From Patescibacteria group bacterium (GTDB taxonomy: Bacteria; Patescibacteriota; Microgenomatia; UBA1400; 2-01-FULL-45-11), in contig JBHPHI010000001.1 of the NCBI GenBank assembly GCA_042569595.1, positions 8,326 to 72,325 of the forward strand: a stretch of 64,000 nt of DNA, given 5' to 3'. Shown here in pieces: positions 1 through 64,000 of this stretch. The notes under the pieces are model-generated. The model searched no databases, was not told the DNA's origin, and saw nothing but the letters and a program-made list of their open reading frames with translations. How positions within the stretch are numbered: the first letter of the stretch is position 1; each line of letters starts with the position of its first letter. The position numbers and the translations under genes were made by a program.

Positions 1-27
1 TCTTACTAAACCTACTATTTCTCACAC

Positions 28-669
28 TTAAAGATATTCCGGATACGATGGCCACCCTAAAAGCACTCCCAAAGCGAAAGCCAATTTTACATCGCCCCAG
101 CCCATACCCCTTCCTTTTGTTGCAAATATTAAGAGAGAGAAAAACGCTGAAAGACCCAATCCCGACACAACAGCCAACCACAAATCCCCAGATTGCATCA
201 CGCCAGTATTTACTAAAATTGTCCTATATATAAGTGCAAATATGCTTAGGAGTATTACTGTATAATCCGGAATCAAAAATGTCATGTAGTCCGTTACTAA
301 AACTATCAATAAAAGAACTCCTACAATCAGCCAATAAGCTGGCTGAATAAAGTTAAAAGGTTGCTGAGTTAATTGAAAAAAAGCAGATCCGACCAAATAC
401 CACCAAACAAACAAAACTCCAGTCATCCCTTCAACTACAGGGTACTGCAAAGAAATTGGTTTTTTACACTTCCTACATTTACCTCTCAATGCAACGTAAG
501 ACAGTAAAGGAATATTGTCATACCAAGCTATCGTTTTTTTACAAGAAGTGCACCTTGATCTTCCTTCAAGCGGAGACTCATCATTTAGCGTCCTGTAAAT
601 AACAACATTTAGAAAACTCCCTATAGAGAGCCCAAACAAAAATACGATCAATACAATAAAAAGATGCAT
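28..669 (-). CDS. pilD: prepilin peptidase / N-methyltransferase (peptidase A24, PilD-like); C-terminus looks short
   Basis: CxxC...CxxC zinc motif (CTSCKK...CRKCKK), polytopic TM profile, Asp motifs LIPD and GWGDVKL. The ORF stops about 22 aa after the second Asp motif. Confidence 0.85.
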   Translation of the reverse strand: MHLFIVLIVFLFGLSIGSFLNVVIYRTLNDESPLEGRSRCTSCKKTIAWYDNIPLLSYVALRGKCRKCKKPISLQYPVVEGMTGVLFVWWYLVGSAFFQLTQQPFNFIQPAYWLIVGVLLLIVLVTDYMTFLIPDYTVILLSIFALIYRTILVNTGVMQSGDLWLAVVSGLGLSAFFSLLIFATKGRGMGWGDVKLAFALGVLLGWPSYPEYL

Positions 670-708
670 AGTGTTGTTCTATATAAAATCCCTGTCCTTT
701 TCAAGCAC

Positions 709-732
709 AAAAAAGCCCCTCAGGAGAGGGGC
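709..732 (-). terminator. rho-independent terminator downstream of the pilin gene
   Basis: GCCCCTC(715-721)/GAGGGGC(726-732) 7-bp GC-rich stem, 4-nt loop. A-run 709-714 on + gives a U-tract on the minus transcript. Confidence 0.7.
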
Positions 733-751
733 TTAATATAAATATCATCAA

Positions 752-1399
752 TTACGGCAAACAAATTAGCTCATCAACATAAGTGGTAGCACCTGGTGAG
801 TTTGGACATGCATTTGTTGGAAGTTCCGCATACCTTGCTTCACATCCATCCACTGCTTCTTGCTCAAACGCGCTAGATGAAGGAGTAAAACAAATATATA
901 CACTATCATCAGTATTGGCATCAGCAGCATCTCTTTTGAATACATAAGTAGCATTTGTTGGTCGAATATTTTCTATTTGATTAATAAAGCTTTCTTTCAC
1001 CTCTTCGGTGGAAGTTAGGGCAGCCAACCAAGGTGAGTGAGCGCTATATCCAGCCCCACCAATCTGACAAAAACCATTAGTAGTTAAACAAGCAGTAGTT
1101 GCGGCTCCCGGAAGTTCTTCCGTTGGAAGAGTGTCAGCAGTATCTCCACCACCATAGCTAAAATCATTCCACGGATATATTTCGTGAATGGCATAATACC
1201 TATCAATTGCATTCAGCAATTGAGCAGCGTTAGAACGAACCCTAGTATCTCTACCTTTATTTATCTGTTCAACCGGATTAATAGAGGAAAGAACAGCAAC
1301 AGCTAACACACCTATCACTGCAATAACAACAAGAAGTTCGATCATGGTAAAACCACCACTACCTCCTCCAAGTCTTATTTTTTGAAAAATTTTTCTCAT
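752..1399 (-). CDS. type IV pilin-like protein (prepilin-type N-terminal cleavage/methylation domain)
   Basis: Leader MRKIFQKIRLGGGSGG followed by FTMIELLVVIAVIGVLAVAVL (G|FTxxE class III signal); Cys-rich C-terminal half. Confidence 0.8.
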   Translation of the reverse strand: MRKIFQKIRLGGGSGGFTMIELLVVIAVIGVLAVAVLSSINPVEQINKGRDTRVRSNAAQLLNAIDRYYAIHEIYPWNDFSYGGGDTADTLPTEELPGAATTACLTTNGFCQIGGAGYSAHSPWLAALTSTEEVKESFINQIENIRPTNATYVFKRDAADANTDDSVYICFTPSSSAFEQEAVDGCEARYAELPTNACPNSPGATTYVDELICLP

Positions 1400-1415
1400 G
1401 GCAGACCTTTCTTTT

Positions 1416-2615
1416 TTAAAATTGACTAGTAAGGTTGTATATCGGCATCACGATTGCAATTATCAAAAACGCCACACCTACGCCTAGTAAGATCATGATA
1501 AGAGGCTCTAAAGCGGTTGTCAAATTTTTTATCAAGCTTTCAGCTTCTGCCTCAAAATAAGTAGACACTTTAAGTAAAACTTCATCTAATTTTCCAGTTT
1601 CTTCTCCCACCGCTACCATCTGAGGAACAATCATTGGATATAGACTGTCATTCAACAATGTATCCGCAAGAGGAACACCTTTTTCTACAGACTTTGAAAT
1701 CTTCAGTATTGCTGTTCTATATACCTGATTTCCCACAGCTTCAGCAGAGATATTCAAAGCTTCAAGAATTGATACGCCTGCGCTTATCAGCAAAGCCAGC
1801 GTTCTTGAAAATTCAGCTAATATTATTTTTTTGCGAAGCATTCCAAAAACTGGCATTTTTAATAAATATTCATCTACTTTTTTCTGGCCTTTTTTAGTTT
1901 TTTTCCAAGACATAAGACCATAAACCCCCCCCACAGCCACCAAAATAAACACATACCACAGTTTAGAAAAGAATTTTGAGACATTAATAAGCATTTGTGT
2001 TGCAAAAGGCAAGTCTGCCCCAAAATCCTCATACATCACAGTAAGTTTTGGTATCACAAAAACCATCATCACGAATGTCACCAAAAGCATTCCAATAACA
2101 ACGATAATTGGATAAACCAAGGCTCCTTTTGTTTTTGATTTAAAGTCCTCTTGGGTCTCCATGTTGTCTGCCAATCGATTTAAAATATTATCCAAAACTC
2201 CAGCAGCTTCACCAGCTCTTATTAAAGACACATATACCTTTGAAAAAGCTTCATGCTTATCCATTGCGTCACCTAAAGAAATTCCACCCTGCACATCCCT
2301 CATCACTTCATCAATGATCTTCCCAAACTCTACATTTCCTTGATTCTTTAAAACATTTAAGGCTTGAGTGAGGGGAAGTCCTGAATTTATCATTGTAGCC
2401 AGCTGACGAGTGAAAGTAACAATGTCCTTGCTTTTTATCTTGCTCATTCCAGAAAGAAGATTCCCAAACAAGGGTTCTGAAGTATTTTTTAAAGAGATTA
2501 TTACTAATTGACGAGATCGCAACTGTCCCAACGCCTGAGCTTCAGAATTAGCTTCAATTTTACCTTTAACTTTCTCACCGGATTTTTTTTTAGCTACATA
2601 ATCAAATATGATCAT
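1416..2615 (-). CDS. pilC: type IV pilus assembly platform protein PilC (GspF family)
   Basis: 399 aa, duplicated GspF-type domain with three TM segments; sits between pilT and the pilin gene. Confidence 0.9.
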   Translation of the reverse strand: MIIFDYVAKKKSGEKVKGKIEANSEAQALGQLRSRQLVIISLKNTSEPLFGNLLSGMSKIKSKDIVTFTRQLATMINSGLPLTQALNVLKNQGNVEFGKIIDEVMRDVQGGISLGDAMDKHEAFSKVYVSLIRAGEAAGVLDNILNRLADNMETQEDFKSKTKGALVYPIIVVIGMLLVTFVMMVFVIPKLTVMYEDFGADLPFATQMLINVSKFFSKLWYVFILVAVGGVYGLMSWKKTKKGQKKVDEYLLKMPVFGMLRKKIILAEFSRTLALLISAGVSILEALNISAEAVGNQVYRTAILKISKSVEKGVPLADTLLNDSLYPMIVPQMVAVGEETGKLDEVLLKVSTYFEAEAESLIKNLTTALEPLIMILLGVGVAFLIIAIVMPIYNLTSQF

Positions 2616-2616
2616 C

Positions 2617-3681
2617 TTACATTCCTGATTGAACTAGTCTCACCAATTCAGTAGGTCTTAACGCGTGTTCTTTTGCAACATCCATTGAAACTGTTCCATT
2701 CTTCACCCAATACGCCAAACTAGTTTCCAACGTCATCATTCCCACCTCAGAAGAGGTTTGAATAATATTGTCAATCTGATGGCTTTTCCCTTCACGTATA
2801 GTATTCCGCACAGCCGAATTTCCAAGGAGAACCTCCGTAGCCGGAACCCTCTTTCCCTCAACAGTTGGAATCAATCTTTGTGATAAAACGACTTCTAAGG
2901 AGTTTGATAACTGCATCCTAACCTGAGATTGTTGATGTTCTGGAAAAACATCAATTATTCTATCAATTGTTTGAGCAGCAGAGTTCGTGTGAAGTGTAGC
3001 TAAAACAACATGTCCTGTTTCTGCCACAGTTATTGCAGCAGCAATTGTCTCGTAGTCTCTCATTTCTCCCACCAAAACAATATCAGGGTCCTCGCGCAAA
3101 GCACTTCTTAACGCTACATCCCAAGAATGAGTATCATTGTGTAGCTCCCTCTGAGAAATAATTGATTTTTGAGGAGAATATACAAACTCAATTGGATCTT
3201 CAATAGTAACAATATGCTCAGCTCTCGATTGATTTATCTCTTCAATAATTGAAGCTAAAGTACTCGATTTTCCATGACCAGTTGGACCTGTACATAAAAT
3301 CAGTCCCTGTCTTAGTTGAGTAAAATTATGAACAATTGAAGGAAGCCTTAATTCGTTTATTGTTGGAACTTTTGGTGGAATCAAACGAAGCGAAGCAGCA
3401 GGACTGCCTTTTTGGTGATACACATTTACCCTAAATCTTCCCAGATCTCCAAAACGGTAAGAAAAATCTAATTCTTTATTGTTCGCGTATATTTCTTTTT
3501 GTTCTGGAGTTAGTAGAGATTGCACAAACTCAGTAGATTGCTCTACGGTCAGCAACGACATACCCTCAACTGGGGTTAATCTCCCTTCTATTCTTAGTGT
3601 TGGAGGAGTTCCAACCACCATATGAAGGTCAGACGCCTTCTTATCAACCACCATTTGTAATAGTTTTGATCCAAGATTCAT
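2617..3681 (-). CDS. pilT: twitching motility / pilus retraction ATPase PilT
   Basis: Walker A GPTGHGKS, Asp box and His box (ATLHTNSAAQTIDRI), about 350 aa as is typical of PilT. Confidence 0.9.
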   Translation of the reverse strand: MNLGSKLLQMVVDKKASDLHMVVGTPPTLRIEGRLTPVEGMSLLTVEQSTEFVQSLLTPEQKEIYANNKELDFSYRFGDLGRFRVNVYHQKGSPAASLRLIPPKVPTINELRLPSIVHNFTQLRQGLILCTGPTGHGKSSTLASIIEEINQSRAEHIVTIEDPIEFVYSPQKSIISQRELHNDTHSWDVALRSALREDPDIVLVGEMRDYETIAAAITVAETGHVVLATLHTNSAAQTIDRIIDVFPEHQQSQVRMQLSNSLEVVLSQRLIPTVEGKRVPATEVLLGNSAVRNTIREGKSHQIDNIIQTSSEVGMMTLETSLAYWVKNGTVSMDVAKEHALRPTELVRLVQSGM

Positions 3682-3683
3682 AA

Positions 3684-5744
3684 TTACACCTCAGCCACTC
3701 TCAACACTTCTTCAAGTGTTGTTGCTCCCTCAAGGGACTTCATATAACCATCCTGCTTCATTAGCATCATTCCCTCAGCGATAGCTGCTTCTTCAACCGC
3801 GGATGCGGGAGCTCTCTCCAATATCAATTTACTTATGGAGTTTGTAATAGGCATCACTTCAAATATTCCAATTCGCCCAGAATAACCAGAATCACCACAC
3901 TCAGAACATCCCTTGCCCTTAAATAGGGTAGGTTGCTTTCCATTTATTTTCTTCTGCTTTACAAATCCATCATATAAAGAACCCAACACATCCTTAATAT
4001 CATCTATAACTTCTTGTTCTGGAGAATATTCTTCCTTACAGTGTTCACAAATTTTTCTTGTAACACGCTGGGCCACAATCGCCGTCATAGAAGATGCGAG
4101 TAAAAACGGCTCAGCTTCCATATCCAATAAACGAGGTAGCGCTCCGGCTGAGGAATTTGTATGCAGAGTAGAGAACACCAAGTGACCCGTCAGAGATGCT
4201 TGAATTGCCAAATCCGCAGTTTCATTATCTCTAACCTCTCCTACCATAATTACATTAGGATCTTGCCTCAAAAAACTTCGTAATCCGGAGGCAAAAGTCA
4301 GTCCAGCAGTAGTATTTATTTGAACCTGATTCACGCCAGGCATTTCGTACTCAACTGGATCTTCCAAAGTAATAATGTTCACCTTTGGAGTGTTGATTTT
4401 ACTTAAAATTGCATAAAGAGTAGTTGTTTTACCAGATCCAGTAGGCCCCGTAATCAAAACAATTCCGTGAGGAACAAGAACTGCATCTTCAAGATTTTTC
4501 AAAGCTCGCCCCCTAAGACCCAGGTCTGGAAGGGTTGGAACAACACTAGTCTTCTTCAGTAACCTCATCACAACTTTTTCTCCATGAACAGTTGGTAAGC
4601 TTGAAACACGAAGGTCAACCTCTTCATTGTTTGCGGTGAAATTAAAACGACCATCTTGAGGCAATCGACGCTCATCAATCTTAAGTCTTGCCAAAATCTT
4701 TATTCTTGAAACTACTGCGTCATGCACTTTCAATGGAAGAACTAATTTTTCTCTCAAAATTCCGTCTATTCTATAACGAACTCTTGTCTTTGTTTCTTGA
4801 GGTTCGATATGAACATCACTCGCGCGAGACCGAAGAGCAAAAGTAAGCAAGGTCTCAACAATTTTTGCAATAGGAGCCTCTCGAATAACTTGCCCTAACT
4901 GAGTAACATCGATTGTCCTTTTAGTTGCTTCTTGGGTATCTTTTAATGCTGCTGAAACTTCTCCTGATAGGGTTTGAGCATACTGCTCAGAAAAAGCCAG
5001 ATCCATATCAGATTCTGTTACCAAATGAGGAACAACTCTCATTCCTGTTTTCTTTTCAACAAAGTCAATCGCTTGTAAATCCAACGGATTTACCATAGCC
5101 ACAGAAAGAGTGTTGTTTTTATTGTCGACAGAGAAGGGGAGAGTTTTGTATCTTCTAGAAACAGCTTCCGGCAAAACAGAAAGGGCTTCTGGAGAAACAG
5201 CAACTTCTGCCAATTTTATATATGGAACGTTCAAATACTCAGCTCTTGCCTGGGAAAAAGCATCTTCTGACACTAGGCCTTGCTCCAACAAAATATCTTC
5301 AGCTCGCTTTCCGGTCCTAGCACTTTCTACTCTAAGCTCCTCAAACTGACCATCAGATATCAATTCTTTTTTATGAAGAACATCCAAAATGGAGTTTGAC
5401 ACACTAGAACTTGATATCCCATTAGAAGGTTGCTCTTTTTTTGATGGCGAGCTTTTCTCACTCTCGACTCCAGCATCACCATCCAATAAACTGGCTGAGC
5501 CAGTCGTCTTGTCAACAGGCTTTACATTTCCAGACTCATCAATTTCTTGAATTAAAGCCTCCCCATCATCAGATTTAGGTAATTGTTCAACTACATCCTG
5601 GGGGCTTTCAGTTTGTTGATTATTAAGATCGTTTGAAAAACTTCCAACAGGCTCTACGGGAACATCATTTACTGCATCAACCTGGCTTGCAGGAACAGCA
5701 TCATTATTGCTTTGGTTTGGATTCTGGGCAGGTGTTTGATCCAT
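3684..5744 (-). CDS. pilB: type IV pilus assembly ATPase PilB (GspE family) with long low-complexity N-terminal extension
   Basis: Walker A GPTGSGKT, STLHTNS His box, C-terminal CxxC...CxxC (CEHCKE...CSECGDSG), GspII_E N-domain. Confidence 0.9.
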   Translation of the reverse strand: MDQTPAQNPNQSNNDAVPASQVDAVNDVPVEPVGSFSNDLNNQQTESPQDVVEQLPKSDDGEALIQEIDESGNVKPVDKTTGSASLLDGDAGVESEKSSPSKKEQPSNGISSSSVSNSILDVLHKKELISDGQFEELRVESARTGKRAEDILLEQGLVSEDAFSQARAEYLNVPYIKLAEVAVSPEALSVLPEAVSRRYKTLPFSVDNKNNTLSVAMVNPLDLQAIDFVEKKTGMRVVPHLVTESDMDLAFSEQYAQTLSGEVSAALKDTQEATKRTIDVTQLGQVIREAPIAKIVETLLTFALRSRASDVHIEPQETKTRVRYRIDGILREKLVLPLKVHDAVVSRIKILARLKIDERRLPQDGRFNFTANNEEVDLRVSSLPTVHGEKVVMRLLKKTSVVPTLPDLGLRGRALKNLEDAVLVPHGIVLITGPTGSGKTTTLYAILSKINTPKVNIITLEDPVEYEMPGVNQVQINTTAGLTFASGLRSFLRQDPNVIMVGEVRDNETADLAIQASLTGHLVFSTLHTNSSAGALPRLLDMEAEPFLLASSMTAIVAQRVTRKICEHCKEEYSPEQEVIDDIKDVLGSLYDGFVKQKKINGKQPTLFKGKGCSECGDSGYSGRIGIFEVMPITNSISKLILERAPASAVEEAAIAEGMMLMKQDGYMKSLEGATTLEEVLRVAEV

Positions 5745-5792
5745 ATTTACAACAAAAACTTACCGATTATCGGCTAATTTCTGCTAAAAACA

Positions 5793-6488
5793 GTGTATTT
5801 AATTCACTCAATAAATGCAATACGCCATGCTACAATCCAATCACTTATGCATTCACATCTAATAATCTCGCCCTCAAAACAAGCGCTCGAAATCGCAAGC
5901 CAGATCTCTCCACAAGAAATTAAAAGTGGAATAGACGTTTTTATTTCAAACGATGAAGGATCTCTCGGAATAGAAGCCATTAGAAACCTAAAAATTTTTC
6001 TACAAAAAAAGCCTTTCGAAAAAGACTATCAAATTGTATATATCGAATCCGCGGAAAGACTTACAGTTCCAGCCCAAAACTCCCTGCTCAAAACCCTCGA
6101 AGAACCGCCTCCAAATTGTATTATCTTCCTCACTACAACATCATCTGACAAGCTCCTTCCTACCGTAATTTCCAGATGCCAAATTCATCGCAACAAGCGA
6201 GAAATTAAAAAGGTTGATAACTCAAATGACTTTAAAACAACGTATAAGGAAATACTGTCATCTTCTGTTTCCCAAAAAGTTTCAATAGCTCAAGAGCATG
6301 CATACCCCAAAGACAAAACAAAGATACTTCTTCAAAATGCCATCGAACTTTTTAGAAAAATGCTTTATCAAAACCCAACAAACGAAATAAAAAACAACCT
6401 TAAAATTGCACAAAAATCTTTATTAAGAATCCAACAAAACGTCGATCCTCGCTTAACCATTGAACATTTTTTCATAAACCTCTCTTAA
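5793..6488 (+). CDS. holB: DNA polymerase III delta-prime-like clamp-loader subunit (likely start at 5847, MHSHL...)
   Basis: Motif AQNSLLKTLEEPPPNCIIFLTT...LPTVISRCQ (sensor-1/SRC region of clamp-loader AAA+); no P-loop, as in delta-prime. Confidence 0.7.
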   Translation: MYLIHSINAIRHATIQSLMHSHLIISPSKQALEIASQISPQEIKSGIDVFISNDEGSLGIEAIRNLKIFLQKKPFEKDYQIVYIESAERLTVPAQNSLLKTLEEPPPNCIIFLTTTSSDKLLPTVISRCQIHRNKREIKKVDNSNDFKTTYKEILSSSVSQKVSIAQEHAYPKDKTKILLQNAIELFRKMLYQNPTNEIKNNLKIAQKSLLRIQQNVDPRLTIEHFFINLS

Positions 6489-6545
6489 AAAAACTCTCAT
6501 TCCTGATAAAATACACCCAAGTAATATAGTAGGAAACTTGAAAAT

Positions 6546-6989
6546 ATGAAAATAACCATTTGCGGTAGCATGGCTAAATTAAACAAAATGCTAGAACTTC
6601 AAAAAAATCTTGAGAAAATCGGACATGCTGTTAAAGTCCCTCAGATCGAAATCAAAAACCAAGAAGGTGAGCTACTCACTCAAAAGCAATACGACTCTAT
6701 CCGAAAAACTGCTAAAAACGAGGATCGTTGGGTGTGGGATATAAATAGAGAAGCTATGCGCGATCACTTTGTTAAAATTACCTGGTCAGATGCCATACTA
6801 ATCCCAAACTATGAAAAAGACGATGTGCCGAATTACATCGGACCCAACACTCTTATGGAAATGGGTTTGGCTTTATTCCTCAACAAAAAAATATTCCTTC
6901 TCAATCAAATTCCAGATATTCCAAGTAAAGAAGAAATTCTTGGAGTGGACCCTGTTATTCTTGATGGAGACCTTTCAAAAATTCAATAA
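6546..6989 (+). CDS. nucleoside 2-deoxyribosyltransferase-like protein (stand-alone, no RHH tail)
   Basis: N-terminal MKITICGSM beta-strand/Gly motif and later ...NTLMEMGLALFLNKKIF (acidic residue plus GxA...KP-like strand), typical of the NDT fold. Recognised by eye only. Confidence 0.5.
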   Translation: MKITICGSMAKLNKMLELQKNLEKIGHAVKVPQIEIKNQEGELLTQKQYDSIRKTAKNEDRWVWDINREAMRDHFVKITWSDAILIPNYEKDDVPNYIGPNTLMEMGLALFLNKKIFLLNQIPDIPSKEEILGVDPVILDGDLSKIQ

Positions 6990-7000
6990 AAATTCATAGA

Positions 7001-7018
7001 CAGAGGAGGATTCCTCTG
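7001..7018 (+). terminator. hairpin after the 6546-6989 gene (weak terminator candidate, no U-tract)
   Basis: CAGAGGA ggat TCCTCTG, perfect 7-bp stem. Confidence 0.3.
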
Positions 7019-7082
7019 CTTAGACAAAGTCTCATCAAATGACCATCTAATGGCTAGACTCGCGATGGATCGTTTGATATAG

Positions 7083-9086
<2,004 letters not shown>

Positions 9087-9095
9087 GGAAAACAT

Positions 9096-10040
9096 ATGAA
9101 AACCTATATCATTGGCCACAGAAAACCAGACACAGACTCAGTAGTAGCTCCTATGGCTCTTGCATATTTATATAAACAAAAAGACTGTTTTGGATACGAA
9201 AATCCTACCCCTGTCATAACGGAAGAAATAAATCCTGAAACAAAATATCTTTTAGAAAAATTCAATGTTCAAGCGCCCCAGATCATCACATCAAAAGACA
9301 TCGACTCACAAGACAGGGTAGTTTTGATTGATCACAACGAAGAATCTCAAAGATTAGAGGGCTTAAACCCTGAGCAAATATCCGATATTATTGATCACCA
9401 CAAAGCGAATATTAATTTCAACTCACCCATATATCTAACGTTCAAAGCTTGGGGGTCATCAGCTACTATCGTTTATTTCCTTATGAGGCAAAATGATGTT
9501 GCTCCAGATAAAACTCTGGCCAGTCTTATGTTGGCTGCAATTTTATCTGACACTGTTGGCTTCAAGTCTGCCACATGCACCCCAAAAGACAAAGAGGTTG
9601 GAAAAGAATTGGCAGAAATAGCAGAAATAACAGACCTTGAGTCTTTCACATTAGAAATATTCAAAGCAAAGTCAAACATTAGCAACCTATCAGACGAACA
9701 AATCGTAAAAAACGATTATAAGGTTTTTGAGTTTGATCAAAAAACATTCATCGATCAACTTGAAACTGTTGAACAAGAAGAGATTATTTCAAATAAAAAA
9801 GAAGATCTCCTAAAAGCCATGCATCAGGTAAAACAAGACGAAAATGTTCAACTTCTTTTTGTGGCAGTAACAGATGTTTTAAAAGTAAACACAAAACTTC
9901 TCGTTCTTGGAGACGAGGAAAAAGAAGTTGCTCAAAAAGCTTTTGGAGGCAATGTTGAAAACAACGTTCTAGACATTGGATCAAAAATGTCCAGAAAGAA
10001 AGAAATTGCCCCAGCGATAGAAAAGGCATTAAGTAAATAA
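9096..10040 (+). CDS. ppaC: family II (Mn-dependent, DHH/DHHA2) inorganic pyrophosphatase
   Basis: [15 protein letters not shown] and IIDHHK motifs plus a DHHA2-like C-terminal domain; about 310 aa. Confidence 0.85.
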
Positions 10041-10041
10041 A

Positions 10042-12720
10042 ATGACAGATAAACCAAAAGACATCCAACCAGAAAATCAAAATCCTGAAGAGGAGCTAGA
10101 AGAAGATGCGCAATTTGATTCGACTCCAAAACAAACTGATTATGGTTTGATAAAACCTGTCAAAATCACGCAAGAAATGGAAAAATCATATCTTGATTAC
10201 GCTATGTCTGTTATTGTTTCCCGCGCTCTTCCAGACGTAAGAGATGGATTAAAACCAGTTCATAGACGTATTTTATACGCCATGAAAGGCCTTGGTCTTA
10301 CAAGTAATGCCTCATACAAAAAATGTGCCAGGATCGTTGGAGAAGTACTGGGAAAATATCACCCACACGGAGACACAGCAGTTTACGATGCGCTCGTTCG
10401 TTTAGCTCAAAGTTTTTCCGTTCGCTACCCATTAATAGATGGGCAAGGAAACTTTGGATCCGTCGACGGAGATTCCGCAGCTGCCATGCGTTATACCGAA
10501 GCAAAGCTATCCAAAATCACCAACGAACTACTTGTTGATTTAGACAAAAACACAGTAGATTTTCGAGACAACTTTGATGGATCAGAGCAAGAACCCACAG
10601 TTCTTCCCGCCAACTTACCAAACCTTCTATTAATGGGAGGGGATGGTATTGCAGTTGGTATGGCTACCAAAATTCCACCACACAATCTCTCTGAAGTAAT
10701 AGATGCCACTATTGATCTAATTGATTCAGCCAAAATAGAAAAGACTAAATCCAAACAAAAAACTGAAGAGGAAGTAGCAGAAGCAGAACCAAAAGATCTC
10801 CTTGGAGATTTTGATTTTGAATCTACCATAGATGACCTACTAAAACACATAAACGGGCCAGACTTTCCAACTGGATCAACCATGTACGACTGGGAATCCA
10901 TCAGAGAAGCTTATGTAACAGGAAGAGGAAGAATTGTTCAAAGAGCCAAAGCAGTAATAGAGGAAGATAAAAAAGGTCGTTTCCATATAGTCATTACCGA
11001 AATTCCATATCAAGTAAATAAATCTCGATTAGTTGCAAAAATTGCAGATCTTGTTCGAAAGAAAAAGATTGACGGAATATCAGACTTACGAGATGAATCT
11101 GATAGAGAAGGAATGCGCGTAGTTGTTGATCTGAAACGAGATGGTAGACCAAAGTCTGTACTAAATAATCTATACAAACAGACCCAATTACAAGACACAT
11201 TCTCAGCCAACATGGTTGCCTTAAACTCAGACGGTACTCCACAACTCATGAACCTAAAAACCATATTGTCCGAGTACGTTAAACACAGACAACTTGTCAT
11301 CACCAGAAGATCACAGCACGAACTTATAGCCGCCAGACACAGAGCCCACATTCTAGAAGGACTCCTTATTGCCTTAAACAACCTCGATGAAGTTATTGAA
11401 ACTATTAGAAAATCTAAAGATGTCGATACTGCTCGCGCAAACTTAATAAAAAAATTCAAACTTTCAGAGATTCAAGCTACCGCAATTTTAGACATGCAAC
11501 TTCGAAGACTAGCTGCTCTTGAAAGACAAAAAATTGAAGATGAATACAAAGCCATCAAAGCCAAAATCGATTTCCTCGTTGACCTCCTAAATAATCCAGT
11601 CAAGGTTCTTGCAACAGTAGCTGAAGAACTAAAAGAGGCCAAAGAAAAATACCAAGATGAAAGAAGAACCAAACTAGTCAAATCAAAACTCGGTGAATTC
11701 AATGAAGAAGACCTGATTCCCTCAGAAGAAAATATCGTCACTATTACAGAGTCAGGCTACATCAAGCGTATGCCTGTCAACGCATATAGAAGCCAAAGAA
11801 GAGGTGGTAAGGGTGTCACTGGCATGAAAACAAAAGAGGAAGACCCAGTTGCAAAAATTCTAACAGCCAACACCCACGACAACATGCTTGTCTTTACCAA
11901 TAAGGGAAAGGTGTTTAAGTTGCGAGTTTACGAACTTCCAGAAGGATCCAGACAAGCAAAAGGTAGTAACGTCATCAACCTTATCAATATTGCACAAGAT
12001 GAACTCATTCAAAGTGTCATTACTGTTAGCTCCAAACTTGATCAGATAAAGGACCAATATATTGCACTTGCTACCAAGAAAGGCCTAGTAAAAAAGACTG
12101 CCGTCAGCAAATTCCAAAACATCAGAACAAGCGGTATTATTGCCGTTCAACTAAATGATGGTGATGAATTAGTTTGGGGTAATGTCACCAACGGAAACAG
12201 CGACATCATCCTAATCACTCACTTCGGAAAATCAATTAGATTTAGTGAAAATCAGGTCAGACCCACCTCAAGAGATACTAAAGGGGTAAAAGGTATTTCT
12301 CTTAAAAAAGAAGACTACGTCATGGCAGTTAGAAGACTCGATCCCAAGCCAGATAAGCCCGCGGACAAAAGACGAAAATTTTTCCATGACTTATTAATCA
12401 TCACTCAAAAAGGGTACGGAAAAAGAACCCCATTCGATCAATACCCAACTCAAAATAGGGGAGGACAAGGTGTGAAAGTGGCAAATCTTACTAAAAAAAC
12501 CGGAAACGTCGCCTCAGCACTCAGTGCAAATCAAGACCTTGATCAAATTCTCATCACCACCAAAGAAGCCCAAGTGATCAAACTCCCGCTCAAAAATATT
12601 CCTCAGCTTAAAAGACCTACACAAGGAGTCATACTTATGAGATTCAGCAAAAAGGATGATGGGGTTGTAGCCGCAGCTGCAATTAAAAAAGATAACGGTG
12701 AAGAAGAATTGCCCGAATAG
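10042..12720 (+). CDS. gyrA: DNA gyrase subunit A
   Basis: [32 protein letters not shown] (catalytic Tyr), C-terminal beta-pinwheel repeats; acidic C-terminal tail. Confidence 0.97.
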
Positions 12721-12738
12721 TCTTGGTACAATAATTTC

Positions 12739-13323
12739 ATGACAAAAAAACAGCTCCTTGCTGTAAAGCGATACGCAAAAGAAACCATGGCAAAAACCAT
12801 GGACAACATGCACACCTTCGAACACTTAGATAGGGTCAGGGGAAATGCTTTAAAAATTGTCAATATTCTTAAGATTGAAAAAGAGATCGACTTGAATCTT
12901 CTCCAGGCAGCCTGCTATCTTCACGACATTCACTACATTAATCATAGAAACAGTCTTATTACTTGGATGAAAGAAACCAAGTACTTAAAAGCAATGCTCC
13001 CGGACATAATTAAGCAGTTCAACCTAATAGAGTCAGATAGATATCTCCTCTCAGAGGCCGTTTACAATCACACTCACGCATTTCCTTTTAGAAGGCTAAA
13101 TCAAAAATATTCACTTTATTCTCAAATAGTCCAAGACGCAGATCAGCTTGAGATGTGGAGCAACACTAGGCTCATTAATTTAGAAAAAACAAAAAGTTTT
13201 TCCAGATTTTATAAAATAGTTTCGCTATTCTCAGGTCTTTTTATTAAAAGAATAAAGAAAAATGCAGATACGTATCTAAATTTTCCCCAAGTAATCGAAT
13301 ACTTCAAAGAAGACTACATGTAA
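12739..13323 (+). CDS. HD-domain phosphohydrolase-like protein
   Basis: H...HD metal motif (FEHLDRV...CYLHDIHY). TGgTACAAT -10 element lies 6 nt upstream of the ATG. The stop overlaps the alr start (TAATG). Confidence 0.55.
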   Translation: MTKKQLLAVKRYAKETMAKTMDNMHTFEHLDRVRGNALKIVNILKIEKEIDLNLLQAACYLHDIHYINHRNSLITWMKETKYLKAMLPDIIKQFNLIESDRYLLSEAVYNHTHAFPFRRLNQKYSLYSQIVQDADQLEMWSNTRLINLEKTKSFSRFYKIVSLFSGLFIKRIKKNADTYLNFPQVIEYFKEDYM

Positions 13324-14459
13324 TGTTTAAAAAACCATACAAAAATCTAAATCAAATAACAGTCAGCAAGTCTGCCCTTAAGCACAACTATTACTATTTT
13401 CAAAACCAGCTAGAAAATCAACTAGTCGCTCCAGTGCTCAAAAGCAATGCGTACGGTCATGGAATTCAACTGGTGGGAAAGTATGTTGATCAAGAAATTA
13501 AACCCCCATTTATTTGTGTAGATAGTCTTTTTGAAGCCTATCAACTTCAAAAAAAAAGAATTAAAACACCCATCCTTATTATTGGTTATACTTTCCCAGA
13601 AAATTTCATAACAAGAAAAAAACTTCCATTCTCAATTCCAGTCTTTGATTTAGAAACTCTAAAAATACTAAACGAGCATCAGCCAGGCATTTCTGTTCAT
13701 ATAAAAATTGACACCGGAATGAATAGGCTTGGGCTCCAGCTAAAGCAAATTCCAGAATTCATCAGGGCAGCAAAAAAAATGGAAAATGTAAACTTTGAAG
13801 GGATATATAGCCATTTTTCACAGGCTGATGATGTAAAAGATAGATCCTACACCAACCATCAAGTAAACGTTTTTAAAGAGGCTTTAAAAATATTTAAACA
13901 CAATGGTTTCAACTTCAAATGGAAGCACATGAGCGCCACAGCAGGAACAACACTCGTAGAAGAAGACGTCTTCAATCTTGTCCGAATAGGGCTGGGATTT
14001 TATGGCTACACCTCAATCAGCAGGGGATATAGGGTTGGCCTGAAACAATCCAAGGACTTACATCCTGCTCTAAAGCTAGAAACTCATATTATTCAAGTAA
14101 AGAAAATTCAAAAAGGTGACCAAGTTAGTTATGATGGCACCTACATAGCCCCAAACAAAAGAACTATCGCCATTCTTCCAATAGGATATAACGACGGCGT
14201 GGACAGAAAACTATCCAATAGGGGTTTCTTTACTATAGAAAATACCGCTTGCCCAATAATTGGCAGGGTGTGTATGAATCTTACGATAGTAGATGTTTCA
14301 GAAATAAAAGAACCACATACGGGTCAAAAAGCAGTCTTCATATCAAACGATTTAAAAACAAAAAGCAATCTCTACAAACATTCCAAGCTAGCAAATACAG
14401 CAATATACACTATCCTCACGGGCCTAGCCGAATCTACAAAAAGAGAATTGGTTGAATAA
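13323..14459 (+). CDS. alr: alanine racemase
   Basis: PLP-lysine motif VLKSNAYGHG, IDTGMNRLG, C-terminal beta-domain with GRVCMN. Confidence 0.9.
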   Translation: MFKKPYKNLNQITVSKSALKHNYYYFQNQLENQLVAPVLKSNAYGHGIQLVGKYVDQEIKPPFICVDSLFEAYQLQKKRIKTPILIIGYTFPENFITRKKLPFSIPVFDLETLKILNEHQPGISVHIKIDTGMNRLGLQLKQIPEFIRAAKKMENVNFEGIYSHFSQADDVKDRSYTNHQVNVFKEALKIFKHNGFNFKWKHMSATAGTTLVEEDVFNLVRIGLGFYGYTSISRGYRVGLKQSKDLHPALKLETHIIQVKKIQKGDQVSYDGTYIAPNKRTIAILPIGYNDGVDRKLSNRGFFTIENTACPIIGRVCMNLTIVDVSEIKEPHTGQKAVFISNDLKTKSNLYKHSKLANTAIYTILTGLAESTKRELVE

Positions 14460-14622
14460 TTGCTACACACATAAAAAACCCATAAAAATCCTATCAGACA
14501 CACTCTTTCTCTGCTAAAAAACATCACAAAAATTTGAGACTGATACATAGGTCAAAAAATCAGAACTATTTCCAATTCCTAACCACTGTGGTTTACTCAA
14601 ACTAGATGGGGGGTGATATAAC

Positions 14623-14955
14623 ATGACAAAAAAAGACAAAAACGTTATTAAAAATATATATTTGTACCTCGTTACTTTTGTAGGAATATTCATCACCGTC
14701 ATTGGATCAATCAGCATACTAGATCTTGGACTAAAATCTTATGTCTTCACCAAAGCAGATAGTCACGTAGAATATCCAAGACCAAGAATGGTTGAAGAAG
14801 AAGGCCAAGAAATCTCCAAAGAAGAACAAGAACAATTCCACAAAAAAGAACTTGAGTCTAGAAGGCAAAGCCAAGCTGCAAATGCTATAGCGATGGTTGT
14901 AGTAGGTTTTCCTCTATATAAATACCACTGGAAAACACTTCAAAAAGGAAAATAG
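14623..14955 (+). CDS. small membrane protein, unknown function
   Basis: GGGGGTGA Shine-Dalgarno upstream, two hydrophobic helices flanking a charged EEQEQ segment. Confidence 0.4.
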   Translation: MTKKDKNVIKNIYLYLVTFVGIFITVIGSISILDLGLKSYVFTKADSHVEYPRPRMVEEEGQEISKEEQEQFHKKELESRRQSQAANAIAMVVVGFPLYKYHWKTLQKGK

Positions 14956-15864
14956 CTACAAATCAAAGTTCACTTTATATACAAAAAAATCCTGACCGCC
15001 AAGCTCGTATTTGTATCTCTCTTCACCTTGTAGAAAGTTGTATTCTTTCATGCCCTCTTCTATTGCTCGTTTAACATTCATAGCCTTCAAATAAAACCCT
15101 GCGCTATCGTACTTAGACTTATCAAAACCAGAGTTATAGAGTAAATAGCTATCTTCAGTTACAAAATAATATATCGTCGCTGCAAGCTCTCCAGAAACGC
15201 TCACACATTCCAGTCTCGCTTGAGACTTAAAAGCTTCATAGATGCTTCTAAAATATTCTTCCATTCCTGGTCTTTCAAAAAATTCAACCTTGTCTGGATT
15301 TTTTTTCATTAGTCCTATCAAACAATCGATTGACCCTTTTTCTTCATACACTACAATCTCGTTATCTCTATGAAAGTTGTTTACCTTTCTCTTTAGTTCT
15401 TTGCGCCATTTTCTTTTTAGACTCATCAGATAAACATCCCAAGAGTCCGGCAAAGAGAAGAGGGGAGTGCTATCTTCTTTTTCTACCTTTGCATCAATAG
15501 AGTCAAAATACTTCTTTGAACTTCCTTCAGGTAAATTTCTTAATTGAATTTTTTTTATTCCATTATTTTTCAAAAACTTCACAGCATCTTCCCACGCTCT
15601 CCCTTTCAAGTTTTCATCTCCAACAGCATCGTTATAATCAGTAGTCTCATCGCCCCCAGAAAAAATCACAACATCTTCTTTTTGCGCCAATGGCAAAACC
15701 ACACCATCTTCAAAAACCAAAGTTAAGGGAGCATAGTCTGTGCCCAAAGTTTCAAACCATATTCTGTGCCAATCATATTGAAAAAAAGGTCCCTTCAATA
15801 ATTGCTTTGAGTACGCCTTATCCCAAAGTTTTTTTGCATTATAAAATTCAACCCTATCAATCAT
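14956..15864 (-). CDS. GNAT-fold acyltransferase of the FemAB/BioF2-like (Acetyltransf_6) type
   Basis: About 300 aa; C-terminal half resembles the Fem/CelD-like GNAT fold (...YLLYNSGFD...GFYLKAMNVKRAIEEG...FNFLQGEERYKYELG). Confidence 0.5.
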   Translation of the reverse strand: MIDRVEFYNAKKLWDKAYSKQLLKGPFFQYDWHRIWFETLGTDYAPLTLVFEDGVVLPLAQKEDVVIFSGGDETTDYNDAVGDENLKGRAWEDAVKFLKNNGIKKIQLRNLPEGSSKKYFDSIDAKVEKEDSTPLFSLPDSWDVYLMSLKRKWRKELKRKVNNFHRDNEIVVYEEKGSIDCLIGLMKKNPDKVEFFERPGMEEYFRSIYEAFKSQARLECVSVSGELAATIYYFVTEDSYLLYNSGFDKSKYDSAGFYLKAMNVKRAIEEGMKEYNFLQGEERYKYELGGQDFFVYKVNFDL

Positions 15865-16451
15865 TGCTTTGGAATAAAAATACTTTTCATAGAAAAATCA
15901 TCTTTTCCCATCAACACCTCATGAACCTCCGCGTAGGACACGTACTCTGCATACACATCGCTTGTATGAATGTTCTCAAAAGACACTCCCTTTGATCTAG
16001 CTTTGGGAATCATCACGCTATCACCATGAGCAACAACAACAATTTCTTCTCCAACATGTTTTTCATTTATTAGAAGAAAAAAACCGTACACTCGCTCAAA
16101 AAAATCCTCAATCGTTTCTAAAGCTCCATCGGGATGCTCAAATAAATTCCAATCTCTTTTAGCCATTTCAACCCTAGGAGTCCCATCCCATTTGCTATGG
16201 ACTTCCAATAACTGATCTACCAACTCCACCTTAATAGAAAGATTCTTGCTTATCTCACTTGCTGTTTCAGCCGCACGTTCAAGTGGGCTCGAATATATTT
16301 TTTCAATTGAAAACTGCTCTAAAAACTTTCCAGTTTCCTTAGCCTGAATTAAGCCCTTATTGCTCAGCGAAAAGCCAGGCATTCTCCCATAATGGGTGTC
16401 CTTTGGATTTTCTACTTCACCATGCCTAACTAAATATATTTTTGTTTTCAT
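15861..16451 (-). CDS. histidine phosphatase family protein (phosphoglycerate mutase-like)
   Basis: N-terminal LVRHGE catalytic motif, SSPLERAAETA, later VAHGD. Confidence 0.8.
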   Translation of the reverse strand: MKTKIYLVRHGEVENPKDTHYGRMPGFSLSNKGLIQAKETGKFLEQFSIEKIYSSPLERAAETASEISKNLSIKVELVDQLLEVHSKWDGTPRVEMAKRDWNLFEHPDGALETIEDFFERVYGFFLLINEKHVGEEIVVVAHGDSVMIPKARSKGVSFENIHTSDVYAEYVSYAEVHEVLMGKDDFSMKSIFIPKQ

Positions 16452-16491
16452 CCGTCAATTTTACCATTCATCAACATGATAAAATTCCCTA

Positions 16492-17646
16492 ATGAAGAAT
16501 ATTAAACTTTCATATCTACTTACATACTTAGATAGCTCATGGTTTTGGTTGGGAATTTGGCTTCTATACTATCTCAAATTTACAAACTACGCAGGAGTCG
16601 GAATCCTTGAAACAACCGCCTTTACTGCTCTCACGCTGGCTGAGATCCCCACAGGCGCATTGGCCGACTTATTCGGCAAAAAAAAGACACTTATTATTGG
16701 ATTTATTTTCTCTGCGTTTGCTAGCTTCATTATGGGAACAGCAACCCAATTCAACCACTTACTTGTCTCACTCTTCATCCTCGCCATAGGAGGAGCATTG
16801 AGATCAGGAACGCTGGAAGCTTTACAATACGACTCTTTAAAAGATGAGGGTTTAGACAAAAAATATGACAAAGTTGTGTCAAATACGAACACTGTCAGAA
16901 ACGTCGCCTTTGCACTATCTGCTGTTGTAGGTGGCTACATGTATGCACATCAACCAGGACTACCCTTTATTGTTTTAGGGGTCTTCTTTATCGTTGCAGC
17001 AATAATATGTGCGTTTCTAGTAGAACCAAAAACAGATACCGAAAAATTTTCTTGGAAAAACTATAAAGAGCAGACTATAAAAGGTTTTGAGAGTTTATTT
17101 AATAAAAAAGCAAAAATACCTACCCAATCATTACTTTCTGTATCTATTCTCACATTCGTTATTTATCAATTTATAGATGGTTCCCTTGCGCTAGAGTTTG
17201 GGTTTAATGAAAGACAACTCGGCGCACTTGCCTCAATTATTTATATAGTTTCTGCAATTACCTCTCAATCAACCTCAAAAATACTAGGAAAATCTGAACA
17301 TACAAAAAAATTCCTATACATAGCCATGTTATCTGCACTAACCCTTGCTGTTTCACCAATTGTTACTCTGTATGTTGGAGGAATTATTCTTATTCTTAGA
17401 CAATCATTTTTCACTCTTATGGATAATGTTTCAAGTGTAGTAATAAACAAAAACACTCAATCAAATGTTAGATCAACAACAATATCTACATACAACATGA
17501 TCCGCAATTTTCCATATATTCTTACTGCCTTTTTTATTGGAAACATCATCGATGTTTACTCTGCTAGTTCATTTGCACTAGTAATGTCATTCGTAATATT
17601 TTTTAGTTCAATATTTAGTCTAATTAGATTGAATAAGCACAAATGA
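16492..17646 (+). CDS. MFS transporter
   Basis: About 12 predicted TM helices, GALADLFGKKKT loop 2-3 motif. TAAAAT lies 6 nt upstream of the ATG. Confidence 0.75.
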   Translation: MKNIKLSYLLTYLDSSWFWLGIWLLYYLKFTNYAGVGILETTAFTALTLAEIPTGALADLFGKKKTLIIGFIFSAFASFIMGTATQFNHLLVSLFILAIGGALRSGTLEALQYDSLKDEGLDKKYDKVVSNTNTVRNVAFALSAVVGGYMYAHQPGLPFIVLGVFFIVAAIICAFLVEPKTDTEKFSWKNYKEQTIKGFESLFNKKAKIPTQSLLSVSILTFVIYQFIDGSLALEFGFNERQLGALASIIYIVSAITSQSTSKILGKSEHTKKFLYIAMLSALTLAVSPIVTLYVGGIILILRQSFFTLMDNVSSVVINKNTQSNVRSTTISTYNMIRNFPYILTAFFIGNIIDVYSASSFALVMSFVIFFSSIFSLIRLNKHK

Positions 17647-17659
17647 TAAAATCTTCTAA

Positions 17660-18694
17660 ATGAAACAAAAAAAAGTAGCAGTTCTTTTTGGCGGCACAAA
17701 CACCGAGCACGAAGTTAGCATTGTATCTGCAAAGTCTATTATTCAAAACTTGGACAAATCAAAATATGCCCCGCTGCCTTTGAAAATAAAAAAAGACAAC
17801 ACGTGGGTAGATGAAAATGGAAAGCAGGTAGACCCATTCAAAGAGTTAAAAAAGGTTGATATTGCATTCCCGGTACTTCATGGTCCCTTTGGTGAAGATG
17901 GAACCACACAGGGATTGTTTGAAATGGTTAAAGTCCCTTACGTAGGCTGCGGCGTTTTAGCTTCAGCAGTTTGCATGGATAAAGTCGTCCAAAAACAAAT
18001 CTGCCAAACCATGAATATTCCTATTCCAAAGTATTTTTGGTTCACAAAAGCCCTATGGAAAGAAGAAGAAAAGGCCATCACTTCCGAAATAGAAAAAAGT
18101 CTTCAATTTCCAGTTTTCGTAAAGCCAGCAAACCAAGGAAGTAGTGTGGGGATATCCAAAGTAGACGACAAAGAGGGGCTAAAAGAAGCCATAGAAGAAG
18201 CTCTCAAGTTGGATCTAAAAGTCATAGTAGAACAAAACATACCCGATGTTCGGGAGATTGAATGCTCTGTTATGGGCAATGACAATCCAAAAGCTTCAGT
18301 ATTGGGAGAAATCGTTCCAAGTAACGATTTTTATGACTACAATGCGAAATATATAGACGGCAAAAGCAAAGAGGTTATCCCAGCCAAACTAGAAGAAAAG
18401 ATGTCAATACAAATCAGACAAACCGCCCTAGAGGCTTACGAACTCTTGGGTTGCTCAGGTCTAGCTCGTGTAGATTTTCTTTACGACAACCTAGCAAGGC
18501 GTCATTACTTAAACGAGCTTAATACTATGCCAGGATTCACTAGTATTAGTATGTACCCCAAGCTCTGGAAAGTTTCAGGAATAGAGTATCCGCAACTTGT
18601 AAACGAACTCATAACTTTAGGTTTTCAAAGACATGAGCAAAGATCAGAAATAAACTACAACTACAAACCAAAAACTGACTGGCACAAAAAGTAA
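17660..18694 (+). CDS. ddl: D-alanine--D-alanine ligase
   Basis: VAVLFGG...EHEVS, FPVLHGPFGEDGT.QG, ATP-grasp motifs, LNELNTMPGFT. Confidence 0.92.
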   Translation: MKQKKVAVLFGGTNTEHEVSIVSAKSIIQNLDKSKYAPLPLKIKKDNTWVDENGKQVDPFKELKKVDIAFPVLHGPFGEDGTTQGLFEMVKVPYVGCGVLASAVCMDKVVQKQICQTMNIPIPKYFWFTKALWKEEEKAITSEIEKSLQFPVFVKPANQGSSVGISKVDDKEGLKEAIEEALKLDLKVIVEQNIPDVREIECSVMGNDNPKASVLGEIVPSNDFYDYNAKYIDGKSKEVIPAKLEEKMSIQIRQTALEAYELLGCSGLARVDFLYDNLARRHYLNELNTMPGFTSISMYPKLWKVSGIEYPQLVNELITLGFQRHEQRSEINYNYKPKTDWHKK

Positions 18695-18695
18695 A

Positions 18696-19397
18696 ATGCT
18701 CCAAGATCTCAAAAAAGACCTTCGAAAATTCGCAGATCCAAAAAAGGTTCCAGACTATCAAAGATTTTTCAAAACCAGTCCTGGTGAATACGGAGAAGGG
18801 GACATATTCCTAGGAATCAAAGTTCCCAATAGCCGAAAAGTTGCCAAAAAATACATCAAACTTCCACTGGAAAAAATTCAAGCTCTACTTAAATCAAAAT
18901 TTCACGAAGAAAGATTTGTGGGGCTCGTGATCTTGGTGCTCAAATATAAAAAAGGCGAAGAAGACGAAAAACAAAAAATCTATGACTTTTATCTCAAAAA
19001 CACCAAATATATCAACAATTGGGACTTGGTAGACGTAAGCTGTCACAAAGTAATTGGATTACATCTGGTAGAAAGAGATAGAAGCATTATTTACAAACTA
19101 GCAAAATCAAAAGACTTATGGGAAAAAAGAATCTCCGTCATTTCTACCTTCGCGTTTATCAATATTGGACAATTTGAAGATACTCTCAAAATCTCAGAAA
19201 TATTAGTCAAAGACGATCATGATCTTATCCATAAAGCAGTTGGCTGGGCTCTTCGCGAAGTGGGGAAAAAAGATCAAAAAATGGAAGAAGGGTTTCTAAA
19301 GAAACACTACAAAACCATGCCCCGAACTATGCTTAGGTATGCCATCGAAAAATTCCCAGAAGACTTAAGACAAAAATATCTTAAAGGAGAATTGTGA
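18696..19397 (+). CDS. DNA alkylation repair protein (AlkD-like HEAT-repeat glycosylase family)
   Basis: ...INNWDLVDVSC... and ...AVGWALREVGKKD... signature segments; about 230 aa. Confidence 0.75.
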   Translation: MLQDLKKDLRKFADPKKVPDYQRFFKTSPGEYGEGDIFLGIKVPNSRKVAKKYIKLPLEKIQALLKSKFHEERFVGLVILVLKYKKGEEDEKQKIYDFYLKNTKYINNWDLVDVSCHKVIGLHLVERDRSIIYKLAKSKDLWEKRISVISTFAFINIGQFEDTLKISEILVKDDHDLIHKAVGWALREVGKKDQKMEEGFLKKHYKTMPRTMLRYAIEKFPEDLRQKYLKGEL

Positions 19398-19807
19398 GCG
19401 AAGACGGAGCGGAAAATCCAATACATATTACTCATGAAGCCTTGGTTAAGTCTGAAGACGCAATTATGCTTGGAGAATGGCAAGATCCTCTCCAAACCAC
19501 AAATGACTACATGAAAGCATTAATTGATATGAACGAAACAGGCCAACAAATTGTAATAATCAAAAGATCAGATGAAGATGTTCAAACAGACGATGAGTTG
19601 GCTGAAGAACTTAAACAATTAATTGAAAATGGTAATCAAGAGAACAGTTCCAGATGGTTGGAAGAAAGAGCTAAAAAAATAGATCCAAATATTAATTCTT
19701 TTACAAAAATCTATGTAACACTAAATCCCAAACTTGAAGAAGAGAATGAAAGAAGGCTAAAGTTATCACAAAAAATGATTGAACTTTCTCAACAGCTAAA
19801 AAAATGA
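19394..19807 (+). CDS. acidic hypothetical protein
   Basis: ORF with GTG start overlapping the previous stop by 4 nt; no recognisable domain. Confidence 0.4.
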   Translation: MSEDGAENPIHITHEALVKSEDAIMLGEWQDPLQTTNDYMKALIDMNETGQQIVIIKRSDEDVQTDDELAEELKQLIENGNQENSSRWLEERAKKIDPNINSFTKIYVTLNPKLEEENERRLKLSQKMIELSQQLKK

Positions 19808-20109
19808 AACCAAACGAATACAAACTAAGCACAAGAGTCTGGATATACCCCACACACGCAGGGTGGCATTTTGTTTCTATACCACCAAAAGAGACAGAAG
19901 ACATTTCTCAAAAATTCAATTATCTAAAAAGAGGATGGGGATCTCTCCGCGTAAAAGTCACAGTCGGAAAAACCACTTGGAATACATCTATCTTTCCAGA
20001 CAAAAAAGAAGGAATTTATTTACTACCCATAAAAAAAGAAGTTCGCAAAAAAGAAAACATTAGCGCCAACCAAAGAATCAAGTGTATTGTTGAAATCTTA
20101 ATTTCTTAA
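19804..20109 (+). CDS. DUF1905-like protein
   Basis: ...HAGWHFVSIP...GWGSLRVKVTVGKTTWNTSIFPDKK... pattern typical of DUF1905. Confidence 0.55.
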   Translation: MKPNEYKLSTRVWIYPTHAGWHFVSIPPKETEDISQKFNYLKRGWGSLRVKVTVGKTTWNTSIFPDKKEGIYLLPIKKEVRKKENISANQRIKCIVEILIS

Positions 20110-20114
20110 ACCAT

Positions 20115-20237
20115 ATGAAAAAAATAATTACAATTCTCATCTTTAGCGCGCTTTTATCAGCTTGCTCTCTTAAAACATCTACACCCACAGAGCCAGAACC
20201 TACCCCAGACCCCTACACAATTCTTCCAAGCTTCTAG
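20115..20237 (+). CDS. 40-aa putative lipoprotein (below the ORF-track cutoff)
   Basis: MKKIITILIFSALLSAC|SLK...: signal peptide plus lipobox LSAC. lgt and lspA are present in this window. Confidence 0.4.
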   Translation: MKKIITILIFSALLSACSLKTSTPTEPEPTPDPYTILPSF

Positions 20238-20623
20238 TCATCATCCCAATTAAACCAATTAAGCAATAAATTCAATCTATTCCCCGGACTTGATGCCTCC
20301 ACCAACTCGTCAAGGTCTGCGCCATTTACCAATTCATAATTCTCTACACCAGCAGCATCTGCAACTTTCTTTTGAGCTTTTTTATGTCCGTTATCTCCGC
20401 TACCACTAGTTACCTCCACAAACATTTCTCTATCAAATTTTGGATCTCTAACTACACAGTCAGGATGGGTAACAGACTTCTTTTTTCCATTACCTACATC
20501 TACGGGCTCTTCTGCTCTTATTGATGGGGGATTTCGATCAACCTGTAAATAGGTGCCAGCTACCAGCTTGGCAAAAAGAGACTCCGCTTTCCTTCCCTTT
20601 GCGCGTCTCTCTTTCTTGGACAT
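20234..20623 (-). CDS. hypothetical protein, possible PD-(D/E)xK nuclease fold (start at MSKKERR)
   Basis: GRKAESLFAKLV ... HPD ... FVEVTSG resembles the YraN/Hjc-like G..E / PD / ExK arrangement (Lys replaced by Thr). TATTAT lies 6 nt upstream of ATG 20623. Confidence 0.3.
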   Translation of the reverse strand: MSKKERRAKGRKAESLFAKLVAGTYLQVDRNPPSIRAEEPVDVGNGKKKSVTHPDCVVRDPKFDREMFVEVTSGSGDNGHKKAQKKVADAAGVENYELVNGADLDELVEASSPGNRLNLLLNWFNWDDD

Positions 20624-20696
20624 AAGAAAATAATAACACTCAAAACAGGAACAGCACACCCAAAAAAACTACGAAATATCCAACTATTTTTTTAAA

Positions 20697-20912
20697 CTAA
20701 GCTTCTGTTATTTTTGTAGGAGCCATCTTGTCCCACTCTGCCATGCTTTCAGGAGTTGCATCTTTCATCAGATCCGCATGAATAGCACCAGCGTGTTGCT
20801 TCATTCTGTCAATTACTTCCTTGTCGGTCTCACCAACTGCCATAAAAGGACATTCTGGAGATCCCTCGGGGCTTACATCGTTACATTTTAGGTGTTTCAC
20901 AACAACCTCCAC
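20697..20912 (-). CDS. DUF1059-like small protein (probable start at the GTG at 20900)
   Basis: LKCNDV...CPF...E....H...H pattern of DUF1059. GGAGG lies 5 nt upstream of the second GTG. Confidence 0.55.
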   Translation of the reverse strand: MEVVVKHLKCNDVSPEGSPECPFMAVGETDKEVIDRMKQHAGAIHADLMKDATPESMAEWDKMAPTKITEA

Positions 20913-21009
20913 ACAAATAAATAATATATACTCCCTCCCAGTATATATACACTCGGACAGATAGCAAGCTTAAATAAATAAAAAGAAAGAAATCGTATAA
21001 TATATACAT

Positions 21010-21312
21010 ATGAAAGAAAACAAAAAAATAATATCGAAGAAAAAAATTCTTTTAATAATTGTAAGTCTTCAAGTAATTTTGATTGGGGCTGCGGTTTTTC
21101 TATTTAAGAAAAACGGGGGTGCCGGAGGGGGGAGTAGTTCTGGCTCTCTTGTCCCTATTTGGGTAGCGGTATTTATCCCAATTATTGCCACAAGAAAGAA
21201 AAAACCATCTAACAAAGAAGGAAAAAATCTTATGTTCTCTGTGTACATTGGCCTAGCTCTCTGTCTATTGTTGGGAATAGTGTTCTTCTTCCTAAAAAAA
21301 TCTAGCATTTAA
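21010..21312 (+). CDS. small two-TM membrane protein with Gly/Ser linker
   Basis: TATAAT 20996-21001 upstream; two hydrophobic helices. Its 3' end (21232-21312) has a diverged second copy at 24441-24524. Confidence 0.45.
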   Translation: MKENKKIISKKKILLIIVSLQVILIGAAVFLFKKNGGAGGGSSSGSLVPIWVAVFIPIIATRKKKPSNKEGKNLMFSVYIGLALCLLLGIVFFFLKKSSI

Positions 21313-21343
21313 GTAGTATTTTAGGGATATAAAAGTGTTTGTG

Positions 21344-21371
21344 CTCCGTGTGGGATGCTATTGTAACTTAT
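21344..21371 (+). repeat. 28-bp direct repeat, copy A (CTCCGTGTGGGATGCTATTgtAACTTAT)
   Basis: 26/28 identical to 23491-23518 (19 + 7 nt exact blocks); sits 11 nt upstream of the tspO -35. Confidence 0.9.
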
Positions 21372-21381
21372 ATTTCATCAT

Positions 21382-21411
21382 TTGAAGCAAATCAGATGTT
21401 TCAAGTACAAT
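21382..21411 (+). promoter_or_regulatory. candidate promoter of tspO
   Basis: TTGAAG - 18 nt - TACAAT; GGGGAG Shine-Dalgarno before ATG 21441. Confidence 0.4.
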
Positions 21412-21440
21412 AAACTTATTAGATTAATGGGGAGAAAATA

Positions 21441-21836
21441 ATGCAAAGCTATGAATGGTATCAACAGTTAATTAAACCCTCTTGGGCACCTCCATCATGG
21501 TTGTTTGGTCCAGTGTGGACAGTTCTTTACATCCTTATTTCAATTTCATTTTTCAGAGTATTTCAATTATTCTCCCAAAAAAAGATTGCCTTTATTATCA
21601 TTCTCCCATTTATTCTTAATCTTATCTTCAATCTTTTGTTCACTACTCTGCAATTTGGACTAAAGAACAATCTTTTAGCAGCCATTGACATCATTTTAGT
21701 TTTAGTCACCCTTTTATGGGCAATGAAGGCAATATATCCACACGCAAAATGGATTTCCTTTATTCAAATACCATATTTACTTTGGGTATCTTTTGCCACT
21801 GTTCTACAATTATCAGTTACATATTTAAATAAATAA
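21441..21836 (+). CDS. tspO: TspO/MBR tryptophan-rich sensory protein, short form lacking the usual first TM helix
   Basis: WYQQLIKPSWAPPSWLFGPVWTVLY signature. 131 aa, with an in-frame stop 21 nt upstream of the ATG. Confidence 0.8.
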   Translation: MQSYEWYQQLIKPSWAPPSWLFGPVWTVLYILISISFFRVFQLFSQKKIAFIIILPFILNLIFNLLFTTLQFGLKNNLLAAIDIILVLVTLLWAMKAIYPHAKWISFIQIPYLLWVSFATVLQLSVTYLNK

Positions 21837-21837
21837 C

Positions 21838-22233
21838 ATGTTTTTAAAACAATACTTCATCACATTACCAATCTTTCTAGCCATAGACGCCGTTTGGTTA
21901 GTGTTTATCGCAAACAAGTTTTATTCAAAATACATCGGTTTTCTCATGAAATCAGACGTCAATTTTATTGCAGCTGCTCTTTTCTACTTACTGTTTGTCG
22001 TGGGATTAGTAGTTTTTGCTATCGCCCCATCTCTAGAGAAGGGATCGTGGATACAAGCACTCCTTTTAGGAGCGCTTCTAGGTCTAATATCTTACTCAAC
22101 CTATGATTTAACCAACTTAGCTACCATAAAAGACTGGCCAGTATTGGTTACCATAGTAGACATGATCTGGGGAACACTCCTTGGAGGTTTAGTTTCTCTT
22201 GTCTCTTACTTCATAATTTCCAAATTTTCATAA
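21838..22233 (+). CDS. DUF2177-like membrane protein
   Basis: Four TM helices, ...AIDAVWL... and ...YSTYDLTNLATIKDWP...VDMIWG... pattern. Confidence 0.55.
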   Translation: MFLKQYFITLPIFLAIDAVWLVFIANKFYSKYIGFLMKSDVNFIAAALFYLLFVVGLVVFAIAPSLEKGSWIQALLLGALLGLISYSTYDLTNLATIKDWPVLVTIVDMIWGTLLGGLVSLVSYFIISKFS

Positions 22234-22252
22234 ACATTTAAAGCCAATACGC

Positions 22253-22681
22253 ATGAGACTTTGGAGCCTTCATCCCAGATATTTAGACACGAAAGGCCTT
22301 CTTGCCGTCTGGAGAGAAGGATTACTAGCCAAAAATGTAATCGAAGGAAAGACTAAAGGCTACACCAAACACCCTCAGCTTATCCGATTCAAATCACATT
22401 CATCACCAAAAAATGCCATCAACTATTATCTCCATCAAATATTTTTAGAGTCCATTAATCGAAGTTATAAATTCGATAAAAGTAAACTTATCTATATAGA
22501 CAAAATAAGTAAAATCAAAGTCACTACCAAGCAAGTAGATTATGAACTCAAACACCTAAAAAACAAGCTAAAGTTAAGAGATTCCTCAGGTTACAAAAAA
22601 CTCCAGACAATAGAAGAAATCAAATTAAACCCCTTATTTACCATCATCCCTGGTGAAATCGAGTCTTGGGAAATTGTCTAA
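22253..22681 (+). CDS. pyrimidine dimer DNA glycosylase (T4 DenV / Pyr_excise family)
   Basis: N-terminal MRLWSLHPRYLDTKGLLAVWREGLLA... and ...HPQLIRF... are characteristic of this family. Confidence 0.8.
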   Translation: MRLWSLHPRYLDTKGLLAVWREGLLAKNVIEGKTKGYTKHPQLIRFKSHSSPKNAINYYLHQIFLESINRSYKFDKSKLIYIDKISKIKVTTKQVDYELKHLKNKLKLRDSSGYKKLQTIEEIKLNPLFTIIPGEIESWEIV

Positions 22682-23469
22682 ATCTTTTTCTTAGGAAATA
22701 TCACCAAAAGACTTGTGCTTTTTTTGTATTCTTGATATTTTTTATTACTCTTATGCCTCTCATCATATTTCTTTTCCAATAAAGGAATCCCGCTTACAAA
22801 CATAAGAATGAACGTAATAAACATGGGTCCTACTATAGTAAACCACCCCAAACCACTCAAAAGGGGAGAGGCATACGCAAACAATCCCCACCACAATAAT
22901 ATTTCACCAAAATAATTTGGGTGTCTTGAATATTTCCATAGACCAGAGTCTATCCAAAGTCCTTTATTTTTCTTATTGTTTTTAAATACAAACTTTTGCC
23001 AATCAGATACCGTTTCGATTATCAAACCCAATGCCCAAATTAGCATACCTACTACCATCCAAGGCACTATTCCAATATCCTTCTTTTCTAAAAGAACATA
23101 TATAGTTGGAAGCATTATTGCCCAAACTGCAACTCCCTGAAAAAACCAAAATTTATAAAAGCTTAGAGCATTCTCTCTCATTTGATCAAATCTTTTGTCC
23201 TTCTTAATCTTTAGAATCCTAATTAATAAGTAAGCAATAAGTCTGACTCCCCAAACGATCACCATTAAAGAAAGAAGATTTTGAAAAGAGTGGTAAGTGC
23301 CTGTACTAATTAAAAAATATATTGTCAGCAATATGAAAGTCATGCCATAAGTAAAATCTGTAAACTTGTCAGTCTTAAATGCATAAGCAAAGATAAAAAA
23401 TAGAGTGTTTATTCCCAAGGAAACGAGTAAAGCAAAAAGATATGGATTCATGACAAAATTATACAACAA
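22678..23469 (-). CDS. DUF1295 / steroid 5-alpha-reductase-like membrane protein (likely leaderless start ATG at 23451)
   Basis: ...LWKYSRHPNYFGEILLWWG... signature, polytopic. TATAAT (23463-23458, minus) lies 6 nt upstream of ATG 23451. Confidence 0.75.
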   Translation of the reverse strand: MLYNFVMNPYLFALLVSLGINTLFFIFAYAFKTDKFTDFTYGMTFILLTIYFLISTGTYHSFQNLLSLMVIVWGVRLIAYLLIRILKIKKDKRFDQMRENALSFYKFWFFQGVAVWAIMLPTIYVLLEKKDIGIVPWMVVGMLIWALGLIIETVSDWQKFVFKNNKKNKGLWIDSGLWKYSRHPNYFGEILLWWGLFAYASPLLSGLGWFTIVGPMFITFILMFVSGIPLLEKKYDERHKSNKKYQEYKKSTSLLVIFPKKKI

Positions 23470-23490
23470 TCAATATGAAAAAATTCCGCA

Positions 23491-23518
23491 CTCCGTGTGG
23501 GATGCTATTAGAACTTAT
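23491..23518 (+). repeat. 28-bp direct repeat, copy B (CTCCGTGTGGGATGCTATTagAACTTAT)
   Basis: See copy A. Lies between the stop of 23519-24400 (-) and the DUF1295 promoter. Confidence 0.9.
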
Positions 23519-24400
23519 CTACCAACCAACACCGCCAACGATGTCAGAATATATTGCAAATTTTGAATTAAATGCATCAACATCACCTGGAGCATCTACA
23601 TCTAATATTAAATCTATGGCAGGGCTCAAAAACAAGCCAACATCTAACCCCAAGGTTCTAGACAACACCTTTTCATAATCATTCTTAGTTCTTAAGTTAG
23701 ACAAGGGAACTGCTTCCTTTACGCCCTCAATCATTTGTATTGTTTTTGAAACATAGTTAGCGGCAATAGAATAAAAGAGGGGAGCATTTCCAAGCTTTGC
23801 AAAATACAACATTCTTTGAATTCCTGTAACTAACATGCTGCTAGCCTGCGAAGCCCTATATTCGTCTACTACGGGCACAGACAAACTTCTTAAAGAACTT
23901 GATTTCGCTGAATACACATTTCCAAAAACAAAAGACTCATCTTTCATTGGCCAATACATGTATTTCCTGTGGGGCATCAATAAGTCTGCATTACTTTTTC
24001 CAACGATTGGAACTCCAATATCTGTTTCGGGAAAGTTGCTTGAAATCCAATCAATAGTTTCAGGCCTTAAAAACGGAAGATCAGACGAAACGACTAATAT
24101 CTCATCAGAACTACCTGTTTTCTCATGCCTATCTAAAGCCAATTTCAAGTTGCCCATGAAGCTACCCCCCTCACCAACCAATACACAACTTTTTTCCATT
24201 AGATCTGTTTGTTTGCCCAATACTTCTTCGGGACCTGCTACAAAAACTTGACCAGATGTTTCAGAAGCATCCAAAGCACTCAATACCCTGGAAATAATTG
24301 GCTTTCCATTAATTTGATTAAGGTGTTTATATACACCCTCATCACGAACTAAGTCACCACCAGCCAACAATAAAATGTCAGGAGTTAAATTTTCCTTCAT
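23519..24400 (-). CDS. MobA-like NTP-transferase family protein with C-terminal extension
   Basis: N-terminal ILLLAGG......ING.PII nucleotide-binding motif; function not assignable. Confidence 0.45.
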   Translation of the reverse strand: MKENLTPDILLLAGGDLVRDEGVYKHLNQINGKPIISRVLSALDASETSGQVFVAGPEEVLGKQTDLMEKSCVLVGEGGSFMGNLKLALDRHEKTGSSDEILVVSSDLPFLRPETIDWISSNFPETDIGVPIVGKSNADLLMPHRKYMYWPMKDESFVFGNVYSAKSSSLRSLSVPVVDEYRASQASSMLVTGIQRMLYFAKLGNAPLFYSIAANYVSKTIQMIEGVKEAVPLSNLRTKNDYEKVLSRTLGLDVGLFLSPAIDLILDVDAPGDVDAFNSKFAIYSDIVGGVGW

Positions 24401-24440
24401 GTCGAGGGATTATACCAAAAATAGTCAAGAAAAAAACCTA

Positions 24441-24524
24441 ATGTACTCTATATACATTGGCCTAGCTGTTTTTCTTCTCTTGGGAATAATATTTTTCTTA
24501 AAAAAGTCCTCTGCAGGAATCTAA
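24441..24524 (+). pseudogene. 27-codon remnant or paralog of the 3' end of 21010-21312
   Basis: MYSIYIGLAVFLLLGIIFFLKKSSAGI versus MFSVYIGLALCLLLGIVFFFLKKSSI. Roughly three quarters of the nucleotides are identical over about 85 nt (one 3-nt gap), and similarity continues a few codons upstream of the ATG. Confidence 0.4.
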
Positions 24525-24602
24525 TACACACTGCATTGCAAACATCTCTAATTTTGCTATTCTGAGATCATATTTATCTTCGTGAATGGGGGTGAGTACA
24601 TA

Positions 24603-25397
24603 ATGAAAAAAATTACAAGTTTGTTAGCGGGAGTTGTTTTATTGGCAATTGTTATGCCAGCAATGGCTGCTAAGCCAACTAATACACCAAACAATGGAAC
24701 GTCAGGAGAAAAGATAACTGGATCTATTGAAATAGATAGAGGCGATGAAAACATGAGATATGCTGAGTTTAATGCTCATGAAGCATATGGCGATAAGGAT
24801 GCTAAAGGTGAATTTCATTGGTGGATGACTGATGGCAAAGGCCTCATGTTAAGAGAGATATATGTTGATGTAACTGATGTAAGAGTAATGGGAGATGATG
24901 GATGGTTTGAGGGAATGGCTACGCATGATAGTCAGGCTGGAGCTAGAGAGGGAGATATGTTTTACGTCAAAGTATTTGATGGTGGAACTCCTGCTACCGA
25001 TGGAGATATGATTTGGTGGAGTTGGGATTCTCCAGCTTATAAGGAAAAGGCATTAGTTGGTGGTAATTTAGTAGTTCACAGTAATCCATGTGAGGTATAT
25101 GAACTGAATGTTAGTACGGTTAACGGAAATGGTGGATACTGGCACACATTCGAGCTGACTTTTTGCCCAGGAGAAGAGCCTTATGGAACTGGAAAGAGAT
25201 CAGCTGGAACGGAAACAGCAAGTGATATTGTTTTGGAAGATGGGATGATTTCCTTTAGGTCTGACTACGATGAGAGTGCGTATTATTGGTTCCCATCCTT
25301 CTATTTGGAAGAAGGGGGAGAACTTATTTTTAACAATGCGTATGGCCCAGACAATGTCAAATCTGCAACTGGAACCTGGTTAATGTATACCGAATAG
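24603..25397 (+). CDS. secreted hypothetical protein
   Basis: GGGGGTGAG Shine-Dalgarno, signal peptide MKKITSLLAGVVLLAIVMPAMA|AKP; no recognisable domain. Confidence 0.5.
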   Translation: MKKITSLLAGVVLLAIVMPAMAAKPTNTPNNGTSGEKITGSIEIDRGDENMRYAEFNAHEAYGDKDAKGEFHWWMTDGKGLMLREIYVDVTDVRVMGDDGWFEGMATHDSQAGAREGDMFYVKVFDGGTPATDGDMIWWSWDSPAYKEKALVGGNLVVHSNPCEVYELNVSTVNGNGGYWHTFELTFCPGEEPYGTGKRSAGTETASDIVLEDGMISFRSDYDESAYYWFPSFYLEEGGELIFNNAYGPDNVKSATGTWLMYTE

Positions 25398-25415
25398 CAG
25401 TTTAGTTGTAAGTTA

Positions 25416-25448
25416 AACAACCCGTCGTTTATTCGATGGGTTGTTTTT
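25416..25448 (+). terminator. rho-independent terminator
   Basis: AACAACCCGTCG tttatt CGATGGGTTGTT (12-bp stem, one G.U) followed by TTT. Confidence 0.75.
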
Positions 25449-25489
25449 AAATTAAGTTATAATTAACACATAGTAATTACAAAGAAATT

Positions 25490-25927
25490 ATGGCTAAAAA
25501 ATCATCACCAAAAAGACTTTATCGAAGCGAATCTTCAAAAGTGTTAGCAGGGGTTTGTACTGGATTAGCAGAATATTTTGACTTGGATCCTACCATAGTA
25601 AGACTCTTCTTTATTCTAGCTACTATGATGGGCGGATCTGGATTAGTGGCCTATGTAATGATGTGGATATTTATTCCCTCAAAATCATCAGTCAAACTTG
25701 ATTCCGATGAATATATAAAGAAAAACACAGAGGAGCTAAAAGACAAAGCTCAGTCTCTTGCTAAAGGAGTTTCGAAGACTAACGGTAGATTTATAAGCGG
25801 GGGTGTTCTCATCCTTGTTGGAGTAGCTTTTCTTCTAAACAACTTAGGGTTGTGGAGGATTAAGTTTGACTTTATCTGGCCTCTTTTCTTGGTAGCACTT
25901 GGATTATCAGTTATGACGAGGAAATAA
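25490..25927 (+). CDS. PspC-domain membrane protein
   Basis: LYRS...KVLAGVCTGLAEYFDLDPTIVRLFFIL... canonical PspC domain. Confidence 0.8.
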   Translation: MAKKSSPKRLYRSESSKVLAGVCTGLAEYFDLDPTIVRLFFILATMMGGSGLVAYVMMWIFIPSKSSVKLDSDEYIKKNTEELKDKAQSLAKGVSKTNGRFISGGVLILVGVAFLLNNLGLWRIKFDFIWPLFLVALGLSVMTRK

Positions 25928-25928
25928 A

Positions 25929-26915
25929 ATGACCACAGAAAACGAAAAAGCTAAAACAAAATCTAAACCCTTCTGCGGCCCTTTCACTGGAGACATTACG
26001 GGGGGGTTATTTTTGGTGTTTTTGGGAGTTATTTTTCTATTCAATAACCTTGGTATCGTGCCTTGGGAAGTTTGGGGTAGTCTCTGGAAATTCTGGCCCG
26101 TTCTAATTATTCTTTCGGGAATCAATCATATTATGGGAAAATCCGTCATCTCTCGTCTTCTGGTAGCTGTAGTTTCTCTAGGAACTTTTGCAGCAATCAT
26201 TCTATATTCAGTTCCCCAGATAGCCACATACGTTCCATACTTACCAAAACTACCTGGATTAAAGACTATAGATGTCTCTACAAAACCCGCATCAGAAAAC
26301 ATGACGGTAGATGAATTTAGCAAACTCAGTCTTGAATACCCAGCAACCGTTACCCTAGTCAGGGGAGAGGAATCTGAGGTTTCCATAAAGGCTAGCGAAG
26401 AGGATCTAAAAAACATCGAGGTTGGGGTCGAAGATGAAAAGTTGTTTATTAAAACAAAAAATAAATTTACAAACTTGTTCGATTCAAAAACAGAAATCGT
26501 GGTAACCACCACAAAAGACATCGATACTATTTTGATCGCAGGTTCTGGCAATGTTTGGTCCAAGGAAGCACTTGCTTCAGAAAAACTAAAGCTAACAGTG
26601 GCTGGATCTGGAAACATTAAGATGGAAGTAATGTCTCTCGACATTGAGTCTGAAATAGTTGGTTCCGGAAATATTGTTCTAATGGGTAGCTCAGATTCCA
26701 CAAAAGTAAAAATTGTAGGATCTGGCAACTATAGCGCATATGAGCTTGAAGCCAATTCTGCAAACATAGAAATAGCTGGATCCGGAGATGCTGAAGTTTT
26801 TGTAAATGAAAGCTTAGATATAAATACACTGGGATCTGGAGACGTTACCTATAAAGGAAGTCCAAAAGTATCACAAAATGTAAGTGGGTCTGGATCAGTC
26901 GGTCAACAAGAATAA
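25929..26915 (+). CDS. membrane-anchored DUF2807 (GIN-domain, beta-helical) protein with LiaF-like N-terminal TM region
   Basis: Repeated (A/V/L)GSG(N/D) strands in the C-terminal half (IAGSGNV, VAGSGNI, VGSGNI, VGSGNY, AGSGDA, LGSGDV, SGSGSV). Confidence 0.65.
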   Translation: MTTENEKAKTKSKPFCGPFTGDITGGLFLVFLGVIFLFNNLGIVPWEVWGSLWKFWPVLIILSGINHIMGKSVISRLLVAVVSLGTFAAIILYSVPQIATYVPYLPKLPGLKTIDVSTKPASENMTVDEFSKLSLEYPATVTLVRGEESEVSIKASEEDLKNIEVGVEDEKLFIKTKNKFTNLFDSKTEIVVTTTKDIDTILIAGSGNVWSKEALASEKLKLTVAGSGNIKMEVMSLDIESEIVGSGNIVLMGSSDSTKVKIVGSGNYSAYELEANSANIEIAGSGDAEVFVNESLDINTLGSGDVTYKGSPKVSQNVSGSGSVGQQE

Positions 26916-26934
26916 AAAATTAAAACTTTTATTT

Positions 26935-26962
26935 AAAAGACGCTCGTAAGGGCGTCTTTTTT
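26935..26962. terminator. bidirectional rho-independent terminator between convergent genes
   Basis: AAAAGACGC tcgtaagg GCGTCTTTT, then TT. Confidence 0.7.
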
Positions 26963-27194
26963 ATGAACCTATTAAGTCTCCGTCTTTATACTTACTTCCA
27001 GTTGCATGAGTACTTGGCAAACCATTATTTTCTGAAACTATACGAAAAACATTTGATTTTGAAGCTCCCTCCTTCATGGCAGCTTCAGCCCTTTCCTCTG
27101 CTTCAGGGTCTACATCAAAAAACCTCCTAAGACTTCCTAAAAACTTTGGTCCATACTCCGGATTTGCTGACATTTTCCTAATATACCAGACCAA
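26961..27194 (-). CDS. small hypothetical protein (likely start MSANPE at 27173)
   Basis: TATATT (27185-27180, minus) lies 6 nt upstream of ATG 27173; no domain recognised. Confidence 0.35.
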   Translation of the reverse strand: MVWYIRKMSANPEYGPKFLGSLRRFFDVDPEAEERAEAAMKEGASKSNVFRIVSENNGLPSTHATGSKYKDGDLIGS

Positions 27195-27235
27195 TCTTAA
27201 AAATATCTAACATAATAATTACACACATTCGAAAC

Positions 27236-28180
27236 TTATTTGTTTCCACTATGATATTTCTCATGAACACTTCGAAGCTGAGGATTAGTTACGTGAGTAT
27301 AAATTTGCGTGGTAGAAATGTTTTTGTGTCCTAACATTTCCTGAACTTCTCTAAGCCCCGCTCCACCGGATAGAATATCTGTCGCAAAAGAATGTCTTAG
27401 GCCGTGCGGAGTGATCTTTACGGGCAGCTTTGCCTTCTTTCTATACTTCTCAACTATCCGCTGAACGCTCCTAGCGCTTAGCCTCATTTCTTCACCTTTA
27501 TCGTAAGGTTCAGCTTTTGTGCGAGTATAGCGAACAAAAGCTGGTATCCACATATCTTCGCGCATATCAAAATACTTCTGTATCCACTCAACTGCTCTAG
27601 AGCTTAAAAACACAATTCTGGCCTTCTTGCCCTTTCCTATTACCCCAAATTCGCGTCTTTTCAGGTTTATCTGATCTCTGTTTAAAGAAACCAACTCAGA
27701 CACACGAAGGCCTGTGGAGAAGAGCATCTCCAATATTGCTTTGTCCCTCAGTCCTCGTTCGGTAGATATGCTAGGAGCATTCAAAAGTCTTTCTACCTGA
27801 TCTTGATCAAGAAACTTAAGAGACTTGCTTTCAGTTTTTGGAAGGTCAATTTTATCTGGAGCCAGCACATCGTAGTCATTTTTTATTAACCATTTCAAAA
27901 AACCACGAAGGGAAATGACATGATAACTTTGAGTCACGCGAGAAAGGGGAATTCCTTTTTCGTCAGTAAGACGAGATAGGTAAACTCTGTATTTTCGAAC
28001 CATCTTAAGGTCTAGCTTTTTTATGTCCTTATATCCGCGTTTTTCAAACCACGCACTAAAGCGAGTAAGGTAGTGAGCATAGTTTCTTACCGTATGTTGA
28101 CTGACCTGTCTTTCAACTTCTAGGTACTCGAGGTAGTCTGTAATTAAGTGTATCAAACTATTACTATCGGCCATTAGCAC
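27236..28180 (-). CDS. tyrosine site-specific recombinase, XerC/XerD-like (likely start MADSNS at 28174)
   Basis: N-terminal SAM-like core-binding domain; catalytic region ...TGLRVSEL..., HGLRHSFAT, LGHKNISTTQIYTHV (R-H-R-Y set). AAGGAG lies 5 nt before ATG 28174. Confidence 0.85.
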   Translation of the reverse strand: MLMADSNSLIHLITDYLEYLEVERQVSQHTVRNYAHYLTRFSAWFEKRGYKDIKKLDLKMVRKYRVYLSRLTDEKGIPLSRVTQSYHVISLRGFLKWLIKNDYDVLAPDKIDLPKTESKSLKFLDQDQVERLLNAPSISTERGLRDKAILEMLFSTGLRVSELVSLNRDQINLKRREFGVIGKGKKARIVFLSSRAVEWIQKYFDMREDMWIPAFVRYTRTKAEPYDKGEEMRLSARSVQRIVEKYRKKAKLPVKITPHGLRHSFATDILSGGAGLREVQEMLGHKNISTTQIYTHVTNPQLRSVHEKYHSGNK

Positions 28181-28640
28181 TCCTTATAATTATCTGCCAA
28201 CATACTCCTCCATATTGATGGACTGATCTATCGGCCCTTTTTTGGTGTTAGTGATGTGTTTTGATATAGTAAATAAATTCATTGGATCCTATAACAAATA
28301 AATGTAACGTCCTAGAGTATTTTCAAATGAACCTGCAGGGAAGGAGGGGAGACTTAACCCACAACAAAGGTCACCTAAAGCAACAAATCCTACATACTCA
28401 CTACATAAAAGTTGGAAGTTCGTTCTATTTTTCTTAAATATCATAGGCAGTTTCTACTCCATTGTACGCCATCAAACAATTTTTTTGTATACACATACAT
28501 CCAAAGAGGGGAGGAGCACAATTGAATAAAAGATTTATGAATAGGGAATAAATTTATTAAAATTTATTTAAGATTATTACGTCTTCATGTCGCAATATAT
28601 TTATTTCTTGATAGGGGAGATATTGTGCGACATAAGATCT

Positions 28641-28669
28641 TTGAAAAAATATCTTTTCAAACATACAAT
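28641..28669 (+). promoter_or_regulatory. promoter giving a leaderless transcript of the TIM-barrel gene
   Basis: TTGAAA (28641-46) - 17 nt - TACAAT (28664-69) - 7 nt - ATG 28677. Confidence 0.55.
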
Positions 28670-28676
28670 ATTCATT

Positions 28677-29579
28677 ATGATCAAACCCGGAATAAAACTT
28701 GGACCAAAAAACGACCTACACCGCCTAGAAAACACCGGCGCTAAGTACTGTGAGGTTTGGTATAGAATCGATAAGCCCGAATGGTATTCTAACTACTTTA
28801 CATTCTTCAAAAAAAACCGAATAAACTCTGGGCTTCATTATTGGGGGGCGGTTGATCAAGCGTATGAAACAAATATTGCTTATCCTGGAGAGATTCAAGA
28901 AAAATCCATCAAGCTAATTGAAAAATGCATTGATGTTGCAGCCCAAAACAAATGTCACTATGTAAACATTCATGCTGGAGCCAGGAAATTGACCAGACTA
29001 GACATGAAAACTTTAAGATTTAATGTTGATCAATACAGTCTTGAAGTGTCTGAAAAAGACGCTGATACAGCCCAAAAAGAATCACTCATACATCTTAGTA
29101 ATTACGCCTCCGACAAAGGCGTATTATTCCTAGTGGAAACAATTCCTGCCAAGATTCACAACAAAGATACCAGACATAAACCTGAGCCTTACTATGCAAT
29201 GACCTCACAAAACCTACTCAAGCGAGCCACGCAAGACAACATCAGTATCACAAATGACTTCTGCCATACATTTTCCGAAGAGTTCGAAAAGCCTTTAGAC
29301 CAGTTATGGAAATCACTTTGGGATAAAACCTCTAAACTCGCACCTTACACAAAACTACTGCATATAAATACTTTAGTGTCGCCATACAACGGAACTGACA
29401 CTCATCACGGAATTACCAACGAAGATTTTGAAATTGATGGAATATTTCCAACCAAAGAAAAATTGAAAGAAGCGCTTTCGCTTTTTAGGGACCGCGACGA
29501 TGTGTGGGCGATTAACGAACCGTCCGAAAACCACGAAGATAACTACTTTTCACTAAAAGAGCTTATAAACACCCTCTAA
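28677..29579 (+). CDS. xylose-isomerase-like TIM-barrel protein (AP endonuclease family 2 / sugar phosphate isomerase-epimerase type)
   Basis: ...CHYVNIHAG..., ...LFLVETIP..., ...DFCHTF..., ...LLHIN... metal-ligand-like strand ends typical of this fold. The track ORF starts at 28587, but 28677 fits the promoter. Confidence 0.6.
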   Translation: MIKPGIKLGPKNDLHRLENTGAKYCEVWYRIDKPEWYSNYFTFFKKNRINSGLHYWGAVDQAYETNIAYPGEIQEKSIKLIEKCIDVAAQNKCHYVNIHAGARKLTRLDMKTLRFNVDQYSLEVSEKDADTAQKESLIHLSNYASDKGVLFLVETIPAKIHNKDTRHKPEPYYAMTSQNLLKRATQDNISITNDFCHTFSEEFEKPLDQLWKSLWDKTSKLAPYTKLLHINTLVSPYNGTDTHHGITNEDFEIDGIFPTKEKLKEALSLFRDRDDVWAINEPSENHEDNYFSLKELINTL

Positions 29580-29597
29580 ACCCTTAAAATAAGGGGT

Positions 29598-29610
29598 TCT
29601 ACCAGGCTAA
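29598..29610. repeat. left arm of 13-bp perfect inverted repeat (TCTACCAGGCTAA)
   Basis: Exact reverse complement of 30246-30258. Confidence 0.8.
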
Positions 29611-30209
29611 GACGCGTTCTAATGGCCCAAAACCGGCTTTTTATTTTCAACATGATTCATTGTTCATTCAAATGATGCATTGTAGACACCATTTGCCCCG
29701 TATATCGCAGTTTGTATCAATTTCAATACAAGTAATGTGATGTTGTGAGGGTTTCAAATATGTCAAATTCCCAAAAAGGCAAAAAGTGTTCGGGTTTATA
29801 TACAAAATGAAAAAAATGAGTAAGCCACAAAAAAAGGGAAGTCACAAAACAATTTATTTCCTTTATGCATTTTATTCAGTTAATGCCAAACGATTTCCTC
29901 CGTTAGTGGTGCAAAATAAGCCCCTTCTCCGTCCCTAGGCTACATGTCGTAAAAGTATTATTGTGCGACATTATAGCAATCAGGAAAGCGTTTCGATAAA
30001 CATGCACACATATTCGCTGGGGAAGGTATTAATTAACTAAATTACTTCATTGTGGGCGTTTAAGGATATATATCCTCTTTTTTGTGTTTAAATAAATCAA
30101 AATAATTCCACTCTTCCTACTTCTACTCAATTAATTTCTTTATTCGGGTTTTATACCTACCTTCATCCCCCCCGAGGACCCTGAGGGAAAATTTGAGGAA
30201 TTTGGGGGT

Positions 30210-30248
30210 CAAACTATATCATTTATGTGTAACAAACTATATCATTTA
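30210..30248 (+). repeat. tandem direct repeat CAAACTATATCATTTA x2 (7-nt spacer)
   Basis: 30210-30225 and 30233-30248 are identical 16-mers. The second overlaps the right IR arm. Confidence 0.85.
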
Positions 30249-30258
30249 GCCTGGTAGA
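30246..30258. repeat. right arm of 13-bp perfect inverted repeat (TTAGCCTGGTAGA)
   Basis: Exact reverse complement of 29598-29610. Confidence 0.8.
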
Positions 30259-30263
30259 GAGAG

Positions 30264-30272
30264 TTATCCACA
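30264..30272 (+). promoter_or_regulatory. perfect consensus DnaA box TTATCCACA (single copy)
   Basis: Exact 9-mer match, 5 nt after the right IR arm, inside the ORF-free region. Confidence 0.3.
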
Positions 30273-30697
30273 ATTCTTGCATGCATGAGTCTCCAGAGAG
30301 GAGTAAAAGGAGCGCTACATGGCTCTTTTTATGTACTTCACCCCTGGAGTCTACGATCTACTATTTTTATTAAATACGTACACATGAAAGGATTGTCCCT
30401 GTGAAAACTTATAGTCCTTCGTGAAAAGAAATGTTATAGGACATATAAACTATAGGACACTCCTCTACTTTGCTGTGTTGTAATTTTGTACTCGCCACTT
30501 CCCTTCTTTTGTTTGTGTAAAAAAATGAGTGCAATGCATTAAAACAAATAAACAAATTAATTAATCTTTAATGTTTTCTTGATCATAATCAGCTTATTTA
30601 TTCATTCAAGCCACGAGGCACCTCCAAAGACACCCCAAACCACTCCCCTTTCAAAAAAACAAATCACTTGAGGAAAACAAGATTGTACTTGAGGAAA

Positions 30698-31465
30698 TTA
30701 TTTCCAAGGAGTCACTATTATCGCAGCCAAAAGAACAAACACCCCTACAGATAAATACTCTTGAAGAGTCTGAGGAAACAATCGCTCAGATATCTCATGC
30801 TGAAGCAAACCAAGACCCACATAAACCACAGTTACCAAGATTATTGAAGCCACCCATACCGAAAATGGCAAAAGTGACACTGCTAGGGCCAACTGAAGCA
30901 CTAAAATAGAAATAAATCCGGCCTGCCTCCAAATCATTGGACTAACTTTCTCTTCAAGCTTAACAGACCACAAACCAGTTAACATCAGAGGAAACGTAGA
31001 TGCCCCAGCCAACAATCCGTTCAATAAAAAAGAAATCCTAAGAGAAAAAATTGTGTTAAATATCAAAAGCAAAGTAACTAAAGTCAACAAAAACCCTACT
31101 GCATGGGCAGCTCTCAACAATTGAATAGTTCTCACGGCCGCCACAGAAAAGATATTACAAGTAAGATAAATTGCATACATACCCAAACCAAACAAAGTCA
31201 TGATAAAAACTCTTGCCCACCATGCCTCTGGAAGAAGAAAGTAGAAAAGGGCTACACTGGCAGCATATATGGCCGGAAAAGGCACAATAGTAAACCACTC
31301 AACTCCCTTCAAATCATCAAGCAACGCTACAGTCGAAACCAAAAAACTAGCAACAAAAAATACAAAAACAGCTAGGAATCTATACTCTAACGCAATATAT
31401 TGAATCCCCAACAAACCTAGAGACAATAACAAGGAGCTTAGAACAAATTTTCTTCTTTTCGTCAT
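30698..31465 (-). CDS. polytopic membrane protein, unknown function
   Basis: About 8 hydrophobic helices, no motif recognised. Confidence 0.5.
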   Translation of the reverse strand: MTKRRKFVLSSLLLSLGLLGIQYIALEYRFLAVFVFFVASFLVSTVALLDDLKGVEWFTIVPFPAIYAASVALFYFLLPEAWWARVFIMTLFGLGMYAIYLTCNIFSVAAVRTIQLLRAAHAVGFLLTLVTLLLIFNTIFSLRISFLLNGLLAGASTFPLMLTGLWSVKLEEKVSPMIWRQAGFISILVLQLALAVSLLPFSVWVASIILVTVVYVGLGLLQHEISERLFPQTLQEYLSVGVFVLLAAIIVTPWK

Positions 31466-31468
31466 ATA

Positions 31469-32008
31469 TTAACTTGCGTTTGTTACCACTTCCTCAACAT
31501 CATCGTGTTCTTCAAGTAATTCGGCCATTTTTTCAACTTTTTCCTTTATATCATCAGTCGAAGGCATTGGAACCTTTACAGTAATGTCATTACCACTTCT
31601 CTCAAACATATAAGAAACCGATCCAGGACCCCCCAAAGATCCGCCATTCTTATCAAACAAATGTCTCACCTCAGCCCCAGTTCTTTGTCTGTTGTCCGTA
31701 AGGGCTACAACCATAAACCCAATCCCTCCTGGTCCAAAACCCTCATATAAAACTTCTTCTATTTGCCCACCCTTACCAACTCCAAGCCCTCGATCTACGG
31801 CACGTTGAACGTTGTCTTTTGGCATGTTTGCCTGTCTTGCTTTATCCATTGCCACTCTCAAAGAAGGGTTTTGATCGGGATCCCCGCTCTTCCCTTGCTT
31901 TACGGCAATTCGAATCATTTTGGATATTTCACTAAAAACTTTACCTTTTTTTGCATCAGTAGCAGCTTTTTTATGTTTTATTGTGCTCCATTTACTGTGA
32001 CCACTCAT
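31469..32008 (-). CDS. yebC: YebC/PmpR family DNA-binding regulator (short form)
   Basis: MSGHSKWSTIKHKKAATDAKKGKVF...; the track ORF has 5 extra N-terminal codons. Confidence 0.85.
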   Translation of the reverse strand: MSGHSKWSTIKHKKAATDAKKGKVFSEISKMIRIAVKQGKSGDPDQNPSLRVAMDKARQANMPKDNVQRAVDRGLGVGKGGQIEEVLYEGFGPGGIGFMVVALTDNRQRTGAEVRHLFDKNGGSLGGPGSVSYMFERSGNDITVKVPMPSTDDIKEKVEKMAELLEEHDDVEEVVTNAS

Positions 32009-32186
32009 ACGCTCCCCTTTCAAAACAAAGTTATATCTCGTGTTTATAGGGGAATTTTATCATTCACAAATTCAGTAGTCTATTAAATAAGCCTATGTGT
32101 ATTTTATCAGTATTGACAGATAAACAAGTCTGGTTTATTTTTTGCCTAGAAGTATTTGATAGAAATTAAAAATATATTCTACAAAA

Positions 32187-32780
32187 ATGGGTGAAGACCT
32201 AAAAAACAAAGCCATCAAATCTGCTCTAAGCCAAGATTGGGAACCCGCCATTGAATATAATCTCGAATACTTAGATGAATTCCCAAACAACATTCCCGCT
32301 CTAAATAGACTAGCAAAAGCCTACTTCCACACGGGAAATCTAAAAAAAGCTCAAGAAACCTACAAGAAAGTTCTCTCTCTAGATAAATACAACCCAGTCG
32401 CCTCAAAACAAATACAGAAACTAAGTAACGGTTGTAAAAATCGTCGCTCAAAAACAATAAAATCAAAATTTGTTGAAGAACCCGGAAAAACAAAAAAAGT
32501 AGAACTCTTAAGGGTTGCGGACAAGAACATTCTTCATGAATTAGATTCTGGAGAATTACTCGATCTTAAAGTAAAGAAGGGTCGTCTTTGTGTATTTTCT
32601 CAAGACGACCAATATATTGGCGCTCTCCCAGATGACATATCTTTCCATATTAGGAAGCTCATAGAAACGGGAAATAAGTACGAAACTATCCTTTGTAGCT
32701 CAAGCGACAGGCAGGTATTAGTTTTTATTAGAGAAATCCTGCAATCTTCAAAAAACACCAATCACGCATCTTTCCACTAG
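32187..32780 (+). CDS. TPR-repeat protein
   Basis: N-terminal TPR-like helices (...ALNRLAKAYFHTGNLKKAQETYKKVLSLDKYNP...). Confidence 0.45.
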   Translation: MGEDLKNKAIKSALSQDWEPAIEYNLEYLDEFPNNIPALNRLAKAYFHTGNLKKAQETYKKVLSLDKYNPVASKQIQKLSNGCKNRRSKTIKSKFVEEPGKTKKVELLRVADKNILHELDSGELLDLKVKKGRLCVFSQDDQYIGALPDDISFHIRKLIETGNKYETILCSSSDRQVLVFIREILQSSKNTNHASFH

Positions 32781-33844
32781 TTTTCTTCAGGTTTATCAGA
32801 TAAATACTCCTTATAGTCTTTTCCTAAAAGCACCACTATATCTGCCCTAAAATCTTCAGTTTCTCCTACCTCAACCTCAAAATCATCGAATAAATTACTC
32901 AAAATCAAAAAGGTTTCAGAATCCATAAAATCTTTATTTTTGATCACAATTTTAGAAGACTCATATCCCAATTGATTTTCACTTACACTCACCACTGAAA
33001 CACCACTATTCAACAAAATCCTAGAAAGCGACGATGCCAGTCCTGAATGCGAAGTCGTGTTCAGCACTGCCACACCATAGCCTTCTTTCGAATAAACCAT
33101 ATTAATTGCCCTTCCCTCCAAAAATCCATCCAAACGCAACAAGTCCAACTCGTACACTTCACCACCATCTGGGAGTGTTTTTGTATACGCCAAGGAAGAC
33201 TCATGTATGGGTATTAGCTCTATCTGATCTTCTCTTAGTCCCGAAATTCTCTGAGCATACCGGACTACATCCATTACCCCAATCGGGTTACCAACCAGAG
33301 AAAAAGCCATAGGGCGAACAAGTTTTTGTAAATAATTCCTAAGATCACCCCCAACTTTTCCATCAGCAGAAACATGGCCGTGGATTCTTAATCCAAAAGT
33401 CTGTTGTGCCGATTTAATCAACAAGTTTTCTCCCATCTCCTCTATTTCACCCAACCTCAGTAAAGAACCTACTTTGTACTGCCCATACCCGTGCACCGTA
33501 CTCACCATAACATCCGGATCCATTTCAAACATCAACACGTCAGGCTCATTAGAGGACACACTTATCAACGTAACAAACCCCCCCTCTCTTCCAACAACCA
33601 CATTAAATCTTTGCTCGCCCTTCCAGGCTCCACTATTAAAAATTCTAAATACAAAAATGGCTGCAATCAAAAAAATAGACAAAAACGCAAAAAAAACAGT
33701 AGTCCGAAAGCCATTTTTTTTCTGCCTTTCTTTCTTTTCAGTCTTTTGTCTTTTCCACAAATACTCTTTAGAAACTTTTTTCGTTTTTCTTTTCTTTTTG
33801 GCAGGCATACTATTCATCTTAAAAAGATAATTACCGGATATCAA
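32777..33844 (-). CDS. LytR-CpsA-Psr (LCP) family protein with LytR_C domain
   Basis: Basic N-terminus plus TM anchor, LCP-like core (...FNVVVG...VTLISV...), C-terminal ...VAVLNTTSHSGLASSLSRILLNSGVSV.... Confidence 0.6.
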   Translation of the reverse strand: MISGNYLFKMNSMPAKKKRKTKKVSKEYLWKRQKTEKKERQKKNGFRTTVFFAFLSIFLIAAIFVFRIFNSGAWKGEQRFNVVVGREGGFVTLISVSSNEPDVLMFEMDPDVMVSTVHGYGQYKVGSLLRLGEIEEMGENLLIKSAQQTFGLRIHGHVSADGKVGGDLRNYLQKLVRPMAFSLVGNPIGVMDVVRYAQRISGLREDQIELIPIHESSLAYTKTLPDGGEVYELDLLRLDGFLEGRAINMVYSKEGYGVAVLNTTSHSGLASSLSRILLNSGVSVVSVSENQLGYESSKIVIKNKDFMDSETFLILSNLFDDFEVEVGETEDFRADIVVLLGKDYKEYLSDKPEEN

Positions 33845-33853
33845 GAAGGTAAA

Positions 33854-35756
<1,903 letters not shown>

Positions 35757-35760
35757 GTCC

Positions 35761-36150
35761 TTATTGTACCCTAGAGGTCATAAAATAAGACCAAACCACC
35801 AAACACACCCCAACAAACAACATCAAATCAGCAAAATTTCCATATACATCAAGTGTTGGCCAATATATAAAATCTCTCACTCCACCCATTATTACTCTAT
35901 CTGTCATGTTTGATATTCCAGAAGACATTATTATCACCAATCCCCACTTCTCAAATTTATTTGAAGAGTTTAAAAAGAAAAACAAAACAACGAACAAGGA
36001 AGCTGCCATCAAAAGAACCCAAGACCACCCCTGTCCTACACCGAATACTCCACCAAAGTTTATTTGCTTATAAAAAAAGTACTTAGTTACCTGATCCAAA
36101 CCAATCAACGAAAAAAGCGTAAATAAAAAAAGCTTCGTATTTACCTTCAT
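35761..36150 (-). CDS. lspA: lipoprotein signal peptidase (signal peptidase II)
   Basis: Four TM helices, ...ISNMTDR...VRDFI... and ...NFADL... Asp motifs; conserved lspA-rluD adjacency. Confidence 0.8.
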   Translation of the reverse strand: MKVNTKLFLFTLFSLIGLDQVTKYFFYKQINFGGVFGVGQGWSWVLLMAASLFVVLFFFLNSSNKFEKWGLVIIMSSGISNMTDRVIMGGVRDFIYWPTLDVYGNFADLMLFVGVCLVVWSYFMTSRVQ

Positions 36151-36158
36151 GAGTTAGT

Positions 36159-36524
36159 TTATTTTTTCTTTTTCGCACAATTCACACACTTTTGAGCTGA
36201 TGGGTCTATTGCCAATCTGTCGGTGTCAATCATTCCTCCACACTCATCACACAGGCCATATTTTCCAATTTTAATTTTTGTTAATGATTTTTTTACACTA
36301 ATAAGCATTTTATCAAGCTCAGACCCTACTGCCACAGATCTCTCATGACCAAATCTACCAGCAGCCCTTGCATCTGTTGCTGCAGAGTTTAACCTATCCG
36401 CGTCATTTATTGGATCGTTTTTTTTGATTTCTTCTTTTTGCTTTAAAAGCTTCTTTTGACGATCTTCTAAAAACTTTTTAATAGGCAGTAAAACTTTGGC
36501 TGGGTACTTCACGATTTGGTTCAT
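36159..36524 (-). CDS. DksA/TraR-family C4 zinc-finger protein
   Basis: C-terminal CDECGGMI....CVNC four-Cys finger, coiled-coil N-terminal part. Confidence 0.75.
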   Translation of the reverse strand: MNQIVKYPAKVLLPIKKFLEDRQKKLLKQKEEIKKNDPINDADRLNSAATDARAAGRFGHERSVAVGSELDKMLISVKKSLTKIKIGKYGLCDECGGMIDTDRLAIDPSAQKCVNCAKKKK

Positions 36525-36539
36525 GTATAAGCTCCTTTC

Positions 36540-37421
36540 TTATAAAATATCGCGCCCAATATCAGTATGTCTTCCTCTTCTTCTGCGCTCTCTTCTCTTC
36601 TCCACCCTCTCCCTCCTCTTTCCTTTTGATGCTTGTTTGACATCTTTTGAAAAACTTCTTCCGCTTCTTATATATAATCCCACAATGCCCAACAAAGACA
36701 TAGTAACCCACAACCACACATCTACAGATACGCCCAAAACACTAAAAGAAGAAGGTGAGAAGACAGAAATAACTACCCCAATTAATCCGGAGAAAAGTAC
36801 GTAGTTAAACAGCAAAAATCCACTTCTAACTCCGCTCTTTCCAGCTCTATACCATTCAAAAGTTCTATATCTTGTTTCTGCCCACATAAGGTATATGAAC
36901 AACAAAAAATACAAAACCAGTGCATAAAGTTGCACAGGATGTCTTTTATCAAACATTCCCACAAACCTCATTCCTACAATAGACTCCGTAGGCAACCCAA
37001 AACTACTTCCATTCAAAAATGAACCCAACCATCCGAAAACAAATGTTAGAGACAGCCCTGTTACCACGAAATCTGAAAACTCATAAAAATCCCATTTCCT
37101 TTTTTGGGTTTGAAAAAACAAGCTTGCCCCTCCAGCGAACAGGCCTCCCACCAAAGCAAACCCTGGTCTACCCAAAATATTAAACCAAGAAATTACATCC
37201 CACCCAAAAGAGCCAGCATTCATCAGCAAATACAAGATCCTAGAACCAACCATTGCCCAAAAAGAAGCATTTAACAAAACATCAAAAACCTCTTCCTCCT
37301 CATAGTGCTCTTCTCTCGTTTTTTTCCAAACAACGAACAGTCCAAACAAAAAACCCAAAAACAACATTAATCCAAAGCTATACAGCACAAACGGACCAAG
37401 TTTAAATATAACCGGTAACAT
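36540..37421 (-). CDS. lgt: prolipoprotein diacylglyceryl transferase, with basic C-terminal tail
   Basis: Polytopic, ...RHPVQLY... signature, ...GR.GN-like loop. Confidence 0.85.
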   Translation of the reverse strand: MLPVIFKLGPFVLYSFGLMLFLGFLFGLFVVWKKTREEHYEEEEVFDVLLNASFWAMVGSRILYLLMNAGSFGWDVISWFNILGRPGFALVGGLFAGGASLFFQTQKRKWDFYEFSDFVVTGLSLTFVFGWLGSFLNGSSFGLPTESIVGMRFVGMFDKRHPVQLYALVLYFLLFIYLMWAETRYRTFEWYRAGKSGVRSGFLLFNYVLFSGLIGVVISVFSPSSFSVLGVSVDVWLWVTMSLLGIVGLYIRSGRSFSKDVKQASKGKRRERVEKRRERRRRGRHTDIGRDIL

Positions 37422-37505
37422 AGTAACTCCATTCTACTACACAACTTGCCCAGACTAACTATTATCCGTATCATAGTAAACATTGGAAAATTCAAGGAAC
37501 ATAGT

Positions 37506-37943
37506 ATGTTAGCAGCATCCCATGCAATTGCAGGAGCAATCATTGCCAGCGCCGCTTCTACACCAGAAGTTGGTTATCTTGCAGCACTTATTTCTCATCC
37601 TCTGTTGGACCTCTTCCCACACTGGGACTTTAATACCAGACACAACATTCAAACCAAGTGGCAGATTATTTACTCCTCCTTGCTTGATGCTGGAGTTGGA
37701 TTCGCTATAGGTCTTGCTCTGTTCTCAGAAACAACAGACTGGAAAGTGCTTGTGGCAACCATGTTTATAGCTCAGCTTCCAGACTGGATAGAAGCACCTT
37801 ATCACGTATTCGAGTGGGACTTCCCCCCATTTTCCACCATAAAGAGGCTTCAGCATTTTTGGCACACCAAACTTGACTGGCCATGGGGATTTATACCACA
37901 AGCTGCAGTAGTTTTATTTGCAATATTTTTATCAAGAAAATAA
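37506..37943 (+). CDS. membrane protein, unknown function (His-rich helix ends)
   Basis: MLAASHAIAGAII...HPLLDLFPHWD...; the track ORF begins at 37446. Confidence 0.4.
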   Translation: MLAASHAIAGAIIASAASTPEVGYLAALISHPLLDLFPHWDFNTRHNIQTKWQIIYSSLLDAGVGFAIGLALFSETTDWKVLVATMFIAQLPDWIEAPYHVFEWDFPPFSTIKRLQHFWHTKLDWPWGFIPQAAVVLFAIFLSRK

Positions 37944-37944
37944 T

Positions 37945-38523
37945 CTAACTAACTCTCTCCACATAATCCCCAGTTCTCGTATCTACCCTAACCATATCTC
38001 CCTTTTTCACAAATAAAGGAACCCTCACTTTCAAACCATTCTCAAGAATTGCATCTTTTGTTGCAGCTCCCTGAGTGTCTCCCTTGACCCCAGGAGCAGC
38101 TTCCGTGACCTTGTAGTTTAATTTCATTGGCAGATCAATATCTAAAGGCTCCTCTTTATCACTTTTGGGGTTGTGCCAAAATGCCAAATTGTACTCTTCT
38201 CCATCTTTTAGATATTGACCTGTTTCACCAACAGACTTTTCTCCCAAAGACAGTTGTGAAAAATCAACAACATTCATGAATAAGTATTCATCTCCATCCT
38301 TATATAAAAACTGCATCTTTTTTCTGGAAATATCCAAATCGTCTACCTTTTCTCCGCTTTTAAAAGTTTTATCTGAAACAGATCCATTTTTCAGGTTTTT
38401 CACCTTTACTTTTATAGTTCCAGATCCTCGGGAAATATGTGTGTGAGTATATTTAACTACTTTCAAAGGCTGTCCATCCAACAAGAATGTGACACCGTTT
38501 CTTAGTTTTGTTACTGAAATCAT
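37945..38523 (-). CDS. efp: elongation factor P
   Basis: MISVTKLRNGVTFLLDGQPLKVVKYTHTHISRGSGTIKVKVKNL...; three OB/KOW-like domains. TACAAT lies 8 nt upstream of ATG 38523. Confidence 0.92.
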   Translation of the reverse strand: MISVTKLRNGVTFLLDGQPLKVVKYTHTHISRGSGTIKVKVKNLKNGSVSDKTFKSGEKVDDLDISRKKMQFLYKDGDEYLFMNVVDFSQLSLGEKSVGETGQYLKDGEEYNLAFWHNPKSDKEEPLDIDLPMKLNYKVTEAAPGVKGDTQGAATKDAILENGLKVRVPLFVKKGDMVRVDTRTGDYVERVS

Positions 38524-38603
38524 ACCCTGGGATTGTACATAATTAACCCCATTTCTGGCAAGTGATCGCCCACACCAGATCTGATACAATACAACTTATT
38601 CAA

Positions 38604-38693
38604 GCCGAGGTGGCGGAACTGGTAGACGCGCAGGTCTCAAAAACCTGTGGAGCTTAAACTCCGTGGGGGTTCGATCCCCCCCCCTCGGCACCA
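38604..38693 (+). tRNA. tRNA-Leu (anticodon CAA), class II long variable arm, CCA encoded
   Basis: Acceptor GCCGAGG/CCTCGGC, D-arm GGCGGAACTGGTAGACGC, anticodon loop CTCAAAA, variable arm GTGGAGCTTAAACTCCGT, T-arm GGGGGTTCGATCCCCC, then A-CCA. Confidence 0.93.
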
Positions 38694-38731
38694 TTTACGA
38701 TTTATACAAATTAACGTATAGTAAAAATCAA

Positions 38732-38950
38732 ATGTCAGATTTAATTAAAGGAATTTTTGCAGTAGACAGTGTCTGGTCAGTTATTACCAGAGGCCTAATT
38801 TGGATTGTCGCTGTTATCATTCTCGCCTACGGTGCTGACGAAGGACACAAAAGAAAACGCATCAAAAACGAGGTTGGACTGTTCTTCTTATTTCTTTCAG
38901 GCTCTGGGGTTTTGGTTTACCTAATCTTTGGTTTCGCCCCAACATTCTAG
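38732..38950 (+). CDS. small two-TM membrane protein
   Basis: MSDLIKGIF...; the longer track ORF (38663) would start inside the tRNA. Confidence 0.4.
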   Translation: MSDLIKGIFAVDSVWSVITRGLIWIVAVIILAYGADEGHKRKRIKNEVGLFFLFLSGSGVLVYLIFGFAPTF

Positions 38951-38954
38951 TCTT

Positions 38955-40274
38955 TTACTTTCTCTTTCTTTCCATTCCATAAAACTTTATCTTATCTCCA
39001 ACAAATTTCAAATCAACCATCCTGAGAGGTCCATTTCTATGTTTTGCAATTGATAGTTTTATATTTGTTCTATCTTCATCGTCACCTCTGAATAAAAACA
39101 TTACCACGTCAGCATCCTGCTCTATTGCCCCAGACTCACGAAGATCAGCCAACTGAGGCTGCTTGCTCCCACCCCTGTGTTCCACTGCACGAGATAGCTG
39201 AGAAAGTGCCAGGACTGGGACCTTCAATTCCCTTGCCAAGTTCTTCAATCCTTGTGATATCTCCGTCACCGCCACAACTCTACTTTCAGCATTTCTTCTC
39301 CCGTGAATCAGCTGCAAATAGTCAACAACGATTAACTTCAAACCATGCTCCGCCATCAACCTCCTAGCCTTCGTTCTCATCTCTAAAATGCTCATTCCAG
39401 GTGTGTCATCTATGTAAATTGGAGCATCTGCCAATACACCCATCGCATCAGAAAGAGCTGAAAACTCTGCCTCGCCCAACCTGCCAGTTTTTAACTTCCA
39501 CGCATCAATATTTGCTTGAGCCACCAAAAGCCTATCAACCAACTCTTCCCTGCTCATTTCCAAACTGAAAAATCCAATCGGCATCTTGTGATGCACTGCT
39601 ACATACTGGGCAATATTAAGGGCTAGCGCCGTCTTTCCCACAGAAGGCCTAGCGGCCAAGATAACCAAGTTAGATGGTTGCATGCCAGCCAAAGCATCAT
39701 CAATATCTGCAAATCCTGTAGGAACCCCCCTCATGCCCCCTGCAGTTTTATGAAGCTCGTCCAATCTGTCAAAACTTTCCGCCAAAGCATCTTTTATAGA
39801 AATAAAGACATTTTTTAGATGCTGTTGTGATAAAGAAAAAACATCTCTTTCAGCAGAATCCAGCAAATCTTTTATTTCTTTACTATCATCAAAAGCATTC
39901 TCAGTTAGCCTTGCTGCCGAAGAAATCAGCTCTCTTTTTGTGTAATTATCCTTAACAATTCTTCCATAATGTTCGGCATGAGCAGCTGTCGGTACTTTGT
40001 TTGCAAGCTCAGACAAAAACACAGATCCACCAACTTTAGTAAGCGACTTCGATTTCTTTAATCTATTTGCGACAGTAACAATATCAATGGGATCTCTCTC
40101 CTTATACAACTCCAACATGGCTTCAAACACTCTTCCATTCGCATCTTTATAAAAATGCTCAGGTCTCAAAAATTCAGCCACATCAGCCGCCGCTTCTCTA
40201 TCCAAAAGCAAAGCTCCAAGGACACTTTCCTCAGCATCTATACTATGTGGAGGGACTCTGTTGCCCGCAGCCAT
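38955..40274 (-). CDS. dnaB: replicative DNA helicase DnaB
   Basis: PPHSIDAEESVLGALLLD, Walker A ARPSVGKTA, ...VVDYLQL..., ...SQLSR..E.R. Confidence 0.93.
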   Translation of the reverse strand: MAAGNRVPPHSIDAEESVLGALLLDREAAADVAEFLRPEHFYKDANGRVFEAMLELYKERDPIDIVTVANRLKKSKSLTKVGGSVFLSELANKVPTAAHAEHYGRIVKDNYTKRELISSAARLTENAFDDSKEIKDLLDSAERDVFSLSQQHLKNVFISIKDALAESFDRLDELHKTAGGMRGVPTGFADIDDALAGMQPSNLVILAARPSVGKTALALNIAQYVAVHHKMPIGFFSLEMSREELVDRLLVAQANIDAWKLKTGRLGEAEFSALSDAMGVLADAPIYIDDTPGMSILEMRTKARRLMAEHGLKLIVVDYLQLIHGRRNAESRVVAVTEISQGLKNLARELKVPVLALSQLSRAVEHRGGSKQPQLADLRESGAIEQDADVVMFLFRGDDEDRTNIKLSIAKHRNGPLRMVDLKFVGDKIKFYGMERKRK

Positions 40275-40302
40275 AATTTATTCCTTAATTTCTGGGCAGT
40301 TT

Positions 40303-40962
40303 TTATGAAGTAAGCACAACCACTTCTGTTTCTTCAGGCAAACTCAGTGGGCTTACTGCTAGTTTATCAAGTTTCTTTGCATCTGTCGTACCCATTTCTT
40401 TCAAGAAATCATCCAAAGAGCCTACTTCAGCAAATGCTTTCCCAGCATGCTTGCTGGTTTTATAGTGCATGGGTATTACATACGATGGTTGAATAGTCGA
40501 AATTGTATCAACAGCTTGTTTGGGCCCAATTGTATAAACTCCCCCAACTGGACAAAGCAGCACATCTACTCCATCTAGCTCTTCCAGTTGCTTGTCCGAA
40601 AGGTTTTGCCCCAAATCTCCCAAATGAGCCACACTCACTCCGTCAACATGAAACACAAACATTGTGTTTTTTCCCCTTTCCTCCCCTTTCTTATCATCAT
40701 GATAAGAATGTATTCCGAATACACTTGTTCCCAAAATTTCATACTCACCAGGAAAATTAATTAAAAACGGCTCTTTTCTCCTAGAAGTTCCTTTTATAGC
40801 TTTGTGATTGCTATGATCAAAATGATCGTGGGAAACTGCAACGATATCTGCACTTACGCTTGGTAAAGAAAATCCAACTTCTTTTGTGTAAGGATCCACC
40901 ACCACAGATGCCTCCTTCCCTCTGAGTTTAAAACAAGAATGACCAAGATAAGTAATATCCAT
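40303..40962 (-). CDS. MBL-fold metal-dependent hydrolase (UPF0173-like)
   Basis: ITYLGHSCF..., ...VSHDHFDH... motif. Confidence 0.8.
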   Translation of the reverse strand: MDITYLGHSCFKLRGKEASVVVDPYTKEVGFSLPSVSADIVAVSHDHFDHSNHKAIKGTSRRKEPFLINFPGEYEILGTSVFGIHSYHDDKKGEERGKNTMFVFHVDGVSVAHLGDLGQNLSDKQLEELDGVDVLLCPVGGVYTIGPKQAVDTISTIQPSYVIPMHYKTSKHAGKAFAEVGSLDDFLKEMGTTDAKKLDKLAVSPLSLPEETEVVVLTS

Positions 40963-41088
40963 CAGTTTTTCCTTTCAAGTTTGTATTATAATCGACCTGT
41001 AAAGCGCCATCACACTCTAATAGATTTGCGTTTTTGAATCAAGCCTGGATTGACTAGATATTATTTTGTTGTTAAAGTACTTCAATAA

Positions 41089-41535
41089 ATGAAAAAAGAA
41101 GTTCTCATCGCAATAATTGTAGGTTTTTCACTCGGTCTTGTGATCACTTTTGGTATCTACAGAGCGCAAAAGTCCATAAAAGAAAGAGCAAATAGAAACA
41201 ACACTACTCAAGAAACCCAAACAGAAGAACTTCCAGAAATTCTCCTATCCATAACACAACCTCAAGACGGGGACATATTCGACCAAGACTCAATTACCAT
41301 TGGCGGAATCACTCAAAAAGAGTCACTAGTTACCGCTATCTCATCAGAAGACCACCAAGCCACCCAAGCAGATGAGTTGGGTAATTTTTCTATAGAATTT
41401 GAGCTTGATACCGGAGCAAATGACATCACCATTACAAGCTTCAACCAAGATGGAACCAAACAAGAAAAAGAAATGACCGTTGTATATACAACTTATGACT
41501 TTGAAGAAGCATCAGAAGAGGAAGCAGAAGAATAA
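41089..41535 (+). CDS. membrane-anchored/secreted protein with Ig-like region, acidic tail
   Basis: N-terminal TM anchor; ...ITQPQDGDIFDQDSITIGG... beta-rich segment. Confidence 0.45.
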   Translation: MKKEVLIAIIVGFSLGLVITFGIYRAQKSIKERANRNNTTQETQTEELPEILLSITQPQDGDIFDQDSITIGGITQKESLVTAISSEDHQATQADELGNFSIEFELDTGANDITITSFNQDGTKQEKEMTVVYTTYDFEEASEEEAEE

Positions 41536-41536
41536 A

Positions 41537-42316
41537 ATGAAGAAAAAAATTGCATCCATAATATCAATCCTTTCATTTTTACTTATTTTATCTCTAACGA
41601 GTGCTGTCATGGCTCAGGAAGAAAGTACTGATAGCGGGCAAATAAACGACGAAGAAATCAGCAAGAGCATTAAAGAAAGAATAAAAAAAGTCGCCACAAA
41701 AGCAGGATCATTAATAATTGAAAAGAGAAAAATAGCTCTCATCGGCAGTGTAGAAAAAATTGCAAACGATACCTTAACAATTAAAACAAAAGACGAAATA
41801 AAGCTTGCCAGCGTTTCCGCCACAACGGTGTTCGTAAGAAGCCCAGGAAACACTAATCAAAAATTAGAAGACGTATCAATAAATGATTACGCGATAGCGA
41901 TGGGATTTATAAATGGCTCTGATGTCCTAGAAACCAAAAGAGTTCTTCTTTACTCAAAGGCTCCAGAAAAAACCAAAAAAACCTCAATTGCAGGAGTAAT
42001 CTCATATATAGATGAGGATGAAGATGCCGTAAGCATCATCTCCAACCAAGAAGAGATTGTACTAGAACTAACCTCCTCAACAGACCTAAGTATTCAACAA
42101 GGGACACAAGTTAACGAAATTGACCTATCTAATTTAGAGTTAGGCCAATACGTTACAACCATTTACATCCCCACCAATGACGAATACTCCACACCCAAAG
42201 CTTTAACCATCCTTGCTTCAACCATAAAAAAAGACATTGAAACTATCCAAAGTGAACAAGCCTCAGAAAGCGCCAAAATCGAAGAAGAATCTATCCCCCC
42301 AGAACTTGCTCTCTAA
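41537..42316 (+). CDS. secreted hypothetical protein
   Basis: Signal peptide MKKKIASIISILSFLLILSLTSAVMA|QE; the track ORF 41480 overlaps the previous gene. Confidence 0.45.
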   Translation: MKKKIASIISILSFLLILSLTSAVMAQEESTDSGQINDEEISKSIKERIKKVATKAGSLIIEKRKIALIGSVEKIANDTLTIKTKDEIKLASVSATTVFVRSPGNTNQKLEDVSINDYAIAMGFINGSDVLETKRVLLYSKAPEKTKKTSIAGVISYIDEDEDAVSIISNQEEIVLELTSSTDLSIQQGTQVNEIDLSNLELGQYVTTIYIPTNDEYSTPKALTILASTIKKDIETIQSEQASESAKIEEESIPPELAL

Positions 42317-42317
42317 A

Positions 42318-42346
42318 TTGACAACACAACTAATCAAAAGTAAAAT
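42318..42346 (+). promoter_or_regulatory. near-consensus sigma70-type promoter of the hisS leader
   Basis: TTGACA (42318-23) - 17 nt - TAAAAT (42341-46), immediately after the upstream stop codon. Confidence 0.6.
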
Positions 42347-42356
42347 ACTCAAAATC

Positions 42357-42431
42357 ATGAAAAACACATACAAAACCACAAAACATCACCACACTCATAC
42401 ATTTAGGCGGGTGTCTTTTGTCATGCATTAA
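42357..42431 (+). CDS. candidate 24-aa His-rich leader peptide MKNTYKTTKHHHTHTFRRVSFVMH
   Basis: ATG 10 nt after the -10 hexamer; His at 4 of 5 consecutive codons (42384-42398); lies between the promoter and the attenuator hairpins upstream of hisS. Confidence 0.5.
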   Translation: MKNTYKTTKHHHTHTFRRVSFVMH

Positions 42432-42478
42432 AAAATAAAAACAAATAGTTAATCACCCGCCACCGAGCGGGTTTTTTA
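42406..42478 (+). promoter_or_regulatory. candidate transcription attenuator (antiterminator/terminator alternative) upstream of hisS
   Basis: GGCGGGTG (42406-13) pairs with CACCCGCC (42454-61), or ACCCGC (42455-60) pairs with GCGGGT (42467-72) followed by TTTTT. Confidence 0.55.
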
Positions 42479-42580
42479 TTGTGGACCCTGAATTCTACGA
42501 GTAAAACGAGCAAGAATTCAGTTGGTACGCAAGATGCAAAGACATAAAACAATAAAAATATAATTTTAGGAGATGCTACA

Positions 42581-43825
42581 ATGAAAAATATGAGAAAAAC
42601 ACCACAAACCCTAAAGGGTTTTAGAGACTTCTTACCTGAGGAAAAAATAAGAAGAGATTTTGTAATGGGAAAAGTTCTTGAGGTGTTCAAAAAATTTGGT
42701 TTTGAGCCTCTTGAAACTCCAACCCTAGAATACGCCTCCCTTCTCTTAGGAAAGTATGGAGAAGAAGCAGATAAGCTTGTCTACACATTCAAAGATCAAG
42801 GCGATAGAGAAATTGGCTTAAGATACGACCAAACAGTCCCGACAGCAAGAGTTCTTGCTCAATATCAAGGAATGCTACCTAAATACTTTAGGAGGTATCA
42901 GGTCCAAAATGTATTCAGAGCTGAAAAGCCACAAAAAGGTAGGTATAGAGAATTTACTCAATGCGATATAGACATTTTTGGATCTACATCCCCCACCTCA
43001 GATGCTGAAATAGTCGCCTGTACTTATTTTGCTTTTGAAAATGTGGGTTATCCCAACATCGTTATCAAAATAAATGATAGGCAAGTTCTTTTAGAAAATC
43101 TAAAGCCGTTTGAAAAAGATGGCGTTTCCACTCTTTCAATAATTCAATCAATAGATAAGTTGGATAAAAAATCTAAAGATGAAGTCGTAAGTGAGTTGAT
43201 AAAAAAAGGCTTAGATCAAAATGACGCCAAAAAGGCCATAGAGTCTATAGAAAATGCGACTATTTCAAAAAATTTGCAATCAATTATTGATTCCTCTGTT
43301 AGTCTTGGAGTTCCTGAAGAAAACATAAGATTCACTCCCGAATTAGCCAGAGGTCTAGACTATTACACCGGCATGATTTTTGAAGTAATTATTCCAGAAT
43401 ACCCAGTAGGGTCTTTTGGCGGTGGTGGAAGATACGATAATCTCATTGAGCAACTTGGCGGAAATAAAACTCCAGCAGTTGGAATAGCTTTTGGTTTCGA
43501 TCGCATGGTCGAAGCAGCACAGGAGCTAGAACTCATACCTGCAAACAATCTTGGATCTCAAGTTTTGATTACATTGTTTCCGGGATATGAAAATAAGTCT
43601 CTAAAAGCAGCCAGCAAACTAAGAAAGGCTGGCATCAAAACCGAAGTATTTACCGATCCAGACAAACTCGGAAAACAATTTAAATACGCTAACACCAGGA
43701 AAATTCCTTATGTGCTTGTTATCGGAGAAGATGAGGCCAAAAACAACAAGGTCACCCTCAAAAACATGGATTCTGGTGATCAGGAAGTCATCACTCTTGA
43801 CGATGTTATTTCGCGTCTGACATAG
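42581..43825 (+). CDS. hisS: histidine--tRNA ligase
   Basis: PKGFRDFLPEE, class II motifs (...RYDQTVP..., ...FRAEKPQKGRYREF.Q...), GGGGRYD, anticodon-binding C-terminal domain. AGGAG Shine-Dalgarno. Confidence 0.95.
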   Translation: MKNMRKTPQTLKGFRDFLPEEKIRRDFVMGKVLEVFKKFGFEPLETPTLEYASLLLGKYGEEADKLVYTFKDQGDREIGLRYDQTVPTARVLAQYQGMLPKYFRRYQVQNVFRAEKPQKGRYREFTQCDIDIFGSTSPTSDAEIVACTYFAFENVGYPNIVIKINDRQVLLENLKPFEKDGVSTLSIIQSIDKLDKKSKDEVVSELIKKGLDQNDAKKAIESIENATISKNLQSIIDSSVSLGVPEENIRFTPELARGLDYYTGMIFEVIIPEYPVGSFGGGGRYDNLIEQLGGNKTPAVGIAFGFDRMVEAAQELELIPANNLGSQVLITLFPGYENKSLKAASKLRKAGIKTEVFTDPDKLGKQFKYANTRKIPYVLVIGEDEAKNNKVTLKNMDSGDQEVITLDDVISRLT

Positions 43826-43832
43826 TTACCTA

Positions 43833-44741
43833 ATGAGTAAAAAGAGAAAAATTGCATACCTAGCTGCAGTTGGAAACGCTCTTATTTGGGGAGCAGCCCT
43901 GCCCTTAGTAAAGCCGTCCCTATCTCACATCACCCCATATCAATTCTTATTTTTAAGATTTTTAGTTGCAGCTCCCCTACTTTTTCCTTTTCTAATCAAA
44001 GGAATACTCAAACAAAAAAGGCTTGTAAAGGCTCTACCAAAAATTGTCCTGATTGAAGTTCTCTCCATGACCGTACTATTTATTATTTATCTGGGTTTAG
44101 AAAAAACTTCAGCACTTCAAGCTTCTTTCTTTTTAAACACCAAGCCAATATTTACAACCCTAGCAGGGATTCTCATCCTAAAAGAAGTTGAGGAAAGAAA
44201 CGAGCTTATTGGCTTAATTTTTTCCGTCATCGGCACCGCATTAGTTATCTCAACTCCCTTATTTTTCGGAAAACAGCTTGCAGACTCAGAATTCTCTTTA
44301 TTTGGAAACGGCCTGATTTTTTCTGCTCTACTGCTAGACGTAATTAGATTAATTTACGTAAACAAAATTTACGACAAGCAAGACAAGCTCAACGTTGTTT
44401 CAATTAGCACTCTAATTGGCCTAATCTATTTTGCTCTCGTCTCATCTCTTACAGGAGATTTCCCCAGCCTTTCTGTGCTTCAAATACCATCAGTCTTGAT
44501 TCCCGTATTGTATATGGGCACTTTAGGAACCATCGTTGCTTTTACTCTTCAGTATGTCGCCTACACTCAAATAGAAACCTCAGAAGCCTCACTTTTTTCA
44601 TACCTTCAACCTCTCGTCTACATTCCTCTCTCAGTTATTTGGCTCAAAGAAACTCTACTACCCACACAACTTATTGGCATCATCATTATTGCCTTTGGAG
44701 TATTCATAGCAGAAAGAAGAATCAAAAAAAAGCGGGCATAA
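43833..44741 (+). CDS. EamA/DMT-family transporter
   Basis: 10 TM helices in two EamA-like halves. Confidence 0.8.
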   Translation: MSKKRKIAYLAAVGNALIWGAALPLVKPSLSHITPYQFLFLRFLVAAPLLFPFLIKGILKQKRLVKALPKIVLIEVLSMTVLFIIYLGLEKTSALQASFFLNTKPIFTTLAGILILKEVEERNELIGLIFSVIGTALVISTPLFFGKQLADSEFSLFGNGLIFSALLLDVIRLIYVNKIYDKQDKLNVVSISTLIGLIYFALVSSLTGDFPSLSVLQIPSVLIPVLYMGTLGTIVAFTLQYVAYTQIETSEASLFSYLQPLVYIPLSVIWLKETLLPTQLIGIIIIAFGVFIAERRIKKKRA

Positions 44742-44752
44742 AACCCGCTTTT
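44731..44752. terminator. bidirectional terminator between the EamA transporter gene and eno
   Basis: AGCGGG cataaaa CCCGCT, then TTT; preceded by an A-run. Confidence 0.65.
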
Positions 44753-44773
44753 ATATCTGTTTTCTAAATCCAA

Positions 44774-46057
44774 CTACTTAAAAGGAAACTCTGCATAACT
44801 AGCCTTATTTCCCAACTCTCTTTCAATTCTCATTAATTGATTATATTTTGCAACTCTATCTGACCTAGATAGTGATCCTGTTTTTATCTGACCAGCGCCA
44901 GCACCTACTACAAAGTCAGCAATGAAAGCATCCTCAGATTCACCCGACCTATGCGACACAACGGAAGTAAATCCGGCAGAATTTGCCAATTTCATAGTTT
45001 CAACAGTCTCAGTTACAGTTCCGATTTGATTCAATTTGATCAATATAGAATTTGCAGCTTTCTCGTCTATTCCTCTTTGCAAAATCTTCTTGTTCGTAAC
45101 AAACAAATCATCTCCTACAATTTGTAATTTTTCACCTAATTTTTCTGTCATCAAAGAAAAGCCCTTCCAGTCGTCTTCTGCCAAGCCATCTTCTATTGAA
45201 ACAATCGGATATTTCTCTACCCAAGATGCATACAGATCAACCATTTCCTCAGAAGACAACTTCTTTTCCTCTACAGAAAGATCATATACTCCATCAACAT
45301 AAAACTCACTTGCTGCCGGATCCATGGCGATATAAATATCACTACCTGGCTCATATCCAGCTCTCTCTATAGCTTCCATGATCAATTTAAGTGGCTCCTC
45401 ATTGCTGCCCAATGAAGGAGCATATCCCCCTTCATCTCCAACCGTAGTCTGAAGACCCTTGCTTTTTAGAATTTTTCCCAACGCATGGAAAGTCTCTGCT
45501 CCATATCTTACAGCCTCCACAACTGATGGGGCTCCTGCCGGCATTATCATATACTCTTGCATGTCAGAAGCACCCAGTGCATGCTTACCTCCATTCAAAA
45601 CATTCATCATTGGAACTGGAGTTTTAAAAGAAGACTCATCGTTTCCAAAAAAAGAAGCTACATGTAAGTGTAAAGGAACTTCTTTTTCTAAAGACGCAGC
45701 CTTAGCACAAGCCATAGAAACAGACAGCATTGCATTTGCACCTAGGTTGCTCTTATTTTCTGTTCCATCAAGATCCAACATCTTTTTGTCTATACCCTCT
45801 TGATCAGAAACGTCCATTCCAACAACTTCTTTTTGTATCATTTCATTTACATTAGTAACTGCTTTAGTCACTCCTTTTCCAAGATATCTACCCTCATCTC
45901 CATCCCTCAACTCCAGAGCCTCATTCTTTCCAGTCGAAGCACCAGAAGGCACTATTGCAGAGGCGTATGTTCCACTAACCAAAACTACCATCGTATCAAC
46001 TGTAGGATTACCTCTAGAATCCAAAACTTCTTGTGCCAATACTTTCGAAATTTTCAT
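44774..46057 (-). CDS. eno: enolase
   Basis: ...[13 protein letters not shown]..., ...SHRSGESED..., ...[10 protein letters not shown].... Confidence 0.96.
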
Positions 46058-46189
46058 TTATCTCCTTTTGTTTTATGACAATCCCAATTATTGAACCCTT
46101 TCTTCATTCAGTCAATACCTCCAAAAAGGTAGTAAAACTAGAAAAAATTTGCTACAATTCCCTCCTGTTAGTAAATAAACAATAAAAAC

Positions 46190-46513
46190 ATGAAATCAGA
46201 CACCCATCCCAAGTGGCACGAAGCTGTCGTTACTTGTGCCTGTGGTAATACTTTTACTACCGGATCAACCAAAAAATCACTAGAGATAGATATTTGTTCA
46301 GAATGTCATCCTTTCTTCACTGGAGAGATGCGTTTTGTGGATACTCAAGGACGTGTCGAAAAATTCCAAGCCAAACAAAAAGCTGCAGCAAAAATTACCT
46401 CTACAAAAAAGCAAAAAGCAGACAAGAAGAAACAGCAAGTTCGACCTCAAAGCTTGAAAGAGATGCTTCTCAAAGAAAAAAAGAGAATAGAAAAATCAGA
46501 AAAATCTTCCTAA
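46190..46513 (+). CDS. rpmE: ribosomal protein L31 (Zn-ribbon type) with Lys-rich C-terminal extension
   Basis: [22 protein letters not shown]...[10 protein letters not shown]. Confidence 0.9.
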
Positions 46514-46559
46514 CCTAACGAAATTTCCATATATGTTACCCTGTTAAGAAGGAGTATGT

Positions 46560-47465
46560 ATGTCTTTGCATGACGAAATCAAAAGAATAGACGAAAAAAT
46601 AAAAGAGCATCAAGAACTCCAAAACGACCCCGAACTCGCATCTCTTGTAAAAGAGGAAATAGAAGCTCTTAAAACCCAAAAACAGGCCATTCAGCAGGCT
46701 CTAGACGCCATGAATGGAAGTAGCGAGAGCGAAGCTGGTCCAATATCTATGGATGGAAAAAGTGCAACACTAGAAATAAGGGCTGGCGCCGGCGGAGATG
46801 AAGCAAAAATTTGGGCAGAAGATTTAATGCGCATGTACTCTAGGTATTTAGAAACCAAAAAATACAAAGTTCAACCAATTGACTCAGGAACCATAAAAAT
46901 CGTAGGAAAAAATGCGTACGGAAACCTAAAGTTTGAATCAGGTGTGCATAGAGTCCAAAGAGTCCCCGCCACCGAATCTCAAGGTAGAGTCCACACCAGC
47001 ACAGCCTCAGTCGTCGTTCTTCCAGAAGTTCCCAAAGCTGCCGTTGAAGTGAAAGAAGAAGATTTAAACTGGCAATTCTATCGTTCTGGCGGAGCCGGAG
47101 GTCAAAACGTAAACAAAGTAAACACCGCAGTTAGGCTTACACATAAACCAAGCGGAATTGTGGTAGCCTGCACACAAGAAAGAACTCAGCAAAGAAACAG
47201 AGATATTGCCTTAGAGCTAATCCGCGCACAACTATGGGAAGTTGCAGAAGAAAACAGACAAAAAGAAATCGATTCAACTAGAAAATCAGCTGTTGGTCGC
47301 GGCATGAGGGCTGAAAAAATCAGGACCTACAACTATCCTCAAAACAGAGTCACCGACCACAGAAACAAAAAATCCTGGATTGAACTCGACTCCATCATGG
47401 AGGGAGGAATCGAAAAAATAATAAAATCCCTTAAGGAGTTTGATCAAGAAAACTCAGAAGAATAA
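46560..47465 (+). CDS. prfA: peptide chain release factor 1 (short N-terminal domain)
   Basis: RVPATESQGRVHTS (PxT tripeptide motif of RF1), SGGAGGQNVNKV (GGQ). Confidence 0.85.
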   Translation: MSLHDEIKRIDEKIKEHQELQNDPELASLVKEEIEALKTQKQAIQQALDAMNGSSESEAGPISMDGKSATLEIRAGAGGDEAKIWAEDLMRMYSRYLETKKYKVQPIDSGTIKIVGKNAYGNLKFESGVHRVQRVPATESQGRVHTSTASVVVLPEVPKAAVEVKEEDLNWQFYRSGGAGGQNVNKVNTAVRLTHKPSGIVVACTQERTQQRNRDIALELIRAQLWEVAEENRQKEIDSTRKSAVGRGMRAEKIRTYNYPQNRVTDHRNKKSWIELDSIMEGGIEKIIKSLKEFDQENSEE

Positions 47466-47466
47466 A

Positions 47467-48648
47467 CTAACTACCGCTCTCTTTTAACTCAACTTCCACT
47501 TTTTTTGTCTCACCATCTCGATAGTATTCTATTTCCACCACGTCGCCGATTTTCTTTTTATTTATCATTTCAGCCAAACCCTGCTCCTCAGAGACTACCA
47601 CACCATCAAATTTCATCACAATATCTCCTTGCACAATGCCTGCGTCTGCTGCAGCTCCACCCTCAACCACTTCTACGATAAAAGCTCCCTTTGGAACATT
47701 GTTTAGTATTGCCGTTTCCTCAGGAATTATTCTATATCTCACGCCCAAAAATGGCCTGCTAAATTGCCCTGTTTGGTTAAAATTTTCCAAACTAGATTTC
47801 ACCACATTTATAGGAATTGCAAAACCAATATTTTCTCCTGCTGCAGAAACAGCAGTATTCACACCAATCACACGACCCGAACTATCAAGAAGCGGTCCAC
47901 CCGAATTTCCTGGGTTTATGGCTGCATCTGTTTGAATAACATTATCAAGTTCCTCAACGTATCCACCAAATCCATTTCCTGCCTGAATTCCTCTTCCAAG
48001 ACCCGACACAACACCTGTTGTCACAGTGTGTCGAAACTCCCCAAGAGCGGTGCCTATTGCCACCACAAACTGACCCACCTTCAAACCACTACTATCACCT
48101 AGCTCTATTGGCTTCATGTCAGCGTTTACTCTCAAAATAGCAAGATCGTTTACAGGATCTCTATATATATTTGAGACCTCATACTCTTCGCCATCTTTAT
48201 TTATCACCCTGTATGTAGCCTGAGGGTCAGAAACAACATGCTTGTTCGTTACAATTATTCCTCCCTCATCCACAACAAAACCAGTCCCTATGTCACGCTC
48301 AATTGTCTCTGTTCTGCCACCTCCCCTCCCAAAAGGAGATCCAAATATTCCAAAAGGATCCATAAAGAAGGGTTCAAGAACTTGCTGTTCTTTAGTGATT
48401 GCAACCGTAACAACAGAACTAGAAGCAGTATCCGCCACATCAATAACAACAGACTCTTCTTGCAAGATCTTTTGTGTTATTGTCTGAGGTTCCTGAATTC
48501 TAAAATTTCCACCCTTTGGCACTAAATAGTCCAAAGGCTTTATTACAAACAATCTATCTGCAACAGCACCACCCAAAAATGAAGCAATTAACACCACGAA
48601 AAACAAAACAGTTGTTACTCTCCTACCCCAATGTTCTTTATTGACCAT
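47467..48648 (-). CDS. htrA: HtrA/DegP-family serine protease with PDZ domain
   Basis: TM anchor, ...GTGFVV...TNKHV..., ...DAAINPGNSGGPL..., C-terminal PDZ. Confidence 0.88.
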   Translation of the reverse strand: MVNKEHWGRRVTTVLFFVVLIASFLGGAVADRLFVIKPLDYLVPKGGNFRIQEPQTITQKILQEESVVIDVADTASSSVVTVAITKEQQVLEPFFMDPFGIFGSPFGRGGGRTETIERDIGTGFVVDEGGIIVTNKHVVSDPQATYRVINKDGEEYEVSNIYRDPVNDLAILRVNADMKPIELGDSSGLKVGQFVVAIGTALGEFRHTVTTGVVSGLGRGIQAGNGFGGYVEELDNVIQTDAAINPGNSGGPLLDSSGRVIGVNTAVSAAGENIGFAIPINVVKSSLENFNQTGQFSRPFLGVRYRIIPEETAILNNVPKGAFIVEVVEGGAAADAGIVQGDIVMKFDGVVVSEEQGLAEMINKKKIGDVVEIEYYRDGETKKVEVELKESGS

Positions 48649-48692
48649 AAAATATGTATAAAAAATTATTTATAATTTGTAAAGTCGCAACT

Positions 48693-49970
48693 CTACAATG
48701 TTTCAATTGCTTTCTGCAATTGTACGTCAATTATTAGATCTTCTTCATTCTCGGGCTCTTCAAGCTCCACCTCAACACTTGGTTCAATTCCTTCATCATG
48801 TATCCAATCTCCACCAGGAAGCAACCATCTTGCAATAGTCACATGTAGGCCTGCATTTCCTCTAAGATCCATAGCATCCTGAACTGTCCCTTTTCCAAAA
48901 CTTCTTGTTCCCACCAACTCAGCGTCTATTCTGTCTCGCAAAGCACCTGCAACAATTTCACTCGCAGAAGCACTGCCTTTATTCATTAAAACTACAACTG
49001 GAAAATCTATTAATCTTCCCTGCCTTCTTACACTGTAGGTTTCTGTTGTAAATCTACCTTGCTGCTGAACCACAACCCCTTCATCAATAAATTCACTCGC
49101 AATATATATTGCACTCTGAACATATCCGCCAGGGTTATTCCTAAAGTCAACTATAACACCATCGAGTTGTGATCTATTTCTGAGAATATCATCCACACCA
49201 TCATCCCACTGAGTGTTCGTATTCTCTCCAAACCTATTTACCTTCAACCACGCAACGCTTCCATCAGCATTTTCTACAAACTCTTCCCCCTCCCAACGAC
49301 CAATTTTAAGCTCAACAGAAGGAACTGTTATGGTTCCACGCACCACCTCAACATCAAAAGTGCCTTTGCTTTCTCTGTATAAAGTCAAAGTAATAGGGGT
49401 TCCCTTCTTCCCTCGAATATTCGTCACTGCCTCAGAAAGACTCATTCCATCAGTGTCTATATCTAGCTCCTTCTCCTCATCCTTTAAATGAAGTATTAAG
49501 TCACCGGCTTTTATGCCTTTCTTCATCGCTGGAGTATCTTCTAAAGGAGCTATTACAGCTAAAGTTTTATCAATATACCCAAGTTGAATACCAACACCTC
49601 CAAATTCACCATTCAAGTCTTCTTTAGATTTCTTGTTATCAGTTGGGGGTAAAAACACAGTATAAGGATCTCCCAAAGAAGAAGTCATTCCTTTTATTGC
49701 GCCGTATACCATCTGTTGTGAATCCAGTTTATCTTTATCTAAATATGTCCTAGAAAGCTGATCCCAAACCTCCCAAAACATAGAAAAGTCTACATTCTCA
49801 GGCTTTAGTTCAAGCTGGTTAACAATTCTTATCGCCGGAGATCCTTCTTCCTTTAAAAACTGAACATCCCTCGTTCCAAAAAAATACCCAACTCCACCGC
49901 CAATCAACAACAGAATCAATGATATAGAAACAGTTCGAATAGTCTTTAGCTTAATTCGCATACAGAACAT
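48693..49970 (-). CDS. ctp: S41 C-terminal processing peptidase
   Basis: PDZ segment (...GIKAGDLI...), ...DFRNNPGGY..., ...NKGSASASEI.AGAL.... Confidence 0.88.
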   Translation of the reverse strand: MFCMRIKLKTIRTVSISLILLLIGGGVGYFFGTRDVQFLKEEGSPAIRIVNQLELKPENVDFSMFWEVWDQLSRTYLDKDKLDSQQMVYGAIKGMTSSLGDPYTVFLPPTDNKKSKEDLNGEFGGVGIQLGYIDKTLAVIAPLEDTPAMKKGIKAGDLILHLKDEEKELDIDTDGMSLSEAVTNIRGKKGTPITLTLYRESKGTFDVEVVRGTITVPSVELKIGRWEGEEFVENADGSVAWLKVNRFGENTNTQWDDGVDDILRNRSQLDGVIVDFRNNPGGYVQSAIYIASEFIDEGVVVQQQGRFTTETYSVRRQGRLIDFPVVVLMNKGSASASEIVAGALRDRIDAELVGTRSFGKGTVQDAMDLRGNAGLHVTIARWLLPGGDWIHDEGIEPSVEVELEEPENEEDLIIDVQLQKAIETL

Positions 49971-50019
49971 CTTACCACTTATGAGGTACTAGCTAAACAA
50001 CAAAAATGAATAGAAAAAA

Positions 50020-50220
50020 TTATCTTAAAGTTTGAGTGTAAGGAAGCAATCCAAGATGTCTTGCTCTTTTTATCTCTCTGGTCAAAACTCTTTGTTCCTT
50101 CGCCGTCAAACCACTTTTTGATCTAGGTTGAATCTTTCCCCTATCATCAACATGCTTTGACAAAGCTTTGGGATCCTTGTATGAAATTACAAGTTGTTTC
50201 TTAGTTTCTTCTTTTGCCAT
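50020..50220 (-). CDS. rpsR: ribosomal protein S18
   Basis: ...GKIQPRSKSGLTAKEQRVLTREIKRARHLGLLPY. Confidence 0.93.
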   Translation of the reverse strand: MAKEETKKQLVISYKDPKALSKHVDDRGKIQPRSKSGLTAKEQRVLTREIKRARHLGLLPYTQTLR

Positions 50221-50222
50221 AA

Positions 50223-50759
50223 TTAAAATGGAATGTCATCAGTTGACACTTCCTCCTTCTCTTTTTTTGCTTTCATTGGTTTTGATTCTTCTGCCTCTAA
50301 AGCATCACCAACTAAATCAGCTGGCGCTTCTTCTACTACAGTTTCCTCCACTGGAGACTCCGCAACAGGAGCAGCAGCGCTTGAATATGATCCTGAGCCA
50401 GAATTATCATAACCATTCTTTGGAGCGCCAAGGGCGATCATGCTATCGATTACTATTTCTGTAGTTTCACGATCTTGACCTTCTTGAGTTTGCCATTTTC
50501 TGTTTTGAATTCTTCCCTCAACATATGCTTTTCTTCCCTTTGACAATATTTGGGAACAAATCTCTGCCAACTTTGACCAAGCCACTATTCTATGAAATTC
50601 AGTTTCTTCCTGTCTTTCAGACCCATCACTTGGTTGCCAACTTCTATTAGTTGCCAATCCAAAAGTACACACTGCAGTGCCTTGTGGAGTATATCTCAAC
50701 TCAGGATCTCGGGTTAAATTCCCGATTAACATTATTTTATTAAGTGATCGAACGGACAT
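50223..50759 (-). CDS. ssb: single-stranded DNA-binding protein
   Basis: NKIMLIGNLTRDPELRYTPQGTAVC.F.LATNR OB fold, acidic tail ending DDIPF. Confidence 0.93.
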   Translation of the reverse strand: MSVRSLNKIMLIGNLTRDPELRYTPQGTAVCTFGLATNRSWQPSDGSERQEETEFHRIVAWSKLAEICSQILSKGRKAYVEGRIQNRKWQTQEGQDRETTEIVIDSMIALGAPKNGYDNSGSGSYSSAAAPVAESPVEETVVEEAPADLVGDALEAEESKPMKAKKEKEEVSTDDIPF

Positions 50760-50771
50760 ATCTATCTCCTC

Positions 50772-51056
50772 TTACTCCGTAACTACTAACAACGATCTCA
50801 TAACTGAAGGAAGGTGTTTTATTTTCCCTCCAAGTTCATTTACTCCCTCACCTGGAAGATTCACCACGAAATGTCTATACATGCCGCGCTGGTATTTGTT
50901 TATGGTATAAGCAAGTGTTTTTTCTCCCCAATCTTCAGTCTCAACGACTTTACCCTTAACAGACTTAACCAATTTCTCTATAGATTTGATCGAGGCTGCT
51001 AAGTTATCTGAAGAAAGTCCGGGAGGTAAAACCACCGTTAATTCGTACTTTTTCAT
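50772..51056 (-). CDS. rpsF: ribosomal protein S6
   Basis: MKKYELTVVL...WGEKTLAYTINKYQRG.Y; rpsF-ssb-rpsR operon order. Confidence 0.9.
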   Translation of the reverse strand: MKKYELTVVLPPGLSSDNLAASIKSIEKLVKSVKGKVVETEDWGEKTLAYTINKYQRGMYRHFVVNLPGEGVNELGGKIKHLPSVMRSLLVVTE

Positions 51057-51124
51057 TACACTTTCTATTTTTCTCTTAAAGACTTCCGAATTGTAACACA
51101 AGCTTTTTAATATTTACAACCCCT

Positions 51125-51787
51125 CTAGTCTCGAGCTAAAATTCTCAAACGCGCTTGATTCATTTCCGCCAGCTCTCCCGTACTGCTTTTCATCTGGACC
51201 ATATATGTCTTTCCACCTTTTCCAAGTTCAAAAGGTTTTGAGAATTTCCACTCAAAAGAAGTACTATCGCTGGATATATTACTATTGTGAATAACCTCTG
51301 AACTTGTTCTGTCTAAAATTCTTGCCTCAACCTTTCCGTTGATAGATTTTATGCTTGCCTCAAAATAGACAGACACGATCTCTCCGTATCTATCACTATT
51401 TACAGTTGCTTGAGCAGATGAAACATCCGCCCACTCCCTCTTGGATGTGCTGCCAGATCCCATCGGAACAAAGTATTCTCGTATGCCATCTTGAGCTCCA
51501 AGGACATCCTCGATCGGAGATGGTTCTGGAGTTGTGTTTCTTGCCTCAAGCTCAGGCTTCAAGCTTTTCACTGCTTCTGCTGCAGCCTTATTTACCAACA
51601 CTTCATCACCCAACTCAGAATCATATCCCTCGCGCTTTATTAAAGTATCAAGCCTCTTCTCCACCATCCCCATTCGTACATTCAATTCATGACCTTTGCC
51701 AGCCAAGGCCCACCAAGATAAAAAAGCCATATCAATAATTATCAATCCAAAAAACAACATCCAACCTAATTTTTTCTTTTTACTCAC
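51125..51787 (-). CDS. membrane-anchored hypothetical protein
   Basis: N-terminal TM helix; beta-rich C-terminal domain. Overlaps the cysS stop codon region by 8 nt. Confidence 0.4.
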   Translation of the reverse strand: MSKKKKLGWMLFFGLIIIDMAFLSWWALAGKGHELNVRMGMVEKRLDTLIKREGYDSELGDEVLVNKAAAEAVKSLKPELEARNTTPEPSPIEDVLGAQDGIREYFVPMGSGSTSKREWADVSSAQATVNSDRYGEIVSVYFEASIKSINGKVEARILDRTSSEVIHNSNISSDSTSFEWKFSKPFELGKGGKTYMVQMKSSTGELAEMNQARLRILARD

Positions 51788-53195
51788 TACTTTTCCTCCT
51801 AATTCTTCTTACTACAGGGCCATTTGATGTGTCGCCCACCTCAAAGCCCTCTTCCGCCAAAGCATCTCTTACAACGTCTGCCAATTTCCAATCTCCATTT
51901 TGCCTATGCCTCTCTCTTTCCTCAACCAATCTCAGTATATCTTCTGGAATTTTTTCTTCAAGCTTTTCAAATAAATTCAAGCCCAATACTTTATCAAATT
52001 TTTTAACTAATTTCTTTTTGCTTCTGTCAGAAATTTTTTCATCCCTCATAAGATCCCACAAAACCGCTAAAGCTTTTGGGAAAGAAAAATCCTCAGACAC
52101 CGCTTCTCTGAATTTTTTCTCATACGTAGAAGCATCGTTGTCGTCAGCACCATCTCCCAATCTGAACACTAAGCTGCGCAATCTATCATAAGCTTGCTGT
52201 GACTGATCCAAAGACTTCCAAGTAAAGTTTAATTGCTTTTTATAATGACCAGACAAGTAAAAATACTTTAATGCCAAAGGCTCGTATCCTTTTTCAATAA
52301 GATCACTAACTGTATGCGCATTACCCAAGCTCTTTCCCATTCTTCCACCATCAACCAACAAAAACGCCCCATGAACCCAGTGCCTCACAAACGGTTTTTT
52401 TCCGGTTACAACTTCAGACTGAACAATTTCATTTGGATGGTGAGTGCTTTTAAGGTCTTCACCTCCCACATGAATATCAATCTGCTCACCCAGCTCAGCC
52501 AAAATCATAGCGCTACATTCAGCATGCCATCCGGGAAAGCCCACTCCCCACGGACTATCCCACTCCATGTGCCTATTCTCATCTTTTTTTGAAAACTTCC
52601 ATAACGCAAAATCACGAGGATCTTTTTTGTTTAGGTTTATTTCAACCCTAACACCTTCTTTTACTTCGTCTATATTCGATAGCTCTCCATACTTATTCCC
52701 TCCACTCTCGTACTTCTTTACATCAAAATATATTCCGTCATCTTCAATAGAATAAGATAATCCTACCTTCTCAATTCTTCCAACCAAATCAATCTGTTCT
52801 TTTATATAGTCTGTAGCTTTTGTAAATTTCATAGGTTTTAAAAGGTTCAACTTTTCAAAACCATCAAGAAAATCCTTAGCGTAATACTCTGCCAAATCCC
52901 ACGCAGACTTACCCTCTCTTTTTGCAGCTTTTTCCTGCCTATCTTCCCCTATGCTCGAATCTCCCTCATTATCTCCTGTTAGATGCCCAACATCAGTTAT
53001 GTTCATCACATAATTAACATCATGGCCCATGTACTTCACTGACCGAACTATTAAGTCACCCAAAACATAAGTTCTCCAATTCCCTATGGTCACATAGTCA
53101 TATACCGTAGGACCACAAGTGTATATTGTGACTTTTTCAGGATTTAAGGGAGAAAATTCATCAACCGACCTAGTTAGAGAGTTGTAAAACTTCAT
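51780..53195 (-). CDS. cysS: cysteine--tRNA ligase
   Basis: ...IYTCGPTVYDY..IGN.R..., WDSPWG.GFPGWH.EC, KMSKS variant RMGKSLGN. Confidence 0.95.
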   Translation of the reverse strand: MKFYNSLTRSVDEFSPLNPEKVTIYTCGPTVYDYVTIGNWRTYVLGDLIVRSVKYMGHDVNYVMNITDVGHLTGDNEGDSSIGEDRQEKAAKREGKSAWDLAEYYAKDFLDGFEKLNLLKPMKFTKATDYIKEQIDLVGRIEKVGLSYSIEDDGIYFDVKKYESGGNKYGELSNIDEVKEGVRVEINLNKKDPRDFALWKFSKKDENRHMEWDSPWGVGFPGWHAECSAMILAELGEQIDIHVGGEDLKSTHHPNEIVQSEVVTGKKPFVRHWVHGAFLLVDGGRMGKSLGNAHTVSDLIEKGYEPLALKYFYLSGHYKKQLNFTWKSLDQSQQAYDRLRSLVFRLGDGADDNDASTYEKKFREAVSEDFSFPKALAVLWDLMRDEKISDRSKKKLVKKFDKVLGLNLFEKLEEKIPEDILRLVEERERHRQNGDWKLADVVRDALAEEGFEVGDTSNGPVVRRIRRKSSE

Positions 53196-53236
53196 ACTAA
53201 AACTTTACCACACAGATCAATAAAATAATTCAAAAA

Positions 53237-53755
53237 TTAGTCCTTATTTCTACCCAACTCTTTTGTGCCCTTCTTCTTTTTTGCAGAACTCATAGGACCC
53301 GAAGGGCCTTCTTGAGAAGCAGCTGTTGGCGCATTCAAAACAGCATCTTTCGCATCTTGTTTTTGAAGCTGGACGATTCTCTCTTGCTCTTTTTTTTGTT
53401 CCTCTTGTTCTTCCAAATTTTCTTCCTGATCCTCTTTGGATTCCTCCTGCTGTTGAAAAGACTCTTCTTCTTTCAGTCTTTGCCTATGAAGCTGAAGAAG
53501 TTTCTGAACCTTTTCTCTATCATCAAGTTTCTTTTTTACCATAAGATTGCTTGCAGCCTGATCCGACGGCTTCTTTCCTTGGGTCTTTTTACCACCAGTA
53601 GTGCCTGTTTCCTCAGCGGAAGCACCTTCCTCTTCATCAGCAGTTCCCAAAGCATTCTCCAAAATTTTTTTAGGTTCCTGAGAAACAGCCTTTCCCGAAT
53701 CCTTAGCCAACTTACCAAGTTTCTCTAATGTATCCTGAACAACACTTTTCTGCAT
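53237..53755 (-). CDS. Lys/Glu-rich low-complexity protein (probably disordered/coiled coil)
   Basis: ...EESFQQQEESKEDQEENLEEQEEQKKEQER...; no domain. Confidence 0.4.
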   Translation of the reverse strand: MQKSVVQDTLEKLGKLAKDSGKAVSQEPKKILENALGTADEEEGASAEETGTTGGKKTQGKKPSDQAASNLMVKKKLDDREKVQKLLQLHRQRLKEEESFQQQEESKEDQEENLEEQEEQKKEQERIVQLQKQDAKDAVLNAPTAASQEGPSGPMSSAKKKKGTKELGRNKD

Positions 53756-53803
53756 AGTAAAATACTACCCCAAAGAACCCATCAAATCATTAGGAAATTA
53801 TTT

Positions 53804-54373
53804 CTAATCTGAATACTCAGTATTCTTTTTCATATCCTTTTCAATCAACCTTCTCAAATACACTGCTCTCGGAGTTTTTTTCTTTTTTGAAACATGATCC
53901 AGATACTGCCCAATCATCGGTGAAATAAAAAAGTTAAATCTTATATCCACCTTTTCAACAGCTTCCTCAACGGCATAATCCAAAATATCGTCAAGATCTT
54001 TTTCTGTGTACTCAAAAAGCAAAAATCTATCAGACTTTACTCCCTGCAAAACCCCTGGCTCTTTTCCGGGTTGATACAAGGCGACTACCGGCCTTCCTTT
54101 GTCTAAGGCTAAAGTTACCTCATGACCAATACTAATAGATGAAGGGAAAGAAACCTCACAAACCACCAAGTCACATGAGGTAATCATTTTATTCATCTTC
54201 CTGTGATACTTTAACCTCTGATCATGAGTTCTGTTATCAATCTCACCTGTTGTCATTTTCAATATGTGATCTGACATCACCTTATGTCCAATTTTTTCCA
54301 AAAACCCAACTATTTTTCCATAAACATCCTTGCCAACTCCACCATGCAATGATCCCGTAAAATAAATTTTCAT
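53804..54373 (-). CDS. DNPH1/Rcl-like (nucleoside 2-deoxyribosyltransferase fold) domain fused to a C-terminal ribbon-helix-helix tail, paralog 1
   Basis: MKIYFTGSLHGG..., ...CDLVVCEVSFPSSISIGHEVTLALDKGRPVVAL... (acidic catalytic-position Glu present); tail IRFNFFISPMIGQYLDHVSKKKKTPRAVYLRRLIEKDM. Confidence 0.6.
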   Translation of the reverse strand: MKIYFTGSLHGGVGKDVYGKIVGFLEKIGHKVMSDHILKMTTGEIDNRTHDQRLKYHRKMNKMITSCDLVVCEVSFPSSISIGHEVTLALDKGRPVVALYQPGKEPGVLQGVKSDRFLLFEYTEKDLDDILDYAVEEAVEKVDIRFNFFISPMIGQYLDHVSKKKKTPRAVYLRRLIEKDMKKNTEYSD

Positions 54374-54374
54374 A

Positions 54375-55316
54375 TTAGTCTCTAAGTATTTCCAAATCTG
54401 ATTCTAATTTTTCACAAGGAAGTTGGGTTAGAAACATAGATGTTCTATTCAACACCTCCTCTTTTGTGATAGATTCCAAAATCTCTGTCCCATATGCTTC
54501 CACCGTGTAAGAAGCCAAAATACTTCCCAATAACGCGGCAGTTCTCATTGATCTCATATCAAATCTACCCAAAGCTGACAAAACACCAGCTATCGCTCCT
54601 CCTAAAACATCTCCCGCTCCCGTTGGATCAACAGCATAAACCAATGGATAGCTTGGAACTATAAAATTTCCCAACTTCCCATAAACAGACAGGCCATGCT
54701 CTCCCTTTTTATAAACAATCACTTTCGGCCCCAAAAGCATTAGTGTCTCTATCATTTCTGGCAAAGGGAGATCTTTTCCAACCAAAAACTTTGCCTCCCC
54801 TTCCGATATTGTGAAAACATCAACATCCTCAAGAACTTTTATCAGGTGATCTCTCTTCTCTATCATCCACAATTCCATACTATCTAATATTTTTATAGTA
54901 TTTTTTGGAAGGTTTTTCACAATTTTTCCCTGAATTTCTGGGTCTATATTTGACACAAAAGCAGCGAAACTGTCTTTTGAAAGTGGCTTAACTTTTTTTG
55001 CATCATAATCCTCAAAAGCATTCATCTCATTCTTTATGGTGGTCACTTTGCCTAGATCAGCAGAGTATCGTGCCTCCCAATGAAAAGATTTCCTTTTTGA
55101 CTTATATACTCCAGAAATATCCACCCCCTTGGATTCCAGCAAATCTAAATAATCTAAGGGAAAATCGTTGCCAACAATACTGCTCAGAGCTGTTTCACAA
55201 AAAATTGATGATGCTAGTGCTGCGTAAGTGGCTGAACCACCCACAACATTATTCAAACAATGCTCTTTAAAATGAATTTTATCCACAGCCATAGTGGGAC
55301 AAATAAAAGACTTCAT
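54375..55316 (-). CDS. PfkB-family (ribokinase-like) sugar/nucleoside kinase
   Basis: ...VGGSATY..., C-terminal DPTGAGDVLGGA anion-hole/catalytic motif. Confidence 0.8.
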   Translation of the reverse strand: MKSFICPTMAVDKIHFKEHCLNNVVGGSATYAALASSIFCETALSSIVGNDFPLDYLDLLESKGVDISGVYKSKRKSFHWEARYSADLGKVTTIKNEMNAFEDYDAKKVKPLSKDSFAAFVSNIDPEIQGKIVKNLPKNTIKILDSMELWMIEKRDHLIKVLEDVDVFTISEGEAKFLVGKDLPLPEMIETLMLLGPKVIVYKKGEHGLSVYGKLGNFIVPSYPLVYAVDPTGAGDVLGGAIAGVLSALGRFDMRSMRTAALLGSILASYTVEAYGTEILESITKEEVLNRTSMFLTQLPCEKLESDLEILRD

Positions 55317-55373
55317 CTTATGTTTACCTTTCTTCTTTCAGATTGTATCAAAATATATCAATTTTTAACAAAA

Positions 55374-55943
55374 CTAATGATCTGAAAAGTTTGAATCTCC
55401 CATGTCTTCTTCTATTAACCTTCTCAGGTAAACAGCTCTGGGAACTCTCTTTTTTCTTGCAATCCAATCTAAATAATTTGCAATTTTAGGAGATATAAAA
55501 AAGTTAAACCTCGTATCTGTCTTCCCAGCAGCCTCTTTTATAGCAAATTCCAAAACATCTTCTAAATCTTCAAGGCTATATTTTTCTACAATCAGTTTAT
55601 CTGACTTTACTCCCACCAAAAAATGAGATGCTTTCCCAGTTGAGTGAAGAACAATTACTGGCTTTCCTTTTTCCAAAGCCACAGTAATCTCATGGCCCAA
55701 ACTAAGCGAGTTACTTGAAGCTTCAACCAACACCACGTCAGCTTGATTCATCCACTTTAAAACTTGCTTATAATATCCAACCTTATCATCATCTGAAATT
55801 TCATTGTACACATAATCTTCATTAACCTTAGTTGTCTGCTCCAATACCTTACAATCAAGCTTTTCCAACGTCTCTACGATCTTTTTATAGTGATTCAGAT
55901 ACTTTTTTGAACCAGATACAGAAGCTGTAAAATATACTTTCAA
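55374..55943 (-). CDS. DNPH1/Rcl-like domain + ribbon-helix-helix tail, paralog 2 (TTG start)
   Basis: MKVYFTASVSGS..., ...ADVVLVEASSNSLSLGHEITVALEKGKPVIVL...; tail TRFNFFISPKIANYLDWIARKKRVPRAVYLRRLIEEDM. Confidence 0.6.
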   Translation of the reverse strand: MKVYFTASVSGSKKYLNHYKKIVETLEKLDCKVLEQTTKVNEDYVYNEISDDDKVGYYKQVLKWMNQADVVLVEASSNSLSLGHEITVALEKGKPVIVLHSTGKASHFLVGVKSDKLIVEKYSLEDLEDVLEFAIKEAAGKTDTRFNFFISPKIANYLDWIARKKRVPRAVYLRRLIEEDMGDSNFSDH

Positions 55944-56018
55944 TTTCGTCCTATACTTTTATTGCCTATCCAATATACCATTGTCCGTCAACCGAACAAA
56001 AAATCATCAAAAAATCTA

Positions 56019-56891
56019 TTAATTTTTGACCCATACTGTTAATTTTGACCAAGGAATGTGCTTAAACCCAGCTTTTTTTAAGGCATTATTTAACCTCATT
56101 TCATCAAAATCAAAGTGAAATGGATGTCTTCCTCCATGAGTATTTCCAAACTCAGATCGATGGACAAACACTTTTGTTTTTTTAGATAGTTTTTCAACAA
56201 CTTCTAAAGGGTTAACCATATGCTCCAACACGTCAATTGCCCAAAAAACTTCAACGTCCGGAAGTTTTCTTGCTTTCTCAACATCAATAATGACATTTTT
56301 TAGTGCCCTATTATTCAACCTCCACTTTAAAAAATCAACTGATGGACACATATAGTCTACAAACTCAGCTCTAAAACCCTTTTCTATCATCAGCAAACCA
56401 TCATTCCCCACACCACACCCATAGTCCACAAAACTTGAAACAGAAAACCTCTTACTAATCTTATCCATATCAGAAGAAAACGTATCTCTGTCCCCACTTT
56501 CATACCAGATAATTAAATTATATAAATACTCATTAGTATTCTTATAAAAATCCGCAACTTCTTCTTTGCTGCTGGGGTTTTTATTCAACCAGTCGTTTGC
56601 AATGGCTAAAGAAGAGTCAAAATACTCAACAAAGGAACTTCCTAGGTATATTTCCAGCTCCTGCAAACCCAAAGACCCCTTAGATGCATCCCACCTTGTC
56701 TTGTTCCACAAGTTCCAACAATCTCTACAGTTATTGATGTGATCTTTGTGTTTTTCAGTTTCTGACCCACTAAGGTGTTGTTTTGACAAAAGAAACGATG
56801 ACAGGTCATCAAGAGAAAAGTGCTTCTTCAGCACTTTTTTATTTATTTTTTTTGAATCAACTTTATGTTTGTCGGCGCTAATCATCCTCAT
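56019..56891 (-). CDS. class I SAM-dependent methyltransferase with N-terminal zf-HC2 (anti-sigma-type) zinc-finger-like segment
   Basis: HINNCRDC (H-x3-C-x2-C) preceded by ...LSSFLLSKQHLSGSE...; motif I VDYGCGVGNDG; ...AIDVLEHM.... The start overlaps paralog 3 by 14 nt. Confidence 0.7.
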   Translation of the reverse strand: MRMISADKHKVDSKKINKKVLKKHFSLDDLSSFLLSKQHLSGSETEKHKDHINNCRDCWNLWNKTRWDASKGSLGLQELEIYLGSSFVEYFDSSLAIANDWLNKNPSSKEEVADFYKNTNEYLYNLIIWYESGDRDTFSSDMDKISKRFSVSSFVDYGCGVGNDGLLMIEKGFRAEFVDYMCPSVDFLKWRLNNRALKNVIIDVEKARKLPDVEVFWAIDVLEHMVNPLEVVEKLSKKTKVFVHRSEFGNTHGGRHPFHFDFDEMRLNNALKKAGFKHIPWSKLTVWVKN

Positions 56892-57450
56892 ATCCCTGCT
56901 CTCTTTTCATTGCTTGTTCTATTAGTCTTCTCAGATATACTGCCCTTGGCACTCTTTTCTTTTTTGAAATCCAGTCAAGATAATGAGAAATTTTTGGAGA
57001 TATAAAAAAGTTAAACCTAGTATCCATTTGTTCTTGAGCAAACTCAAAAGATCTCTCAAGCGCTTTTTTAACATTTCCCGGCTTGTATTCAACAACCTGC
57101 AACCTATCGTTGTCTATACCTAAAGCGAAATGTGGCTCATGATTTGGCAGATACATCGCAACTACCGGTTTGTTTGCATCAATCGCTTTATGAAGAACAT
57201 ATCCCATAGAGAAACTATGCACAGAAACCTCCAAAACAACAACATCTGCCGAAGAAATATACTTCATCGCCTTCTTAAACAAACCAACCTGATCTTTATG
57301 GTTGCCAGAATAAAAACTATCTTCATCAACTTTAAAAACAAGGTTGTCTGCATTCTCATGACCCAACTCTTCTATTGAGTCATAAATCTTCCTATAGTTT
57401 TCCTCAAAACTTGCCTTACCTCTTGCGGAAGCGGTGAAATATACTTTCAT
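56878..57450 (-). CDS. DNPH1/Rcl-like domain + ribbon-helix-helix tail, paralog 3 (catalytic-position Glu replaced)
   Basis: MKVYFTASARGK..., ...ADVVVLEVSVHSFSMGYVLHKAIDANKPVVAM... (GYVL instead of GHE[VI]); tail TRFNFFISPKISHYLDWISKKKRVPRAVYLRRLIEQAM. Confidence 0.6.
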   Translation of the reverse strand: MKVYFTASARGKASFEENYRKIYDSIEELGHENADNLVFKVDEDSFYSGNHKDQVGLFKKAMKYISSADVVVLEVSVHSFSMGYVLHKAIDANKPVVAMYLPNHEPHFALGIDNDRLQVVEYKPGNVKKALERSFEFAQEQMDTRFNFFISPKISHYLDWISKKKRVPRAVYLRRLIEQAMKREQGYEDD

Positions 57451-57466
57451 AATATTCCTGTATTAA

Positions 57467-58081
57467 TTAAACTTCCCTTCTTCCCTCAAACGCTCTTGAG
57501 AGAGTAATATCGTCGGCATACTCTAGATCTCCTCCAACGGGTAGCCCGCGACCAATTCTTGTTATCTTTATATCAAGTTTTTTGTCTGTAACAAGTTTTG
57601 AAATGTACATGGCCGTGGCTTCACCTTCCATAGTAGGGTTGGTAGCCAGTATAAGTTCACGGATTCTATCATCTTTTAGCCTGGGAAGCAAGTCATAAAG
57701 GTGAAGTTGTTCTGGGCCTATATTATTTAATGGAGAGATAGATCCATGAAGCACGTGATACAACCCATCGTACCCCCCACTCCTCTCCACCACCAACACA
57801 TCCAAAGGCTGCTCCACAACACAAATCACGCTCTCTTCTCTATCGGAGGAAGAACACACCTCACATGGATCAGTTTCTCCTACATTGTTGCATTCAGAGC
57901 ATATTTGAGTATCTTTTTTTAGCCTGGTAAAAGCATCAGCAAACCCATCAAGCTCAGTTTGTGGGTTATGAAGTAAATAAAATACTAGCCTTTGCGCAGT
58001 TTTCGGACCCACTCCAGGTAGCTTCTCAAATTGCTCAATCAGTCTTTGAATTGCTTTTGGTAATCTCATAAACGGTCTCAC
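57467..58081 (-). CDS. recR: recombination protein RecR (probable start MRLPK at 58069)
   Basis: ...LIEQFEKLPGVGPKTAQRL.FYLL (HhH), C4 zinc finger CSECNN...CEVC, Toprim domain. Confidence 0.92.
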   Translation of the reverse strand: MRPFMRLPKAIQRLIEQFEKLPGVGPKTAQRLVFYLLHNPQTELDGFADAFTRLKKDTQICSECNNVGETDPCEVCSSSDREESVICVVEQPLDVLVVERSGGYDGLYHVLHGSISPLNNIGPEQLHLYDLLPRLKDDRIRELILATNPTMEGEATAMYISKLVTDKKLDIKITRIGRGLPVGGDLEYADDITLSRAFEGRREV

Positions 58082-58103
58082 TAGTATATATCACGAAACA
58101 AAA

Positions 58104-58132
58104 TTGCATTGTAAGCAACCTTTAGCTACAAT
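58104..58132 (+). promoter_or_regulatory. promoter giving a leaderless GTG-start transcript
   Basis: TTGCAT (58104-09) - 17 nt - TACAAT (58127-32) - 6 nt - GTG 58139. Confidence 0.45.
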
Positions 58133-58138
58133 TCCTCC

Positions 58139-58930
58139 GTGAGCAACAATAAATTAATCCATCTCATAGCAGACTACGGTAAAGGTGACCTTGCTTTCGC
58201 CGAGGTGTTCCAAAGACTTCAAGGACTAAACCCAGATGACGTCATTCTGCCCACCTCAGTTCCTGCTTTTTCAACATTAGCTACTGGATTTGTAATATCT
58301 CAACTTGCTCTAAATGATCCCATCGAAAACATGACCATTTACAGCAACACTGCCCCCAGAAAAGATGATACCGAAAAAAGACACGAAAATGTTGGCGAAC
58401 CTTTCGTTTACGCCATTTTAGAAAACGGCATAGTAGTGTGTGGAGTTCACGCTCAATACGCATTCAGCTTCATAAAACCCCACATCAAGAAATTCGGTAT
58501 GGTCAACGTAGAAAACAGAGGATCACAGTTTAGAAGTAGAGATTTCTATCCTGCCGGAGCCACAGCAGTTTTCAACGACGACAAAAAGGCCTTTGGAGAC
58601 AAACTAGACTTAAAACACATTCCAGAAATCCCAAAAAACAAAATCATGTATGCAGACGGATATGGAAACATCAAAACCACCATTAGATCTTCAAAAGTAA
58701 CTTTCAAACCAGGAGAAAAAATCCGGATAAATATTGGTGGACACATCAGAACCGGAGTTTACGCAGACGCAAACTTTGAAGTTAAATCTGGAGATTTGGC
58801 TTTTGCTCCAGGTAGCTCGGGTGGATCAGACAGATTTATGGAAATCTTTTTAAGAGGCAGCAGTGCACATAAAATGTTCTTCAAGCCAATGGTGGAATCC
58901 GATATTTCACTAGAACGATTCGAAGACTAA
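58139..58930 (+). CDS. divergent SAM hydroxide adenosyltransferase-like protein (DUF62 / SAM hydrolase-halogenase family)
   Basis: IHLIADYGKGDLAFAEV... matches the family N-terminus (..DFG..D.YVG..). C-terminal barrel ...FAPGSSGG..FMEI.LRGSSA... also matches. The usual DPGVG loop is replaced by YSNTAPRKDD. Confidence 0.55.
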   Translation: MSNNKLIHLIADYGKGDLAFAEVFQRLQGLNPDDVILPTSVPAFSTLATGFVISQLALNDPIENMTIYSNTAPRKDDTEKRHENVGEPFVYAILENGIVVCGVHAQYAFSFIKPHIKKFGMVNVENRGSQFRSRDFYPAGATAVFNDDKKAFGDKLDLKHIPEIPKNKIMYADGYGNIKTTIRSSKVTFKPGEKIRINIGGHIRTGVYADANFEVKSGDLAFAPGSSGGSDRFMEIFLRGSSAHKMFFKPMVESDISLERFED

Positions 58931-58935
58931 ACTTC

Positions 58936-59151
58936 TCAATATCCTTTCGGACAATTTTCTTTTGGTTTTATTTTCCCCCAATTATTTGGTCCATACACTT
59001 CAGCTCCTGGCTGGTCTTCAACCAAGCAAATCTCACCTTTACCCATTTTCTTATCAGAAATTTCTACATACCCAGGACAACTATCAAAAATTGATTTACA
59101 CACCCTAAGATCAGAAGGAGTTAGGAAATTTAAAGCAGCTTCTTTTGACAC
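58936..59151 (-). CDS. small Cys-containing hypothetical protein downstream of thyA
   Basis: 71 aa, 4 Cys; no domain recognised. Confidence 0.35.
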   Translation of the reverse strand: MSKEAALNFLTPSDLRVCKSIFDSCPGYVEISDKKMGKGEICLVEDQPGAEVYGPNNWGKIKPKENCPKGY

Positions 59152-59155
59152 AAAC

Positions 59156-60169
59156 CTAGCTCTTCCTTATCTTCTTCTCCATCTTCTTACGATCAGCCTC
59201 TTTAAATCCTCCCACCACTGTTATTGGAGCTTTTATTGGTCCATACGGACTATAGTTCTCTACCTTAATATCTTCAAACTTAAATTTATCTATATCCTTT
59301 ACTTTCGGATTAAGATTTAAAACTGGAAACTTTTTAGGCCTGCGAGCTACTTGCTCCTTAACTTGTTTGAAGTGATTCTCGTATATATGAGCATCTCCAA
59401 ATGTATGCACAAAATATCCAGGCTTATACCCAGTCACCTGCGCAAGCATCATGGTCAAAAGCGCATATGAAGCAATATTGAAAGGCACTCCCAAAAACAT
59501 GTCTGCAGATCTTTGATAAAGCTGCAAACTCAAAGTCCCCTCTTTTTTATTCACATTTACATGGAAAAAAGTATGGCATGGAGCTATAACCATACTCTCG
59601 CCCGGTCTTGCCATCTCGTATATATACTCAGGATTCCAGGCAGAAACAATATAGTGTTTCTTTTGAGGTTTAAGTGCAATTTTCTCTATTACCCACTTCA
59701 GCTGATCTATGTGTTTTTTGTCACGAGTCGGCCAATTTCTCCACTGATATCCATATACAGGTCCAATTTCTCCCCATTTATTAGCAAATCTATCGCTATC
59801 TTTAATTTTATTTCGAAAATCCTCAAGTGATAACTCTTTTTCTTTCCCACTTTTTACCGCTTCTTGGTAGTTTTTATAACCCCAATCATCCCAAATATGC
59901 ACTTTGTTTCGGGTTAAATAAGACACATTTGTACTTCCAGATAGAAACCAGAGTAATTCGTGAATTATTCCACGCACAAATACTTTTTTTGTAGTTAGAA
60001 GTGGAAATCCTTTCGAAAGATCAAATCGCATCTGTGCGCCAAAAACACTTTTTAACTTTACACCAGTACTATGACTCACCTTCCAAGTACCATTTTTCAT
60101 AATGTCAGAAAGCAAATCTAAATACTGATATTCTGGATGTTTTGGCCTTGGCATGGGGTTTTTCCTCAA
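59156..60169 (-). CDS. thyA: thymidylate synthase (ThyA type, long form with insertion)
   Basis: ...IHELLWFLSG.TN..., catalytic APCH, ...YQRSADMFLGVPFNIASYALL... (Asn of PFNIASY = dUMP-specific). Confidence 0.93.
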   Translation of the reverse strand: MRKNPMPRPKHPEYQYLDLLSDIMKNGTWKVSHSTGVKLKSVFGAQMRFDLSKGFPLLTTKKVFVRGIIHELLWFLSGSTNVSYLTRNKVHIWDDWGYKNYQEAVKSGKEKELSLEDFRNKIKDSDRFANKWGEIGPVYGYQWRNWPTRDKKHIDQLKWVIEKIALKPQKKHYIVSAWNPEYIYEMARPGESMVIAPCHTFFHVNVNKKEGTLSLQLYQRSADMFLGVPFNIASYALLTMMLAQVTGYKPGYFVHTFGDAHIYENHFKQVKEQVARRPKKFPVLNLNPKVKDIDKFKFEDIKVENYSPYGPIKAPITVVGGFKEADRKKMEKKIRKS

Positions 60170-60293
60170 CTAATTATATTGTTTATAATACTCAATATAA
60201 CACAATTATCATTTGTAAAAACTTAATGAAATTGTAATGCGTTCTCACTAAACTCGAACTAAGCACGCAATTTTTTTACGATACAATACACAC

Positions 60294-60812
60294 ATGCAAG
60301 TATTTATTATTTCAGCCCTATCAGCCGATGGTTTTATTGCCAAATCAGACCAAGAACCATCTACCAGGTGGACCAGCTCCGAAGATACTAAATTCTTTCA
60401 AGAAAAAACAAAGCAGGCAGGTGTTGTTGTATATGGATCCAAAACTTTTGACACAATTCCATACAAGTACAAACCTCTCAAAGAGAGGTTAAACGTCATT
60501 TACACCAACAGCCCAGATAAATACGAAGATTATAATCAAAACGAACTCATCACAACGTCAGACGAGCCAAAAACATTAATCGAGAAACTAAAAACCCTCG
60601 GTCATGAGTCCATTGCAATATGTGGTGGCACCAGCATTTACTCCCTATTTATTAGTTCTGGATTGGTTACAAAATTATTTTTAACAATTGAGCCAGTTTT
60701 ATTTGGATCAGGAACCACCCTATTTGACAGCCAAATAGACAAAAAGCTAAAGTTAGTAAAAGTTCACAATCTATCGGACCAATCAATTGTCCTAGAATAC
60801 GACCTAAAATGA
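60294..60812 (+). CDS. folA: dihydrofolate reductase-family protein (RibD_C-like)
   Basis: ...ISALSADGFIA..., ...VVYGSKTFDTIP..., ...ICGGTSIYSLF.... TACAAT (60282-87) lies 6 nt upstream of the ATG. Confidence 0.7.
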   Translation: MQVFIISALSADGFIAKSDQEPSTRWTSSEDTKFFQEKTKQAGVVVYGSKTFDTIPYKYKPLKERLNVIYTNSPDKYEDYNQNELITTSDEPKTLIEKLKTLGHESIAICGGTSIYSLFISSGLVTKLFLTIEPVLFGSGTTLFDSQIDKKLKLVKVHNLSDQSIVLEYDLK

Positions 60813-60876
60813 TTTGACGACTTCAAACCACTATATGCCCTGCCCAACATATTAATATTTATTATTTCACCAAACT

Positions 60877-62130
60877 ATGAACTATTTAGACAAAACAGAC
60901 AAACAAATCCAAAACTTAATTGAAAAAGAAACAGATAGATTAAAAAACACTCTCATGCTGATCCCCAGCGAAAACTACGCCTCAAAAGCTGTAGAAGAAG
61001 CCGTTGGCTCTACTCTAGGGAATAAATATGCAGAAGGTTACCCAACCAAGAGGTACTACCAAGGACAAGAATACGTTGACCAAGTCGAAATACTTGCTCA
61101 AGAAAGAGCAAAAAAACTTTTCAACGTACCTCACGTAAACGTTCAACCATATTCAGGATCTCCAGCTAATGCCGCTGTATATTTCAACCTTTTAAACCCC
61201 GGCGACAAAATCATGGGTTTAAAACTAAGCAGTGGGGGTCATCTCACTCACGGACACCCAAACATCACTTTTTCTGGAAAATATTACAAGTCCGTTCAGT
61301 ATGAAGTAAAAGAAAATGGAGTCATAGATTATGATGCTTTAGAAAAATTTGCCAAAAAAGAAAAACCAGCCATTATTGTCGCAGGCACTACTGCCTATCC
61401 AAGAACACTAAACTTCAAAAGGTTTGCACAAATTGCAGATGCAGTTGGAGCCTATCTTCTTGCAGACATTTCCCATATTGCAGGGCTCATAGTTGCAGGA
61501 ACTCACCCCTCACCATCCCCATTCGCACACATTGTTATGACCACCACACATAAAACCCTAAGAGGTCCAAGGGGAGCTATGATTATGGTCACAAACAAAG
61601 GTCTTAAAAAAGATGAAAGCTTGTCTAAAAAAATTGACAAAGCAGTCTTTCCTGGACTTCAGGGTGGACCACACCTAAACACCATTGCAGGCATAGCGGT
61701 AGCCCTAAAAGAAGCTTCTACTAAAAAGTTTGAAAAGTACGGCCACCAAGTTGTAAAAAATTCCAAAACCCTTTCTCAAGCCCTCATGGATGGAGGACTA
61801 GATATTGTCACCAAAGGAACAGACAACCACCTTATGGTTGCAGACTTAAGACCTCTAAACATCAAAGGCAAAGACGGCGCAGTATTACTTGAAGAAGCTG
61901 GGATTATCACCAACTACAACACTGTTCCATTTGACCCAAGCCCCCCATACAACCCCTCAGGAATTCGGCTTGGAACTCCAGCAATCACTACTAGAAAAAT
62001 GAAAGAGCCTCAAATGAGATATGTCGGCAGACTAATCTCCAAGGTTCTCAAAAAAGAAATATCAGCAGATGTAGCTAAAAAAGACGTTGGGGATCTTTGC
62101 GCAAAATTCCCTATTCCAGAAAAATATTAA
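60877..62130 (+). CDS. glyA: serine hydroxymethyltransferase
   Basis: ...LIPSENY.S..V.EA.GS.L.NKYAEGYP..RYY.G..., TTTHKTLRGPRG (PLP Lys). Confidence 0.96.
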   Translation: MNYLDKTDKQIQNLIEKETDRLKNTLMLIPSENYASKAVEEAVGSTLGNKYAEGYPTKRYYQGQEYVDQVEILAQERAKKLFNVPHVNVQPYSGSPANAAVYFNLLNPGDKIMGLKLSSGGHLTHGHPNITFSGKYYKSVQYEVKENGVIDYDALEKFAKKEKPAIIVAGTTAYPRTLNFKRFAQIADAVGAYLLADISHIAGLIVAGTHPSPSPFAHIVMTTTHKTLRGPRGAMIMVTNKGLKKDESLSKKIDKAVFPGLQGGPHLNTIAGIAVALKEASTKKFEKYGHQVVKNSKTLSQALMDGGLDIVTKGTDNHLMVADLRPLNIKGKDGAVLLEEAGIITNYNTVPFDPSPPYNPSGIRLGTPAITTRKMKEPQMRYVGRLISKVLKKEISADVAKKDVGDLCAKFPIPEKY

Positions 62131-62132
62131 CT

Positions 62133-62154
62133 AAAAAGCCCCGCAATGCGGGGC
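62133..62154 (-). terminator. rho-independent terminator after ybaB (also closes glyA)
   Basis: GCCCCGC aat GCGGGGC; the A-run 62133-37 on + gives a U-tract on the minus transcript. Confidence 0.75.
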
Positions 62155-62177
62155 TAAATTAAAAATCTATTAGTTTT

Positions 62178-62441
62178 TTAAGATCCCATGCTCATAGCTT
62201 GAAGCTTTTTTGCAGCCATTTCTTGAGACTTTTTGATCGCTTTGTTTAGCACTGAAACTGCCTGATCTGAAGTAACTCCCTGAACAGAGAATTCTTTTAT
62301 TTTCTGGTCACCAGTAATTACTACCTTAATATCACCCTCCTCTACAACTACCTCCTCTGCAGAAAGTTGTTTTTGGATTTGTTGAGCTTGATCTCTTAGT
62401 TTTTTAAGATCTCCAAGCCCTTTTAATGGATTAAATGCCAT
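62178..62441 (-). CDS. ybaB: YbaB/EbfC nucleoid-associated protein
   Basis: ...LKKLRDQAQQIQKQL....V..E.GDIKVVITGDQKIKEF... pattern, 87 aa, downstream of dnaX. Confidence 0.88.
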   Translation of the reverse strand: MAFNPLKGLGDLKKLRDQAQQIQKQLSAEEVVVEEGDIKVVITGDQKIKEFSVQGVTSDQAVSVLNKAIKKSQEMAAKKLQAMSMGS

Positions 62442-62515
62442 GATCTACCTTTATAAAAAATAATTTCTAACAATCTCATGTATTCTAGGCTAAAATCACC
62501 AATTTGGTCAACCAA

Positions 62516-64000
62516 CTAACCAAATATCTCTTCAGCAGCTTCCGCCAACTCACTATCTGCGGGCTTTTTTGCCTCTTCAGTTTTTGCTACCACCCTAGGC
62601 TTCACGCCTGATTGGCCCAAAACATAATAAAGCCTCACCTTTAATCCAAACAACTCACTCATTACATCTTCAACAGCTGCTCTGTGCTTCTCTTCTTCTA
62701 GCCTATCTTTATGAAACTTATAAAAAACCTCAACAATCACTTCAGAGCCTTTAGTCTCTTTTGGTCTGCTGGCACGAAGCAATGCCTCCAAACTGTGATT
62801 AAGTGGTCTTACTCCAGCTAAAACTTCAGGCCATCTCTTATTCACTTCGTCATGATTCAAATCCCCCTCTTCATATTCCTTTCTAGGCTTAGGAGATGGC
62901 TTCTCGGGCTGTTTTCGTTCAACTTTAGAAACAACAGGTGGAATCGATTGTCTAGGCTTTCGTAAGGGCCTCGAAGATTTCACAAATTTTGCTTCTGCTT
63001 TCTTTTTTTCCCCAATATTTTCCTCATTTGCACCAACTCCCTCATAACCAAGACACCACTCCACCGCAGCCAACTCCAAAGGAAGTTGAGGTAAATACGC
63101 ATCTTTTATGTTTAATCCTGCTTCTGATACCAACTTTGACATGACTAATAAATCATTTTGCTTCCCTGTTGGTTTTTGAATTTCTGAAATAAGTTTTTCT
63201 CTCAATGTTTCCATCAGTCTTTTAGTTAGTACTGCAAAATCTACACCCATTCCCTCAAGATGATTTAGTATTTCAAGGACAGACTTCACATCTTTATTCA
63301 AAAGTTTTTCAACAAGTTTTTCTGTATCATACAACCCAGTTCTCTGGGTCAATTCACTTACTGCTTCGTCTGATATTTTTTTCCCTCCAGAGGCAAGTTG
63401 CTCTAACATCTTCATTCCATCACGAAAACTTCCATCCACCGATTCTGATAAAAGCTTGAGGCTCTCATCAGACATCTTAAGACCTTCGCCTTTTACAGCT
63501 TTCATCAAGCTTCCTTTTACTTCTTCAGCTGTCGCTTTTGGGTAAAGAACCTGCGTACATCTTGAAACTACAGTCTGAGGCAGCTTATGAAACTCGGTAG
63601 TACAAAGCGCGAATATTGCATGATCAGGCGGCTCTTCCAAAGTTTTAAGCAGTGCATTGAAAGCCTCCGTAGTTAACATGTGCACTTCGTCAATAATATA
63701 TACGATAAATTTTCCTTCTGCGGGAGCTAGTCCAATTTTTTCGCGTAAAGACCGAATGTCGTCTATTCCCCTATTGCTCGCCGCATCCATTTCCACAACA
63801 GAAAGGCTTGCACTACTTGTAATTTTTTTACACATTCCACACGCATTACATGGTTCATTTAAAGGTTTTGAGGAAGAAACTGCCTTTGCATTTTTCTCAC
63901 AATTTAATAGCTTTGCCAAAATTCTTGCAGAGCTAGTTTTTCCTGTTCCGCGGGGACCAGAAAATAAATATGCATGAGAAAATTTGCCACTTTTAAGCAA
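62516..64000 (-). CDS. dnaX: DNA polymerase III subunit gamma/tau, N-terminus cut by the window edge
   Basis: HAYLFSGPRGTGKTS, Zn module C..C...C..C, IIDEVHMLT, ...LKTLEEPP..., SRC. The ORF runs to position 64000. Confidence 0.93.
   Translation of the reverse strand: MLKSGKFSHAYLFSGPRGTGKTSSARILAKLLNCEKNAKAVSSSKPLNEPCNACGMCKKITSSASLSVVEMDAASNRGIDDIRSLREKIGLAPAEGKFIVYIIDEVHMLTTEAFNALLKTLEEPPDHAIFALCTTEFHKLPQTVVSRCTQVLYPKATAEEVKGSLMKAVKGEGLKMSDESLKLLSESVDGSFRDGMKMLEQLASGGKKISDEAVSELTQRTGLYDTEKLVEKLLNKDVKSVLEILNHLEGMGVDFAVLTKRLMETLREKLISEIQKPTGKQNDLLVMSKLVSEAGLNIKDAYLPQLPLELAAVEWCLGYEGVGANEENIGEKKKAEAKFVKSSRPLRKPRQSIPPVVSKVERKQPEKPSPKPRKEYEEGDLNHDEVNKRWPEVLAGVRPLNHSLEALLRASRPKETKGSEVIVEVFYKFHKDRLEEEKHRAAVEDVMSELFGLKVRLYYVLGQSGVKPRVVAKTEEAKKPADSELAEAAEEIFG

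Follow-up and report, generated by a model that had tools for sequence, protein, structure and literature searches.

A four-gene cassette bracketed by direct repeats

The window, the whole 64-kb stretch of DNA that was analysed, belongs to a Patescibacteria (CPR) bacterium, as identical proteins are named by NCBI, and the guess of a reduced genome in the initial annotation was correct. Within it, two copies of a 28-mer enclose exactly four genes, encoding a TspO protein, a DUF2177 protein, a Pyr_excise glycosylase and a DUF1295 protein (Table 1). No other credible open reading frame was found between the repeats, and the 2119-nt segment separating them is 94% coding. Pfam matches confirmed all four identities first proposed from the sequence, with scores of 111, 152 and 232 bits for TspO/MBR, DUF2177 and DUF1295 (gathering cut-offs of 24, 27 and 20, respectively). 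The TspO protein shares 75-82% identity with its orthologues in related loci. DUF1295 runs convergently to the tspO operon; the stop codons of the glycosylase and DUF1295 genes overlap by 4 nt.

Table 1. Features of the cassette and its surroundings (window coordinates).
Feature	Position	Strand	Evidence or remark
Small membrane-protein gene, 100 aa	21010..21312	+	3′ unit 21218-21290 repeated at 24427-24499
28-mer copy 1 (CTCCGTGTGGGATGCTATTGTAACTTAT)	21344..21371		Left boundary of the cassette; repeat comparison
Sigma-70-like promoter candidate TTGAAG-N18-TACAAT upstream of tspO	21382..21411	+	Consensus scan only
TspO/MBR membrane protein, 131 aa	21441..21836	+	Pfam PF03073 TspO_MBR, 5e-32
DUF2177 membrane protein, 131 aa	21838..22233	+	Pfam PF09945, 8e-45
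Pyr_excise-family (pyrimidine-dimer DNA glycosylase) protein, 142 aa	22253..22681	+	Pfam PF03013, 1.3e-19
DUF1295 (steroid-5-alpha-reductase-like) membrane protein, 257 aa	22678..23451	-	Pfam, 6e-69
TATAAT of leaderless-type promoter, 6 nt upstream of DUF1295 ATG	23458..23463	-	Read from sequence
28-mer copy 2 (CTCCGTGTGGGATGCTATTAGAACTTAT)	23491..23518		Right boundary of the cassette, abuts stop codon of gene 23519-24400; repeat comparison
NTP_transf_3 (MobA-like) gene, 293 aa, near-orphan	23519..24400	-	Pfam, homology searches; 3′ end is candidate insertion target
Second copy of the small-TM 3′ unit	24427..24499	+	79% DNA identity; in short ORF ending at 24524
Xer-like tyrosine recombinase, full-length	27236..28180	-	3.7 kb outside the repeats; only recombinase found in the window

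The glycosylase had been described as T4 DenV-type. Its membership of the family stands, as the PF03013 match covers model positions 1-78 of 81 (E = 1.3e-19). No pairwise alignment was obtained with T4 endonuclease V. There was also no pairwise match to PDB chains. The hallmarks of T4 endonuclease V are a catalytic N-terminal amine and Glu23; by eye, a WRE motif at residues 20-22 of the cassette protein resembles the YRE of T4.

Both transcription units have a candidate promoter. The only sigma-70-like match on the + strand upstream of tspO is TTGAAG-N18-TACAAT, and the TATAAT-N6-ATG layout in front of DUF1295 recurs before DUF1295 orthologues in other lineages. The tspO -35 at 21382 and the DUF1295 TATAAT at 23463-23458 (minus strand), both named in the initial annotation, were found by the scan and in the sequence, respectively. 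By GC3 the four genes fit the host (z between -1.1 and +1.3) and give no compositional sign of recent import; since relatives share this GC, the test is uninformative.

The two 28-mers, CTCCGTGTGGGATGCTATT-nn-AACTTAT, are direct copies on the + strand that agree at 26 of 28 positions, with 19 nt exact, a differing GT/AG dinucleotide and a further 7 nt exact. No match appeared in 100 dinucleotide shuffles, and within the 64-kb window the pair is the top non-coding repeat. The position, identity and common orientation first reported for the repeats thus held up in repeat comparison and against shuffles. Similarity does not extend beyond the 28 nt and both edges are sharp. Allowing up to 10 mismatches, no third copy was detected within the 64-kb window; a degenerate candidate at ~24551, downstream of the orphan small-TM unit, was not significant (P = 0.61). 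Both are located between genes. The stop codon of the small membrane-protein gene (21010-21312) precedes copy 1 by 31 nt and the tspO ATG follows it after 69 nt, the near edge of the copy being 10 nt from the candidate -35. Copy 2, on the upstream side of DUF1295, is 39 nt away from that gene's ATG (23451, minus strand) and 27 nt from the TATAAT, and begins at the base immediately following the stop codon of the intact NTP_transf_3 gene.

Flanking DNA and a nearby recombinase

A second direct repeat surrounds a slightly larger segment. The 3′ unit of the small membrane-protein gene recurs beyond the NTP-transferase, and this 73-nt repeat (79% identity) encloses 21291-24426, that is, 28-mer, cassette, 28-mer and NTP-transferase. 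It is more decayed than the 28-mer pair and is the older of the two, and the presence of this second, more decayed repeat around the first marks the locus as a spot of repeated rearrangement.

The genes on either side offer little for comparison. The NTP-transferase retrieved its own entry only from a search of 5.8 billion proteins and relatives at 33-35% identity in an exhaustive search, while relatives of the 271-aa right neighbour reach at most 45% and lie on short contigs with unrelated neighbours. No related locus sharing flanking genes with the window was found, and the flanking genes had no close homologues in the databases searched.

Several classes of mobile element were considered. 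Pfam found no recombinase or transposase domain inside the cassette, which has no space for a remnant of one. A transposon with target-site duplication was rejected, as there is no transposase domain, no terminal inverted repeats lie just inside the 28-mers and the inner ends align like shuffles (P = 0.54). An integron gene cassette was likewise rejected, since neither copy folds significantly in the manner of attC and the Xer-like protein, the only recombinase found, stays far short of the cut-offs of the integron-integrase models. A dif-like half-site beside the xer gene (about 27207-27234) was within chance expectation.

IMEX elements and pdif modules are Xer-dependent and flanked by 28-bp dif-like sites, and in Xer sites the XerD arm is conserved as TTATGTnAAnT. 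The cassette resembles them in having direct repeats of exactly 28 bp and a gene for a full-length tyrosine recombinase of the Xer family 3.7 kb away, so that the 28-mers might be sites of that enzyme bounding an IMEX- or dif-module-like unit. When the 28-mer is split 11-6-11, however, just 3 of 11 positions agree if the arms are read as inverted repeats, and the right arm does not fit the XerD arm. Moreover, cumulative GC skew drops monotonically across the window, so it holds no replication terminus, and the locus lies away from a skew switch. We therefore regard Xer sites of this kind as highly improbable.

Related loci across Patescibacteria

TspO and DUF2177 occur together in 84 related loci, DUF1295 or Pyr_excise being present in some and absent from others, in unrelated contexts, with variable gene order and with no shared flanking genes. 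The glycosylase is missing from most of them and its place varies: in the window it separates DUF2177 from DUF1295, in locus L100 it lies beyond DUF1295 and in locus L129 it comes after DUF2177. In several relatives the module adjoins tRNA-Gln genes or lies within variable regions with defence or toxin genes. Since gene order differs and flanking genes are never shared across the 84 loci, the gene set is best described as accessory and repeatedly relocated, and it is a common module of the phylum rather than a rarity. The initial annotation had considered such a module noteworthy in a reduced genome; this view finds no support, as TspO-DUF2177 with DUF1295 proved to be widespread in the phylum.

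The 28-mer does not travel with these genes. In 88 related loci carrying them (405 kb), no 28-mer-like sequence was found, the best matches being equalled by shuffled patterns, and the 19-nt core had no match in three public collections, among which the source genome is not included. Viral contigs contained neither relatives of TspO or the glycosylase nor the 19-mer, and a phage origin was rejected. A contig scan with the DUF1295 alignment returned distant phyla only, among the matches listed.

Other repeats do accompany the module in relatives. The sequence GCTGCGAACCGTGGACAGAGTTCGAACCTTTT is present in 5 copies within 12.8 kb of locus L001 and in several other lineages, and in L001 and L091 it stands on both sides of the module; in L168 a repeat of 62-85 nt brackets it. 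Related Patescibacteria thus carry families of the type to which the 28-mers could belong: a REP- or MITE-like repeat of low copy number, dispersed between genes, of which two members or remnants fell by chance in the gaps on either side of the cassette. Against this, only two copies and no degenerate ones occur in 64 kb, the 28-mer has neither hairpin nor palindrome, and an nhmmer profile built from 18 instances of the relatives' dispersed repeat (GTGGACAGAGTTCGAACC...) matches neither copy, which led us to reject homology with that repeat. In a MAFFT alignment, the relatives' repeat and the 28-mer share a column range upstream of tspO. A dispersed repeat is on this evidence a quite improbable source of the pair.

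Regulatory readings of the 28-mer

The 28-mers, which run in the same direction, face the two inward promoters in opposite orientations, and the same is true with respect to the two outward flanking genes. Rfam gave no matches at 19-26 kb, and folding of either copy on either strand yielded z-scores of -0.03 to -1.24, none of them significant. The missing Rfam match and weak folds dispose of a structured RNA or terminator, and together with the inverted arrangement they exclude a strand-specific role for the 28-mer. Copy 2 forms a small hairpin with its flank; copy 1 forms none. A promoter within the 28-mer was also dismissed: its TGTAAC / AGAAC part resembles an ECF -35, but no -10 follows it, and from the sequence one copy would fire antisense into the NTP-transferase gene.

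Light- and singlet-oxygen-responsive regulons are known elsewhere, such as those of Rhodobacter sigma-E/ChrR and the LitR/CarH type, and the sigma-E consensus is TGATCC-N16-TAAGA. To our knowledge, very few transcription factors have been described in the CPR phylum. The second of two readings offered in the initial annotation takes both 28-mers for sites of a single DNA-binding regulator, which would co-control DUF1295 and the tspO operon; light, UV or singlet oxygen could be its signal. Each 28-mer does lie just upstream of one unit's core promoter (10 nt to the -35, 27 nt to the TATAAT), the genes have a stress theme in common, and the high identity of the repeats despite the host-like codon composition of the cassette could mean selection. 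A comparable arrangement exists in L168, where a different lineage-specific repeat stands before both the tspO operon and the gene after it, each time in the orientation of the unit that it precedes.

The 28-mer itself argues otherwise. Read directly, it has no dyad symmetry or internal tandem repeat, and it departs from the sigma-E consensus and from typical ECF -35/-10 layouts. The copies are inverted with respect to the two promoters and stand at different distances from the start codons (69 nt versus 39 nt), and two sites of the same regulator would not usually share a 19-nt exact run with such sharp edges. No transcription-factor gene was found in or beside the cassette, nor among the 47 ORFs covered by the Pfam scan (out of ~65 of at least 110 aa in the window; the ~20 outside the scan lie mostly at 44.8-64 kb). 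In addition, related loci lack the 28-mer beyond shuffled controls and public collections lack its core. The shared-site reading is thus weakened because in relatives the module stands in unrelated contexts and lacks the repeats, an outcome that the initial annotation had itself named as refuting, and further weakened by the asymmetry and inverted placement of the 28-mer; we consider it somewhat unlikely.

Compared with the light and singlet-oxygen regulons (sigma-E/ChrR, LitR/CarH and Chlamydomonas SAK1; PMC4067076), the cassette overlaps in gene content, namely TspO, DUF1295, DUF2177 and dimer repair, and is alike in the idea of a single cis element before several stress genes. It differs in that no sigma/anti-sigma or MerR/B12 regulator was present among the 47 ORFs scanned, and in that the 28-mer resembles neither their promoters nor their operators and is not kept in orthologous loci. 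As a stress-regulon operator, the element shows a position just upstream of the two inward promoters of functionally linked genes, without the symmetry, the constant orientation and spacing, or the conservation.

A proposed origin of the repeats as duplicated junctions

Taken together, the 28-mer pair looks more like a recombination scar than a conserved regulatory switch. We tentatively favour, with a probability of roughly 45%, the model that the 28-mers are duplicated att-like junctions arising from insertion or rearrangement of a self-promoted module that encodes no recombinase. One original 28-bp stretch would have been duplicated when the 2.1-kb module entered, or was rearranged, just downstream of the NTP-transferase stop codon, possibly when a circular intermediate recombined via the 28-bp sequence in an att-like or Campbell-type manner. 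The module is self-contained: the tspO, DUF2177 and glycosylase genes form an inward operon, DUF1295 is convergent with it and apparently leaderless, and both units have a putative promoter of their own just inside a repeat. Because no recombinase is encoded, the module would now be fixed or movable only in trans, and its loss by recombination across the direct repeats would leave one 28-mer behind.

The identity of 26/28, the 19-nt exact run, the sharp edges, the same direction and the presence of only two copies in 64 kb point to a recent exact duplication rather than to two independently constrained sites. Duplicated junctions are also consistent with the largely coding segment between the repeats carrying both of its own promoters, with the location of copy 2, since integration targets typically lie directly behind the stop codon of a gene that stays intact, with the outer 73-nt repeat as a mark of repeated rearrangement, and with the relocation of the gene set among the 84 loci, some beside tRNA-Gln genes or in variable regions. 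Other observations count against such junctions. No integrase or transposase lies inside, the only recombinase being 3.7 kb outside; there are no terminal inverted repeats within the 28-mers; and the GC3 of the cassette is host-typical. The target duplications of transposons known to us are far shorter than 28 bp, and a neutral scar of an old insertion should differ at more than two of 28 positions. Neither an empty site nor a donor was found in the databases searched, which contain no close relative. Of the two original readings, the one that took the repeats for end or target duplications of an acquired cassette is, though tentative, the better supported.

Among the closest counterparts are CIMEs, cis-mobilisable elements derived from integrative elements, which are integrase-less islets bounded by att-type direct repeats. 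Like these, the cassette is a short accessory block with near-identical direct repeats, one of which lies where a chromosomal gene has its 3′ end, and with no recombinase inside, and if it were excised through the repeats a single copy would stay behind. Unlike them, it measures only 2.1 kb, and no cognate integrase, related integrative element, donor or empty site was found. Measured against an att-bounded integrative islet of the tyrosine-recombinase type, the cassette has the direct-repeat ends, without an integrase inside or at its edge and without deviating composition (GC3 z of -1.1 to +1.3, relatives having the same GC). It is unlikely that the 28-mers are functional sites of a kind new to CPR bacteria, whether as recombination sites of a minimal, recombinase-less 'photoprotection cassette' shuttled from one Patescibacteria genome to another by a trans-acting (Xer-like) recombinase or as the operator of a light or oxidative-stress regulator.

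Stress theme and significance

Mobile-element machinery is scarce in CPR genomes. The light and oxidative-stress theme suggested at the outset agrees with two published associations. Heliorhodopsin genes, including those of Patescibacteria, adjoin DUF2177 and DUF1295, for which a lipid-remodelling or light link has been proposed (bioRxiv 10.1101/2021.02.16.431466), and in Chlamydomonas DUF2177 and DUF1295 are both induced by singlet oxygen (PMC4067076). The cassette shares the linkage of DUF2177 and DUF1295 with the heliorhodopsin neighbourhoods and differs in its partners, TspO and the dimer glycosylase; among the 47 Pfam-scanned ORFs there was no rhodopsin or DegV gene. Family annotation and this literature suggest that the module likely protects from photo-oxidative and UV damage, in which TspO may handle porphyrins, the glycosylase may excise dimers, and DUF1295 and DUF2177 may act in membrane-lipid chemistry.

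No description of a TspO-DUF2177-DUF1295 module for Patescibacteria was found in the open-access literature; the association of the genes has already been hinted at there, and the immediate value of the observation is modest. If the 28-mers were an operator, they would offer a first point of access to the regulation of stress responses in CPR organisms. If they are insertion junctions, the locus would be a clean and very small example of the shuffling of accessory stress genes in ultra-small CPR genomes, with TspO-DUF2177-DUF1295, with or without the dimer glycosylase, as a recurrent, relocatable module of the phylum.

Two copies of a 28-bp repeat enclose four genes

The 28-mer CTCCGTGTGGGATGCTATT-nn-AACTTAT lies on the + strand on either side of the cassette (see table), and 26/28 positions agree between its copies: 19 consecutive bases match, followed by a GT/AG dinucleotide and seven further matching bases. 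Similarity ended at both edges in gapped and ungapped alignments. Matches were absent from dinucleotide-preserving shuffles of the window (0/100) and the 28-mer was the top non-coding repeat when all repeats of the 64 kb were ranked, excluding chance as the origin of the pair. With up to 10 mismatches allowed, no third copy was detected in the window. These analyses confirm the coordinates, identity and shared orientation reported in the initial annotation, and Pfam recovered its four genes and nothing else between the repeats.

The inter-repeat segment (2119 nt, 94% coding) holds two convergent transcription units whose stops overlap by 4 nt. The description of its glycosylase as T4 DenV-type holds at the family level (PF03013), but no pairwise alignment was obtained to T4 endonuclease V (an approximate query) and no PDB chain was alignable.

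Both promoter sites proposed earlier are present. Upstream of tspO, TTGAAG-N18-TACAAT was the sole sigma-70-like match in a consensus scan, and on the minus strand TATAAT precedes the DUF1295 ATG by 6 nt. The latter is probably a real promoter giving a leaderless mRNA, because no fewer than six other lineages have the TATAAT-N6-ATG layout in front of their DUF1295 orthologues. TATAAT (GATAAT in L093) stands 6-7 nt before this ATG in the window and in related loci L001, L004, L097, L100, L093 and L005-L008, implying that these DUF1295 mRNAs would be leaderless. The relatives' tspO orthologues have TGnTATAAT-N13-ATG inside a conserved block of ~50 nt, which is absent from the window.

Coordinates of features in the window and, where a locus is named, in related loci
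Feature	Position	Strand	Remarks
28-mer copy 1	21344-21371	+	intergenic; 31 nt past stop of 100-aa membrane-protein ORF 21010-21312 (+); 69 nt before tspO ATG
28-mer copy 2	23491-23518	+	intergenic; 39 nt upstream of DUF1295 ATG (23451)
tspO promoter candidate	21382-21411	+	
TspO/MBR	21441-21836	+	Pfam
DUF2177	21838-22233	+	Pfam
Pyr_excise	22253-22681	+	Pfam
DUF1295	22678-23451	-	Pfam
DUF1295 TATAAT-N6	23452-23463	-	
NTP-transferase	23519-24400	-	MobA-like
73-nt repeat	21218-21290; 24427-24499		direct; host ORFs 21010-21312 and ~24442-24524; encloses 21291-24426
Xer-like recombinase	27236-28180	-	tyrosine recombinase
ATCTAACATAA	~27207-27234		
Repair-type genes	18696-19397; 28587-29579		
~190-aa paralogues	53804-54373; 55374-55943; 56878-57450		region 53804-57450
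GCTGCGAACCGTGGACAGAGTTCGAACCTTTT element	L001 5895-5930, 8460-8495, 11654-11689, 12526-12545, 9598-9617(-)		also L002-4, L091, L101, L128, L138, L149
62-85-nt element	L168 2476-2537, 4139-4200; L100 5423-5465		ends ...TTCCTAAATATGTnnACTAGTGGGAG
tRNA-Gln	L002 2559-2630; L093 2492-2563; L101 1941-2012; L128 3803-3874; L138 1703-1774		near module

Regulatory and Xer-site explanations of the 28-mer

Neither strand of the 28-mer folds into a significant secondary structure, and the element lacks an Rfam match, dyad symmetry and internal tandem repeats. Since its absolute orientation is the same at both sites, the inward promoters have it in opposite orientations, as do the outward flanking genes, which excludes a strand-specific role as promoter, leader or terminator. 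No terminal inverted repeats stand inside the direct-repeat pair. A shared operator, through which one regulator would control both promoters, is consistent with the position of the copies just upstream of each and with the stress theme of the genes. However, the 28-mer is asymmetric, inverted with respect to the promoters, unequally spaced from them and not conserved at orthologous loci, and no regulator gene or transcription-factor domain was detected in or beside the cassette. This second proposal of the initial annotation is further weakened by relatives that carry the module without the repeats, in unrelated contexts, and we regard it as somewhat unlikely.

The 28-bp length and a nearby xer-like gene recall dif, but when split 11-6-11 the arms are complementary at just 3/11 positions and the conserved XerD arm is missing; a dif-like sequence was rejected on this architecture, making Xer sites highly improbable. 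The Xer-like gene is full-length, scores under the XerC/XerD equivalog cut-offs and is the only recombinase/transposase domain among the window ORFs scanned (the Pfam scan covered 47 of ~65 ORFs of >=110 aa, least completely in 44.8-64 kb). Just past its stop, ATCTAACATAA matches the E. coli dif XerD arm at 10/11 positions, the other arm being unfitting; in a 64-kb sequence, chance is expected to give as good a match. The cumulative GC skew declines monotonically over the window, indicating that it includes no replication terminus.

The 28-mer and other repeats in related loci

No exact match to the 19-nt core was found in genome, metagenome or viral collections, and the closest sequences to either copy across 405 kb of related loci had 8-9 mismatches, no better than shuffled patterns. 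Relatives carry other short repeats near the module. The REP-like intergenic element GCTGCGAACCGTGGACAGAGTTCGAACCTTTT, which holds the palindrome GTTCGAAC and resembles a T-arm, is found at five sites within 12.8 kb of L001, where defence and toxin genes surround the module, and occurs in several other distinct Patescibacteria lineages; its family profile does not detect the 28-mer, which was rejected as a member. The 28-mer is thus lineage-specific and, as far as these searches show, has two copies only; that the copies belong to a low-copy dispersed repeat is quite unlikely.

A conserved 62-85-nt element brackets the module in L168, flanking TspO-DUF2177-DUF1295-like on both sides, with a related copy in L100. 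Every copy is 56-76 nt upstream of a + strand gene and co-oriented with it. The element has no Rfam match and a weak consensus fold, and may be cis-regulatory.

A possible duplicated recombination junction

The cassette lies in a less conserved stretch (18.7-28.2 kb) with a DNA-alkylation-repair gene, several small ORFs without assigned function, the near-orphan NTP-transferase, PspC/LiaF-like membrane proteins and the Xer-like gene, the rest of the window being ordinary chromosome (type IV pilus genes, gyrB/gyrA, dnaB, efp, hisS, cysS, ddl, alr, eno, glyA, thyA). Beyond its own glycosylase, the cassette has two DNA-repair-type genes within 5 kb: the alkylation-repair gene just named (PF08713) and one for an AP_endonuc_2/xylose-isomerase-like TIM-barrel protein. 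Elsewhere, three paralogues have a 144-nt segment in common (67-70% identity).

Copy 2 starts at the base right after the NTP-transferase stop codon, its last base directly adjoining that codon on the minus strand; the frame stays open for 19 codons beyond the TAG, across the 28-mer. A word-indexed search of 5.8 billion proteins returned only the NTP-transferase's own entry and an exhaustive search three relatives at 33-35%, against which the intact gene is of normal length. Around 28-mer, cassette, 28-mer and NTP-transferase, a 73-nt direct repeat (79% identical; just two copies in the window) forms an outer bracket and encodes paralogous 28-aa membrane units, NLMFSVYIGLALCLLLGIVFFFLKKSS and NLMYSIYIGLAVFLLLGIIFFLKKSS (E = 4e-10). 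It is older and more decayed than the 28-mer pair, suggesting that the locus is a site of repeated rearrangement.

We tentatively favour, at a probability of about 0.45, the explanation that the 28-mer pair is a duplication produced when the module entered by recombination at a 28-bp site. A single 28-bp sequence would originally have stood downstream of the NTP-transferase gene, and entry of the module through it would have yielded two copies. An uninterrupted 19-nt identity, abrupt edges and the direct orientation of the copies favour exact duplication by recombination over two protein-maintained sites. Also in its favour, the repeat-bounded segment is a complete functional unit including both promoters, and one that elsewhere sits in unrelated places; copy 2 abuts the stop of an intact gene; and the outer repeat is older. 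The earlier proposal of end or target duplications of an acquired cassette is thereby preferred, but no recombinase lies within the cassette, no empty site or donor was found among the related loci, and an old neutral scar would be expected to show more decay than is seen. The cassette's host-like codon composition is uninformative, since the relatives' GC is the same.

The module across the phylum

DUF1295 homologues number in the thousands, and the nearest source-named ones (57-67% identical) are Patescibacteria. The same convergent TspO-DUF2177/DUF1295 module, without the glycosylase, was present in other neighbourhoods in L001-L004, and a metagenome-contig scan with the DUF2177 protein gave 80 additional loci. 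Among the 84 loci carrying a DUF2177 orthologue, TspO was directly upstream of DUF2177 in 37, an orthologous DUF1295 was convergent in 9, and DUF1295 was co-directional and more distant in 24. A Pyr_excise gene was present in 3/84, beyond DUF1295 in L100 and right after DUF2177 in L129. No flanking gene was common to the window and any related locus. In 5 of 26 loci scanned, tRNA-Gln genes lay 40-900 nt from the TspO-DUF2177 module, which could reflect either conserved synteny or a hot spot for integration.

DUF2177 and DUF1295 have been found in heliorhodopsin neighbourhoods, Patescibacteria included (bioRxiv 10.1101/2021.02.16.431466), and tied to the Chlamydomonas singlet-oxygen response (PMC4067076); a literature search for TspO in Patescibacteria found nothing. 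The cassette is a direct-repeat-bounded accessory gene block whose gene association has already been noted in the literature. Its presence had been considered noteworthy in a reduced genome, a view not borne out by a gene set this common in the phylum. The relatives' varied arrangements and unshared flanks argue that this gene set is a common, relocatable accessory module of the phylum, not peculiar to the source genome.

Follow-up and report, generated by a model that had tools for sequence, protein, structure and literature searches.

A conserved 28-bp palindrome linked to a Xer-family recombinase gene suggests a dif-like module in Patescibacteria

A long gene-free gap in a Patescibacteria genome contains a conserved non-coding unit of ~0.9 kb that acts at the level of DNA (roughly positions 29596-30520 of the 64-kb stretch that was analysed, hereafter the window), and inside this unit lies a 28-bp imperfect palindrome with the 11-6-11 layout of a Xer recombination site. 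We consider it reasonably likely that the 28-mer and the unit around it constitute a Xer/dif-like module that is served by a single recombinase and is equipped with an unusually large accessory region. The 28-mer is probably the dif site of this group of Patescibacteria, at which chromosomes would be untangled. Judged from sequence, it would be the recombination target of the Xer-family recombinase whose gene lies at a distance of 1.8 kb, with recombinase monomers predicted to occupy both arms and strand exchange predicted to take place inside the central 6 bp.

The gap that contains this unit (29580-30697) separates a TIM-barrel gene from a convergent DUF5656 gene. As the first-pass annotation of the window had reported, it is 1118 bp long and contains no ORF of 60 codons or more, the longest being 50 aa; it is also the largest of all intergenic gaps of any kind in the window. 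The same annotation gave 0-35 bp for most other convergent gaps, which is true for six of the ten others (-4, -4, 0, 1, 1 and 32 bp) and not for the remaining four (124, 225, 320 and 385 bp). Every feature that it described was found in place. Its interpretation was borne out in part, as two of its four candidate explanations point in the right direction with specifics that were off: a link of the gap to the neighbouring tyrosine recombinase, whose likely target is the 28-bp 11-6-11 site, and a DNA locus of the ter/dif or DnaA-related kind. Synteny and a gap of 0.85-1.1 kb without a called gene are kept in relatives at ~50% protein identity, and the homologous gaps of these relatives have short conserved blocks in common. 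For example, the left boundary block is common to the window and to the related loci that we designate L010, L131, L132, L005, L007 and L009, irrespective of the cargo on its left. A nucleotide search (nhmmer) with the single window gap as query is too insensitive beyond the closest relatives. The gap has no similarity to plasmid and phage sequences, and its short ORFs have no Pfam matches at E <= 1. An alternative genetic code was considered and rejected, as reading TGA as a sense codon opens no frame in the gap and the stop that intervenes between YebC and DUF5656 is not TGA. The features discussed below are collected in Table 1.

Table 1. Features in and around the conserved unit, with positions numbered along the window
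Feature	Position	Strand	Remark
Xer-family tyrosine recombinase gene	27236..28180	-	314-aa ORF; NCBI protein 312 aa
Recombinase-proximal half-sites ATGTCGCAA (28588-28596) and ATTGTGCGACAT (28621-28632)	28588..28632	+	24 nt between
Variable cargo gene, xylose-isomerase-like TIM barrel, AP_endonuc_2	28677..29579	+	
Left boundary block of conserved unit TTCTACCAGGCTAAGACGC..TCTAATGGCCCAAAACCGGCTTTTTAT	29596..29646	+	Contains left inverted-repeat arm 29598-29610
TTCGGGTTT motif, copy 1	29789..29797	+	~156 nt left of 28-mer
CT-rich tract CCCCTTCTCC	29921..29930	+	Just left of 28-mer
Putative dif-like core site ATGTCGTAAAA GTATTA TTGTGCGACAT	29944..29971	+	28-bp imperfect palindrome, 11-6-11
GA-rich tract GGGGAAGG	30019..30026	+	Right of 28-mer, complementary to 29921-29930
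TTCGGGTTT motif, copy 2	30143..30151	+	Right of 28-mer
Two copies of CAAACTATATCATTTA (tandem 16-mer)	30210..30248	+	Copies 30210-30225 and 30233-30248
TTAGCCTGGTAGA, right arm of 13-bp inverted repeat	30246..30258	+	TTAGCCTS / SAGGCTAA motif family
Consensus DnaA box TTATCCACA	30264..30272	+	Exact
Two YGTGAAAA boxes, CTGTGAAAAC and TCGTGAAAAG	30399..30428	+	TATAGTCC between
Two TATAGGAC boxes	30434..30458	+	30435-30442 and 30451-30458
CCACTTCCCTTC block near right end of conserved unit	30495..30506	+	CYACTTCYC family, plus strand only
DUF5656 membrane protein gene	30698..31465	-	Right-hand neighbour
Short YebC gene	31469..32023	-	Right-hand neighbour
TPR protein gene	32187..32780	+	Right-hand neighbour

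The core site has the consensus ATGTCGYAAAA-GTATTA-TTGTRCGACAT, with arms that agree at 9 of 11 positions, and its dimensions are those of dif/Xer sites (~28-31 bp, arms of ~11 bp, a centre of 6-11 bp). It is matched once in the window against an expectation of 0, lies within the homologous gene-free gap of all 12 relatives that were retrieved through their flanking proteins (~35-90% protein identity), and was found in at least 120 metagenome contigs, one per contig, with contigs of 1.17 and 1.41 Mb among those listed. Throughout 785 kb of related loci there is one 28-mer per locus, and no second copy in either orientation was found with up to 8 mismatches. The inner 25 bp were set in the search pattern, so that their invariance among the pattern-derived loci is partly by construction, and only the 12 protein-derived loci escape this bias. 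Outside the 28-mer, information content drops to ~0 after one base on the left and after no more than 3 bases on the right. Variation at position 7 is independent of that at its symmetric partner, position 22 (TG 39, CG 28, TA 27, CA 13), and a second central allele in which GTATTA is replaced by GGTATA, with unchanged arms, is present in L002-L004 and L132. Thus, with its sharp edges, its independent positions 7 and 22 and a centre that is swapped while the arms are kept, the 28-mer behaves as a DNA site and not as RNA. It combines a non-coding location and strong conservation across species with varying flanking genes, and a CT-rich tract to its left and a GA-rich tract to its right, mutually complementary, recur in most clades. 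The exact 28-mer is absent from the 2.9 million viral contigs of IMG/VR. Eight contig ends lie no more than 60 nt from the site where 3.2 would be expected, a mild enrichment that is seen neither at larger distances nor among contigs of at least 10 kb. The first-pass annotation had not noticed this palindrome, which is the key feature of the gap.

The gene to the left of the cargo encodes a Xer-family tyrosine recombinase. The protein has Phage_integrase and SAM-like N-terminal domains in Pfam and matches several NCBIfam models over its full length: XerC at 258 bits and XerD at 255 bits, both under the equivalog cut-offs, and XerA at 214.5 bits, just under the cut-off of 220. The XerS model is matched by the C-terminal half only, at 134 bits against a cut-off of 267, so the protein is not XerS; among its model matches no XerH-named model appears and the closest are XerC and XerD. 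The best PDB match is E. coli XerD (1a0p), and the aligned catalytic motifs LRVSEL, GKGxKxR, HxLRH, LGH and IYTH are conserved, with the catalytic R-K-H-R-H-Y residues of the family. At E <= 1e-40 the recombinase family comprises 7,938 proteins, the best 120 of the 7,938 being at least 62% identical, and the source labels of these read XerD, Patescibacteria or Microgenomates. Synteny with the 28-mer is seen for the recombinase gene in most related loci and for DUF5656-YebC-TPR in almost every locus with enough flank. Loci retrieved by the 28-mer alone have the recombinase on the left and DUF5656-YebC-TPR on the right in nearly all cases where enough flank is available.

Half-sites of the 28-mer are also present beside the recombinase gene. 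In the window they are located between this gene and the promoter-like TTGAAA-17-TACAAT of the TIM-barrel gene. An exact TTGTRCGAC half-site is found at -50..+250 nt of the recombinase start in 39 of the 69 loci that hold the recombinase N-terminus, and one-mismatch variants (ATTATGCGACAT, TTTTGCGACAT) were seen by eye in the printed sequences of many of the remaining loci. The half-sites often overlap a promoter-like TTGACA-17-CACAAT arrangement on the recombinase strand. They lend indirect support to binding by the recombinase, and the enzyme may use them to repress its own promoter.

The 28-mer is flanked on both sides by conserved motifs. TTCGGGTTT recurs at ~-158 and ~+200 from the 28-mer in the sub-clade of the window, and TTAGCCTCA-type motifs stand in its place in the other major clade. 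The previously described tandem 16-mer is an exact repeat with 7 nt between copies (P = 0.002 by shuffles) and corresponds to a clade-wide conserved motif with core ACTATATCA, an AT-rich repeat of 10-nt period that is present in 71 of 80 loci at ~90x background, 77 times on the plus strand and once on the minus strand. The DnaA box, also described previously, is exact, and a perfect box is kept in 53 of the 80 related loci (53 plus : 0 minus, ~31x background) with flanks conserved as AGTTATCCACA; DnaA boxes in the window are not significant alone (14 relaxed boxes against 9.6 expected, with a second perfect box at 55279). YGTGAAAA boxes are present in 75 of 80 loci (131 plus-strand, 4 minus-strand, ~34x background), and their reverse complement, STTTTCACR, resembles a weak DnaA box in the orientation opposite to that of the strong box. 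The TATAGG / CCTATA family is represented in 73 of 80 loci in both orientations, and the TTAGCCTS / SAGGCTAA family in 45 of 80 loci, in both orientations and on both sides of the 28-mer. The right-hand array, in which motifs are enriched 30-90x, is locked in orientation to the 28-mer and differs between clades in motif order. Relative to the flanking genes, the orientation of the internal motifs is the same in all 125 oriented loci.

The TIM-barrel gene occupies a slot between the recombinase promoter and the conserved unit and was found in only ~18 related loci. It is common to the window and L010, and in L131, whose recombinase is 87% identical, a GNAT acetyltransferase and a hypothetical gene replace it. 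The cargo of other lineages includes trehalase-like and GH18-like genes, an RND pump, toxin-antitoxin genes and other unrelated genes. This slot is a hot spot for the exchange of unrelated genes.

A classical dif lies at the replication terminus. Nearly all genes in the window, whether left or right of the 28-mer, share one sign of GC skew at four-fold sites, and in pooled relatives the sign is likewise unchanged across the locus, in a skew-by-distance analysis that is weakened because the same orthologous neighbours dominate the pool. In this genome a skew switch is thus absent for at least ~30 kb around the locus, and the switch expected at a terminus is seen neither in the 64-kb window nor in the pooled relatives, in a test that also drew on base composition. 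Genes nevertheless converge on the locus in the pooled data, with 84-94% of those on the left on the plus strand and 84-90% of those on the right on the minus strand, so that gene orientation and GC skew conflict here. Neither dnaA nor dnaN is among the annotated ORFs of the window, and the replication genes gyrB, gyrA, dnaB, dnaX and holB lie within 35 kb of the locus. Skew in the window is atypical in the 6 kb to the left of the 28-mer.

If, as we presume, each chromosome carries one 28-mer, the natural reaction would be recombination between the two directly repeated 28-mers of a chromosome dimer, and such a reaction would make the locus a single-recombinase Xer/dif module comparable to XerS/difSL, XerH/difH, XerA and XerL. 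The TTCGGGTTT or TTAGCCTCA motifs on both sides of the 28-mer would serve as accessory DNA. The right array, which combines one strong DnaA box with two weaker, DnaA-like YGTGAAAA boxes in inverted orientation, ACTATATCA repeats and TATAGG boxes, may be accessory or regulatory DNA for other proteins, DnaA included, which would control when or how the 28-mer is used; alternatively, it may consist of promoters that feed into the 28-mer. We know of no chromosomal dif site that is accompanied by a DnaA box or by ~0.8 kb of conserved accessory DNA, and part of the unit may therefore serve another function. A datA/DARS-like role of the array could be compatible with a Xer/dif-like module.

An 11-6-11 layout and the pairing of gene and site in one module are hallmarks of dif/Xer systems (PMC5357621), and the dif of Legionella was recognised by a length of ~30 bp, low GC, a partial palindrome, a non-coding location and varying flanks (PMC9765430). 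The present locus is like XerS/difSL of streptococci and lactococci in that one Xer recombinase is linked to its own non-coding, imperfectly palindromic dif-like site (PMC5357621), which here too is presumably present once. However, difSL is 31 bp long with an 11-bp centre and directly adjoins xerS at the terminus, whereas the site described here is 28 bp long with a 6-bp centre, is placed inside a conserved unit of ~0.9 kb, and is 0.25-9.5 kb away from the recombinase gene with variable cargo between. A single recombinase with a lineage-specific dif sequence is also a trait of XerH/difH (Helicobacter, Campylobacter) and XerL/dif (Legionellales). Those sites are located 0.1-79 kb from a GC-skew inflection and none is reported to have a conserved DnaA-box accessory array, whereas here no inflection occurs within ~30 kb on either side and such an array is present. 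Archaeal XerA/dif likewise has an 11-6-11 site that is highly conserved across a large clade and a single recombinase; some archaeal genomes have a xerA/dif module, FtsK is not needed, and dif need not lie 180 degrees from oriC (PMC5357621). In contrast, the present system is bacterial (Patescibacteria), and its protein is a slightly better match to XerC and XerD. It resembles XerCD/dif of E. coli and B. subtilis in its 28-bp, 11-6-11 site and in a recombinase whose closest models are XerC and XerD and whose closest structure is XerD, but differs in that both arms follow one consensus (ATGTCGYAMAA), the gene is linked to the site and there is no skew switch. The single arm consensus suggests one recombinase and not two paralogues. 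By eye, the sequence that we take to be E. coli dif is identical to the 28-mer at 15 of 28 positions, including 8 of 11 in the XerD-side arm.

Plasmid Xer sites such as cer and psi have a core flanked by a few hundred bp of accessory DNA that binds PepA, ArgR and ArcA, and these accessory proteins impose selectivity for resolution without FtsK and independently of position. The likeness to the present locus would be functional only, by analogy, as the plasmid accessory DNA is one-sided whereas the unit described here is chromosomal, two-sided and built of different motifs that include a DnaA box. A more far-reaching idea, which we regard as unlikely, is that CPR bacteria of the Microgenomates type rely on a single Xer recombinase for the resolution of chromosome dimers, at a terminus-independent dif that is made selective by a ~0.8-kb DnaA-box nucleoprotein array. 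A dif of this kind would explain gene convergence without a GC-skew switch at the locus. If this were true, the locus would transfer the cer/psi design to a chromosome, independently of FtsK and with DnaA borrowed as accessory protein; the accessory array would perhaps couple the 28-mer to the cell cycle, and the slot next to the recombinase promoter would at the same time be a hot spot of gene turnover.

We found no description of a dif site in CPR/Patescibacteria in full-text searches of the literature on Xer/dif or on origins and DnaA boxes in these bacteria. They constitute a large share of bacterial diversity and, to our knowledge, the maintenance of their chromosomes is almost unexplored. 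A defined 28-bp site together with one recombinase provides a directly testable entry point in a heterologous host, and the 28-mer could additionally serve as a landmark for closing and orienting metagenome-assembled CPR genomes. What sets the locus apart from a textbook dif is the large, orientation-locked flanking array with a conserved DnaA box, the conflict between gene orientation and GC skew, and the rapid turnover of cargo beside the recombinase gene. These peculiarities may indicate a different control of dimer resolution or a connection of recombination to the control of replication. For annotation, the lesson is that a long “empty” gap can be dense conserved protein-binding DNA and not an RNA gene or a pseudogene.

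The unit, or its right part, could also be a locus of DnaA-dependent replication control, either an origin or a datA/DARS-like element, with the 28-mer binding another factor; we consider this decidedly unlikely. In E. coli, oriC, datA and DARS are long, non-coding loci fixed in position, as is the locus described here. The perfect box is conserved in one orientation, two weaker DnaA-like boxes of opposite orientation and ~22 nt apart accompany it together with the AT-rich ACTATATCA repeats, and several replication genes are near. However, the gap contains only 2 relaxed boxes and just one strong one, and the 28-mer has the architecture of a recombinase site, which is matched by the half-sites at the recombinase gene. 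An origin is marked by a skew minimum and diverging genes and often adjoins dnaA/dnaN; here genes converge, and neither a skew switch nor these two genes were found in the window. The E. coli datA and DARS1/2 loci have a few DnaA boxes in defined relative orientation and share no sequence relationship with the unit, in which a single strong box stands beside a recombinase site. We also give very little chance to a gene-capture or integration platform, integron-like or IMEX-like, for which dimer resolution would not be the main role. A recombinase that inserts foreign DNA at its site or sites would explain the variable cargo between its gene and the unit, and such a platform would fit with cargo that differs even between close relatives and begins right beside the recombinase-proximal half-sites, with the atypical skew to the left of the 28-mer and with the excess of contig ends near it. 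Against this, the conserved unit puts ~350 nt between the cargo and the 28-mer, which keeps the cargo away from the crossover site, and around the cargo genes neither an attC-like repeat nor another full site was found (up to 8 mismatches, 785 kb). Integron-integrase models remain far under their cut-offs (115 against 265 bits and 59 against 435 bits), the recombinase is passed on vertically (~60% identity) together with housekeeping neighbours, and the exact 28-mer is absent from viral contigs. An integron would have an integron-type integrase, attI and cassettes that each end in attC, and the low integrase scores and the lack of a repeated site around the cargo genes speak against one.

Very unlikely, in our judgement, is a large non-coding RNA of ~0.6-0.9 kb that is transcribed leftward from TGATATAGT or rightward from TATAAT-like boxes and includes the 28-mer as an internal hairpin. 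The region of ~0.9 kb is conserved and without an ORF, and TGATATAGT, which is ACTATATCA read on the minus strand, resembles an extended -10 element. Copies of it are few in the window, 4 where 0.43 would be expected, and one of the four immediately precedes gyrB. The flanking CT-rich and GA-rich tracts can pair, and alignment folding around the 28-mer in one clade (14 sequences) beats column shuffles with z of -5.5 to -8 on the plus strand, which leaves room for single-stranded DNA or RNA structure, and of -2.4 to -4.7 on the minus strand. However, the pairs in this fold are invariant or changed on one side, with both sides changed in one pair only; C stands opposite A in 13 loci at the independent positions 7 and 22; and pairing between the two flanks of one locus is barely better than pairing with flanks borrowed from other loci (P = 0.08 and 0.04). 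Single-sequence folding yields z-scores of only -1.5 and -1.3, and Rfam 15 has no match at gathering score in the gap or in 7 homologous loci, with only two chance matches in the gap at E <= 10. Motif order, copy number and, for some motifs, orientation vary between clades, and the 13-bp inverted repeat is not conserved, all of which leaves the earlier suggestion of a non-coding RNA unsupported. That inverted repeat (29598-29610 and 30246-30258), together with the nearby tyrosine recombinase gene, had pointed to a MITE-like or invertible segment of 635 bp, a reading that, like that of a decayed gene, is extremely improbable. The repeat itself is exact, as described, and is only marginally unusual, as an inverted repeat of at least 13 bp appears in 2.6% of dinucleotide shuffles of the gap (P = 0.026), but relatives do not keep it, which argues against a recombinase target. 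A MITE or invertible element would have conserved terminal repeats and either several copies or both orientations; here there is no other copy of the segment in the window, no second full site in 785 kb and a single orientation of internal motifs in all oriented loci. A decayed gene is rejected by the conservation of ORF-free blocks across relatives at ~35-50% protein identity and by short ORFs without a Pfam match.

The 13-bp inverted repeat was also considered as a long-range helix or terminal repeat and discarded, being lost in relatives. The hairpin at ~30315-30340 that had been described as terminator-like is present, but a terminator scan did not call it; it is missing from L131 and is not kept as a hairpin in relatives. 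The G/C-rich island at ~30164-30210 is likewise present, with poor conservation. The only gene called by ARAGORN in the window is a tRNA-Leu at 38604.

The ORF-free gap flanked by genes for a xylose-isomerase-like TIM barrel and a DUF5656 membrane protein, together with a nearby Xer-family recombinase gene, is best supported as a single-recombinase Xer/dif-type module. This reading is based on the architecture of the site, on the single copy, deep conservation and non-coding position of a 28-bp imperfect palindrome within the gap (the 28-mer), on its linkage to a Xer-family enzyme that by sequence is catalytically intact, and on the presence of half-sites, single-arm copies of the 28-mer, at the gene for that enzyme. 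On balance, the 28-mer would be the target of this recombinase with a dif-like role; any specific function of the accessory motif array around it is considerably less probable.

Features of the locus in the window and of its recurrent motifs among 80 loci
Feature	Position	Strand	Remarks
TGATATAGT copy	7075-7083	+	directly before gyrB
Segment of atypical GC skew	22678-28183		genes in the 6 kb left of the 28-mer
Xer-family recombinase ORF	27236-28180	-	full-length XerC, XerD, XerA model matches
TGATATAGT copy	28262-28270	+	upstream of recombinase gene
Half-sites	28588-28596 and 28621-28632		just upstream of recombinase gene
Sigma-70-like promoter of TIM-barrel gene	28641-28669	+	TTGAAA-17 nt-TACAAT
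TIM-barrel gene, xylose-isomerase-like	28677-29579	+	left neighbour of gap
Gap	29580-30697
Conserved non-coding unit	29596 to about 30520		begins at TTCTACCAG
13-bp inverted repeat	29598-29610 and 30246-30258
CT-rich tract	29921-29930		left of 28-mer
28-bp site ATGTCGTAAAAGTATTATTGTGCGACAT	29944-29971	+	strongest conserved block of gap
GA-rich tract	30019-30026		right of 28-mer
Two 16-nt direct repeats	30210-30248
DnaA box TTATCCACA	30264-30272
DUF5656 membrane-protein gene	30698-31465	-	right neighbour of gap
YebC/TACO1 gene	31469-32023	-
ACTATATCA motif			71/80 loci; plus:minus 77:1
Perfect DnaA box			53/80 loci; plus:minus 53:0
YGTGAAAA			75/80 loci; plus:minus 131:4
TATAGG / CCTATA			73/80 loci; both orientations
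TTAGCCTS / SAGGCTAA			45/80 loci; both orientations, both sides of 28-mer

The gap pointed out by the first-pass annotation is real, with a longest internal ORF of 50 aa, and no other intergenic gap in the window, of whatever type, is as large. The accompanying statement that convergent gaps are mostly 0-35 bp is right for the majority (six of ten others are 32 bp or shorter), but these ten span -4 to 385 bp. The window belongs to a Patescibacteria (CPR) genome with a GC content of 38%; its flanking proteins have matches in NCBI entries for "Patescibacteria group bacterium", and the nearest named relative is Candidatus Chisholmbacteria. Loci of TIM-barrel homologues (~42-53% identity) share the order Xer-like integrase (-), TIM barrel (+), gap, DUF5656 (-), YebC (-) and TPR (+), with a gap that is without a called gene in each locus examined and measures 0.85-1.1 kb throughout. 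These gaps do not align end to end and instead have in common a series of short near-invariant blocks. A pseudogene would lose such an ORF-free, block-conserved state over this divergence, and the earlier suggestion of a decayed gene is therefore rejected. A Pfam search of the short ORFs in the gap gave no match. An alternative genetic code was also rejected as a cause of the ORF-free gap, because reading TGA as sense opens no frame and the in-frame stop separating YebC and DUF5656 is not TGA. The YebC/TACO1 protein of the window is itself short (184 aa), covers only positions 1-143 of the 245-position NCBIfam model and ends one stop codon ahead of the DUF5656 gene, in frame with it; short forms of 180-193 aa are also present in homologous loci L005, L006, L007, L010, L131 and L132.

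The 28-mer is composed of two 11-bp arms, ATGTCGTAAAA and, as reverse complement, ATGTCGCACAA, with the asymmetric hexamer GTATTA between them. The window contains a single match, against 0 expected. A scan of metagenome contigs with its inner 25 bases, allowing Y and R at two variable positions, matched at least 120 stretches with one match each; among the matches listed no contig appears twice, and the single-match contigs listed include ones of 0.71, 1.17 and 1.41 Mb. On the 1.17-Mb contig (ERZ761596 NODE-1) the site is near 275.6 kb, and on the 1.41-Mb contig (Ga0196971_1000001) it falls within 954.8-964.2 kb. No second copy with up to 8 mismatches was found within 785 kb of related loci, and 2.9 million viral contigs contain no exact match to the pattern. 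Invariance of the inner 25 bases in the pattern-retrieved loci is by construction, as the query fixed those bases; the 28-mer is also present in 12 of 12 loci found through proteins, a set free of this bias. Conservation falls to nil one base beyond the left edge of the 28-mer and within three bases of its right edge. The symmetry-related positions 7 and 22 vary independently (TG 39, CG 28, TA 27 and CA 13), with counts near the product of their margins. Additionally, a second allele in which the centre is GGTATA and both arms are kept occurs in four lineages, L002, L003, L004 (site ~7860-8340) and L132, and the exact-pattern scan thus understates the spread of the site. The sharp edges, the independence of positions 7 and 22 and the centre swap mark the 28-mer as a probable protein-binding DNA site, neither an RNA hairpin nor coding sequence. 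The swapped centre between kept arms fits a protein that would read the arms, with a crossover region that would need only partner-to-partner identity.

The linked recombinase scores 258 bits with the XerC model, 255 with XerD and 214.5 with XerA, every one below the equivalog cut-off, and matches the XerS and integron-integrase models far more weakly; by sequence the system has no membership in the XerS, XerH or integron groups. Among solved structures its best match is E. coli XerD (1a0p), and the arginine, lysine, His-x-x-Arg, histidine and tyrosine motifs are kept in the alignment to this structure. The family comprises 7,938 proteins at E <= 1e-40, of which the best 120 are all at least 62% identical, and sources that name its members call them XerD, Patescibacteria or Microgenomates. 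When loci were retrieved by the site alone and examined by tblastn, nearly all of those with enough flank had the recombinase on the left side and DUF5656-YebC-TPR on the right. Of the 69 loci that include the recombinase N-terminus, 39 have an exact TTGTRCGAC half-site between -50 and +250 nt relative to the start of the gene, and the one-mismatch variants ATTATGCGACAT and TTTTGCGACAT are visible in many of the remainder. An overlap of these half-sites with a TTGACA-17-CACAAT arrangement, on the same strand as the recombinase gene, is frequent. From this co-occurrence we infer that the recombinase may recognise the half-site arms and would thereby repress its own promoter. A good sigma-70-like promoter of the TIM-barrel gene is located 8 nt downstream of the recombinase-proximal half-site, and because of this short distance the cargo gene may also be under recombinase control.

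The conserved unit surrounding the 28-mer has a left boundary that is constant regardless of the gene to its left. Motifs to the right of the 28-mer are enriched 30-90x relative to the rest of the loci, and three motif families are orientation-locked relative to the asymmetric site. The inverted repeat, the direct repeats and the DnaA box described in the first-pass annotation are all exact at the coordinates given there; the inverted repeat is statistically marginal (P = 0.026) and the direct repeat significant (P = 0.002) by dinucleotide shuffling, and one DnaA box in 64 kb is unremarkable by itself. The direct repeat is the ACTATATCA motif in duplicate, and both arms of the inverted repeat belong to the TTAGCCTS family and extend to 13 bp in the window genome only. 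A terminator-like hairpin proposed for the gap was not called by a terminator scan and is without conservation in relatives. Read in reverse as STTTTCACR, YGTGAAAA is similar to a weak DnaA box that points towards the strong one. Reversed, ACTATATCA reads TGATATAGT and has an extended -10-like look. This sequence is rare in the window (4 occurrences versus 0.43 expected), and its copies at gyrB and at the recombinase gene face the opposite way to the two gap copies; possible roles are a strong promoter element of the extended -10 type and a site for a shared regulator.

The order of these motifs varies between clades, which favours separate protein-binding modules over a folded RNA. The earlier proposal of a structured ncRNA fares no better in Rfam scans, which gave nothing in seven homologous loci and, even at E <= 10, nothing beyond two chance matches in the gap. 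When the unit is folded, the z-scores are -1.5 (plus strand) and -1.3 (minus strand). When 14 sequences from the largest clade are folded as an alignment, the region around the 28-mer does score better than shuffled columns (z -5.5 to -8, plus strand), and CT-rich and GA-rich flanking tracts that recur in most clades are pairable. The predicted pairs are invariant or changed on one side, with both-sided change in one pair only, and the flanks of a locus pair hardly better with each other than with those of other loci (P = 0.08 and 0.04). A stem around the 28-mer in single-stranded DNA or RNA may therefore form but is not supported. A different alternative concerns the region between the recombinase gene and the site, a distance of 0.24 to 9.5 kb across loci. 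The TIM-barrel gene occupies this slot in only about 18 related loci. In L131, a relative with a recombinase 87% identical to that of the window, it holds a GNAT acetyltransferase and a hypothetical gene on the other strand, and cargo in other lineages includes trehalase-like, GH18-like, RND pump, glycosyltransferase, toxin-antitoxin and secreted hypothetical genes. Left of the site, a segment adjoining the recombinase gene has four-fold-site GC skews of 0.00, +0.36, 0.00, -0.07 and +0.12, versus -0.3 to -0.9 elsewhere in the window, and looks like recently acquired or rearranged DNA. Given this cargo turnover and atypical skew, the slot is a hot spot. Insertion by an integron-like or IMEX-like mechanism is a possibility, but the cargo adjoins the recombinase-proximal half-sites instead of the full 28-mer and has no repeated site at its flanks. 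Phd/YefM-ParE/RelE-type toxin-antitoxin pairs lie directly beside the recombinase gene or in the slot in L060 (-811..-264) and L132 (10986-11502).

Gene orientation and base composition give different pictures of the replication context. In more than 100 pooled loci, which share synteny and are not independent observations, 84-94% of coding bases are on the plus strand to the left and 84-90% on the minus strand to the right, the converging pattern expected at a terminus. Four-fold-site GC skew on the plus strand is negative for almost every gene in any orientation at 1-22 kb and 30-64 kb, the excess of C and A at these sites is uniform across the locus, and in pooled relatives the sign of the skew is identical on both sides, so that the locus does not coincide with a skew switch. 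Neither dnaA nor dnaN turned up in the annotated window ORFs. A replication origin at the locus is excluded by both gene orientation and GC skew. A classical terminus-located dif fits in part, as it agrees with gene orientation but disagrees with the skew, and none of the simple replication models (origin, terminus, mid-replichore or unidirectional) accommodates both. Published systems do allow latitude in dif position, since Legionella dif sites can be as far as 79 kb away from the skew inflection (PMC9765430), and archaeal XerA sites function without FtsK and can be located 122-144 degrees from oriC (PMC5357621).

Compared with every described dif system, the Xer/dif-type module seen here differs in having a conserved ~0.8-kb accessory region that is orientation-locked to the site and contains a DnaA box, a variable cargo slot between recombinase gene and site, and no skew switch. 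Full-text literature searches on CPR/Patescibacteria turned up no account of a dif site, an origin or DnaA boxes.

The reverse complement of the 28-mer begins with ATG and yields spurious ORFs starting MSHNNTFTT. In several genomes (for example main-clade loci L068 and L035) these open to 60-95 codons beginning (V)IMSHNNTFTT, which gene callers may annotate as hypothetical proteins. Conservation of the 28-mer is not coding, because changes at both variable positions would alter the amino acid and synonymous changes are not seen. Among metagenome contigs L011-L130, eight contig ends are no more than 60 nt away from the 28-mer versus 3.2 expected, four per side, with no excess at larger distances; this may be assembly-graph branching at a motif common to co-occurring species or real junction heterogeneity. 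Loci L002-L004, labelled "uncultured Pseudomonadales bacterium", carry a CPR-type TIM-barrel gene and a CPR 28-mer on MAG contigs, and their label looks wrong through mis-binning or mislabelling.

Follow-up and report, generated by a model that had tools for sequence, protein, structure and literature searches.

A predicted histidine leader-peptide attenuator upstream of hisS in the Patescibacteria

Introduction

Does the short, histidine-rich open reading frame (ORF) that precedes hisS, the gene for histidine–tRNA ligase, in a genome of the Patescibacteria form part of a switch controlling that gene, or does it owe its His codons to the composition of the strand on which it lies? The locus belongs to a stretch of 64 kb, referred to here as the window, by which the whole stretch of DNA analysed is meant. 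It had been proposed, in what we call the original prediction, to be a transcription attenuator in which a ribosome translating a His-rich leader ORF decides between an antiterminator, formed by pairing of segments A and B, and an intrinsic terminator, formed by pairing of B with a further segment, C. Since very few Patescibacteria (CPR) have been cultured, their gene regulation has hardly been studied, and our full-text search of the literature found no report of leader peptides or attenuation for the Patescibacteria or the candidate phyla radiation. A conserved attenuator in these organisms would mean that reduced genomes retain a textbook sensor of tRNA charging, and the switch would provide a handle on how cells that are mostly unable to make amino acids perceive the supply from a host or the environment.

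Results

Re-reading of positions 42100-42760 reproduced exactly every coordinate that had been claimed for the promoter, leader ORF, His codons, segments A and B, terminator and Shine-Dalgarno (SD) sequence (Table 1). The leader promoter, which adjoins the stop codon TAA (42314-16) of the upstream ORF (41480-42316), agrees with the consensus at 11 of 12 positions and is the top sigma-70 match in a scan of 38-48 kb. The terminator, in which ACCCGC (42455-60) pairs with GCGGGT (42467-72) ahead of a run of T (42473-77), was also picked up by a terminator scan, and the region 42478-42580, which contains a second hairpin, has a folding z of -2.44. The identification of the downstream gene as hisS is borne out by a score of 391.6 bits on NCBIfam TIGR00442 (cut-off 286.75) and by the presence of both the Pfam tRNA-synt_His and HGTP_anticodon domains; since the product carries the anticodon-binding domain it is a genuine histidine–tRNA ligase and no HisZ paralogue.

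Table 1. Coordinates of the leader region and hisS, counted from the first nucleotide of the window.
Feature	Sequence	Coordinates	Strand	Remarks
-35 hexamer	TTGACA	42318..42323	+	Leader promoter; 17-nt spacer to -10
-10 hexamer	TAAAAT	42341..42346	+	10 nt 5' of leader ATG 42357
Leader ORF	MKNTYKTTKHHHTHTFRRVSFVMH	42357..42431	+	24 codons plus stop TAA 42429-31
Putative regulatory His codons	CAT CAC CAC (ACT) CAT	42384..42398	+	Proposed ribosome stall site; His at 42384-92 and 42396-98, 4 His per 5 codons
Segment 1 (possible)	ACACTC	42391..42396	+	Weak pairing to GGGTGT 42409-14
Segment 2 (A)	GGCGGGTG	42406..42413	+	Antiterminator 5' arm, within leader ORF
Segment 3 (B)	CACCCGCC	42454..42461	+	Partner of A (antiterminator) or C (terminator)
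Segment 4 (C)	GCGGGT plus T-tract	42467..42477	+	3' arm and U-run of the intrinsic terminator
Second hairpin	CTGAATTCT / AGAATTCAG	42488..42521	+	9 bp, 16-nt loop; between terminator and hisS
Candidate second hisS promoter	TATAAT	42559..42564	+	-35 region poor
SD of hisS	AGGAG	42568..42572	+	8 nt 5' of ATG 42581
hisS		42581..43825	+	Histidine–tRNA ligase, 414 aa; regulated gene in the proposed model

The minimum-energy fold of 42353-42480, the predicted 128-nt leader, consists of A:B with the terminator absent, the A:B hairpin amounting to about -15.5 kcal/mol and the terminator hairpin to about -10.3 kcal/mol. When the region between the His codons and B was shuffled, the A:B duplex (-18.1 against a shuffle mean of -7.6 kcal/mol) beat 500 of 500 dinucleotide shuffles, giving an empirical p of 0.002 that is the floor for this number of shuffles. 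Both stems are short at this locus (8 bp for A:B, 6 bp for the terminator). The + strand is C/A-rich, with C-richness extending throughout the 64-kb window (GC skew about -0.2), and the warning given with the original prediction, that CA-richness inflates His codons, holds for the single locus: at least 3 His in 5 codons are found in 5 of 302 small ATG ORFs on the + strand and in none of 441 on the - strand, the leader ORF being the sole one among the 302 with 4 His in 5 codons. Taken alone, the window locus therefore offers modest evidence for an attenuator, suggestive and short of conclusive, and since one locus is inconclusive, decisive support has to come from recurrence in related genomes. 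A search of the 64-kb window for other leader-peptide attenuators, defined by a terminator after a short ORF at leaderless promoter distance, yielded none that was convincing.

For this comparison 160 related hisS loci were fetched, half of them (80) from species-representative genomes and the other 80 from metagenomes. The good hisS matches all fall within the Patescibacteria, Microgenomates group, under labels that include Woese-, Pace-, Roizman- and Beckwithbacteria. An exact-sequence look-up of the window HisRS found no record, and as its closest relatives in both collections are only 66-67% identical to it, there were no near-identical leaders to compare. The hisS identities of 47 to 67% indicate that the related loci are not assembly duplicates of one sequence.

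A blind scan of both strands of 161 hisS loci (2.03 Mb) sought ATG ORFs, 8-45 codons long, in which His takes up at least 3 of 5 codons and which have an intrinsic terminator no more than 120 nt downstream. It returned 32 matches, 30 of which lie upstream of hisS on the same strand; counted as distinct peptides, 24 of 26 are upstream of hisS on its strand (binomial p = 7e-16) and 18 of 26 are within 450 nt of it (p = 4e-21). Two matches were set aside as chance, one (L023) on the strand opposite to hisS and the other (L160) overlapping a gene end that lies just ahead of an ORF resembling, by eye, ribosomal protein L31. When the scan was repeated with every one of the 20 amino acids in turn, His alone showed enrichment upstream of hisS, with 27 of 33 Leu matches and 22 of 24 Ser matches lying elsewhere. 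Because the enrichment is restricted to His, the objection from CA-richness, which stands at the window locus, is removed for the family. By the strict criteria the element is present in 20 of the 57 hisS loci that have an upstream spacer of at least 120 nt, and most related hisS genes are without it.

Under relaxed inspection further candidate variants come into view, namely two-His leaders in L087, L112, L143/L030 and L016 and an HHH leader in L127.

The scan bears directly on the reading in which the resemblance to an attenuator is a coincidence. The hairpin and T-run would then be the terminator of the upstream gene, which has no other terminator after it, and the His-rich ORF would be a product of the C/A-rich strand, whose small His-rich ORFs were counted above. 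A coincidence of this sort is hardly credible, given that ORF and switch recur before hisS in 24 distinct loci whose upstream genes differ and include divergent tRNA-Ala genes, that no amino acid but His is enriched, and that in the window a near-consensus promoter stands between the upstream stop codon and the leader ORF.

The leader peptides of the family range from 13 to 25 aa and show conservation only in the His run and in the C-rich codons behind it, which points to the act of translation, rather than the peptide, as what matters. Examples are MLLSNATTQVHHHTLL (L005), MTKVAVKLAHHHSLR (L010), MQYKTTKNTESHHHPLSRGL (L017), MRSLSLHHHHSHE (L061) and MINSRVLHHHHTHSFAAVVVQSFS (L128), the last of which has 24 codons like the window leader and shares with it an HHHTH(T/S)F core.

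The lack of an SD sequence had been held against the leader ORF. Transcription is predicted to start near 42353, which would leave a 5' UTR of 0-4 nt, and the same layout characterizes the family, in which most leader ATGs lie 7-11 nt past the end of the -10 box, TTGAC(A/T)-like -35 hexamers precede most leaders, and none relies on an SD. Among 54 long ORFs of the window, 14 have a TATAAT match (at least 5 of 6 positions) 5-12 nt before the ATG and 18 have an SD; the layout being common, leaderless initiation is normal in this genome. Many related hisS genes are themselves leaderless, with TATAAT 6-9 nt before the ATG. What had appeared a weakness is thus explained, the leaderless layout being a feature of the family that is shared by about a quarter of the window's long ORFs.

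Conservation of the alternative pairing was examined by folding, for 24 distinct loci, the RNA from the His run to the terminator loop with the 3' arm omitted. In 19 of these the minimum-energy structure joins a G-rich segment just 3' of the His codons to the terminator 5' arm, and in the other five the G-rich segment pairs instead with the His-codon region, in a hairpin of the 1:2 type. At 18 of the 24 loci the best duplex that the post-His region forms with the terminator 5' arm is stronger than its dinucleotide shuffles (median z = -3.0, Fisher p = 2e-23). In every locus the start of this duplex is 3-15 nt from the last His codon, even where 45-57 nt of other positions were open. The segments themselves differ between loci: A and B read GGCGGGTG and CACCCGCC in the window, CAGAGGGTT and AACCCTCTG in L125, GTTGGTTGGTT and AACCAGCCAAC in L061, and GTGGGAGTG and CGCTCCCA in L141.

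Unguided alignment of the raw leader regions (67-106 nt) with MAFFT and RNAalifold recovered 3 terminator pairs only; as spacer lengths vary, such an alignment is uninformative, and register-anchored blocks were used in its place. Helices were counted for 23 distinct loci in condensed blocks with artificial AAAAA linkers, an alignment that leans towards structure and in which the registers of both helices were fitted to the best duplex. On this footing 81.6% of the A:B cells are paired, compared with 59% in shuffles, with a covariation score of 0.60 against 0.23 and 8 of 9 pairs changed on both sides, and B:C is paired in 90.6% against 66%, with a score of 0.66 against 0.20 and 6 of 6 pairs changed on both sides. 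For neither helix do any of 500 shuffles reach the covariation score, though shuffle statistics of this kind overstate independence because the loci are phylogenetically related. When the partner columns are slid by 1-3 positions, pairing drops to 41-54% for A:B and 29-56% for B:C. The shuffle tests and the compensatory changes in both helices across relatives uphold the claim that A:B and B:C are mutually exclusive, and the check that had been proposed, a search of relatives for His codon runs and alternative pairing upstream of hisS, finds both in 24 distinct loci. The 1:2 hairpin, which in textbook attenuators serves as anti-antiterminator or pause hairpin, is weak in the window (-4.7 kcal/mol) and no better than shuffles; family-wide it is individually significant in 3 of 24 loci, a marginal result (Fisher p = 0.004), with some loci reaching -11 to -14 kcal/mol.

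Rfam at gathering thresholds returned tRNAs only, both for the whole window and for 20 family loci. His_leader (RF00514) had no match at gathering thresholds in either set, nor at E <= 10 in 42200-42700, and the T-box riboswitch (RF00230) was matched neither in the window, nor in the permissive scan of 42200-42700, nor in the 20 family loci. Explanations by a T-box or a His_leader were accordingly discarded. The permissive scan of 42200-42700 gave sub-threshold matches only, to Trp_leader, the best of the leader type (20.7 bits against a threshold of 41), and, on the minus strand, to rimP, both of them terminator-driven. These searches weigh on a second alternative, that the switch is read by a sensor other than the ribosome, such as a protein or uncharged tRNA, with the His codons incidental or forming part of a binding site. 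The weakness of the 1:2 element speaks for such a sensor, as does the fact that the participation of a ribosome is itself deduced, but we regard it as very unlikely: neither a T-box nor any other Rfam family is matched (E <= 10 in 42200-42700; gathering thresholds in the 20 loci), the His codons are always in frame within an ATG ORF at leaderless promoter distance, they stand 3-15 nt 5' of A as would be expected for a stalled ribosome, and it is His codons read in frame that are specifically enriched.

The genes that follow the leader vary among relatives. The order is leader-hisG-hisD-hisS in L035 and leader-hisG-aminotransferase-hisS in L053. In L103 a 169-aa ORF, which has no Pfam match and resembles hisG below the NCBIfam cut-off (33.7 against 75.75 bits), lies between leader and hisS, and in L037 this place is taken by a gene weakly resembling histidine racemase. 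In L061 a tRNA-His(GTG) gene follows 17 nt after the end of the leader and terminator, and L019 may have a leader before tRNA-His too; our literature search found no earlier leader-peptide attenuator directly before a tRNA gene. The arrangements form an apparent evolutionary series, in which the leader heads his-biosynthesis genes and hisS in some relatives and hisS alone in others.

Of 18 leader-proximal loci, 13 have a TACAAT- or TATAAT-like hexamer 6-22 nt 5' of the hisS ATG, and in L017/L125 a TATAAT lies 9 nt before that ATG, directly after the T-tract. With a -10-like hexamer between terminator and hisS, part of hisS expression may bypass the switch, and the TATAAT of the window may be a second, attenuator-independent promoter that gives basal hisS expression. 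The same hexamers favour a third alternative, in which the leader is a self-contained small unit, encoding a micropeptide or a small RNA of ~125 nt, and hisS is expressed from its own TATAAT (42559-64 in the window), so that the link between the two is positional or acts in trans; terminated attenuator RNAs and leader peptides can act in trans elsewhere, as is reported for rnTrpL and peTrpL. A unit of this kind has no need of an antiterminator, whereas A:B is significant, keeps a constant position and covaries; the peptides vary in length and are unconserved except for their His codons; and in L035, L053 and L044 the genes after the leader all lie on the hisS strand with no obvious intervening promoter unit. 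We consider the self-contained unit improbable. Basal, unregulated expression would suit an essential gene and would not explain the antiterminator away, and any role in trans could exist alongside attenuation rather than replacing it.

Discussion

Recurrence in relatives, specificity for His, the fixed position of A and compensatory changes in both helices together substantiate the His-leader architecture that had been proposed before hisS, and we judge it highly probable, from sequence evidence, that the element is a ribosome-mediated leader-peptide transcription attenuator sensing charged tRNA-His.

The stall geometry and regulatory outcome of this attenuator, as we infer them, would be as follows. 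Transcription would begin at ~42353 and produce an RNA that is leaderless or nearly so, on which a ribosome would initiate at AUG 42357. Were His-tRNA(His) scarce, the ribosome would stall when its A site is occupied by one of codons 10-12 (HHH, 42384-92) and its leading edge would reach only ~42396-42402, leaving segment A (42406-13) free to pair with B once B has been transcribed and before C is made; the terminator would be blocked and transcription would read through into hisS. By the hairpin energies given above (~ -15.5 against ~ -10.3 kcal/mol), A:B should outcompete the terminator whenever A is free. Were His-tRNA(His) plentiful, the ribosome would pass A to the stop codon (42429-31), A would be covered or kept from B, and the B:C hairpin and U-run would form, with termination at 42473-78 and a transcript of ~125 nt. 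The net effect would be a feedback that holds tRNA-His charging constant.

One step of the original prediction needs revision, namely that the ribosome occludes A when it is at the stop codon. The footprint of a ribosome extends from about -12 to +15 nt around the P site, and on that assumption a ribosome at the stop codon would cover ~42414-42441, a region between A and B whose edge is just 3' of A, so that occlusion would fail at the stop itself and would hold during the reading of codons 17-23. At the window locus the stop codon is 16 nt past A, and in the subtype to which this locus belongs the distance is 13-20 nt. With the terminating ribosome off A, the decision in this subtype would have to be made through timing or steric hindrance. 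About half of the family has a more classical geometry, with the stop codon immediately next to A, and across the 24 loci the distance of A from the last His codon fits stalling at the first His codons if these footprint sizes are assumed.

A broader reading can be offered tentatively, its chances being in our view a little under even: across the Patescibacteria/Microgenomates the elements may constitute a family of histidine-supply sensors with leaderless leaders and a small regulon of hisS and remnant his genes, to which at least one genome adds tRNA-His. If this is true, such a sensor would serve largely auxotrophic, ultra-small bacteria. For attenuation to work, transcription and translation must be closely coupled on leaderless transcripts, and a His-leader family, if real, would amount to indirect evidence for tight coupling in CPR bacteria. 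The family could enter RNA-family databases as a model and would flag small ORFs that gene callers overlook.

Lying outside any Rfam family, the element would represent a lineage-specific addition to the textbook class of leader-peptide attenuators, of interest chiefly for its lineage, its leaderless leader ORFs and its targets, hisS and tRNA-His. With the enterobacterial hisL leader (RF00514) it shares a short ORF with tandem His codons, alternative hairpins and the sensing of His-tRNA charging through ribosome position, and some of the relatives' elements similarly head his biosynthesis genes (hisG, hisD). It differs from hisL in that its leader ORF is leaderless, its set of helices is simpler, its His codons number 3-5 against 7 consecutive ones, and the gene under its predicted control in the window genome is hisS and no biosynthetic operon. 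The pheM leader of E. coli is translated from a conventional ribosome-binding site. In placing an attenuator on the aminoacyl-tRNA synthetase of the amino acid that is sensed, which would make the control of tRNA charging homeostatic, the element resembles pheST/pheM of E. coli and trpS and leuS of Streptomyces, upstream of which classical attenuators have been predicted (PMC1262725), whereas amino acid, lineage and sequence differ and there is no homology. In the mycobacterial leaderless polycysteine short ORFs, reported to act as Cys-responsive attenuators (bioRxiv 10.1101/834739), the regulatory ORF likewise starts at or beside the 5' end of a leaderless transcript and senses the supply of one amino acid through its codons; the amino acid and the phylum differ, and the likeness drawn here concerns the layout of the ORF and its sensing.

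Parallels in gene and signal come from the Firmicutes. The original prediction had noted that synthetase genes outside the Proteobacteria are usually described with T-boxes rather than leader peptides, which stands as the usual description but not as a rule, given the predicted cases in Streptomyces (PMC1262725) and Bacillus (PMC2965389). In Bacillus, His-leader attenuators have been predicted before hisZ and a hisS paralogue (PMC2965389), and his operons of the B. cereus group, Peptostreptococcaceae and Erysipelotrichales have predicted His-leader attenuators with 3-5 His codons (PMC9413887). Compared through the text of these papers, the architecture is the same, with short ORFs of independent origin that carry 3-5 consecutive His codons just 5' of a terminator/antiterminator and one example before a gene of the hisS family; the phylum is another, and canonical hisS is there controlled by a T-box, whereas here it would itself be the target of the leader peptide. 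The Firmicutes His T-box before hisS shares with the element described here the gene, the signal (tRNA-His charging) and the terminator/antiterminator output, but it binds uncharged tRNA directly and needs no translation, while in the Patescibacteria the same information would be read by a ribosome translating the leader ORF.

Genes headed by the His leader

The His leader, a short His-codon-rich ORF followed by a putative antiterminator/terminator switch, heads a small his-biosynthesis operon with hisS as its last gene in some Microgenomates MAGs (see the table, where L numbers denote hisS loci from related Patescibacteria and Microgenomates genomes). Because a short hisG adjoins a full-length hisS in this arrangement, one idea would be that HisRS acts additionally as a HisZ partner. 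At another locus the gene lying between the His leader and hisS (L037:2304-2996) has a weak likeness to histidine racemase (NCBIfam NF033599, 52 bits versus a cut-off of 300) and no Pfam match.

The His leader is also found before a tRNA gene. In L061 the tRNA-His(GTG) gene starts 17 nt past the end of the leader and terminator, and from this short distance the attenuator seems to exert direct control over transcription of the tRNA. A separate TATAAT serves the following ORF (ATG 1626). A similar HHH ORF may precede the tRNA-His at 634 in L019. A same-strand tRNA-His(GTG) gene precedes hisS in seven distinct loci (among them L009, L065, L072, L076, L019 and L146), with about 33 nt separating the tRNA end from the hisS ATG in L009. 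In L065 and L072 the tRNA-His is preceded by an apparently conserved structured RNA with two terminators after it.

Short ORFs upstream of hisS in L087, L112, L143/L030, L016 and L127 include some with only two adjacent His codons, such as MQQLQMCSVAHHTLS, and an HHH ORF lacking a strict terminator call, MKITLSFNNAHHHLP. Such ORFs may represent the His leader in a weaker form and have been missed by the strict scan, which required at least three His in five codons and an intrinsic terminator within 120 nt.

Features of the window and of related hisS loci
Location	Feature	Details
L035:458-4245	His leader operon	hisG and hisD, then hisS
L053:1043-4218	His leader operon	hisG and class I/II aminotransferase, then hisS
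L103:2089-4245	His leader, 169-aa ORF, then hisS	hisG likeness of the ORF below cut-off only
L061:1311-1543	His leader, antiterminator and terminator, then tRNA-His	peptide MRSLSLHHHHSHE
Window 42488-42521	9-bp hairpin between terminator and hisS	CTGAATTCT / AGAATTCAG, 16-nt loop
Window 42559-42564	TATAAT	downstream of attenuator terminator, before hisS
L086:1547-1828	TrpR-family gene directly upstream of His leader	Pfam PF01371, 75 bits
L103:1632-1988	TrpR-family gene directly upstream of His leader	Pfam PF01371, 67 bits

Signals between the terminator and hisS

Past the attenuator terminator, a TATAAT/TACAAT hexamer lies 6-22 nt before the hisS ATG in 13 of the 18 loci with a His leader close upstream, and may represent a second promoter; in many cases a purine-rich run, AAGAAAGAAA, comes after the hexamer. 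In the window, folding of the intervening segment (42478-42580) beats that of shuffled sequences (z = −2.44), and the hairpin within it contains two GAATTC sites. Across the window a strong −10 box sits 5-12 nt before the ATG in about one quarter of the long ORFs (14/54), which suggests leaderless mRNAs in this genome; an SD is present in only 18 of the 54. The + strand is C-rich throughout positions 1-64000 (23% C versus 16% G, GC skew about −0.1 to −0.3).

TrpR-family neighbours

In L086 and L103 the gene directly upstream of the His leader encodes a TrpR-family protein. These two loci may thus employ a repressor together with the attenuator, given that the TrpR family includes HisR, the histidine repressor of Firmicutes (PMC9413887).
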